Shown: positions 1 to 32,000 of the stretch, piece after piece | Layout of the letters: the number at the start of each line of letters is the position of its first letter | Numbering within the stretch: position 1 is the stretch's first letter | NCBI GenBank assembly: GCA_030614005.1 | Contig: JAUWKS010000026.1 | Span: forward strand, 1 to 32,000 | DNA: 32,000 nucleotides | Source of the DNA: Candidatus Heimdallarchaeota archaeon | GTDB lineage: Archaea > Asgardarchaeota > Heimdallarchaeia > JABLTI01 | Reading direction: 5' to 3' | Made by a program: the position numbers and the translations under genes | Notes under the pieces: generated by a model | Databases searched by the model: none | Told to the model about the DNA's origin: nothing | What the model saw: the letters and a program-made list of their open reading frames with translations, nothing else

Positions 1-1
1 A

Positions 2-1114
2 GATACAGAGCTAGATAATGCAAATCCTATTGATCATTTAATAGGAAAATCATTAGAACTAGCATTTTCAGATGAAAATAAGGATAGAATCATACCTGTA
101 TTGGTAAACGAAATTGCAGTTGAAATTGTTCTAGCTAAAGAGGACTCTATAACTATAGATCAAATAAAGACATTAGTTTTAACGATAATATCAAGTTCAT
201 TCATTCTTGAATCATTGAATTTAGATGTATTAGTTAAAGATGATAAAACTTTAACTAAATTACTGACAGTGCTGACAGACATAAACTCAAGTTTATCTAA
301 ATTGCTAAAGATGAAACCATATTCATTACTTATAGTTGATGCTACAAAAATAATTAAATCAATTCGAGACGTGCAAGGGATAATTGAAACTCTACAAAAA
401 ATTGATTCAAACAAAGAATTAGCAGTAAAGATAGAGAAAATGGCTGATAAAATCAAAGAGCAATTGGATACTAAACCAATTGCTAAATCCTCTATTAAGC
501 TGCCAAAAAATAAACTAAAGATCAGTAAGAATAAACTACTTTCTGCTATTTCAGCATCAGATGGGGAAGTGTTAGAAATACGAACAAGAGCTGGAACATA
601 TTACACAACAGCTAAAGTATTGGAAAGAACTCTACCAAATAAAGATAAAAGGGTGGAATTGTTAACAGACAGAGAAATTGAGGTTAAGATAGAGGTTCTA
701 AATTCAATAATAAAATTACTTGAGGAAGAGAAAAAATCAATATCGAAAAAGGATTTTGAAAAAATAAAGAACGATTATTTAATGCAATTAATGGGCGCAG
801 AGCAAGTACTAACAAAAAGAAGAGGTTCATTCAAAAGAATCACTTGTCCAAATTGTGGAGCAATGAATTCATCTATAGTACAATACTGTAAAAAATGTAA
901 GAATCAATTGCCATATTGTATTGTCTGTTTGAGCAGCATAGGAGTGGGGACTGAAGTGATCGTATGTCCTCATTGTGAGAGTTTTGCTCACGCTGAACAT
1001 TTCTCACAATGGTTGGAAAAAACTGATATTTGTCCATACTGTAAGGAAAAAATAAGTAAGAAATTAGAAACTGATGTTATTGAAAAAATACCAAAAATCA
1101 AAAAAACAAATTAA
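2..1114 (+). CDS. 5'-truncated helical/coiled-coil protein with C-terminal zinc finger + RING-type module (putative E3 ligase-like)
   Basis: Frame is open from base 2 (DTELDNANPIDHLIGKSLELAFSDENKDRIIPV) into the tracked ORF at 101, so the true start lies left of the window. C-terminus: CPNC-x10-CKKC-x6-CIVC-x12-CPHC-x4-H-x2-H-x3-W-x6-CPYC (844-1042). Confidence 0.8.
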   Translation, partial: DTELDNANPIDHLIGKSLELAFSDENKDRIIPVLVNEIAVEIVLAKEDSITIDQIKTLVLTIISSSFILESLNLDVLVKDDKTLTKLLTVLTDINSSLSKLLKMKPYSLLIVDATKIIKSIRDVQGIIETLQKIDSNKELAVKIEKMADKIKEQLDTKPIAKSSIKLPKNKLKISKNKLLSAISASDGEVLEIRTRAGTYYTTAKVLERTLPNKDKRVELLTDREIEVKIEVLNSIIKLLEEEKKSISKKDFEKIKNDYLMQLMGAEQVLTKRRGSFKRITCPNCGAMNSSIVQYCKKCKNQLPYCIVCLSSIGVGTEVIVCPHCESFAHAEHFSQWLEKTDICPYCKEKISKKLETDVIEKIPKIKKTN

Positions 1115-1165
1115 TTTAATAATCAGAGAAACAAAATAATAGCATTCAAAATTGGAAGTACTAAG

Positions 1166-2413
1166 ATGATTGATCAAGAGATTCTGAAGGAAAATGCTAC
1201 AATTGCAAGAGCATTTCTCAATATAGCTATTATTCAACGGGATTTTTCTTGGAGGTTCCAAGAAAAGATTTGTCGTGCGGAAATTAAAGAAACAAAGAAG
1301 GCTTTCAATAGAATATCATTGGCAGTCTCTGCAGTTCTTGTAGTCATTATTTCTGTTTTGATCATCGTTCAGAACCAAGTAGGAATTTTCGTAAATGATA
1401 CAATAATACCAATTTTGATTTTTCCATTAATTGTAGTATTAATTGTCATAGCAATTTTTGAATTCGTTTTAGTTAGAAAAATAGGTTACAAAGAATTAGT
1501 GAAAAATCTTGGAACAGAACAAATAATCTCAAAAGAGCTCGAACAACATCTAAAATCAAATACAAAAGCATATCTTATCATTCAGAAACATTTTGAAATC
1601 GTTAAGAAAGTTGAAACAACCAGTTTGTTACCTGGATATCTGTTAAAGATCTTACTTGATTTAAAGAAAATCGATGAAGAAAAGATTTCATACAATAAGT
1701 TTTACAAATATCTATTCTATATTTCTCTGGGAAAATCGGAACTAATTTATCAAGTTTTAGAAGAAAGTACCAATAGGAATGAAATAATTGATTTAATTAT
1801 CGAATTTTCTGAACCTTATAAAAAATTGGTCAATGAATTTAGTATTGGTAGCAATGTTCCACTTTACTTTAAAGAAAAAACAGTTAAAATATTGGACAAC
1901 ATAGATACTTTTGATCCCAGATTTTTTGATAACTCCAAACCAAACAATGAATCAAATTTTGCTGCTCTAGATAATTTTTTGAAAAGGATTTCTAAAGAAG
2001 AAATAGAATGGGTTTTGGTTGGTTCAACTAACCTTGCTCTCCAAGGTATTGACATACAAGCAAAAGATATTGACATCATTACAACTAAGGATGGTGCCGA
2101 TAAAATAGCAGAACTCTTTAAGAAAAATATAACAAAAAAAGTGGAATACAGTGAAGCGGAGAGATTCAAATCATTTTTCGGAAAGCTAGAAATAAAAGGC
2201 ATCAAGTTTGAAATAATGGCTGAGTTGTCATACAAATCAGAAAAGGGTGACTGGATAAAATCGGAATCTTTAACAAAGAAAGAATATTTCGATTACAAGA
2301 AATTCAAAGTACCAATTAATCCAATTAGTCTAGAGAAAGAATTTTATCTCAAAATAAATAGGGACGATGATTTAGCTAAAATAGAAAGAATAAATGAATT
2401 TTTCCAATCTTGA
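1166..2413 (+). CDS. Membrane-anchored (2 TM) protein with C-terminal Pol-beta-superfamily nucleotidyltransferase domain
   Basis: Two hydrophobic segments (ISLAVSAVLVVIISVLIIV; IIPILIFPLIVVLIVIAIFEFVLV). C-terminal ~150 aa contain EWVLVGSTNLALQGIDIQAKDIDII (GS...DxD) and KFEIMAE. Confidence 0.7.
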   Translation: MIDQEILKENATIARAFLNIAIIQRDFSWRFQEKICRAEIKETKKAFNRISLAVSAVLVVIISVLIIVQNQVGIFVNDTIIPILIFPLIVVLIVIAIFEFVLVRKIGYKELVKNLGTEQIISKELEQHLKSNTKAYLIIQKHFEIVKKVETTSLLPGYLLKILLDLKKIDEEKISYNKFYKYLFYISLGKSELIYQVLEESTNRNEIIDLIIEFSEPYKKLVNEFSIGSNVPLYFKEKTVKILDNIDTFDPRFFDNSKPNNESNFAALDNFLKRISKEEIEWVLVGSTNLALQGIDIQAKDIDIITTKDGADKIAELFKKNITKKVEYSEAERFKSFFGKLEIKGIKFEIMAELSYKSEKGDWIKSESLTKKEYFDYKKFKVPINPISLEKEFYLKINRDDDLAKIERINEFFQS

Positions 2414-2478
2414 TAATAGTTAATGATTTAAACTAGTGTTAGCTATTTTGAAGTACATTTTACAATCTGTCATGAGGT

Positions 2479-3093
2479 ATGTATTTGAAGATAATATTAA
2501 TTCGACATGGAGAAAGCGAAGCCAATCGTCAGAGAATCGTTCAAGGGCACAAAGATTTTCCTCTTTCAGAATTGGGTCTGAAACAAGCCGAAGATATGGG
2601 TGACTTTTTGCTTGAAAATAACTATTCTTTTGATTCAGTTTACTCTTCTGATCTTACTCGAGCCAAAACAACTGCTGAAATAATTTGTAAAAAACTTCAT
2701 ATTGATAAAATAAAAACGGATGAGCGGTTACGTGAATTCAATCTAGGAATTTATCAAGGTCGTAGAAATGATGAAATGACTGCTGAAGATAATTCTTTTC
2801 TGCAATCTTGTTGGAAAGATGATTTGAAAAGAGTACCTGACGGAGAAAATGTACAAGAAATGAAAGAGCGAGTAAAGGATGTTTTTACTGACATAGTTTC
2901 AACGAATGATTCGAAAGCAACCATTCTCATTGTTGGACACGGAGGATCATTATTTCACATCCTTGATTCCACATTAAAAATTTATCCGGAAAAAGCTGAA
3001 TGGTTTGAGAATTGTAAATTAAATGAAATTATTCAACAATCTGGTACAGAAAAATGGCTTTTAACAATATATAATGGTAAGAATATTTCCTAA
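2479..3093 (+). CDS. Histidine phosphatase (phosphoglycerate mutase-like) family protein
   Basis: LIRHGES, YSSDLTRAKTTA, LREFNLG and VGHGGS motifs. Confidence 0.92.
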   Translation: MYLKIILIRHGESEANRQRIVQGHKDFPLSELGLKQAEDMGDFLLENNYSFDSVYSSDLTRAKTTAEIICKKLHIDKIKTDERLREFNLGIYQGRRNDEMTAEDNSFLQSCWKDDLKRVPDGENVQEMKERVKDVFTDIVSTNDSKATILIVGHGGSLFHILDSTLKIYPEKAEWFENCKLNEIIQQSGTEKWLLTIYNGKNIS

Positions 3094-3171
3094 TGTGGGA
3101 TTTCCTGAAAATTAATCAGCTTATGCAAGGAATAGGTCAACTAAATGTTCAGAAATGTATTTAGTTTAGAG

Positions 3172-3189
3172 AAGGGAAAATTTTCCCTT
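3172..3189. terminator. 18-bp perfect palindrome between convergent genes; candidate bidirectional terminator
   Basis: AAGGGAAAATTTTCCCTT lies between the stop of 2479..3093 (+) and the stop of 3198..4640 (-). Confidence 0.5.
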
Positions 3190-3197
3190 TCTATAGA

Positions 3198-4640
3198 TTA
3201 CCAATTTAAAACATGTTCAGCTATCATTCCACTAACGAAATTAAGCAAATTCTTTTCGTAAATTAGATTTACTGTAGCATATGGATCAATCTTGTATGCT
3301 TTTGCTAACCATTCAACATTATTTAGATGAACTGGTTCTTTTGTTAGAAATGAAATTGCAGCACCAACAATTGCTTCAATATTTTTATGTTCAATAAGTA
3401 AAGCTTTCAAAAACGAAACCCTTGTTGAAAAGATAGATTTTTGAAGTGAAGAAACGCTACTTTTATCTAAATTAACAAAATTTTGCCAACCTTGATTGAT
3501 AAAGAATTCAGTTGTATAATTAGAGCCAAGTTTTTGAGACTCAATTCTAGCTTCTACAAAACATAAATTATGTGTTTTAGAAAGAGCATCATTCATATTA
3601 TATGAGAGCTTTCCAGTGTATTTATTTACCATAGCTAATGCTTCTTCCTCAGAAAGTCCTAATAATGAGGGAAGATAAAAGGGCAGAGATACTTTTTTTA
3701 GAAGTAAGTCTATTTTTTCTTCAGTAGTAAGGTTATCCTTTGTACAAAATGCCATTTGCACTAATTTATTTAATTGGTAATGAAAACCATAAAGGGTAGA
3801 ATGAGTAATACCCGCAGGTTTAGTAATTAAATCAATCTTAACCTCAGAGTTTTTCATATTAGATTCTAATCCAGGTGTAAAAGTAGAACTTGGCATATGA
3901 ACCGGAGCTAGTTTTTGAGCATTGCCATTTTCCTTCACTTTTTTATTATGCTGATCGCGAACTCGCTTACGAAACTCTTCAGAAACAATCTCAACGTCTT
4001 TAACTTCTAGGAAATCCTCAGGTTGCTTAATATTAAGAATAATGCTGTCATAAGTGATGGCTAATTCAATATCGAAAAGAGTTTTGTTAAGTTGTTTAGC
4101 AAAAGTAAAAATTTCAAAAGCAGCTGAATGATAACCAAGAATAGAATAACAAAAACCAATACCAATTAACGTTGCATTAAACTTAGGACTTTGTTCTAAA
4201 GCTAGTGTGAATTGAAACATTGACTTCCACATAGTTTGTTTGCGCACATTCTTGGGGTCGATTGTAGAAATCGTCATTTTGAGTCCACTAATAGCGTCTT
4301 CGTAAAAAGGAATAGGATCTAAACGTAATTTTACATTGTGATCAACATCAAGCTTTCCGTTGATAGTTTCCTTCAACATTTCATCTATCATTTCCCGAGC
4401 TTTCTGCTCAAAGGAAGCATCGCAAAACACAAAATCTAACTCATCATCAGGAAGTTGATCTTTAACTCTAGTAAAGATTTCTTCAGCTATTTGTTTATTA
4501 ATTCCAAATAAGAAGATAATGTGGCTAGGTTTCAAACCAGTTAGATACAATTTAATGAATTTATTTTCAACAGATAATTCCTCTCGAGAAAAAATGGACT
4601 CAAAACTACTAAAACTGGACTTTTTAAACACCAAATTCAC
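3198..4640 (-). CDS. Hypothetical protein with a TPR-like hairpin and two HTH-like segments
   Basis: 480-aa ORF. TPR-like segment ALEQSPKFNATLIGIGFCYSILGYHSAAFEIFTFAKQLN. No family recognised. Confidence 0.65.
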   Translation of the reverse strand: MNLVFKKSSFSSFESIFSREELSVENKFIKLYLTGLKPSHIIFLFGINKQIAEEIFTRVKDQLPDDELDFVFCDASFEQKAREMIDEMLKETINGKLDVDHNVKLRLDPIPFYEDAISGLKMTISTIDPKNVRKQTMWKSMFQFTLALEQSPKFNATLIGIGFCYSILGYHSAAFEIFTFAKQLNKTLFDIELAITYDSIILNIKQPEDFLEVKDVEIVSEEFRKRVRDQHNKKVKENGNAQKLAPVHMPSSTFTPGLESNMKNSEVKIDLITKPAGITHSTLYGFHYQLNKLVQMAFCTKDNLTTEEKIDLLLKKVSLPFYLPSLLGLSEEEALAMVNKYTGKLSYNMNDALSKTHNLCFVEARIESQKLGSNYTTEFFINQGWQNFVNLDKSSVSSLQKSIFSTRVSFLKALLIEHKNIEAIVGAAISFLTKEPVHLNNVEWLAKAYKIDPYATVNLIYEKNLLNFVSGMIAEHVLNW

Positions 4641-4825
4641 CTTTCAATTATAATTGAAATATAGTTTTAATATTAGTGACAATAATGCGAGAAGCATTTA
4701 AAGATTTAGCAAGAAAAAGAGGAATAGTTTCTTAAATGAAATTATTTAATAATCTGCTACAGAAAAGCAGATTTTAACAATATATTTAATGACAAGAAAA
4801 AAGCTAACTGATAGGATTTGTAAAA

Positions 4826-5527
4826 ATGAAAAAAATTGGCATAATTGGTGGATTGAGTTCTGAGTCAACTATTGAGTATTATCGCTTATTAGTAAGACAA
4901 TATAACAAATTAAAAGGTGGGTTATCTTCTCCGGATGTAATAATTGATAGTCTAGACCTTGAAACATTGACTAATCAAATGCAAAACAAAAACTATCCTG
5001 AGATGTTAGCAAATCTGAAACAAGCGGCAAAGAATTTAGTAGTAGGTGGAGCAGAAGTTGTGATTATGGCTACAAATACACCACACATTGTTTTTGATGA
5101 TTTACAAAAGGATGTCTCTGTTCCAATGATCAGCATAATGGATGCAACAGCACACAAAATTCTCGAAAAGAAATTGGATAAAGTTGGTCTTCTAGGAACC
5201 AGATTTACTATGCAAACTGGTTATTACCATGAAGCTTTGAAGAAATTTAATATCAAAGTTGTTGTTCCCGAACTTGAAGATCAGAATTTAATTGATAAAA
5301 TCATTTATGAGGAATTAGTATATCATACAATTACTCAAGAATCAAAAGAAGTCTATCTTGAGATAATCAATAAATTACAAGAGAGCGGTGCTCAAGGAGT
5401 TATTTTAGGTTGCACAGAAATACCACTATTGATTAAACAAGAAGATTCACCTATTCCTGTATTTGATACAACAACAAATCATGCATTGGCGGTGTTGCAC
5501 TTCTCACTAATGGATGAGGAAGAATAA
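4826..5527 (+). CDS. Aspartate/glutamate racemase family protein (RacX/YgeA type)
   Basis: MKKIGIIGGLSSESTIEYY, ATNTPH, VGLLGTRFTM and VILGCTEIPLL motifs. Confidence 0.93.
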   Translation: MKKIGIIGGLSSESTIEYYRLLVRQYNKLKGGLSSPDVIIDSLDLETLTNQMQNKNYPEMLANLKQAAKNLVVGGAEVVIMATNTPHIVFDDLQKDVSVPMISIMDATAHKILEKKLDKVGLLGTRFTMQTGYYHEALKKFNIKVVVPELEDQNLIDKIIYEELVYHTITQESKEVYLEIINKLQESGAQGVILGCTEIPLLIKQEDSPIPVFDTTTNHALAVLHFSLMDEEE

Positions 5528-5568
5528 ATCAGCTAAATTATTTGATTTCAGAAATTATTTCCAAAGAA

Positions 5569-8169
5569 CTATAAACTAATCAATTCAGCCATAATTTCAT
5601 TTTCTTCTAATTTTTTACATGACGAAAGAATTTTCTTGAGTATACTCAAGTTATTTTTACTCTCGAGATAGTTGGTATCTGGACTTTTAGTATGATCTGT
5701 AAATAGTTCAAGAAACCAATTATCATAATCTATTTCTTCAAGATTTGAATTCAGTGTTGATATTATTCCTGATTGTAATTCTCTTTCGAAATATATTGTA
5801 TCGACAAGAAAATCGCTTAAACTCTTAAGGAACAACATTGCATCACCAACTTCTGTAATTTCTTTCAATTGCTGATTCTGAGCTAAAAATAACTGATAGT
5901 TGGCTAATTTTGTTAATATGTTTTGTAACTTCACATCTTCTGGAATTATTATTGGGAGTTCTTTCAGATAGCTGCCATTAAATCGAAGATATCCTCCAGC
6001 AAGATGTGTGCCACTAAACAAGGAAGAAAAGATTACATTAAGAATATCTGAATTTAAAATCAAAGTAAGTATTTTCATCATATCTGGGTTGTGTGGATAG
6101 AACATGTAAATACCTGTAAGATTTGCGAAAATACCAGAATCATATGCTACTGTCAGTTCTGTTGCCACTTCTTTAATCAGTAATTTAGGTTTATTGAAAA
6201 GTTTTGTATGTTTCTCATCTCTAATTTTGAGAAATGGACTTTCAAATTTTTGCTTAGATAATCGAACTGGTTTTTGGAAATTAATAGAATAAGACGAGAC
6301 GTTTGAGGTCCCTATGATCCTGAAATCACTATTAGACATACGATTTTCAGTGATTTGTTTAACATTTTTATTCCAATCTGTAAAACCTAAAACACGATAT
6401 GCAAATTTACCATATGAATCTAATTTCAATGCTAAGGGATTATTCATGATTGATTGTATTAATTCAAGATTTGCTGAAATATTGAAAATCATTTTTGGTA
6501 ATTGATAAAAATCAATTTGTTTTCTATAGTATTTTCCAAAAGAATTCATTTCTAGTTCTTTTAGGTCCTCTATTTTTGAGGACACGTAAAACTGATTTTC
6601 TAGGTTCTCTTCTTTGTCGTTTTTTATTGCTTTTTCAAGTGTGAGGATAATGGGATAAATTGAAGCATCTTGAAAAACAGGTAAATAGGAAACATCAATT
6701 ATTGAAAGTATTTTAGATTGGGTTAGAATGATCTCTCTGATATTTTCTCCAAAATCTGTAGAGAGAAATTTATTGGTAATAATAAACGATAGCAAGCCAT
6801 CTTCTTTTAACAATTGTTGTGCACGTTCAATGAACAGAATTGATATATCATACAATTTATATGCGGAATAATATAGTCGGGAAAAGAATTCTTTTTCTGT
6901 TTTGTTTCTAATCTTCTTAATTTCAATATAGGGGGGATTACCTATAACTAAATCAAACCCTCCTTCTCCAAGAATGTTTGGAAATCTCTCGCACCAATGT
7001 ATTGGGTTCATTTCTAACAGTTCGTTAATTTTAAAATTATTTTTCTTTCTCTTTTTATTTAGATAATGCAAAAATCCTTCATCAATATTCTCTATTTCTT
7101 TCATATGATTGTTTACAAAACCAATTAGACTATTCCCTGAAACTAAATTGAAATCTAAATCTATAGATTGAGACGAATCGAAAGCTACAACATCTTGATT
7201 TGAAATAAACCATAACCACAAATTTATCCTTGAAATTGAAAGCGCCTCTTCCATCAAATCAGCACCGAATAAATTACTTTCAATAATGATCCTCTTAATT
7301 TCTGCATCAGATATTTTTAATGACAATTTTCCTGTTATGCTTTTTTGTAATTCAAATAAAATTCTAGCAGTTGCTAGTAAAAATTCTCCCGAACCTGAGG
7401 TAATATCTAAAATTCTGAGTTTTGAAAGGATATCATATAAAGTCTTGAGTGAATTTCTATTATCAATACTTTTGATATCTGCTAATTTTTCTAGCGGAAC
7501 AGCCATTTTTTGAGAGAGTATTGAAAGGATAGTTTCTTTGGTCATAAAACTAGTAATCTCTGGTGGTGTGTAGTAAACTCCTTTTTTTCTTCTATCTGTT
7601 AATTGACGGGAGATTGTATTCTTCTCTTTATCTTCTTCTACTGATGATAGAAAGTCGTAATAGTTCATATCTCTTTCAAAAATAGTACTAAAAGATTCAG
7701 TAACATTACTACCGTATTGTTTAATTTTTTCAAAAGAAAATTTAACTAGTTTACTAATTTCTAAATCGTCAAAATAATTTCTCTCTTTATAATAGTCTTT
7801 TGAAAACCAGGCTCTGATTGTTATTGGTAGTTGAATTATAAGTTCTTTATCCCTAATTATATATGAGGTTTTTTTTTGGTTTTTCCCAAAAGAAGTAAAT
7901 AACGCATGCAAATTTTCCTTTTTATCTCTGCTATTCAGAATGCTGTTGAAAATTACTTCTGAAGAACATTTCTCTTCTTCATTACTTTTTATCAAATCAT
8001 TTTTAGTTAGGGCAGGAATCATGAATAAAGCAAAAAGCAAGTGCTGTAGGTATTGTATTACTCTCTTACCATAAAGGTCAGATATTATATCTTTAATTAT
8101 CTCATCTCGAATCTCTTGATATTCATTATAAATTGAGTCAATTTCAGCTTTAGTGAGATTCTTTAACAT
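5569..8169 (-). CDS. N6-adenine DNA methyltransferase, Eco57I/TaqI-like gamma class, with C-terminal target-recognition domain and no evident nuclease domain
   Basis: RRKKGVYYTPPEIT (motif X), ILDITSGSGEFL (motif I), FGADL, FDLVIGNPPY (motif IV) and the TaqI_C-like KLLIKEVA segment. Confidence 0.9.
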   Translation of the reverse strand: MLKNLTKAEIDSIYNEYQEIRDEIIKDIISDLYGKRVIQYLQHLLFALFMIPALTKNDLIKSNEEEKCSSEVIFNSILNSRDKKENLHALFTSFGKNQKKTSYIIRDKELIIQLPITIRAWFSKDYYKERNYFDDLEISKLVKFSFEKIKQYGSNVTESFSTIFERDMNYYDFLSSVEEDKEKNTISRQLTDRRKKGVYYTPPEITSFMTKETILSILSQKMAVPLEKLADIKSIDNRNSLKTLYDILSKLRILDITSGSGEFLLATARILFELQKSITGKLSLKISDAEIKRIIIESNLFGADLMEEALSISRINLWLWFISNQDVVAFDSSQSIDLDFNLVSGNSLIGFVNNHMKEIENIDEGFLHYLNKKRKKNNFKINELLEMNPIHWCERFPNILGEGGFDLVIGNPPYIEIKKIRNKTEKEFFSRLYYSAYKLYDISILFIERAQQLLKEDGLLSFIITNKFLSTDFGENIREIILTQSKILSIIDVSYLPVFQDASIYPIILTLEKAIKNDKEENLENQFYVSSKIEDLKELEMNSFGKYYRKQIDFYQLPKMIFNISANLELIQSIMNNPLALKLDSYGKFAYRVLGFTDWNKNVKQITENRMSNSDFRIIGTSNVSSYSINFQKPVRLSKQKFESPFLKIRDEKHTKLFNKPKLLIKEVATELTVAYDSGIFANLTGIYMFYPHNPDMMKILTLILNSDILNVIFSSLFSGTHLAGGYLRFNGSYLKELPIIIPEDVKLQNILTKLANYQLFLAQNQQLKEITEVGDAMLFLKSLSDFLVDTIYFERELQSGIISTLNSNLEEIDYDNWFLELFTDHTKSPDTNYLESKNNLSILKKILSSCKKLEENEIMAELISL

Positions 8170-8270
8170 TTGTTCTTAATTCCCAGTATGACAAAATTTT
8201 TGACTAACCTAAAAGGCGTACTTTGCAGTTATAAGTTTTATTTGAAGAAATGCGTATAAAAGAAATAGAA

Positions 8271-8295
8271 GGAAAACGAAAGAATTTCGTTATCC
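8271..8295 (-). terminator. Hairpin downstream of ferritin
   Basis: GGA-A-AACGAAA / GAA loop / TTTCGTT-A-TCC, 23 nt past the ferritin stop and followed by a T-rich run on the minus strand. Confidence 0.5.
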
Positions 8296-8318
8296 GCAGA
8301 AAGTATTAACAAATTTAT

Positions 8319-8801
8319 TTATTCTGCACGATGAGTATGGTGATCGAAGAGCATATCACTCTTGAAGCCTGCATACTTGTCCAATAATTCTGATGCATTT
8401 GATTCTTCTTCGATTTGTTCATCTATGAACCATTGAAGTAGAGATCTTGGTTGCAGTTCTTCAAGTTCTTCAGCGAGCTTGACTAAACCAACAATTTTAC
8501 CAGTAATATACTGTTCGTGTTTATAACCAGCTTCGAGGATTTCTTTAATGGATTCCCAATCATTCTTCGGTTTGCTGAGTTCAAATAGCTCAACAGTTCC
8601 ACCTGTCTCTATGATGTAATCGATAAATTTCTTAGCGTGTTCGTATTCTTCTTGCGCTTGAAAATAATACCATTTTCCTAAATTATGGAAAGCTTTCTCT
8701 TCCAACCAGAAAGACATACTCAAATAGAGATATCCAGAATCTAACTCTTCCTTGATCTGCTTGTTTAGAGCAGCATTGAATTTTTTACTTATTAAAGCCA
8801 T
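8319..8801 (-). CDS. ftnA: Ferritin (non-heme, prokaryotic type)
   Basis: LNKQIKEELDSGYLYLSM, QAQEEYEHAKKF, HEQYITGKI and LQWFIDEQIEEE ferroxidase-centre motifs. Confidence 0.95.
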   Translation of the reverse strand: MALISKKFNAALNKQIKEELDSGYLYLSMSFWLEEKAFHNLGKWYYFQAQEEYEHAKKFIDYIIETGGTVELFELSKPKNDWESIKEILEAGYKHEQYITGKIVGLVKLAEELEELQPRSLLQWFIDEQIEEESNASELLDKYAGFKSDMLFDHHTHRAE

Positions 8802-8973
8802 GATAAATCATTCCATGATTTTCGTTCTGAGAAATTAATAACTGAGATTGTATCGTTTGATAGTCGTCCCAAGCAATTTCCCATTTTAAGTAACCTTCCT
8901 ACGTTTAAATAGATGCTTTTTTACAATATATGAAAAATGAGTGAATAATTAACAGTTTCTAAAATGAGAGGGT

Positions 8974-8996
8974 GATATAACTTTAGTAGTTATATC
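8974..8996. terminator. Perfect 9-bp stem / 5-nt loop hairpin just after the gatD stop
   Basis: GATATAACT-TTAGT-AGTTATATC, 12 nt from the gatD stop and upstream of ferritin. Could instead be an operator. Confidence 0.5.
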
Positions 8997-9008
8997 TAAC
9001 CAATTTAT

Positions 9009-10475
9009 TTACTTCTCTTTGCTTCCGGGCCAAGTGTGTTCTCTTGGATTGGGATTAATCTTTTTAAGAAGCTCATCAAGACCTGGTTCGACTCCTTGCA
9101 TGAGCATATACCCTTTATTCATTTCTTTGTTGGTGATTTCTCCTGCAATATTGGTCGTCATTATCTTTTCAACTTCTTTAACATCTCGAGTATGGCCTAA
9201 TGTCCAGATCATTTTAGCATAAGCAGTACTTGGAAGCATATTTGCTCCTTCGAATACTCCTTTCGCTAGCATATCTCTACCAGTTTCATAGACTCGAAGA
9301 TTGGTAAATCCATAGAGCGGTTCAACAACAATGCAAATGGGTATTTCTTCTTCTTGGGCTCTCGAGAGAGCAGGGTACATATCTGTATTAACATGTCCTA
9401 ATCCCGTGCCAACGAAAACAACTCCATGATAGTCTTTGTCAATAATTGCATCAAGAGTATCGGGGTTCATTCCAGGGTAGAAATATAGAATAGTCACTTT
9501 TGGATCAATTTTAGTGTCAATCCATGTATCTGCAATGTCTCCTCTTCGTTTTACATCATCTTTAAGAAAGGTGACTTTTTGATTTGCATCAATAACACCC
9601 AAAGGAATATCACTAATAGTTCTAAAAGCATCTCTGCGACTCGAGTGCATTTTTCTTACTCTCGTTCCTCTATGGATAAGATTATACGAGTCGCTTGTTC
9701 CTCCATGCATACAAAGAACAACTTCAGCCATATCAGCGTATCCTGCAATATGACTAGCATTTATGATGTTGAGTGGGCCATCGCTTGATGGTCTATCGCT
9801 ACTTCGTTGTGACCCAACAAGAACAACTGGTGCAGCTAAATTTTGGAACATAAATGAAAGAGCAGAACCCGTATATGACATAGTATCTGTTCCATGACCA
9901 ATAATTACTCCATCTGCTCCACTTTTGAATTCCTTCATAACAGCTTCCGCAGTTTTAACCCAGAATTCCGGTTTGAAATTCTCAGAAAGAAGTGAGTAGA
10001 TTTTCTTGGGTGTTAAATTACAAATGTCAATGAGCTCTGGAACAGCACTAAATAATTCTTCAGGAGTAAAAGCTGGTAACACTGCACCTGTTCTGTAATC
10101 AAGACGAGAAGCTACTGTTCCACCTGTTCCTAGCAAAGTGACATTTGGCAAATGATCTTTGAATGTAACGCTTATATCAGGAAGTTTGTATTTTCCTTCT
10201 TTGTACCCGTATTCTTCTATTGTTGTGTCCTCGGTTATTTTAACACCAATATTGTAACCCGTATCTACTTTTAAGACAAGATACCCTTCAGTTGTATGTT
10301 GACTTCTAGGGAGGATAACACCCTCGTAAAGAGCGTCTCCTTTTTTAACACGAACTTGACTCCAAACACCAATACCTTCTTTTTCTAATCTTGTGCGAAG
10401 TTTTCCACGATAGCCAGTTGGTTCTCGAACAACTTTTTGTTCTTCTTTTTTTGTTTCACTATTTTTCTTCACCAT
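9009..10475 (-). CDS. gatD: Glu-tRNA(Gln) amidotransferase subunit D
   Basis: N-terminal GatD domain followed by asparaginase fold: TGGTVASRLDYRTGAV, HGTDTM, GSQRSSDRPSSD. ATG at 10475 preferred (GAGGTG RBS upstream); the ORF track starts at 10484. Confidence 0.96.
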   Translation of the reverse strand: MVKKNSETKKEEQKVVREPTGYRGKLRTRLEKEGIGVWSQVRVKKGDALYEGVILPRSQHTTEGYLVLKVDTGYNIGVKITEDTTIEEYGYKEGKYKLPDISVTFKDHLPNVTLLGTGGTVASRLDYRTGAVLPAFTPEELFSAVPELIDICNLTPKKIYSLLSENFKPEFWVKTAEAVMKEFKSGADGVIIGHGTDTMSYTGSALSFMFQNLAAPVVLVGSQRSSDRPSSDGPLNIINASHIAGYADMAEVVLCMHGGTSDSYNLIHRGTRVRKMHSSRRDAFRTISDIPLGVIDANQKVTFLKDDVKRRGDIADTWIDTKIDPKVTILYFYPGMNPDTLDAIIDKDYHGVVFVGTGLGHVNTDMYPALSRAQEEEIPICIVVEPLYGFTNLRVYETGRDMLAKGVFEGANMLPSTAYAKMIWTLGHTRDVKEVEKIMTTNIAGEITNKEMNKGYMLMQGVEPGLDELLKKINPNPREHTWPGSKEK

Positions 10476-10489
10476 AATAGACACCTCAA

Positions 10490-12499
10490 TTAACTACTGA
10501 TTTTACCCTCCAATTTCTCCAGGACAAAATCGTAAACGGTTTTTCCGGAAATACTTCCGTTCGTTCTTCGCATAATAGTACCAGTAATTTTATCTGCAAT
10601 TCGATTGTTTATTGACCCGTCTTTTGCTGCTATTTTTTCGTCTTTAAATTTAGTAAGTTGACTAAGTGCTTCTGCAAATAATTTTTGAAGTTCTGTATCA
10701 GAAATTTTTCTTATTTTCAAATCTGAAAGTGCTTGCTTGAGACTTTTCTGAGGATCATTGATGATGGTCTTGGCAATATTGGACACTTGATTGAAATCAT
10801 ATACACCATCTTCTGCTCCTTTGATAATCTCCGCCGTTCTTTCAATGGTTAGCTTAGAAGTATCAAAACCTTCTCTTCGGAGAGCAAGAAGTATTTCTTC
10901 TATGAAGCAGTAGCATTTTTTGGGATTCAATTTGAATTTTTCAATCAAATCTTGAACAGTAGTTATTGTTTCATGTCGTATCATTGCTTTGACTTTTAGA
11001 TAATCCAAATCATATTTTTCTTTAAATTCTGTTTCCCATTCCCAAGGGCGTTTTTGCACTTTCTTCTTCAATTCTTCGATTTTCTGTATATCCATATCAA
11101 TCGGTGGAGTGTCTGTATCTGGATAAAGGCGATCTTGACCATGGATTACTCTCAAAAATTCCGAATTATTATCAGGTAAAAATCTGCGCGTTTCTAAAGG
11201 CACTCCATCAAGGGCCATTTTTGCTCTTTCGATAATTTTCTTCATAGCATGAACAACCCAAGTTTGAGGACCAAGCGCTAAAAAGTAACCATCTTCTTTC
11301 TTTAATTTGAGTGTTTTTCGAATATCTTTGTCTAATTTATCAGTAACAAGTGGGAAGAAGATATTCTCTTGGAATTGTTCTTTCCTTTTTCTTAAGGTCT
11401 TTTCACGCAATTTGCGGAAAGCTTTCTTATAGATTTCATCTGAATGGAAAAGGTTGCTTCTTGGAATTCCAGAAATCAATTCAGCCTTTTCAATAATATC
11501 CTGACCAAAATCTTTGCTAGGCTGAATTTCTAGTCCCAACAAATTGCCGAATTTTGGTAAACGAATACCCATAATAACACTATTTTTTGGAATATTCTTT
11601 TCAGCAAATTTGTCTGTTAAATCAATGTAAGTGTGTTCCAATTCTTTCTTTTTGAAGATGCGCTCTTTGAGCATTGCTGCAATTTTAATCAACATATCCT
11701 GTCGTGCAACCTCGCGTGCTGCAAGGTCAACAAAAGTGCTTAAATCTTGCACTCCCTTTAGCTCTACCCGGTGACCTCCTCTGATGCTAATATTTACATC
11801 TTGTCTTACAACCCCAAGACCTCGTTTACCTATTCCACTTAATCTAAGGGTTAATCCGATATACTCCGCGGCTCGTTGAAGGTCTTGTGGATTATCACAA
11901 TCATTATGGTCAGTAATAACTTCTACAAGAGGCATTCCCAAACGATCTAGATTATAATATACTGTCCTACCAAAATTCTCAGTTTTGATTTTTCTTGCAG
12001 AATCTTCTTCAACAGTAAGATTAGAGATGCGTAATTTTTTCCCTCTAATAGGAACCCAACCATCACGTGCTACAATCATTGTTCTCTGAAAACCTGTGGT
12101 GATGGATCCATCAAGATATTGTTTTCTCGAGACAACTACTTCGTCCACTAATGCAGAGAAATTTAACCAATGGGCCAGTTCGAATCCCAGATAAATAGCT
12201 TCATTATCAGGCCAAAAGGGTGGTTGCTCATCTTGCTCATAAACACAGACCGAATCCTCATAAGCATGATAGATGACTCGATATCCTTTTTCATATTCGA
12301 TTAGCATTCCTTCGTCGAAATCACCCATCTCACCTAATACTGGTCGGAAATATCGTTCAAAACGATAGTCAGGTTCTCCATGACTGAGAACGGGTTTACA
12401 ATGACAGAATAACTTTCTTTTTGTGTTTATTTGATGATGAACTTCAATGCCTGCTCTAAAGCCCATTTTCTTAAAATCTATTTTAGTTAGGTCTAGCAT
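10490..12499 (-). CDS. gatE: Glu-tRNA(Gln) amidotransferase subunit E
   Basis: GIEVHHQINTKRKLFC, RKQYLDGSITTGFQRT, LDRLGMPLVEV, RQDVNISIRGGHRVELKGVQ and RLYPDTDTPP; adjacent to gatD. Confidence 0.96.
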   Translation of the reverse strand: MLDLTKIDFKKMGFRAGIEVHHQINTKRKLFCHCKPVLSHGEPDYRFERYFRPVLGEMGDFDEGMLIEYEKGYRVIYHAYEDSVCVYEQDEQPPFWPDNEAIYLGFELAHWLNFSALVDEVVVSRKQYLDGSITTGFQRTMIVARDGWVPIRGKKLRISNLTVEEDSARKIKTENFGRTVYYNLDRLGMPLVEVITDHNDCDNPQDLQRAAEYIGLTLRLSGIGKRGLGVVRQDVNISIRGGHRVELKGVQDLSTFVDLAAREVARQDMLIKIAAMLKERIFKKKELEHTYIDLTDKFAEKNIPKNSVIMGIRLPKFGNLLGLEIQPSKDFGQDIIEKAELISGIPRSNLFHSDEIYKKAFRKLREKTLRKRKEQFQENIFFPLVTDKLDKDIRKTLKLKKEDGYFLALGPQTWVVHAMKKIIERAKMALDGVPLETRRFLPDNNSEFLRVIHGQDRLYPDTDTPPIDMDIQKIEELKKKVQKRPWEWETEFKEKYDLDYLKVKAMIRHETITTVQDLIEKFKLNPKKCYCFIEEILLALRREGFDTSKLTIERTAEIIKGAEDGVYDFNQVSNIAKTIINDPQKSLKQALSDLKIRKISDTELQKLFAEALSQLTKFKDEKIAAKDGSINNRIADKITGTIMRRTNGSISGKTVYDFVLEKLEGKISS

Positions 12500-12740
12500 A
12501 TAATCTCACTGTTTCAATTGTGCTATTTACTGGTTGAAGAATCCCTTCAAATACTGACTAAATTAACTTTTCTGTAATCAAAATCAGTAGTACAAGCCTT
12601 TGATTAAAAAATCTTTATTTTAATTAACAAATAAATCACCTAAAACCCAAATTGTTTTTTATAGGAATACGAATGCTAATACTGGGAATATTTTTTTATA
12701 TGAAAAACGGAACTTTAAATAATCGTGAGTAGTGTTTTCT

Positions 12741-13895
12741 ATGTCGGCTCATAAATCTAAAAAAATGGAAAATATAAAAACAGAAATACTTGTTGAAAAA
12801 GCAGATCCAAGTAAGGTACCACCTGTTATAATCGTCCATGGTGCCGGAAGCACAAAAATTGGTTTTGGTGGTGAACAATTTCCACGTTTTGTATTTCCAA
12901 GACAAAGCACCATTTTAAGCGACCGATTAAAACGCTTTCCACTTCAAGGTAGCTATACAACAAATGAAGAATGGTTGAAGGCTTATTGGCAAGCAATGAT
13001 AATGAAATTAAGCACTGACCTCTCAGAGAGAAGAGTATTACTTAGCCTACCAACTGCTAATTTAACCGAATGCCCTTTTAGGGAATTGGCTCAAGAGTTC
13101 TTTTATGAAGACCTTCAAGCAAATCAGGTGGCTTTTGTATCAGATCCGTTTTTATCTTTAGTAGGTTATATCCCAAAAACAAAAAGTTTGACAGCACTAA
13201 TAGTTGATATAGGTTTTTCACAAATCAGAATTGTACCTATTTATCAGTCAACAATTCTAGAAGACAAAATAGCCCAAATATCATTTGGAGGATTTGACCT
13301 CACAAAAACTTTGGGGTTGTGGTTAAAAAATAAGGGATATGAAGGATCTCTGGATGCACTTTTCTTACGAGATATAAAAGAGAATTTTTGTTTAGTAAGA
13401 CCATTTAAGCAGACGATGCCCGACACGGAAACTGAATCGTTTACGTATTCCATAGACAAATACAACTTTCAACTTACATCAGAACTCTGGAAATTAGCTG
13501 AATTATTTTTCTTTAAGGATTATTTTTCAAAGAAAGTAGAGATGTGTCCAAGAAGTACTTTTGAGGGAGAAAGATTCCCACTAGATGAAATAACATTACC
13601 AAAAGCAATAGGTTTTGTTGTAAATAGTGTTGATGCAGAAATCTCTTCAAAACTAGTACAGAATATTTGTTTTACAGGTGGGGGTACAAAATTTAATGGA
13701 ATTTATGAACGAATTCTTGAAGAATTCAAATTCCATTTTCCTGAATATAAATCTGAAGTTAAAATACATACACAATCTAATAATGATCTCGTTCCTTACA
13801 TCGGCGCGTCGAAATTATCAACTCTACCTTCCTTCCAAAATCATTGGCGAAACGCAGAAGAGTATGATGAAGGGTTATTTGATTTATTTCTCTAA
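12741..13895 (+). CDS. Divergent actin-family (actin-related) protein
   Basis: GAGSTKIGFGGEQFPRFVFP (P1), LIVDIGFSQIRIVPIY (P2), NICFTGGGTKFNGIYERI (adenosine), and C-terminal YIGASKLSTLPSFQNHWRNAEEYDE matching actin [25 protein letters not shown]. ATG at 12741; the track starts at GTG 12732. Confidence 0.9.
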   Translation: MSAHKSKKMENIKTEILVEKADPSKVPPVIIVHGAGSTKIGFGGEQFPRFVFPRQSTILSDRLKRFPLQGSYTTNEEWLKAYWQAMIMKLSTDLSERRVLLSLPTANLTECPFRELAQEFFYEDLQANQVAFVSDPFLSLVGYIPKTKSLTALIVDIGFSQIRIVPIYQSTILEDKIAQISFGGFDLTKTLGLWLKNKGYEGSLDALFLRDIKENFCLVRPFKQTMPDTETESFTYSIDKYNFQLTSELWKLAELFFFKDYFSKKVEMCPRSTFEGERFPLDEITLPKAIGFVVNSVDAEISSKLVQNICFTGGGTKFNGIYERILEEFKFHFPEYKSEVKIHTQSNNDLVPYIGASKLSTLPSFQNHWRNAEEYDEGLFDLFL

Positions 13896-14638
13896 CTTTT
13901 CTTGGGTTGTTTTTTTCCATTACTATCAAATATAACAGGAATAATTTTACCATCTTCTATAGCAAAAATCTTATCTGCTTTTTTTGCTACGTCTAAATTG
14001 TGAGTCACAACCATAATTGTTATACTAAATTCTCTTTGTAAATCTCTCATAAGTTTGATAATTTTTTCACCTGTTTCTGAATCCAAATTACCGGTTGGTT
14101 GATCTGCCAAAATGAGTTTCGGTTCATTAGCTAACGCTCGAGCAATTCCTACTCTTTGCTTCTCACCACTGGAAAGCTGTGTTGGAATGTGCTTTTTTCT
14201 TTTACTTAAACCAACTTTTTCTATTAGCTCATTTACTCGACGAACTCTTGATAATTTTTTTAAATTTTCTGCATAGATCATTGGAAGCTCTATGTTCTGT
14301 TCAACTGTTAAAACTGAATGAAGATTTATATCTTGGAAAATAATGCCAACTTTTCTTCGAAATAACACTCTTTCTTCCTCGGTGAGAGATGAAATATCTT
14401 CACCATCATACCATATTTTTCCGCTCGTTGGTTTATCTAATCCTCCAATCAAATTCAATAATGTAGTTTTACCACTCCCTGAAGAACCAATTATTGCGAT
14501 AAATTCATTTTCCATTACAATGAGATTTATTCCTTGAAGAGCTTCAACAGATGTCGATCTATCATCATAAGTTTTAGTTAGCTCTTCAATTAGAATGAGT
14601 ATTTTTTGAGGAATACACAATGAAGGTGTATTTGTCAT
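13892..14638 (-). CDS. ABC ATP-binding protein, LolD/MacB/FtsE family (Walker B Glu replaced by Gln)
   Basis: GSSGSGKTT, FQ Q-loop, LSSGEKQRVGIARAL, ILADQPTGNLD, VTHN. ATG at 14638 directly follows the upstream stop. Confidence 0.92.
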   Translation of the reverse strand: MTNTPSLCIPQKILILIEELTKTYDDRSTSVEALQGINLIVMENEFIAIIGSSGSGKTTLLNLIGGLDKPTSGKIWYDGEDISSLTEEERVLFRRKVGIIFQDINLHSVLTVEQNIELPMIYAENLKKLSRVRRVNELIEKVGLSKRKKHIPTQLSSGEKQRVGIARALANEPKLILADQPTGNLDSETGEKIIKLMRDLQREFSITIMVVTHNLDVAKKADKIFAIEDGKIIPVIFDSNGKKQPKKS

Positions 14639-14639
14639 T

Positions 14640-15356
14640 TTAGGCACCCTCTTCTTTTTGAAAGTTTGTCAGTACAGAAGTAATTTTGCCATCTTCTAGG
14701 CCAAATGCTTGATCAGTAGCTTCTATGAACTGCCTCTTGTGTGAAACAATTATCATCGTTGTACCAAAATCTTCAGAAAGGGATTTCAAGTGATTGACTA
14801 CCTCAACACTCGTAGATGTATCCAATTCTCCTGTTATTTGATCACCTAAGAGAATTTTTGGCTTATTTGCAATAGCGATTGCTAAACCAACTCTTTGTGC
14901 TTCTCCACCGGAAATTTGGTTTGGCTTGTGATTTTTTCGATGTGACAGTCCAAATCTATCTAATAGCTCGTACGCAATTTTCTTTTGCTCTTCCCTAGGT
15001 TTATTAGCAATTTGTAATGGAAGCATAACATTTTGCAAAACAGTATTTCCACTGATCAGATTATCTTTAGGTAGTTGCCAGAGATATCCTACCTGCTCTC
15101 TTCTAAATTTGATTAATTCCTTGTAAGTGAGATGAGTAATTTCTTTGTCATTAATTATAACGTAACCTGAACTAGGATTAAGTAAGCCGCCAAGTATTGA
15201 GAGCAAAGTAGTTTTTCCTGCACCACTCGGTCCAAATATCCCAACAAAATCACCTTCTTCTATTGTAAAACTGACACCATTGAGTGCGGAAATACCAAGT
15301 CTACTCACAGGGTTCACATAGACTTTCACTAAATCTACTACTTCAATTAGGGACAT
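14640..15356 (-). CDS. ABC ATP-binding protein, LolD/MacB/FtsE family (Walker B Glu replaced by Gln)
   Basis: GPSGAGKTT, ISGGEAQRVGLAIAI, LLGDQITGELD, VSHK; GAGGTGA RBS. Confidence 0.92.
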   Translation of the reverse strand: MSLIEVVDLVKVYVNPVSRLGISALNGVSFTIEEGDFVGIFGPSGAGKTTLLSILGGLLNPSSGYVIINDKEITHLTYKELIKFRREQVGYLWQLPKDNLISGNTVLQNVMLPLQIANKPREEQKKIAYELLDRFGLSHRKNHKPNQISGGEAQRVGLAIAIANKPKILLGDQITGELDTSTSVEVVNHLKSLSEDFGTTMIIVSHKRQFIEATDQAFGLEDGKITSVLTNFQKEEGA

Positions 15357-15365
15357 TCTTTCACC

Positions 15366-18221
15366 TCAAGTTGCTCTCGCTAAGTCATTTATTTCCTTTT
15401 TAATTGTGTAATATGCTGGAATCATAGCGCTAATAGCAGCAATGACTAATGCTAATATTAGAATTATCAATAAAGACAACCAAGGAACATCTATAGTCAA
15501 AGGAGGCACTTGATTTCTACTATTGATAATATTTGAAATAATAGCTGAAACTGCGATGCCTAATGGCAAACCAATGCCAATACCAATTCCCATAATCAAT
15601 AATGTCTCATACATAAAGGAATAGTATATCTCTTTGTTTCTCGCTCCTAATGCCCGAGTAATAGCTAATTCTTTCGACCTGTCAAATAGTATGAGAAGAG
15701 AATAAATGCTAATACCTGCGATGGTACAAATCATTGTTGTTAAGAAGGATGAATTAAGCATAGCATAAGTTGATAATCTTGCAGGCATTTCAAGATTACC
15801 AGCAGCACCATCTTCTGACACAACAATTTGGACAGATGGATATTTATCTTGAATCATTGCTGCAATTGCTACACCGGTATTCGGTTTTTTTTGTTTAATA
15901 TACAGAGATTTAACGTAATACGAACATTGATAGTCATCTAGCAATCGATCAACTGTTAAAATGCTCCCAACGATATATTTCTGCGATGAAACCGATTCTG
16001 ATAAGTCAGAACCAATTACAGTATTGGGGAAATATTTGAATTTTCCAATGATATTATAATGATTTCCTAGATGAGAAACAAAACTATTACCCACTCTTAA
16101 ACCTGCATCTCTCAAGTTATCCTTTTGAACAAGAATATTACCCGGAGTTTTTAATTTCTTGATCAACGTCTTTAATGGTAAATTGAAACCATACCTTAAT
16201 GGTTGCATAAAGCCAGCATCCTGAAAAGTATCCGGATTAATGCCAAGCATAGTGGTAGTTGTTTTACCCCATCCTAAATTTATTTCTGATTCTTCTACTG
16301 ATATTATGTTTGAAACACTTGCAACACTATCCAAACTTTTTACATAATCTGCTATCTCATCTAGATTCAAATAATCGGTTACAACAATGTCTGCACCTAA
16401 AACATAATCCCATCTTTGATGAGTGTTAAAATCGATAGTTGAAGGAACAACAGCACTAACTATACCAAAAGATAATGTAACAATGATTAGAATCACTGCT
16501 CGAGAAGTTTGCTTTTTTTGATGAGTGAGATTTTTTAATGAAAGCGCAAAAGTTCCACCGCCTTTTGCCCAGAGTTTATCACCAAGTTTTCTTATTGCAG
16601 GAGTGAAACCACGACTGATAAGCAAGCTTACTCCAACAACTATTGCAACAGGTGCGGTAACGCCAAAAATTAGTATCATTGTGGTTTGAATATCACCAGA
16701 AGTAAACTCAATTGCTATGAAATACATTGCTACGCTGAACACTGCATATATTCCGATTATTCTATCAAATCGAAATTCTTCCCAAATGGGTTTTTTCTTC
16801 CTTTCTTCTTCTCCAGCAACATTTTTCACTTTCAACCGGCTCAAACCAATAATTCTTGGAAGATTTATTATCAATGACAAAGTTATGCCTGAAGTTAGAA
16901 TGATTATTATTAAAGCCCAAATAGCCGTATAACCATAATCTGCAACAGGCAAATCACTCTTAAACTCCATAAAACCACTTGTTTTTCCGATCAATTGCAA
17001 TAATGGTATTCCTAAGAGTGAACCTAAAATTAACGAAATAGTAGTTGAAACACCCATCTCTAATAATAGTGCATAAAGAACTTGTCTATTTGTTGCCCCT
17101 CTGGCTTTCAATAAATTAATGTGGTGAACATTTTGAGAGCGAACGATATTGAATGAGAAATTTATCATAAAGAATGCAATGGCAATTGGTGGAAAAGTTA
17201 GTACAAGAATAATTGTTTGAATGTAATTAAAGTCATCATAAAAGAGTTTCAAATTATAATTTATTCTACTGTAAACGAAAGTGAAATATGTATTTGTAGA
17301 TTGTAGAACATTCGATTGAAGCGTATTTTCAAAATTAGCGTTTTTCAAATAGTCCTTGTTTTCTGAAAAAACTCCATAATGTGAATAGTCTACATCAATA
17401 TTAACATAATATTTCTGCACCAAGCTTGCTGTTTCAACACCCATATCCTCTAATAAACCACCCACACCATCCAAGGTAGATATCATAATAATACTAGGCA
17501 CTTTAACCAATGAATAACCGAATCTTCTCAAAAATTGATTGTAAACTGATCGGTAGTTAAACTCTAACGCGTAATAATCAAAAGGAATTCCACCAGCCAA
17601 AGTGATTTCATGATTGCCCGGTGCTAAATTACTTGAAATATTGAATTTGGAATCTTCAGGAACATAGATGTTATTTGTCCTATGTAATCGAGTATAAATA
17701 ATCAGTTGATGTGTACTATTCACTTCTGAAAAACCTATCGGTGAAATATATCTTAAGAATTGAATATCTTTTTCAGAAAGTCCGATGAGCGTTACATCAC
17801 TTTCTACTATAGTGCCTGTTGATGTTCTTCTGTGATGAAGTGTAATATCTGTAACCGAACAAACTCTTGAGCTACCAATAAAATCATTGTAACCATTATC
17901 TGAAGCAATTTTTAGAAGATCTTTTTCTATAGCTTGATCAAATTCATTTGTAGGGTACCCATTATCATAAATTACTCCTTCAAAATCAGGACCAATATCA
18001 ATTGCAATCGCTTCATCACTAATTACACCACCAAATAATCCTTTACTATATTGACCAGATAGAAAAGTTCCTAATAATGCTCCTTTGCTGCCTATAAGAA
18101 AAAGGATCATTTGAAACGAAACAGAGAGTGCAATAGTTAAACCAATAGTCGTTAGAAGTAATGACTTTTTGTTAGATCTAAGAGAAGATATGGCAATTTT
18201 CCAATTATTCCTAAGAGACAT
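15366..18221 (-). CDS. FtsX/MacB-like (type VII) ABC permease with two fused permease modules
   Basis: N-terminal NWKIAISSLRSNKK plus TM, two large extracytoplasmic domains, and two FtsX coupling motifs (LKARGATNRQV; RALGARNKEI), each followed by TM bundles. GGGTGAG RBS. Confidence 0.9.
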   Translation of the reverse strand: MSLRNNWKIAISSLRSNKKSLLLTTIGLTIALSVSFQMILFLIGSKGALLGTFLSGQYSKGLFGGVISDEAIAIDIGPDFEGVIYDNGYPTNEFDQAIEKDLLKIASDNGYNDFIGSSRVCSVTDITLHHRRTSTGTIVESDVTLIGLSEKDIQFLRYISPIGFSEVNSTHQLIIYTRLHRTNNIYVPEDSKFNISSNLAPGNHEITLAGGIPFDYYALEFNYRSVYNQFLRRFGYSLVKVPSIIMISTLDGVGGLLEDMGVETASLVQKYYVNIDVDYSHYGVFSENKDYLKNANFENTLQSNVLQSTNTYFTFVYSRINYNLKLFYDDFNYIQTIILVLTFPPIAIAFFMINFSFNIVRSQNVHHINLLKARGATNRQVLYALLLEMGVSTTISLILGSLLGIPLLQLIGKTSGFMEFKSDLPVADYGYTAIWALIIIILTSGITLSLIINLPRIIGLSRLKVKNVAGEEERKKKPIWEEFRFDRIIGIYAVFSVAMYFIAIEFTSGDIQTTMILIFGVTAPVAIVVGVSLLISRGFTPAIRKLGDKLWAKGGGTFALSLKNLTHQKKQTSRAVILIIVTLSFGIVSAVVPSTIDFNTHQRWDYVLGADIVVTDYLNLDEIADYVKSLDSVASVSNIISVEESEINLGWGKTTTTMLGINPDTFQDAGFMQPLRYGFNLPLKTLIKKLKTPGNILVQKDNLRDAGLRVGNSFVSHLGNHYNIIGKFKYFPNTVIGSDLSESVSSQKYIVGSILTVDRLLDDYQCSYYVKSLYIKQKKPNTGVAIAAMIQDKYPSVQIVVSEDGAAGNLEMPARLSTYAMLNSSFLTTMICTIAGISIYSLLILFDRSKELAITRALGARNKEIYYSFMYETLLIMGIGIGIGLPLGIAVSAIISNIINSRNQVPPLTIDVPWLSLLIILILALVIAAISAMIPAYYTIKKEINDLARAT

Positions 18222-18626
18222 TCAACTCACCCTTCTTGTTTTTCAATTTAGATTATTAACTGAAAATCATAAATTAAAGTAAATCCCAATAATAATAACC
18301 AAGTTTGTATGGGGTAAAATTGCTTTTATATGTATTCAATTTTCTCATCTTCTTTTATTCAAAGAGATTGCTAAATAAATGGTAACTGTGAAAAAAAAGT
18401 CTTTTTGGATAAAAAAAGCTATTTTTGTCGCGACTTTTTGCCTATTTCGTAAATGACTTATATAGCTAACCTTGTTTTAATCTATTACAATAATTTAGAT
18501 TAAAAATCGACTAAAGTAATGCATTATTGTAAGAAATAGATTGTAGAGGATATCGAATTACCTAAAGAAAATAATAAGTTGTATAGGAATTTGTGCTTAA
18601 GAACTAGAGAATGCCGGTGAGAAATC

Positions 18627-19490
18627 TTGGTTGAACGAGGAATCAAAGAAATAGAAAACCCAGAGGAATTGCTCCAGTTGGGACTAGTATCCGGTATTAG
18701 AAGCGGTAAATTTTCAAATGCAGTAGAATTTTTCGAAAGAGCAATATTATTACAACCTAGCAATTGTAGAGCCTGGTTCTTACTTGGTTTAGCTAATGAT
18801 TGTCAAGAAAATCACGATAAGGGTATTGATTGTTATTTAAGAGCAATTGAACTTAATCCCGATTATGCTGAAGCTTTGGTTAATTTAGGAACAAATTACA
18901 CAAAATTAGGGAAATTCGATATTGCCGTTTCATGTTTCAATGATGCATTAGATATAAAACCTGATTATTATGAAGCAATGATTAACTTAGGATTATGTTA
19001 TCTTGACAGAAGTGAACTGGAAAAAACAATAGACGTTTGCCAGAGAGCATTACTTTTCACTTCAACCTATCCTCTTGCATACATTACTATGGGAAGAGCC
19101 TATCTAGAGCTTAACCAGTACGATAAATCATTAGAATTTTTCCAGAAAGCAAACGAAATAGATTCAGTAAATCATGAAACATATAATTTTATTGGGTTAG
19201 TCTATATCAATATGAAAAATTTCAAAGAAGCTTTACACAATTTACTAAAGTCAATAAAATTAAATCCAGAATATTATGAGGCCTATAATAATTTAGGCGT
19301 AACACATGCTATGATGGGGAATCTCAAAAAAGCAATTATTTATTTCGAAAAAGCAGTTGGTATTCACCCTAATTATTATGAAGCTCTTCACAACTTAGCA
19401 TCTGCATTTGAAGAATCAGGTGATTTCGATAAAGCAAATGAATATGGAGAGAGAGCTTATGATTGTGAAGAAAATCAAATTGATTACTAA
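18627..19490 (+). CDS. Tetratricopeptide repeat protein (about 7-8 TPRs)
   Basis: 34-aa periodicity is visible in protein (PDYAEALVNLG, PDYYEAMINLG, PEYYEAYNNLG, PNYYEALHNLA) and in DNA (102-nt spacing 18861/18963 and 19269/19371). Confidence 0.93.
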   Translation: MVERGIKEIENPEELLQLGLVSGIRSGKFSNAVEFFERAILLQPSNCRAWFLLGLANDCQENHDKGIDCYLRAIELNPDYAEALVNLGTNYTKLGKFDIAVSCFNDALDIKPDYYEAMINLGLCYLDRSELEKTIDVCQRALLFTSTYPLAYITMGRAYLELNQYDKSLEFFQKANEIDSVNHETYNFIGLVYINMKNFKEALHNLLKSIKLNPEYYEAYNNLGVTHAMMGNLKKAIIYFEKAVGIHPNYYEALHNLASAFEESGDFDKANEYGERAYDCEENQIDY

Positions 19491-19556
19491 ATTTACTCTT
19501 AATTGTTATTTGCTTTAATTATTTTTCTTTGATTTTACTAGTATCTGAAAAAACAA

Positions 19557-19715
19557 TTATTTCCATTCATATAAGCAATCAGTGCATCTGTTAGTTTTAT
19601 GTTTTACAGCATTATTGATCCTTAAATCCATCCCGCTGCATGTTCTGCCAAGAGCTTGTTGGTTTGTTATTCTAGCTTCAATATTTTCGGATTGGCATTT
19701 TGGGCATTTCATCAT
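19557..19715 (-). CDS. Small zinc-ribbon protein (52 aa), absent from the ORF track
   Basis: Read by hand: MMKCPKCQSENIEARITNQQALGRTCSGMDLRINNAVKHKTNRCTDCLYEWK; CxxC...CxxC with terminal YEW. Confidence 0.7.
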   Translation of the reverse strand: MMKCPKCQSENIEARITNQQALGRTCSGMDLRINNAVKHKTNRCTDCLYEWK

Positions 19716-19836
19716 TATCTAATAAACAATTCAAATTAGTATTAAATTAATTTGTACAAATCTAAATTTTGTTTTAGTAGGTTTAAATAGAGAATTACAC
19801 CAATTAACATAAGATGAAATCAATGGAGATTTTTGA

Positions 19837-20016
19837 ATAACCACAGTATTTGGATGGATTGTCGTTTGTGGAATTGCATCATTAGTTGTTGTTGCAATAC
19901 TTGGCATCATTCAATATATAATCAAACAAACGAATCGCGAAGTTTTGACTGCAGATTATGCTTCAAATTTGGAAATAGCTGGTCAGCAATCTCACCGATT
20001 AAAAGATTCAAAATAA
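19837..20016 (+). CDS. Possible small single-TM protein (59 codons), start codon unclear
   Basis: Frame reads ITTVFGWIVVCGIASLVVVAILGIIQYIIKQTNREVLTADYASNLEIAGQQSHRLKDSK. It opens at ATA after a TGA, with GGAG upstream. Confidence 0.4.
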   Translation: MTTVFGWIVVCGIASLVVVAILGIIQYIIKQTNREVLTADYASNLEIAGQQSHRLKDSK

Positions 20017-20120
20017 ACTTCAAAGAAGAAAAGCTAAGAAAATTCTTTTCTAGCTTTTTCTAAGATTTTTAAAAATAATGCTTTAGAATGTTCTGATTGA
20101 AAAAGAAAAAAAGAGAAAAA

Positions 20121-20570
20121 TTAGAGGTTTATATATGGGTCACTGAGAATGACTATAAAGAAAATTGTACCATAAGTATGTAGAATAACCCCTATCGAGT
20201 TGAAAACTAATCCAATAATAGCTCTTTTTCTTCTTCCTTTTTTAACACTCATCGCTCCCAGGATAACTCCAACCACAACGAAAAATAAGAAAACACTATT
20301 GAATATTATCCAACCAAGCAAACCTCCAAACCAAGGGTGGAATGAATCAAAGAATATCACAAACCAGGAAAAAAGACCAATCTCAAAACAACCGATTACC
20401 AAAGATATAGTTGAAAGAAGAGGGTAATGAGTATCGAGTTGGTTTACTCGAGGAGTGGTTTCACCACAAGAGGGACAAGTAGTACTCTCTTGATCAACAT
20501 TCTCACCACAATTAATACATTTTCTTTTCATATAATCACCTATTTCTTCTAAATAGTTCTTTTTTTTCAT
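20121..20570 (-). CDS. Zinc-ribbon membrane protein
   Basis: CINCGENVDQESTTCPSCG followed by three hydrophobic segments. Confidence 0.75.
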   Translation of the reverse strand: MKKKNYLEEIGDYMKRKCINCGENVDQESTTCPSCGETTPRVNQLDTHYPLLSTISLVIGCFEIGLFSWFVIFFDSFHPWFGGLLGWIIFNSVFLFFVVVGVILGAMSVKKGRRKRAIIGLVFNSIGVILHTYGTIFFIVILSDPYINL

Positions 20571-20583
20571 TATTAATTTATTG

Positions 20584-20832
20584 TTATTTTACCATTGAAG
20601 TAAAAAAATCAAGGTCCCAAAATGAAAACGGAGGTACTATTTTCTCATATATTTTTGCTCTTAATTCTTCTTCTTTTTCAAATCTCAATAATTCTTTAAT
20701 TATTGGTACAAATCCTTCACACTCTTCCAAATCATCAATATCATCATCTGACAAGAACTTAATTATCTCTTTTCTTTTTTCAGAGTTTTTTGATAAATCA
20801 AAGGTTTTTATTTCATCAACATATCCTTCCAT
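20584..20832 (-). CDS. Hypothetical protein (82 aa)
   Basis: GGTGGG RBS-like element upstream; normal charged composition; 13 nt upstream of the co-oriented zinc-ribbon gene. Confidence 0.6.
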   Translation of the reverse strand: MEGYVDEIKTFDLSKNSEKRKEIIKFLSDDDIDDLEECEGFVPIIKELLRFEKEEELRAKIYEKIVPPFSFWDLDFFTSMVK

Positions 20833-20991
20833 TTAAAACCCACCAATTTTTTCAGATATTTGTATTTGGTTCTTTAATATAATTCTATTGTTATCATCAT
20901 ATACATCATTAATATATAAGAGTCATAAAGAAAATGAGTAAGCTTTTTTTAGATAAAGTACTTAACTAAAGTATAAACGGAGAAATATGAA

Positions 20992-21735
20992 TTGACAAAG
21001 CATATCGGCCATATTTTTATGGAAATGACAAAATACAAACATCTCTCTGAATCTGATCAGAGAAAACGGGTATCTCATCCACCCGTTGAACTTGACTATG
21101 ATAAATCAAAAAAACCTATTGATTTACCAAAACCAGAAAAACTTAACATCCCAGAAATTGATTTGAAAAAAGCAATTGAAGAGAGAAAAAGTGTTAGAAA
21201 GTATGCAGATAAACCTCTAACTTTGGAAGAATTATCTTGGCTCCTCTGGGCTACTCAAGGAGTTAAAAAAACTAACCCACCTTACACATTAAGAACTGTT
21301 CCTTCAGCAGGTGCAAGACATGCTTTTGAAACATTGGTTCTTGTTAACAATGTTGAAGGATTAAAACCTGGATTGTACAGATACTTGGCTCTCGAACACA
21401 AATTACTAGAATATATTATGGATGAAGGTATTAGAGAAAAATTAGTTGAAGCATCTTATGGTCAAAAAATGGTAATGGAAGGGAATGCTACATTCATTTG
21501 GGTTGCAGTTCCATATCGTATTGAATGGAGATATAGCGAAAGAAGTTATCGATATTTACACTTAGATGTAGGGCATGTTTGTCAGAATCTCTATTTAGCA
21601 GCAGAAAGTATTGATTCGGGTGTATGTGCAATAGCTGCATTTTATGACGACAAGATCAATGAAGCCGTTGATTTAGATGGTGAAACTCTATTCGTAATCT
21701 ATCTCGCATCATTGGGTAAAAAAATAAGTGAATAA
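20992..21735 (+). CDS. SagB/ThcOx-family nitroreductase-like dehydrogenase
   Basis: IEERKSVRKY, LSWLLWATQG, RTVPSAGARHAFE and LDVGHVCQNLYLAAE motifs. Confidence 0.92.
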   Translation: MTKHIGHIFMEMTKYKHLSESDQRKRVSHPPVELDYDKSKKPIDLPKPEKLNIPEIDLKKAIEERKSVRKYADKPLTLEELSWLLWATQGVKKTNPPYTLRTVPSAGARHAFETLVLVNNVEGLKPGLYRYLALEHKLLEYIMDEGIREKLVEASYGQKMVMEGNATFIWVAVPYRIEWRYSERSYRYLHLDVGHVCQNLYLAAESIDSGVCAIAAFYDDKINEAVDLDGETLFVIYLASLGKKISE

Positions 21736-21758
21736 TTGGAACTAATTTATAGTTCCAA
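21736..21758. terminator. Perfect 9-bp stem / 5-nt loop hairpin between convergent genes
   Basis: TTGGAACTA-ATTTA-TAGTTCCAA fills the gap between the stops at 21735 and 21762. Confidence 0.6.
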
Positions 21759-21761
21759 ATT

Positions 21762-21944
21762 TTATTTCTTTTCAAATTCCAAAAAGAAGGTTTGACCTTG
21801 TTGTTCTTTTAGTAAGCCTATAACACCTTCTCCACCGGCACAGATATCTAATATCCAACCTTCTGCTTCGAAGTCTTTCACTTTCACTACTTGCTGTTCC
21901 AGAACATGGAACTTTTCTAAATCTGGTCCTTCGCTCATTTTCAT
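21762..21944 (-). pseudogene. Truncated class I SAM-dependent methyltransferase (N-terminal fragment)
   Basis: 60 aa containing only motif I (WILDICAGGEGVIG), then an abrupt end with no room for the rest of the Rossmann fold. Confidence 0.6.
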
Positions 21945-21951
21945 TCATCCT

Positions 21952-22527
21952 TTATGGTAATTTTTTAAACATAAATACTGAATTATTGACTTGTACATTA
22001 ATTGAAGAATTGGAATCATGTTTTGGCAAAACTATAATTGGATTTTCTATTTCGAGAGAAGTGATTTCATAATTGCGTTCAAAGTTTTCACTTTTATATA
22101 GATTGATTGCCTTAACATTGTTAGAATGAACTTTCAAATAGACTTGCTTCAAGTTATATTTGTGAGCTTGCTCTACCGCGTGGTTGAATAATTTTCTAGC
22201 AAATCCTTGTCTACGATATTCGGGGTGGGTCATTACGTTGCTAATTGTGCCTTGTGTTCTGTTTATTGTAAGTGATGATGCACTCACAATTTTATCCTCA
22301 ACCTTGATGAGATAGGTATTCATTCTATTTCCAAAAAATCTCATTCGTATTTTATAGCTTGGTTTGATGAGTTTTCTTAAAGTACACCTTACTTGATGAT
22401 AATCTATACTTTGCGATTCAATACAATGAATAAAGCAAAGCTCCATTAATTCAAGAAATTCGTTTATATCTCCCTTTTTTAACTGAGTAATTTCTTGTTT
22501 TGGATGGCGTTTAATGATATACTTCAT
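21952..22527 (-). CDS. GNAT-family N-acetyltransferase
   Basis: ISNVMTHPEYRRQGFARKL acetyl-CoA motif and NVKAINLYKSENF. Confidence 0.9.
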   Translation of the reverse strand: MKYIIKRHPKQEITQLKKGDINEFLELMELCFIHCIESQSIDYHQVRCTLRKLIKPSYKIRMRFFGNRMNTYLIKVEDKIVSASSLTINRTQGTISNVMTHPEYRRQGFARKLFNHAVEQAHKYNLKQVYLKVHSNNVKAINLYKSENFERNYEITSLEIENPIIVLPKHDSNSSINVQVNNSVFMFKKLP

Positions 22528-22707
22528 ACTTTCTCAAGTAAGATTATGTACTGGGCAGTTTTAATGAAGTTACTGGGTAGAAGTGGTCAGTGAAAGAATT
22601 TTAATTCCATTTCTAGGTTGTAGATAATTTTTTTATATTTTTGTTTGCATTAAATTAATTGCTCAATCAATAATTATATTGGGTATCTTAAAACCTGGGG
22701 AATATTC

Positions 22708-23898
22708 ATGAAAGGTAAAATCAGTAAACTCGTGGATTCAAATAAAAGAGAAATAGTTTGTTTATTACAAAAATTAATACAGATTCCATCAACAACAGGA
22801 AATGAAGGTGAAATAATAAAATTTCTCGAAAAAGAAATGAAAATAATTGGTTTTAAAGAAGTAACTGTTGATAAAATGGGAAATCTAATTGGCAGGATTG
22901 GGAATGGTCCTCGAATTCTTGCAATAGATGGGCATGTAGATACTGTAGAGATAGGCAAACAGAGCTATTGGAAATTTGATCCTCTTGGCGGAACGGAGTA
23001 TAATGATAACATCTATGGTCGAGGAGCTTGTGATCAAAAAGGTGGAATTGCTTCAGCATTAATGGCAGTGAAAATTCTCAAGGAAATAGGTATACCAGAT
23101 GAATTAACGATTTATTTTGTGGCTAGCGTTCATGAAGAACCTTATGAAGGAGCAAATTGGCAATTTATACTCGAAAATTCCGAAATGCATCCTCATGCAG
23201 TACTCTTAACTGAGCCTTCTAATTTAATGATAAGTATTGGACAACGGGGAAGAGTTGAATTCAAAATAAAAGTCAAAGGACTCTCGAGTCATGGTGCAGA
23301 ACCAGATGCTGGAATAAATGCCATTTACAAGATGAACCCTATAATAACTGAACTTGAAAAATTTCACGAAAATATGGCAATAGATCCCATATTTGGAAAA
23401 GGGACATTGACAATAACTGAAATAAAATCAACTTCTGTGTCTCTAAATGCAGTAGCTGATAGCTGTACAATACATATAGATAGACGACTGGGTTCAGAAG
23501 AAACTCTAGACAAAGTCATTAATGAGATTAAAAATCTGAAAAGTGTAATAGATGCAGAAGCTGATGTGTTTGTACCAGAGTACGCTGTGAAATCGTACAA
23601 AAATCATTCATTTGAAGTGATCAGTTTTTATCCATCATGGATACAGGACAAATCACATGAATTAGTACAGAGTGCAAAAAGCGCTTTTGAGTACCAATTT
23701 GGGGATCCACCACAAATTGGTACATGGCGTTTTTCAACAAATGGTGTTGCAACAAAAGGAAGGAACAATATCCCAACAATAGGTTTTGGACCCGGAGAGG
23801 AGAGATTTGCACATACCTATGAAGAACATGTGCCAATAGAACATTTATTGAAAGCATGTGAATTCTATACTGCATTTATGCTAGAGTATGCAAAATAA
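22708..23898 (+). CDS. M20/ArgE-DapE metallohydrolase, YgeY type
   Basis: DGHVDTV, GRGACDQKGG, VHEE, GLSSHGAEP, STNGV and GFGPGEERFAH motifs. Confidence 0.9.
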   Translation: MKGKISKLVDSNKREIVCLLQKLIQIPSTTGNEGEIIKFLEKEMKIIGFKEVTVDKMGNLIGRIGNGPRILAIDGHVDTVEIGKQSYWKFDPLGGTEYNDNIYGRGACDQKGGIASALMAVKILKEIGIPDELTIYFVASVHEEPYEGANWQFILENSEMHPHAVLLTEPSNLMISIGQRGRVEFKIKVKGLSSHGAEPDAGINAIYKMNPIITELEKFHENMAIDPIFGKGTLTITEIKSTSVSLNAVADSCTIHIDRRLGSEETLDKVINEIKNLKSVIDAEADVFVPEYAVKSYKNHSFEVISFYPSWIQDKSHELVQSAKSAFEYQFGDPPQIGTWRFSTNGVATKGRNNIPTIGFGPGEERFAHTYEEHVPIEHLLKACEFYTAFMLEYAK

Positions 23899-23995
23899 AA
23901 AAAGAAAATTCTCTAAACTTTCTTCTTGAAGAATTAATATTAGAGTACAAATTACTATTTTCTCTAGAAAAAAAATGTTTTTTATTTTTGTCGAT

Positions 23996-24011
23996 AAAAT
24001 AAACTTTATAT
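23996..24011 (+). promoter_or_regulatory. Candidate archaeal BRE/TATA promoter for the longin-GTPase-7TM operon
   Basis: A-rich run followed by TTTATAT (24005-24011), about 40 nt upstream of ATG 24051. AT-rich background limits specificity. Confidence 0.35.
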
Positions 24012-24050
24012 TTCAATATTCGAGATAGTATTTCGGATTATATACAAAAG

Positions 24051-24560
24051 ATGGTGGTCATAATTATTAAACCGTTGAGTTTATGTTTAGTTCAAATGGG
24101 TAAAAAAGGATTAGAACTTGTTAAAACACATCCCAAAGTTTTACCAGATGAAGTTCTAAGTGAGATTACTTACAAAAGCATGCCAATGGGTGCAAAATCT
24201 GGCGATTTTTCATCAGCAGGTATTGGTAGTTTTTATTATTCCAGTTATGTTTTCAAACTTCCTCAAGATGAAGGGAGAGATAACATAGGAACAATAGTTG
24301 CTATTTTTCCTAACATGGATTATGATATAGATGGAATAAGGAAACTCTTCACAGTGATTGTAAAAGAGCTTGAAGGAAAAGCTTTTCTTAGAATGGAGAT
24401 TATGAAAGAAATACTACCAAACCTCTATGATGGTTTTAGTAAAGGTAGAATTAACATTAAAATTAGTTCCTCAACCTCAATCTCTATTGATTTTTCTGAT
24501 GAAAATGAAGAAAAGGTTGTTGATGAGTCAAAGGCTTTTTCAGATGATTTATGGAAATAA
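24051..24560 (+). CDS. Longin/uDENN-like fold protein
   Basis: Pattern read as b-b-a-b-b-b-a-a: SLCLVQM / GLELVKTHP / DEVLSEITYKSMP / DFSSAG / YYSSYVF / IGTIVAIF / IDGIRKLFTVIVKEL / EIMKEILPNLYDGF. G-x-E-L...P...I-x-Y-x-S-x-P resembles uDENN. Confidence 0.6.
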   Translation: MVVIIIKPLSLCLVQMGKKGLELVKTHPKVLPDEVLSEITYKSMPMGAKSGDFSSAGIGSFYYSSYVFKLPQDEGRDNIGTIVAIFPNMDYDIDGIRKLFTVIVKELEGKAFLRMEIMKEILPNLYDGFSKGRINIKISSSTSISIDFSDENEEKVVDESKAFSDDLWK

Positions 24561-24579
24561 CTAGGTGGAAAACTACAAC

Positions 24580-25116
24580 ATGTCATTCTTACTTAATCTT
24601 TTTAGAAGCAAGAACAGAGAAGTAGACGTCACAATCTGCGGTTTAGACAATGCAGGGAAAACTACTATTGTCAAGTACCTGGAAACAGGGGAATTCGTTG
24701 AAACACAACCAACAATGGGCATAAATAGAGGCGAATCTATACACTCAGGAAAAATAGAGATAAATGTTTTCGATTTAGGTGGACAGGAGGATTTCAGGCA
24801 GCTTTGGTCAGAAGTAAACGAAAAATCTGATGGTATTGTCTATGTAGTGGATAAGACCGATGTTATGCGTTTTGAAGAATCATACAACGTCTTTCATAAT
24901 GTGCTTAAAAGCCAACTCCATAAGGATATAAAAATACTTGTTCTTTTACACAAAAGTGACGAACCTGAAGGTTTAGAGAGAAATAGATTCATAAAAGAAT
25001 TTGGTTTGCTTGAAATGCCCTTTCAATGGGCTTGTTATGAAACATCTGCAAAAACAGGCGAAAACATCTATGAAGCTTTCAAATGGTTTGTAGAGTCACT
25101 AAAGGAGGTCAGCTGA
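24580..25116 (+). CDS. Arf/Sar-like small GTPase
   Basis: G1 GLDNAGKTT, G2 PTMG, G3 DLGGQEDFRQLW, G4 HKSD, G5 TSAKTG; N-terminal amphipathic MSFLLNLF. ATG 24580 has an AGGTGG RBS (the track starts at GTG 24565). Confidence 0.93.
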   Translation: MSFLLNLFRSKNREVDVTICGLDNAGKTTIVKYLETGEFVETQPTMGINRGESIHSGKIEINVFDLGGQEDFRQLWSEVNEKSDGIVYVVDKTDVMRFEESYNVFHNVLKSQLHKDIKILVLLHKSDEPEGLERNRFIKEFGLLEMPFQWACYETSAKTGENIYEAFKWFVESLKEVS

Positions 25117-25117
25117 C

Positions 25118-25933
25118 TTGGTTTTAGAAACTGTTTCGTTGTTTTATGTTGTTGTTTCTTGGTTACTAACTGGAGTTATTTTCACCTTAGTTATTGCCCT
25201 TCTTACTAATTTCCTGAAAAAGAAAACAACAGGAACGCTTCTGCTTGCTATCATCTATATTATCTTTTTTATCTCTAGACTCTCCATAACCATGAGTTAT
25301 CAATTACAACTATTGGGATTAAAAGAAAGTAAAGTTACTTTAATTATTCTTGCAATAGCAACTACAACTGCATTAGCTGCTGTTACTTTTCTGTATATCT
25401 TCTCTTGCAGGCACCTCTTGAAGGATGGCGAAGTACTTAAATTAGTAACGTTTTTCCTTTTAGCAGCGTATTGGGCAGCTCTTCTTACAATATCTGTATC
25501 TGATGTTTTGCTTCCTGTAGATGAACGTTGGGCAATTCGTATTACTGATTTTACACTCGATCTTCAGAACATTTCATTTGTATCTGTTTTAATTGTTTTT
25601 CAAGTAGTTATTCAGTCAATAATCTTTTTGAGAATTATTATTCGTGCATTCATCATAGCCAAACGAACAGATGAGATAACAAGAAAAAGAGGATTGCAAA
25701 TGATTGGATGGGGGTTATTAGTGTACTTTATAGGCGGTTTGATAGGTGGTATCTTTTACGCTTTACAGGTAGAAAGTGGTGCCTTAGCCTTCACTCTATG
25801 GGCATTTAGAAGTTTAATATTATTAACAGCATATATTATGATGTATATTGGATGGCTTCTCCCAGATTGGTTCCGTAAAAGAGTTAGAAAGAAAACTTGG
25901 TTTGAACAAAAGTTAATTGTTGATTCAAGTTAA
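25118..25933 (+). CDS. Seven-transmembrane protein (non-rhodopsin)
   Basis: Hydrophobic segments at about aa 7-33, 39-61, 74-96, 107-128, 152-180, 193-216 and 222-247, then PDWFRKRVRKK. GGAGGT RBS lies inside the GTPase 3' end. Confidence 0.8.
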   Translation: MVLETVSLFYVVVSWLLTGVIFTLVIALLTNFLKKKTTGTLLLAIIYIIFFISRLSITMSYQLQLLGLKESKVTLIILAIATTTALAAVTFLYIFSCRHLLKDGEVLKLVTFFLLAAYWAALLTISVSDVLLPVDERWAIRITDFTLDLQNISFVSVLIVFQVVIQSIIFLRIIIRAFIIAKRTDEITRKRGLQMIGWGLLVYFIGGLIGGIFYALQVESGALAFTLWAFRSLILLTAYIMMYIGWLLPDWFRKRVRKKTWFEQKLIVDSS

Positions 25934-25968
25934 TTTGAGGAGTATTTGCTCCTCCAAATAATTTTTTT
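25933..25968 (+). terminator. Hairpin + T tract ending the longin-GTPase-7TM operon
   Basis: GAGGAG-TATTTG-CTCCTC (25937-25954), flanked by TTT/AAA and followed by T7 at 25962-25968. Confidence 0.6.
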
Positions 25969-26182
25969 AAATGTGCTAATTTGTGCTCAATCTTTGGTAG
26001 CTATTGTAAAACTACTTGACATAGTAGATTTATCAATCTCTTTTTGTGGAATTTCTGTAATCTACTTTCTATCATTTATTTATACTTTATTGTTTCTTCT
26101 TGGAAGAATTTTTTTTGCCGTTTGTGCAAGAAGGGTCTATAAGACCAAATATCTTTGTAAATAGTATAATAGAAAAATATGA

Positions 26183-26785
26183 GTGAAACAAAAATTGGTA
26201 AATACCCTCAAAAAAGATCAATTAAAAATTCTGATTAATTTAAGAGAGGTATTAAGACAAGAGATACCGCTCGAGATAGATTTCCCTACTGATAAGAAAG
26301 TGTACTTTGTTGAAAGTGAAGGTTTTATCGTTACATTAACACTAAACGATTTAAATTTAAAATCCCTTCCTGAAGAGCTAGCTGAACTAAAAGAAATCGT
26401 TGTCCTAAATTTAGCAAATAATAATTTTAAGAGAGTACCAGAGGTGATTCAAAAAATAACTAAATTATCAATTTTGGATATGGCTTTTAATCAATTGAAT
26501 GAAATTCCTAAATGGTTAGGAGAACTGGGAAATCTAAGAGAGCTCCGATTAAACAACAATCAGTTATATTCCCTTCCAAGTTCAATTGGAGGTTTAACCA
26601 TTCTGAGGCGCCTTTGTCTGCAATCCAATAGTATTCACTCTCTACCTTTTGAAATTTTGGAATTACAACTTTTAGAAGAAATTCATCTGGATTTTAGGTC
26701 AACTATTAGAAAGTCAATGAAGATGATTCTTAGCAACTTAGAAAGTAATGGTTGTGTAATTAGAAATAATTATAATAGACGGTAA
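26183..26785 (+). CDS. Leucine-rich repeat protein
   Basis: About 5 repeats of 23 aa with LxxLxLxxNxLxxLP consensus (LNLANNNFKRVP, LDMAFNQLNEIP, LRLNNNQLYSLP, LCLQSNSIHSLP). Confidence 0.9.
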   Translation: MKQKLVNTLKKDQLKILINLREVLRQEIPLEIDFPTDKKVYFVESEGFIVTLTLNDLNLKSLPEELAELKEIVVLNLANNNFKRVPEVIQKITKLSILDMAFNQLNEIPKWLGELGNLRELRLNNNQLYSLPSSIGGLTILRRLCLQSNSIHSLPFEILELQLLEEIHLDFRSTIRKSMKMILSNLESNGCVIRNNYNRR

Positions 26786-27003
26786 AAAAGAAGTGATATT
26801 GGAGAAACTTGTTGCAAGATCTCTAATAGGGTTCATCTACTTCTTAGCAAACGAAATTTTGAATTTTGTTCATAAAAATGGTTAATTACGGTATTTGTAG
26901 AATAAAGTCTACTTTTATAATATTAATTGACAATCAATATATTGAGAGGATGGGGATTCATTGGTGAAACACAGGGCATCAAAATTAATTCTTGTTATAC
27001 TTG

Positions 27004-27993
27004 TTATATCTTGTCTTTCTTTTTGGAGTTCCTTCTCCATTCTTTATAATAGCGTGATTGTTTCAATAAATAGCTCTTAGCAATAGGCCTGAACAATTTG
27101 GCGAAGAAACTTACTGTTCTTGTTTTACTCTTCATTTCAGAAATAATATCTTCAAATGAATAATGTTGATATTGTAATAGCTCTTGACTTTCATCAGTAT
27201 CCATGAAAGCACAGTGAAAGTCATTGTTTCCAAAAGCTATTTCTGGTAGTTTTCCTATACCCATTGTTGTTAACATCGCACTAATAAATTCCTTATACGT
27301 TAATCTGCAACTTTCTCCACCGGCAATGTGCCAAACTTTATTCCAAATCTCAACTTTCTCGAGAGCATTTACAACTGCTAGTGCTGCATCTTTTAAATGA
27401 ATGAGCTCCATATTTGTATCAAGAGGAACATCAAACATCATCGGATCCATTTTTAGATTGTCTATATTGGGCATAAAACCAAAACGAAAGATAGACCATT
27501 GTAATGATGATTTCAAAATTATTTCTTCAGCTAAAACCTTTTGTTGGGCATAGATGTCATCTGAATTTGGATTTGGAGGTTCATCAGGAGATAAAATGCA
27601 AGTACCTCTTTTTCTTACATCACCATAGACAGCAACAGATGATGGAAAAATCAATTTTGTATTCTGATCTGATTGTTTAATAGCCTCCACAATATTATCT
27701 GTTCCACATACATTGACCTCTCGAGAGTAATCTAAAGAAATAGAATTAAATTTAGGAGGAACAATGGCTGCTAAATGTAAAACCAAATCCTGATTATGAA
27801 CTGCCTTGACTACATCATCAAAATTTCGTATGTCCCCAAATAATATTTCAATTTGATTTCGATATTTTTTAGCAACTTGTTTCGACTTGCGACTGTTTGT
27901 TGAAAAGCACGTTATTATATGATCTGACTTAACTAGTAAATCAAGTATATGTGAACCTAAACTACCAAAAGCTCCAGTAACCAATATTTTCAT
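27004..27993 (-). CDS. NAD(P)-dependent epimerase/dehydratase (extended SDR), paralogue 1
   Basis: TGAFGSLG Rossmann motif, HLAA, SSVAVYG and YAQQK catalytic motif. Confidence 0.92.
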   Translation of the reverse strand: MKILVTGAFGSLGSHILDLLVKSDHIITCFSTNSRKSKQVAKKYRNQIEILFGDIRNFDDVVKAVHNQDLVLHLAAIVPPKFNSISLDYSREVNVCGTDNIVEAIKQSDQNTKLIFPSSVAVYGDVRKRGTCILSPDEPPNPNSDDIYAQQKVLAEEIILKSSLQWSIFRFGFMPNIDNLKMDPMMFDVPLDTNMELIHLKDAALAVVNALEKVEIWNKVWHIAGGESCRLTYKEFISAMLTTMGIGKLPEIAFGNNDFHCAFMDTDESQELLQYQHYSFEDIISEMKSKTRTVSFFAKLFRPIAKSYLLKQSRYYKEWRRNSKKKDKI

Positions 27994-28961
27994 TCTTTGT
28001 CCTCTTGTTTTTTAAGATTTTTTTTATAATACGGTGATTGATGTAATATAAATCTATGAATAATAGGTCTAAGTAATTTAGTAATTGATATTACGAGTTT
28101 ATTATATTTTCTCATATCAGAAATTATATCATCATAAGAATGGTGCTGATAATTTAGTAACTCATTGCTTTCTTCAGAACTCAAAAAGGAGCTATGATAA
28201 ATACTACCACCAAAAGCTTCATCAGGAATTGTCCCAATGCCCATTGCTTTCATTGTTGAATTAACAAAATTGTGATAATTTAACCTGCAATTTGGTCCTC
28301 CAGCAATATGCAATGTTTTATTCCAGATTTTTTCATTGGTTAAACCATTCGCAAATGCTAAACCAACATCAGAAGGATGTAGTAATTCGATATATGTATC
28401 AATTGGCACATCAAACATTTTTGCATCATACATTAACTCCTTTACAGGTGGGATTACTCCGAGAACAAATATCGAATAAGTGAGATCTGATTGTTTTATT
28501 AAATTCATACATTCAACTTTATGTTTTGAGTAATCATCAACTGGGTTTGGTTTTTCATTGGTTCTGATTGGTTGATGCTTATCCCTTGTATCTCCGAATA
28601 TTGCAACTGAAGATGCGAAAATAAGTTTAGGAGGTGTCGCTAGATTTCTTGCTGATTCAATAATATTTTTTGTTCCTGTTACATTTACCTCTGTTGCTTC
28701 CTTTCTGTTTTTATCATTTATTGGTGGCAAAAAATAAGCCAAGTGTATTATCAAATCTATATCCACAACTGCTTTTGAAACATCCTCTTTTTTACAAATA
28801 TCTCCCCAAACAATATCAAATTTTTTTCTAAACCGCTTGGAGTTTTTTTTAGTTTTCTTTGTTTTAATATCAAAACATCGTACATTAAAACCCCTATTTT
28901 CTAGTGACTCCAATATACTGGAACCAATTAAACCGAAGGCACCAGTTATTAATACATTCAT
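27990..28961 (-). CDS. NAD(P)-dependent epimerase/dehydratase (extended SDR), paralogue 2
   Basis: TGAFGLIG, SSVAIFG, YSKHK; 4-nt overlap with paralogue 1. Confidence 0.92.
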   Translation of the reverse strand: MNVLITGAFGLIGSSILESLENRGFNVRCFDIKTKKTKKNSKRFRKKFDIVWGDICKKEDVSKAVVDIDLIIHLAYFLPPINDKNRKEATEVNVTGTKNIIESARNLATPPKLIFASSVAIFGDTRDKHQPIRTNEKPNPVDDYSKHKVECMNLIKQSDLTYSIFVLGVIPPVKELMYDAKMFDVPIDTYIELLHPSDVGLAFANGLTNEKIWNKTLHIAGGPNCRLNYHNFVNSTMKAMGIGTIPDEAFGGSIYHSSFLSSEESNELLNYQHHSYDDIISDMRKYNKLVISITKLLRPIIHRFILHQSPYYKKNLKKQEDKE

Positions 28962-29060
28962 TATAATCCCGGTTTGAATAGATATTCTAATGTATTCCTC
29001 TATTTAGCTTAAAGGTATATTGGAAATTAATCAATTAAATTCATTTTCTCTTTTTGAGTG

Positions 29061-29108
29061 GGTTTAAATAATCGATTAAACCGTTATTATTTACTACTAG
29101 GGTAGTAA
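29061..29108. promoter_or_regulatory. Two tandem inverted repeats in a divergent promoter
   Basis: GGTTTAA-N8-TTAAACC (29061-29082, overlapping TATA-like TTTAAATA) and TTACTAC-TAGG-GTAGTAA (29091-29108). Confidence 0.45.
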
Positions 29109-29120
29109 CTAAAATATTCG

Positions 29121-29906
29121 GTGAAAAAAATGAGTCAAAGTTTTTGTATAAAATGTGGAAATAAACAAAATATCAATACGCAATTCTGCCGCAAATGTGG
29201 CATAGAGGTTCAAAATGACGAACAAAGAAAAGTAACTCAAGTTCAACCAAGAGTTGTTCAAGAACGACATCCATTATTAGAAGTAAGTTTTTTTGGAGTG
29301 TACAAAGATGGAAGAACGTATTTGAATTTACTTTACTTGATACTATTATTCCCATTAGGAATCACATATTTCGTTTATTCAGTAACATGTTTCTCAACTT
29401 TCGTAGGGTTAATCCCAATAATAGTCGGGATCCTTCTTTTGTATTTCTTTCTCATAAGTTTGCCATATCTAATGAATGTTCAATCATGGCTTACAAAAAC
29501 ATTAGTTGGAATTAATAGTCCAATGCAACAAATACACTTTGCTAAAGAAGGAACGACAACAGAAAAAGCTCAGGCATCTCTGAAAAATAAATCGATTTAC
29601 AAGTCATTGCTTTACTTTTTGCTTTTAGCTATGCCATTAGGAATCATCACTTTTACTGTTGCAGTAACATTGATTTCTACATCTCTAGGATTGATGTTTT
29701 CATGGTCGGCATTGATTGTTGAATATGTATTAGAAGGGCAACTCATTACTGTTGACTGGTATCCTATTTTACCCAATTGGATTTGGATTGCGGCACACAT
29801 AATAATTCCATTTATTGGTTTCTATCTGTTAACCGTTTCATTACATATTCTAAACAGAATGGCAATCTTTCATGGAAAACTAGTAAGTAAAATTTTATCT
29901 GAATAA
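29121..29906 (+). CDS. Zinc-ribbon + putative Sensor (PF13796-like) membrane domain protein with no kinase domain
   Basis: FCIKCG-x8-FCRKCG, then TYLNLLYLILLFPLGITYF and YKSLLYFLLLAMPLGIITF repeats typical of the Sensor domain. Possible ATG at 29130. Confidence 0.75.
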   Translation: MKKMSQSFCIKCGNKQNINTQFCRKCGIEVQNDEQRKVTQVQPRVVQERHPLLEVSFFGVYKDGRTYLNLLYLILLFPLGITYFVYSVTCFSTFVGLIPIIVGILLLYFFLISLPYLMNVQSWLTKTLVGINSPMQQIHFAKEGTTTEKAQASLKNKSIYKSLLYFLLLAMPLGIITFTVAVTLISTSLGLMFSWSALIVEYVLEGQLITVDWYPILPNWIWIAAHIIIPFIGFYLLTVSLHILNRMAIFHGKLVSKILSE

Positions 29907-29911
29907 TGTGT

Positions 29912-29934
29912 GAGTAATTGATTACCAATTACTC
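29912..29934. terminator. Perfect 9-bp stem / 5-nt loop hairpin between convergent genes
   Basis: GAGTAATTG-ATTAC-CAATTACTC, overlapping the SDR3 stop. Confidence 0.6.
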
Positions 29935-30912
29935 TTCTTTTTTCTTCCTTCGTTTATTCTTTTTGTAATAAGGAGACAAAGCTAGTAAAGCTGGTTTTAC
30001 AAAAGGTTTGAACATTATTGCTAATCGTCGTTGACTTTGAGCATTAGAGACCATTTCTTGGAGTAGATCATCAAAGGTATGATTTTGGAATTGTAATAAC
30101 TCGTTAAGTTTTACTGTATCGTAGTAACAACAATGAAATGGCTCATCACTAAAAGCTTCATCCGGTAGCATTTCGATACCCATTAAAGGAAGCATTTTTA
30201 TTAAATAATCTTTGTAGATGAATTGACACTTTGCTCCTCCACCTAAATTGAAGGTTTTTCCCCACACTTTTTTGACTTCAATAGCATTTGCTAATGCTAA
30301 ACCGGTATCTTCTGTATGAGTAAACTCTACTGGAGTATCTAAAGGCATCTTAAACATTAAGGGTGTAAGTTTGATTTTCTGTGAATTTGGAATGTAACTT
30401 AATCTGAAAATAGTATACTCCACTCCTGATTCCTTTATGTATTTCTCTGCGTTTAATTTTGTTACCGCATAATGATCTCCAGGGCTTGGATTGTGTTCTA
30501 AATCTTCTTTAACAATAGGTGAGTCCTTATTCCGTACATCTCCATAAATCGCAACAGAAGATGTATAGATTAACTTAGGAGGGTTCTTTTGTACTTTAAT
30601 AGCATCAACAATATTTTTCGTTCCACCAAAATTAACTTGCATTGTATACTCGTTGTTTCGGTTAGCTTTTGGAGGAATTATCGCAGCAACATGCATCACT
30701 AAGTCTTGATCTTGAACGGCTTTCTAATCATTTTTTTTATTTCTGATGTCTGACCAAATGATTCTGATATTACTTTTTTTGAAACGTCTTGCAGTTTGTC
30801 GTGTTTCAAAAGTGCTTTTATCAAAACAAGTTATTTCATATTCTCTTTCTAGAAGGTACTTTAATGTGCTAGCACCAACATTTCCAAATGCGCCTGTTAG
30901 TAGAATTTTCAT
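29929..30912 (-). pseudogene. Extended SDR paralogue 3 interrupted by one in-frame TAG at 30724-30726
   Basis: Tracked ORFs 30724..30912 and 29929..30699 share a frame. The 24-nt gap reads KAVQDQDL, giving ...DIRNKKND*KAVQDQDLVMHVAA..., colinear with the paralogues. TGAFGNVG and YAVTK are intact. Confidence 0.8.
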
Positions 30913-31160
30913 TTTTAGTAAATCCTAATAGTTGTAATAGTTATGATGGATTTATTGAACGAATACTGATTTTTTAATATTATCGCTTTTTTCTAGTAAG
31001 ATAAAGTAATGAAGAAATTATTGAAAAAAACAGCAAGCTAAATAAAATTAGTAAAAATCTAAGAAAAGGTTTTCCAATTTCTAAGTGTTAGTATTTATGT
31101 TTACTTTCTTAGAAAGAATATTTAATACATACCAAGAGAAGAGCATTTAGGGGGATTAAT

Positions 31161-32000
31161 ATGACAAAGAATAAAATTAGAATTTTGGATGTAACAAATA
31201 GAGATGGAGTACAAACTAGTAGATTGGGTTTGTCAAAATTACAAAAAACAATGATAAACATGCTCTTGAATAAAGTAGGCGTTTATCAATCCGAATTTGG
31301 TTTTCCAACAACTAAACACGAAACTAATTACTTGAATGCAAATATCGAGCTCGCTAAATTAGGTGCACTTTCACCTATGATACTTGAAGGATGGATACGA
31401 GCGATAAAAGATGATGTTCTTTTAGCTACAGAACTGACTAAAGTAGAACATCTTAACCTTTCAATTTCTACTTCTAAACAAATGACTGAAGGTAAATTTC
31501 GAGGTAGAGTGTCTCGAGAGGGTATTATCGATATGATGGTTGAAGCGGTAGAAACAGCCAAGGAAAAAGGAATCAAAACAATAGGTGTTAACGCAGAAGA
31601 TTCTTCTCGAACGGATATGGACTATTTATTACAATTTGCTCAAGCTGCAAAAGAAGCAGGTGCAGTACGAATAAGATATTGCGATACTTTGGGCTATGAC
31701 TCTCCTTCACGCATTCGAAAACGATGCCAAACTCTTGCAGAAGAAATACAACTACCAATTGAAACGCATTGTCACAATGACCTTGGAATGGCTGTAGCAA
31801 ATTCAATAGAGGGTGCACTTGGTATCATTGATGGTGGACAAGATGCGTATATCAATACAACAGTGAATGGTATGGGTGAACGTGCTGGAAATGCAGATTT
31901 AGTTTCATGCATTCTTGGAATAAAATATGCGGCAGAACTCGAAGATAGAGATATTCTAGATCCCAATATTAAATTAGACCAAACCTGGAGAATTGCTAAA
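31161..32000 (+). CDS. DRE-TIM metallolyase, Re-citrate synthase/homocitrate synthase type; 3'-truncated and absent from the ORF track
   Basis: Read by hand: MTKNKIRILDVTNRDGVQTSRLGLSK...SEFGFP...GVNAEDSSRTD...YCDTLG...HCHNDLGMAVANS...NGMGERAGNA; open to the window end. Confidence 0.9.
   Translation, partial: MTKNKIRILDVTNRDGVQTSRLGLSKLQKTMINMLLNKVGVYQSEFGFPTTKHETNYLNANIELAKLGALSPMILEGWIRAIKDDVLLATELTKVEHLNLSISTSKQMTEGKFRGRVSREGIIDMMVEAVETAKEKGIKTIGVNAEDSSRTDMDYLLQFAQAAKEAGAVRIRYCDTLGYDSPSRIRKRCQTLAEEIQLPIETHCHNDLGMAVANSIEGALGIIDGGQDAYINTTVNGMGERAGNADLVSCILGIKYAAELEDRDILDPNIKLDQTWRIAK

Follow-up and report, generated by a model that had tools for sequence, protein, structure and literature searches.

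The window, a 32,000-nucleotide stretch of the genome of a Candidatus Heimdallarchaeota archaeon, contains a gene for an actin-related protein (ARP) which we read, with a probability of about 0.45, as a lineage-specific accessory ARP of one Heimdallarchaeial genus that would derive from lokiactin-type stock, be kept beside the canonical lokiactin and not form F-actin. In the course of events that we propose, an actin gene would have been duplicated, after which the D-loop would have been removed, the nucleotide site rebuilt and new surface elements added. The resulting protein would hold an adenine nucleotide and a cation with slow or altered hydrolysis, and its most likely role would be that of an accessory subunit binding either lokiactin (as a lokiactin monomer or at a filament end) or another partner. 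The gene is an intact open reading frame (ORF) on the forward strand at positions 12741-13895, with an ATG start and a TAA stop, and its translation is 384 residues long. The positions of its features are collected in Table 1.

The Pfam Actin family (PF00022) matched the protein with 121.7 bits (E = 3.7e-35, cut-off 27). The best-matching stretch was the C-terminal half, residues 208-377, in agreement with an earlier note on this DNA, made from the sequence alone, which had described the C-terminal actin signature as well kept. Solved Arp1 and actin chains in the PDB were matched at E values of about 1e-24 with 24-27% identity, the top single-sequence match being Arp1 (88.7 bits), to which HMMER aligned residues 25-54 (Arp1 8-37) and 64-377 (Arp1 71-365). 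When the family profile was compared with solved structures, the best match was an "HC1 actin" (9wc4, 138.5 bits), followed by eukaryotic actins with about 122 bits. The name HC1 presumably refers to the Hodarchaeales strain in bioRxiv 10.1101/2025.02.26.640444.

The AlphaFold check proposed in the earlier note returned an actin fold. The AF2 model, computed with the 31 orthologues as input, reached a mean pLDDT of 82.4 and a pTM of 0.84, and low confidence (pLDDT <50) was limited to residues 1-18 and to residues 56-63, the short subdomain 2. A Foldseek search with this model ranked actins first (TM 0.77, E about 1e-25). Moreover, a VIA structural search gave actin a Z of 34.1 (rmsd 2.4 over 328 residues, 24-26% identity), and the rounded Z values were 34 for actin, 33 for Arp3, 33 for Arp4, 30 for Arp7/9, 30 for Arp11, 27 for crenactin and 21-22 for MreB. 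Since Foldseek ranks actins first and the structural Z places actin and the Arps above crenactin and MreB, the modelled fold is that of a eukaryote-like actin, with subdomains 1, 3 and 4 intact in the model. Overall, 120 of 377 positions (32%) were identical to actin in a residue map, and neither an extra domain nor a substrate-type pocket was detected in ARP.

Table 1. Features of the ARP gene, with positions counted from the first letter of the window.
Feature	Position	Strand	Basis and remarks
TATA-like A/T-rich box TTTTTATAT	12695..12705	+	Read from sequence; about 37-46 nt 5' of the ATG
CDS, actin-related protein, 384 aa plus TAA stop	12741..13895	+	ORF list; Pfam; orthologue alignment begins at the same ATG
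Charged N-terminal extension, residues 1-24	12741..12812	+	Variable alignment columns; AF2 pLDDT <50 at residues 1-18; predicted disordered
Phosphate-1 loop VIIVHGAGSTK	12825..12857	+	Val32 (12834-12836) for Asp11, His33 for Asn12, Ala35 for Ser14; Gly13 and Lys18 retained
Subdomain 2 remnant, 12 residues vs 36 in actin	12900..12935	+	D-loop and flanking hairpin deleted; HMMER, MAFFT
Motif SDPFLSL	13140..13160	+	Invariant Asp135 at Gln137 position; Pro136 at Ala138 position
4-residue insertion YIPK (143-146), barbed-end hydrophobic cleft loop	13167..13178	+	After actin Ala144; HMMER, MAFFT
Phosphate-2 loop VDIGFSQIR	13203..13229	+	Orthologue alignment, residue map
RDIKE, Arg210 and ribose-binding Lys213/Glu214	13368..13382	+	Same as actin; invariant in family
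17-residue hydrophobic-plug loop insertion (264-280)	13530..13580	+	After actin Gly268; family-specific
Adenine-pocket loop GGGTKFNG (actin: GGSTMFPG)	13677..13700	+	Orthologue alignment, residue map

In actin, the water shell of the cation is held by Asp11, Gln137 and Asp154, and the attacking water is positioned by Gln137 and His161. Of D11, Q137, D154 and H161, the residues by which a conventional actin or lokiactin is recognized, ARP keeps only D154. The codon at 12834-12836 is GTC (Val32), and HMMER aligned it to Asp11 of Arp1 and actin; the replacements of Asp11 by Val and of Ser14 by Ala, both already read in the earlier note, were thus confirmed, and that of Asn12 by His33 was added to them. 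Across the family, position 11 is Val, Ile or Ala in place of Asp. The alignment and the residue map likewise upheld the earlier reading of the second phosphate loop (P2) as DIGFSQIR. Compared with LDSGDGVxH in actin, the loop VDIGFSQIR keeps Asp154 and Gly156, whereas Asp157 is replaced by Phe159 (Phe or Leu in the family), Gly158 by an invariant Ser160, Val159 by Gln161 and His161 by Arg163. In addition, Gln137 gives way to Asp135, which, like the Pro after it, is invariant. Thus, among the replaced positions, H33, D135 and S160 are invariant and R163 is conserved at 97%.

Other parts of the site were retained. Lys18, Gly13, Asp154 and Gly156 are still present, and neither phosphate loop has changed in length. 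In the residue map, 8 of 14 positions of the nucleoside pocket were identical to actin, compared with 6 of 19 in the catalytic set, and Arg210, Lys213, Glu214, Gly182, Gly301, Gly302, Phe306 and Gly308 matched actin and did not vary within the family. Judged from the alignment, the nucleotide site has been rewired rather than decayed: the substituted catalytic positions are invariant in their turn and make up a new residue set that is conserved. An adenine nucleotide and a cation are probably still bound, since an acid, missing from position 11, is now found at position 137 adjacent to the conserved D154. By analogy with the constitutively nucleotide-bound nuclear Arps, hydrolysis would probably be much slowed or otherwise altered. 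The earlier description of the protein as possibly catalytically inactive is therefore not supported in that form, since the replacements are invariant and the pocket, together with K18, D154 and G156, is retained. A more specific proposal can be built on these residues, in which the acid would have moved from position 11 to position 137, His33 and Arg163 would stand in for Asn12 and His161, ATP or ADP would serve as a stable cofactor or a slow switch, and the ARP would cap or nucleate the end of a lokiactin filament or build a filament of new geometry. We regard this full combination as rather improbable; if true, the protein would be the first characterised ARP-type filament-end regulator outside eukaryotes, and one that evolved independently of the eukaryotic Arps.

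We then compared these features with the 135 nearest actin-family cluster representatives. Position 11 was Asp in 124 and Glu in 4 of them, and the combination of a short subdomain 2, a hydrophobic residue in place of D11 and an acid at the Q137 position was found in 0 of the 135. In 12 representatives the subdomain-2 segment was at most 13 residues long; those with names were scattered eukaryotic actin-likes (from a tunicate, a mosquito, a foraminifer and a fish), and all the short-segment representatives had D11 except P0053, which has E. In some of these 12 representatives the short subdomain 2 may be a gene-model artefact. Only one full-length representative of the 135 (P0137) is hydrophobic at position 11, and none pairs such a residue with the short segment. 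P0137 also has an E at the Q137 position, which, as a single case, is an anecdote.

The spacing between the VFP motif and FPLQGS is 12 residues in ARP and 36 residues in actin (VFP to YPIEHG), close to the values of about 11 and about 35 given in the earlier note. HMMER and MAFFT agreed on a deletion of 24-25 residues that corresponds to actin residues 33 to 57-58, so that subdomain 2 has lost its hairpin, its D-loop and the greater part of its short helix. The short subdomain 2 had the same length in 31/31 orthologues, and the absence of the D-loop is ancestral to the family. Since the changes at D11 and in the D-loop are present in all 31 orthologues, they do not represent a sequencing or assembly artefact. 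Other features, namely the intact nucleoside pocket, the invariance of the catalytic changes, the 17-residue plug insertion, the 4-residue cleft insertion and the restriction to one genus, go beyond what the earlier note had described.

Within an actin filament, each subunit places its D-loop in the barbed-end cleft of its longitudinal neighbour. We compared the filament faces by means of lists of F-actin contact residues, and the residue map identified the pointed-end face as the most diverged surface: 24 of 37 positions of subdomain 2 were deleted, and in the subdomain-4 face 1 of 16 positions was identical and 3 were deleted. Indeed, the tip of subdomain 4 carries small deletions. On the barbed-end face, 5 of 18 positions in the cleft (28%) and 3 of 16 in the subdomain-3 acceptor (19%) were identical to actin, compared with 32% overall. 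Because the D-loop is absent and the subdomain-4 tip is remodelled, ARP is not expected to be a canonical F-actin subunit; we infer that its pointed face makes no F-actin longitudinal contact and that the protein is not a canonical filament former.

The accessory role that we favour could be that of a scaffold, or of an end-capper, a nucleator or a heterodimer partner of lokiactin. The capper idea receives slight directional support from the pointed face, which appears more degraded than the barbed face. Preferential conservation of the barbed face, looked for as a sign of a pointed-end capper, was not observed (28% and 19%, versus 32% overall). Moreover, helix 135-147 of the AF2 model is one turn longer at the YIPK insertion, and this insertion in the cleft loop argues against simple docking of the F-actin type. 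Binding to lokiactin in the manner of F-actin is thus not supported by the sequence, given a barbed face without preferential conservation and the insertion in the cleft.

The best-conserved family-specific element was the plug insertion (264-280), which contains an invariant Pro270-Arg271-Ser272 and an invariant Gly276 and lies in a region, residues 251-290, modelled at pLDDT 86-96. Contacts between the strands of the actin filament are made by the plug. In crenactin the hydrophobic-plug loop is also enlarged, and this protein keeps its D-loop and forms filaments. The conserved plug insertion could alternatively support self-assembly of another geometry, that is, a non-canonical homopolymer in which the plug insertion and the altered cleft would replace the D-loop contact and the rewired site would drive or time assembly, comparable to crenactin, ParM or BeeR. 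The confident modelling of this 17-residue element, its enlarged counterpart in crenactin, the conserved nucleotide site and the strong purifying selection described below all fit such a polymer. However, the D-loop is missing, the P1 aspartate is lost, a residue that is D in 124 and E in 4 of the 135 sampled members of the actin family, and in structure the protein lies near actin and the Arps rather than near the bacterial filament formers. In addition, the ARP evolves fast, unlike lokiactin, the one filament-forming actin that was compared: within the genus, the ARP showed 51-96% identity (4-49% amino acid difference) and lokiactin 96-100% (0-4%). We thus consider a homopolymer unlikely.

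The F-actin neighbour-binding surfaces are not conserved, the cleft is lined by a new set of invariant polar residues, and the sole conserved gene neighbour, gatE-gatD, is without a cytoskeletal link. These observations would also suit a non-cytoskeletal protein of the ASKHA type, acting as a nucleotide switch or in a chaperone-like or enzyme-like manner, in which the His33/Asp135/Arg163 centre would serve another chemistry or ligand. Against this, the nearest relatives in sequence and structure are all actins or Arps, the protein has retained the actin-specific C-terminal half together with the W-containing motifs and the nucleoside pocket, and the searches for a substrate-type pocket or an extra domain were negative. 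Such a role is doubtful and less likely than the homopolymer.

In a further step, the distribution of the family was investigated. A word-indexed search returned 31 near-full-length orthologues of 369-392 aa with 48-88% identity, whose names, where the source gives one, are "hypothetical protein" or "actin-related protein" from Candidatus Heimdallarchaeota or Asgard-group MAGs. Within the GTDB genus to which the window belongs, ARP is carried by 10 of 11 genomes, and the one without a match is 86% complete. The family was absent from the 71 remaining class-level genomes and from all other genomes in a sample of 300 from the phylum (about 370 distinct Asgard genomes in all). In the Asgard genome search, family members scored above 620 bits and the best non-family matches, canonical lokiactins, at most 125 bits; HMM searches of the 300 Asgard genomes detected no paralogue closer than lokiactin itself. 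When 1.84 billion cluster representatives were scanned, the entire family fell into one 50% cluster (872 bits), and the first full-length non-family match scored 105 bits. The only intermediate match was P0033 (152 aa, 206 bits, 65% identical), which looks like a fragment of the family. A closer sister family was thus rejected, as the scan falls from 872 to 105 bits apart from this fragment. The top non-family matches were divergent eukaryotic actin-likes and one Hodarchaeota lokiactin-like protein.

The congeners also carry a canonical lokiactin (about 448 Pfam bits), and the occurrence of both genes in these genomes bears out the earlier view of ARP as distinct from the lokiactin-type filament actin. 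Canonical lokiactin was not found in the assembly of the source genome (90% complete), so that the coexistence was seen only in the congeners. A two-domain gelsolin gene elsewhere in the source genome indicates that an actin regulatory system is present there. Pfam searches of the genome for profilin and ARPC4 (PF05856) gave no match, but the controls matched nowhere either.

The alignment of the orthologues contained 68 invariant columns, the substituted catalytic positions among them. The NG86 dN/dS between the window and the closest congener was 0.092 (dS 0.66), and other unsaturated pairs gave 0.036-0.20, indicating purifying selection. The very long branch and the loss of canonical catalytic residues might suggest a paralogue in decay without a function, or an artefact of assembly or annotation, but this is so improbable that we exclude it, because of the conservation (68 invariant columns, including the substituted positions) and the dN/dS of 0.04-0.2, with an ORF intact in 31 clusters from independent metagenomes and synteny conserved across the genus.

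The origin of the family was addressed with trees under a site-heterogeneous model, in which the ARP family formed a clade with 99-100% support whose stem exceeds 2 substitutions per site. After removal of the C82 actin, an orphan actin of the source genome, this stem joined the lokiactin-like part of the tree, beside the Hodarchaeota lokiactin-like protein (SH-aLRT 88). The ARP family lay outside a 99% supported clade of eukaryotic actins and Arp1-like sequences. The Arp1-like representatives, so labelled by motif resemblance and PDB match, formed a 98-99% supported clade inside this eukaryotic clade that excluded ARP, which thus did not branch with Arp1. The trees are unrooted, contain a long branch and include no named Arp2-10 references. 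The trees thus placed the protein outside the eukaryotic actin/Arp1-like clade and among lokiactin-like sequences, although the placement is provisional. The attachment of the stem among lokiactin-like sequences fits an origin, equally provisional, in which a lokiactin-type gene was duplicated within Heimdallarchaeia and then changed rapidly. A grouping of the ARP family with the C82 actin (SH-aLRT 96) was rejected as two long branches meeting. Likewise, P0035, P0038, P0073 and others were rejected as "Asgard ARPs", being of lokiactin type (46-54% identical to lokiactin).

Like ARP, the eukaryotic Arps are divergent superfamily paralogues that coexist with conventional actin, and in several nuclear Arps the polymerisation surfaces have diverged while the nucleotide pocket persists. 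The structural Z of the Arps to ARP was 30-33, tied with actin itself. Neither sequence nor structure comparisons revealed a specific affinity of ARP to any named Arp. The Arp3 chain 1k8k_A (Z 33.2) was tied with actin, and the Arp11 chain 5adx_J (Z 30.1) ranked below actin (34.1) and was absent from the best 60 PDB sequence matches. Crenactin, an archaeal protein with the actin fold, was more distant (Z 27.4, 14% identity) than actin (Z 34, 24-26%) and was absent among the top sequence matches of ARP in PDB searches. Lokiactin (asgardactin 01) has the same fold and shares K18, D154, G156, R210, K213, E214 and the adenine loop with ARP, whereas its full subdomain 2 and its D11/Q137/H161 are lacking in ARP. 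Identity is about 24-30% between ARP and lokiactin and 24-27% between ARP and actins, compared with 57-62% between lokiactin and eukaryotic actin. Moreover, lokiactins occur throughout Asgard archaea (PMC9834061), whereas ARP is confined to one genus. By description only, ARP can be likened to asgardactins 02-05 and to the "Ca. L. ossiferum" ARPs, which are patchy, uncharacterised Asgard actin paralogues. Five "asgardactin" clades have been recognised, two of which, 04 and 05, cluster with ARP10 (Da Cunha et al., MBE 2022, PMC8850707), and "Ca. L. ossiferum" (Lokiarchaeum) has three uncharacterised ARPs (PMC9834061).

The one-genus, sharply delimited ARP is thus a variant within the known Asgard actin-related proteins. 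Asgard archaea serve as a model for the origin of the eukaryotic actin system, and to our knowledge no Asgard actin-related paralogue has been characterised so far. Under the accessory reading, a Heimdallarchaeial lineage would have independently paralleled the eukaryotic Arps while leaving its conventional actin nearly unchanged, and the protein allows asking whether ARP-type filament regulation exists in archaea. As a compact, soluble-looking protein of 384 aa with many natural variants, it also offers a way to separate what nucleotide binding requires of the actin fold from what polymerisation requires. The restriction to one genus limits the bearing of these findings on eukaryogenesis itself.

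We also compared the gene neighbourhood across the congeners, which revealed no actin-binding protein linked to the ARP gene. The neighbourhood was therefore dropped as a clue to function, since only gatE-gatD is conserved and no partner emerged. The ARP gene is monocistronic and lies divergently to gatE-gatD across an A/T-rich spacer of 241 nt (12500-12740), in which the TATA-like box is a possible archaeal promoter that would leave a short leader. The divergent arrangement with gatE-gatD, the sole conserved neighbour, is kept in six congeners. The other, downstream flank varies between congeners: several have a CoA-binding ORF and, beyond it, a TPR gene, and the window and congener G010 have an ABC-transporter cassette.

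The charge relocation seen in the D-loop-less actin-related protein (ARP) family, in which actin's Asp11 is replaced by Val, Ile or Ala and Gln137-Ala138 read D-P, may have arisen independently in a second actin-family protein. P0137, a 377-aa cluster representative among those nearest to the ARP, carries Val at the Asp11 position and is the sole other full-length actin-family representative that is hydrophobic there. Its Gln137-Ala138 positions read E-P, again an acid followed by Pro. Unlike the ARP family, however, P0137 keeps a full subdomain 2.

The complement of actin-fold proteins in the source genome of the window was also investigated. In this 90%-complete assembly, tblastn gave matches on contigs C74 and C82 only, and canonical lokiactin was not found. 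Lokiactin is present in 8 of the 10 congeneric genomes, with 96-100% identity between members of the genus; the remaining congeners, which lack it, are only 64% and 69% complete. Its absence from the source genome is probably an assembly gap.

The match on C82 corresponds to a second, highly divergent actin-family protein, with about 30% identity to lokiactins, a P1 loop reading IVLDAGSSIIK and a degenerate P2 loop (VEINTNKII). Since none of the remaining 81 class genomes yielded an orthologue, this protein is an orphan. It was grouped with the ARP family in trees, a placement that we discounted as the meeting of two long branches. Three further actin-fold ATPases on C34, C9 and C54 are paralogues of 360-440 aa that share the P1 motif GIDLGTSxIK and are ParM/Alp-like by appearance. 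Similar weak Pfam Actin matches were obtained in most congeners. The same genome encodes a gelsolin on C31, a putative actin regulator.

Features of the window and of its source genome
Feature	Location	Strand	Remarks
Divergent actin-family ORF, 416-435 aa	C82:36826-38073	+	Locus L002/L043, outside window
Actin-fold ATPase, open frame 368 aa	C34:33608-33886 (Pfam match)	-	Weak Pfam Actin match
Actin-fold ATPase, open frame 369 aa	C9:12331-12531 (Pfam match)	+	Weak Pfam Actin match
Actin-fold ATPase, open frame 438 aa	C54:13036-13323 (Pfam match)	-	Weak Pfam Actin match
Two-domain gelsolin, 217-aa frame	C31:6643-7188	-	Pfam Gelsolin 49.9 and 36 bits
Eco57I/MmeI-type (type IIG-like) restriction-modification methyltransferase fusion, 866 aa	Window 5569-8169	-	
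ABC transporter cassette: two ATPase genes and a 951-aa FtsX-type permease	Window 13892-18221	-	

Within the window, the restriction-modification fusion shows widely varying identity (27-82%) to the matching congener ORFs. The ABC cassette separates the ARP gene from a TPR gene in the window and in one congener; a CoA-binding ORF occupies this position in other congeners. In both cassette ATPases, Walker B is followed by D-Q rather than D-E (ILADQPTG and LLGDQITG).

Follow-up and report, generated by a model that had tools for sequence, protein, structure and literature searches.

What joins a longin-domain protein, an Arf-family GTPase and a seven-helix membrane (7TM) protein that are encoded side by side in an Asgard archaeon, and which of the three is the partner of which? 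The question is raised by three co-oriented genes on the forward strand of the window, the 32,000-nucleotide stretch of DNA that we analyzed. Gene A (24051-24560) starts with ATG and encodes a soluble longin-domain protein of 169 aa; gene B (24580-25116), likewise with an ATG start, encodes an Arf-family small GTPase of 178 aa; and gene C (25118-25933) starts with TTG and encodes a 7TM protein of 271 aa. Gaps of 19 nt (24561-24579) and 1 nt (25117) separate them, and together they make up a single compact cassette that resembles a transcription unit; its host is a Heimdall-group Asgard archaeon. An in-frame GTG is present at 24565, upstream of the GTPase ATG at 24580. The DNA of this stretch is found in marine-sediment and cold-seep metagenomes, and no RNA data set was listed as containing it.

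An SD-like GGAGGT for the 7TM gene lies within the 3' coding end of the GTPase gene (25104-25109, forward strand), 8 nt before the TTG at 25118. The long TTG start is supported by homologues: in an alignment of these, residues 1-58 of the 7TM protein, which comprise TM1 and an NFxKKKTTGT motif, align across the family, so the public 213-aa call for this gene (P0074) is N-terminally truncated. Immediately after the last gene, RNA folding identified a hairpin on the forward strand (25933-25959; -11.2 kcal/mol, z -3.6, with 0 of 200 shuffles equally stable), and a run of seven T residues could be read behind it (25962-25968). Archaeal transcription terminates at oligo-T tracts, and the hairpin with its T-run likely marks the end of the transcription unit; a consensus terminator rule missed it because two bases part the stem from the T-run and because no more than 7 of the 11 pairs in the stem are contiguous. 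The gene order and gaps, the embedded ribosome-binding site and the terminal hairpin with its T-run thus stand as a first-pass annotation of this DNA had described them. The TATA-like element that it had placed upstream is present as TTTATATT (24005-24012, forward strand, 39-46 nt before the ATG at 24051), but as a promoter signal it is weak evidence because the spacer is very AT-rich; a sigma-70 promoter consensus scan is not meaningful for archaea.

Judged from its sequence, gene B encodes a complete Arf-family GTPase. It matches the Pfam Arf family (PF00025) with 139 bits (cut-off 22.3; E 1.5e-40) over profile positions 5-173 of 174, its G1-G5 motifs are intact (GLDNAGKT, PTMG, FDLGGQEDFRQLW, HKSD and TSA), and it carries the signatures by which we recognized Arf proteins, namely a switch I of the form PT[IM]G and a DxGGQxxxRxxW interswitch/switch II whose catalytic Gln is retained here in DLGGQ. 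The best solved relatives are Arl1, 8oun (titled only 'GTP-binding protein') and ARF1, with alignment to 8oun_A from residue 1 (E 5.5e-28); among the solved matches listed, all are Arf or Arl proteins except two 'GTP-binding protein' entries and a miniGq construct. When 14 cassette GTPases were compared, the motifs GLDxAGKT, PTMG, DLGGQ, [HN]KxD, TSA and MSFLLNLF were invariant or nearly so. Eukaryotic Arf proteins have an N-terminal amphipathic helix and an N-myristoylated Gly2. In the cassette GTPases the amphipathic helix (MSFLLNLFR, with L7 and F8 invariant) is conserved, and residue 2 of gene B is Ser, not Gly, without a myristoylation signal. The three GTPases of the complete trios in this genome are mutual best matches (397, 270 and 205 bits vs 121 for the next protein), and the cassette GTPases form a subfamily of their own.

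Gene A is predicted to fold as a longin domain. Its AF2 model (pLDDT 79.8) has the topology b-b-a-b-b-b-a-a plus a hairpin, and a Foldseek search with this model returned NPRL2/NPRL3, DENND10/11 and SMCR8 as best matches (E 1e-6 to 1e-7, TMq up to 0.66), with NPRL2 as the top match in both the PDB and the Swiss-Prot models (E 1e-6 to 1e-7, TMq 0.64-0.66). NPRL2 of the GATOR1-Rag structure (7t3b chain B) is among the structures matched. The likeness is one of structure: gene A matched no family in Pfam, including NPR2 and Folliculin, and a profile of the longin family found nothing relevant among PDB sequences and hence no sequence link to solved longins. A Pfam NPR2 search of the source genome is uninformative, as it gave no match there or in the control genomes. 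In one Atlas neighbour cluster of the longin, 19% of members carry Pfam NPR2. All 72 longin homologues are from Asgard archaea, and positions G20, R76 and W168 vary little or not at all. W168 belongs to the end (DDLWK) of an acidic tail that is predicted to be disordered and whose C-terminal motif, D-x-L-W-K/R, is invariant. Only 8 of the 1,487 short ORFs of the genome end in this way, five of which are cassette-type longins, and the longin-like proteins ahead of more distant 7TM relatives likewise end in SLW or ALW. Arg76 precedes β5 in the β4-β5 loop and is present in each of the 18 cassette longins that we examined, being lost only in a solo copy, one of the longin paralogues that exist outside cassettes. 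We considered Arg76 as a discriminator of trios and dropped it, as it is kept in trios and in GTPase-less pairs alike. A GP motif at the loop or start of β2 is specific to GAP longins (PMC12290439). Gene A reads K-G20-L21 at this position, with G20 invariant, L21 nearly invariant and no Pro, and because of this we did not file it under the GAP-type longins of the NPRL2/FLCN/SMCR8 class.

The model of gene C (AF2; pLDDT 93.6, pTM 0.89) contains seven helices in an N-out/C-in topology (18 Lys/Arg inside vs 4 outside), with a β-hairpin within extracellular loop 2 and a short helix following TM7. Among solved structures, GPCRs account for all of its best matches (VIA Z 14-16, 8-15% identity), although these values are only modestly above the reach of unrelated helical proteins. 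The closest named relatives are predicted-structure clusters of bacterial input modules, HisKA_7TM (PF16927; AFDB clusters of stand-alone domains titled 'Histidine kinase N-terminal 7TM region') and 7TMR-DISM_7TM (PF07695), at TM 0.62-0.77, which are also its Atlas neighbours. The predicted fold is thus GPCR-like or HisKA_7TM-like, a likeness at the fold level only. The protein belongs to no Pfam family; among 76 family members no GPCR family of Pfam was matched at E up to 1, HisKA_7TM was not matched, and 7TMR-DISM_7TM was matched in three members only, below its cut-off (E ≥ 0.0046). E/DRY and NPxxY motifs are missing, TM3 ending in C-R98-H and TM7 in YIGWLLPDW. A microbial rhodopsin was ruled out, as TM7 (222-247) has no Lys for retinal, and so was a Yip1 domain (PF04893), which was found in 1 of the 76 members at 17.9 bits vs a cut-off of 28.6. 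Conservation is concentrated on the cytoplasmic side: 32 of 33 highly conserved columns, among them an invariant Arg where TM3 ends on the cytoplasmic side, are in the cytoplasmic half (mean conservation 0.64 vs 0.45), and paralogues differ from each other in the sequence and length of the outer half and of extracellular loop 2, with the inner face staying fixed. The identities proposed in the first-pass annotation, a longin with uDENN-type relatives, an Arf-family GTPase and a 7TM protein, are supported.

The order and tight spacing of the three genes recur with differing flanks in every related cassette examined (loci L001, L003-L010 and L030-L036), and the arrangement is for this reason far more than chance. 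Conserved order, orientation and near-zero spacing extend over two related families and about 30 cassettes whose flanks are unrelated. Across six genomes, each of the 24 7TM genes has a longin gene directly upstream; a GTPase of the cassette subfamily lies between the two in 19 cassettes and is missing from five, and no cassette has a GTPase and a 7TM gene without the longin. This genome holds three trios and two GTPase-less pairs, and the number of diverged copies in a genome reaches seven. More distant 7TM relatives are accompanied by a longin-like protein, not a GTPase, in five of eight distant loci and on contig 123 of this genome. The longin-7TM pair is thus the constant core, with the GTPase present in about four of five cassettes. 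The cassette has been duplicated as a block whose three genes diverged in parallel; their pairwise distances in 18 cassettes correlate at r 0.80-0.91 (Mantel p about 5e-4), as is expected for any co-inherited neighbours, and the correlation is no proof of contact. No fusion of the 7TM family with a longin or a GTPase occurs among 137 family and distant sequences. The trio is therefore conserved in related genomes, and we found no published description of it in the literature searched, in line with the earlier view that no such archaeal system has been characterized.

Since the longin and 7TM genes are always paired and 5 of 24 cassettes lack the GTPase, the longin is more likely to be the direct partner of the membrane protein. 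We tentatively favour a reading, to which we assign a probability of roughly 0.45, in which the cassette encodes an Arf switch and a longin that regulates it from a docking site at the membrane; the longin would be held on the 7TM protein and would most likely act as a GAP. The 7TM protein would be a membrane platform and possibly a sensor, because its outer half is variable and its cytoplasmic face strongly conserved. The longin would dock on that face, plausibly through its D-x-L-W-K/R tail, a suggestion that draws on the conserved inner face and on the invariant Trp motif in an otherwise disordered tail. Once docked, it would govern which nucleotide the Arf GTPase carries at the membrane, and the GTP-bound GTPase would attach by its N-terminal amphipathic helix and relay its state to effectors. 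Longin GAPs of solved structure use an Arg finger on Arf and Rag proteins, GATOR1 (NPRL2-NPRL3) on RagA/B, FLCN-FNIP on RagC/D and C9orf72-SMCR8 on ARF1 (PMC8213707, PMC12290439). The finger residues are Arg78 of NPRL2, Arg164 of FLCN and Arg147 of SMCR8. By analogy with NPRL2, FLCN and SMCR8, the most likely role of the cassette longin would be that of a GAP using Arg76, with which the constancy of this residue in cassette longins and the catalytic Gln of the GTPase are consistent. Against such a role, G20-L21 takes the place of the GP motif, known longin GAPs are longin heterodimers and the cassette encodes one longin, and the presence of Arg76 in GTPase-less pairs means that it may serve another purpose. 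A complex prediction of the longin, GTPase and 7TM proteins with GTP, in which the 7TM protein was scored, gave neither support nor counter-evidence.

In a different division of labour, the 7TM protein would be a non-sensing anchor and the longin-Arf pair would drive a membrane-remodelling or trafficking-like process, with the longin as an effector or adaptor of Arf-GTP (compare SRX of SR-alpha on SR-beta) or as a GEF (compare DENN, Mon1-Ccz1 and TRAPP). GEF or adaptor roles are commoner among longins than GAP roles (PMC12290439), and the GP motif of gene A is incomplete; the GTPase has an Arf-type amphipathic helix, matches Pfam SRPRB (E 6e-9), and belongs to a family of which Asgard members are reported to associate with membranes when placed in heterologous cells (PMC11914678). 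In structure, the longin nevertheless has GAP longins as its best neighbours, and diversified inputs are a better fit than a passive anchor to a 7TM protein with a variable outer half and loop 2, a fixed inner face and up to seven copies per genome. We consider this alternative rather unlikely.

The receptor-coupled G-protein analogy drawn in the first-pass annotation would have the 7TM protein act directly on the Arf GTPase as a GPCR-like exchange factor or docking site, leaving the longin as an accessory GAP or adaptor. Several observations are in keeping with it: the GPCR-like fold with its short helix after TM7, conserved cytoplasmic face and invariant TM3 Arg; a GTPase-to-7TM junction that is the tightest of the cassette (-8 to +6 nt in 12 other cassettes); GTPase and 7TM distances that correlate best of the three pairs (r 0.91); and a weak, sub-threshold match of the GTPase to Pfam G-alpha. 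As stated, however, the analogy is not supported, for the invariant pair is longin plus 7TM, five of 24 cassettes have no GTPase between the two, distant 7TM proteins are paired with longin-like proteins in five of eight loci, and GPCR families have no sequence link to the 7TM protein; we regard direct coupling as unlikely. That the genes are mere neighbours, gene C encoding for example an unrelated transporter or enzyme, is very improbable despite the absence of a Pfam family for both longin and 7TM, given the order, orientation and spacing kept between unrelated flanks, the block duplication with parallel divergence, and structural matches that include no transporter or enzyme fold.

The favoured membrane-docked regulator has several partial parallels. 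With eukaryotic longin GAP complexes, which act at membranes, the cassette shares a predicted longin fold, a conserved loop Arg, a candidate client of Arf/Rag type with a catalytic Gln and a presumed membrane setting; unlike them, its longin is a stand-alone protein without a DENN or NPRL2 C-terminal domain, has no second longin beside it, reads GL in place of GP and lacks a sequence match to Pfam NPR2 or Folliculin. LYCHOS (GPR155) binds GATOR1, and the LYCHOS/GATOR1/Rag system, in which a GPCR-fold domain is functionally linked with a longin GAP of NPRL2 type and a GTPase of Arf/Rag type, resembles the longin-7TM core. LYCHOS is, however, a 17-TM fusion with a transporter-like domain, the link within the cassette is genetic only, and homology is not claimed. 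GPR155 is described as a lysosomal GPCR-like protein (PMC11574030). In plants, 7TM-RGS1 and the G-alpha protein GPA1 (PMC3386157) couple a seven-helix protein to a GAP rather than a GEF, the logic favoured here, although RGS is fused to the 7TM part and is unrelated to longins, and the client is a heterotrimeric G-alpha.

Among prokaryotes, the actinobacterial conservons CvnA-D likewise combine in one operon a membrane sensor, a roadblock/longin-superfamily regulator (likely a GAP) and a small GTPase (PMC13343842, PMC13621833). The conservon sensor carries a histidine-kinase-like domain, and in fold the cassette 7TM protein comes closest to 7TM input domains found in histidine kinases; conservons differ in a Ras/MglA-like rather than Arf GTPase, a fourth, DUF742 protein (likely a GEF) and their phylum, and the comparison is one of parts, not of sequence. 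Bacterial 7TM input modules are fused to a kinase or cyclase, whereas the cassette 7TM protein stands alone. The Asgard ArfR/AArf GTPases (bioRxiv 10.1101/2024.02.28.582541; PMC11914678) are of the same family and have the same N-terminal helix, but these papers do not refer to an operon, a gene neighbourhood or a transmembrane partner, and the GTPase described here belongs to a cassette-bound subfamily. An Asgard operon of a LAMTOR1-like roadblock protein, a Rab-like GTPase and a DENN protein (bioRxiv 10.1101/2020.10.19.343400) provides a further conserved link of a small GTPase with roadblock/longin-superfamily regulators, differing in its GTPase, its DENN regulator and the lack of a membrane protein; NPRL2-like longins are abundant in Asgard archaea according to the same study.

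Eukaryote-like small GTPases and longin/roadblock proteins are numerous in Asgard archaea, and which regulator serves which GTPase is mostly unclear. Genome layout seldom helps to pair them, the GTPase genes of Asgard strain MK-D1 generally lying outside operons with roadblock or longin genes (PMC10933270), and which GTPases partner the GAP-like longins of Heimdall archaea has been posed as an open question (PMC12290439). The cassette offers a genetically matched GTPase, longin and membrane protein from the lineage closest to eukaryotes, and hence candidate partners for archaeal Arf GTPases, all three small enough for expression and assay. Its parts list echoes both the eukaryotic lysosomal nutrient-sensing machinery and the bacterial conservons. 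Should the coupling prove not to be real, the cassette would still be a conserved orphan module and would define two protein families that lack annotation; if it is real, it would bear on the origin of membrane-linked Arf/Rag signalling and of 7TM-coupled GTPase control. A bolder extension, which we hold to be rather doubtful, is that each diverged 7TM protein senses a distinct external or membrane cue and that a longin GAP, anchored to its cytoplasmic face by the C-terminal LW tail, determines whether a dedicated Arf protein is in its GTP state. An Asgard Arf would then have, for the first time, a native regulator and a partner in the membrane, and the cassette would represent an archaeal counterpart, and possibly a forerunner, of the eukaryotic lysosomal logic of 7TM protein, GATOR1-type longin and Rag-Arf GTPase.

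Three co-oriented genes on the forward strand make up the trio: gene A (24051–24560, 169 residues), encoding a longin; gene B (24580–25116, 178 residues counted from the ATG, with an in-frame GTG at 24565), encoding an Arf GTPase; and gene C (25118–25933, 271 residues, TTG start), encoding a seven-transmembrane (7TM) protein. The open reading frames, and gaps of 19 nt (A–B) and 1 nt (B–C), agree with the first-pass annotation, which had also rightly placed the ribosome-binding site of the 7TM gene within the 3′ end of the GTPase gene (GGAGGT, 25104–25109, 8 nt 5′ of the TTG) and a terminator directly after the trio, where a hairpin (25933–25959; −11.2 kcal/mol, z −3.6) precedes a T7 run read from the sequence (25962–25968). 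The TATA-like element that it proposed is present upstream of gene A as TTTATATT (24005–24012), but in this AT-rich spacer it is weak evidence. Homologues show that gene C starts at the TTG at 25118; the public call, of 213 residues beginning at Met59, therefore lacks TM1 and most of TM2. The trio is flanked by an M20 peptidase upstream and, directly downstream, by a stand-alone leucine-rich-repeat protein of 200 residues (26183–26785; Pfam LRR_14 and LRR_8), neither of which adjoins the trio in the other genomes compared. On the minus strand at 27004–28961, two adjoining paralogous genes (329 and 323 residues) overlap by 4 nt; both products carry an N-terminal GxxGxxG motif, which suggests NAD-dependent epimerase/dehydratase-like proteins.

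The trio is a unit. Its order recurs in other Heimdall-type assemblies, the A–B spacer measuring 12–33 nt and the B–C spacer −8 to +6 nt, although the flanking genes are unrelated (MFS/ICMT, ABC-2 permeases, PadR/HAAS and DnaJ among them). The conservation in related genomes on which the first-pass annotation made its reading depend is thus seen. Among 300 sampled genomes of the phylum, strong matches to the 7TM family were confined to two families: that of this genome, where 7 of 10 other genomes sampled have as many as 7 copies, and a sister family, where 8 of 28 genomes have a single copy each. This genome holds three trios (contigs 74, 26 and 18), two longin–7TM pairs without a GTPase between them (contigs 10 and 16; intergenic distances of 80 and 141 nt) and one solo longin. 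When this genome and five relatives were tallied, a longin lay directly upstream of the 7TM gene on the same strand in 24 of 24 cases; a GTPase of the cassette subfamily, each confirmed by a profile match in the gap, lay between them in 19, and none did in the remaining 5. Five solo longins were found in the same six genomes. The constant core is thus the longin–7TM pair, with the Arf GTPase as a frequent third member. The earlier reading of the trio as a proto-GPCR/G-protein module, in which the 7TM protein couples directly to the GTPase, is a less likely alternative, since a fifth of the cassettes do without the GTPase and none without the longin.

Pairwise distances of the three genes correlate across 18 cassettes (r 0.80, 0.87 and 0.91; Mantel p ~5e-4), so that whole cassettes have duplicated and diverged as blocks; what this shows is co-inheritance, not contact. 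Several cassettes of related genomes are interrupted by one to three in-frame stops or have a split longin (G228:C49:46184-48083, G228:C60:42299-42829, G234:C21:5502-6329, G258:C55:152432-153208 and G252:C212:2323-2850); they seem to be either paralogues in decay or errors of assembly.

The Arf-like identity assigned to gene B holds, with Pfam Arf matched over the whole profile (139 bits, E 1.5e-40). Among solved structures it is closest to Arl1, to 8oun_A (an entry with no title beyond "GTP-binding protein"), whose alignment starts at residue 1 and includes the N-terminal helix, and to ARF1; the solved matches listed were all Arf or Arl save two entries titled "GTP-binding protein" and one miniGq construct. 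Little or no variation is seen across 14 cassette GTPases in the P-loop, PTMG, DLGGQ (with the catalytic Gln), [HN]KxD, TSA or the N-terminal MSFLLNLF helix. With these G motifs, the catalytic Gln and the helix kept, the product has the look of a functional switch. Of the ~22 small GTPases in this genome, the three from the cassettes make up a group of their own.

Gene A matched no Pfam family, singly or across 51 relatives. In the AlphaFold model built from these relatives (pLDDT 79.8), the elements follow the longin order b-b-a-b-b-b-a-a, with an added hairpin and then a low-confidence tail (residues 150–169). Foldseek ranked the NPRL2 and NPRL3 longin domains closest (E 1e-6 to 1e-7, TM by query at most 0.66, residues 7–148 aligned), ahead of DENND10/11, SMCR8, C9orf72 and FLCN, which bears out the longin call. 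In a neighbouring Atlas cluster, 19% of the members carry Pfam NPR2, which is a lead only. Conserved residues include G20 at the start of β2, Arg76 directly before β5 and, behind a variable acidic linker, a C-terminal D-x-[LIMV]-W-[KR] motif with an invariant Trp. A GP motif with an arginine finger marks GAP longins (the NPRL2/FLCN/SMCR8 class) and one class of Heimdall longins (PMC12290439); gene A has the Gly and lacks the Pro, and so we do not file it in the GAP class. A solo longin paralogue, 31% identical, lies on contig 21 (16995–17555, minus strand) with no adjoining 7TM or GTPase gene; it has lost Arg76 and bears an acidic extension past its DDLW motif. Contig 83 (15142–16300, minus strand) encodes tandem paralogues of 181 and 191 residues, each with about two hydrophobic segments and an E-K-[IL]-W-x-x tail.

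Gene C likewise matched no Pfam family. Its family profile, searched against 1.84 billion representatives, returned 46 clusters at E < 1e-30 and then a tail of shorter (~250-residue) relatives. Built from 76 sequences, the model is of very high confidence (pLDDT 93.6, pTM 0.89) and, in keeping with the 7TM assignment, comprises seven long helices, with a β-hairpin in the helix 4–5 loop and a short helix past helix 7; loop Lys and Arg counts (18 inside, 4 outside) indicate an N-out/C-in topology. In exhaustive structural alignment the best 50 solved matches were all GPCRs (219–248 residues aligned, rmsd 3.6–5.1, 7–15% identity) at Z 14–16, where helical bundles can reach ~13 through arrangement alone. 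Foldseek agrees on a GPCR-like fold at E ~1e-3, and the nearest named clusters of predicted structures are stand-alone "histidine kinase N-terminal 7TM region" proteins (TM 0.62–0.77), as the Atlas concurs. The structural searches thus agree on a predicted receptor-like fold, a likeness of fold only: gene C matched no GPCR sequence family and has neither a DRY nor an NPxxY motif. Yip1 (a sub-threshold match in 1 of 76 members) and a retinal-binding rhodopsin (helix 7 has no Lys) were rejected. Conservation is one-sided, 32 of the 33 most conserved columns lying in the cytoplasmic half: NFxKKKTxGT following helix 1, YxFxxRHxxxD where helix 3 ends on the inner side, Arg172, RKxG ahead of helix 6, and YxGWxxPxW with the basic helix that comes after helix 7. 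The outer half, loop hairpin included, varies in sequence and length, with Arg231 in helix 7 its sole conserved residue.

Shorter, distant 7TM relatives (~250–280 residues, TM7 ending AYLGYxMP) occur in other families of the class, preceded by soluble proteins of 147–191 residues with weak longin matches (Fuz_longin_1, Sybindin) that end in SLW, or ALW, at the extreme C-terminus. They lie on contig 123 of this genome (27537–29652, minus strand) and, in other assemblies, at L022 3536–4719, L023 4042–5225, L027 3324–5288, L028 2322–4394 and L029 4022–5983, these last five often with two tandem 7TM genes. Together they suggest a wider superfamily, within this class, of LW-tailed longins paired with 7TM proteins. 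Among the 1487 open reading frames of 100–220 residues in this genome, such a tail ends only 8, five of them cassette longins. At a locus in a genome placed farther away in the phylum (L024 2835–4402), a distant 7TM relative is preceded, 267 nt upstream, by a Ras-family GTPase (Pfam Ras, E 5e-31), and no longin intervenes.

For the longin-centred cassette, we propose that the longin, perhaps by means of its Trp tail, would dock where the 7TM protein is conserved, on its inner face, and there regulate the Arf GTPase. It would most likely act as a GAP through Arg76, since the GTPase has its catalytic Gln and the nearest structural relatives of the longin are Arg-finger GAPs that act on Arf and Rag GTPases (PMC8213707). 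Counting against a GAP are the missing Pro, the presence of just one longin in each cassette and the fact that the pairs without a GTPase retain Arg76 too. The variable outer half and many paralogues suggest that the 7TM inputs have diversified.

In eukaryotes the closest logic links a 7TM protein with a longin GAP and with an Arf or Rag GTPase (GATOR1, FLCN and C9orf72 complexes), LYCHOS/GPR155 being one such case. Plant 7TM-RGS1 (PMC3386157) is the other, and the nearest prokaryotic system is the actinobacterial conservon, where a membrane sensor kinase is joined by a Ras-like GTPase, a roadblock protein and a likely GEF (PMC13343842, PMC13621833). Arf-family GTPases (10.1101/2024.02.28.582541, PMC11914678), NPRL2-like longins and a roadblock/Rab-like/DENN operon (10.1101/2020.10.19.343400) were already known in Asgard archaea; in strain MK-D1, GTPase genes generally lie outside operons with their regulators (PMC10933270), and a 2026 preprint names "7TM proteins", without detail, among previously reported Asgard ESP families. 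An Arf, longin and 7TM operon is not described in the literature searched, in line with the first-pass annotation, which knew of no characterised archaeal system with this exact trio. New to our knowledge are the always-paired longin–7TM core with its GTPase-less copies, the one-sided 7TM conservation and the shared C-terminal Trp tail. We would place the cassette with the sensor-linked small-GTPase modules of roadblock/longin regulators, here with two unannotated protein families.
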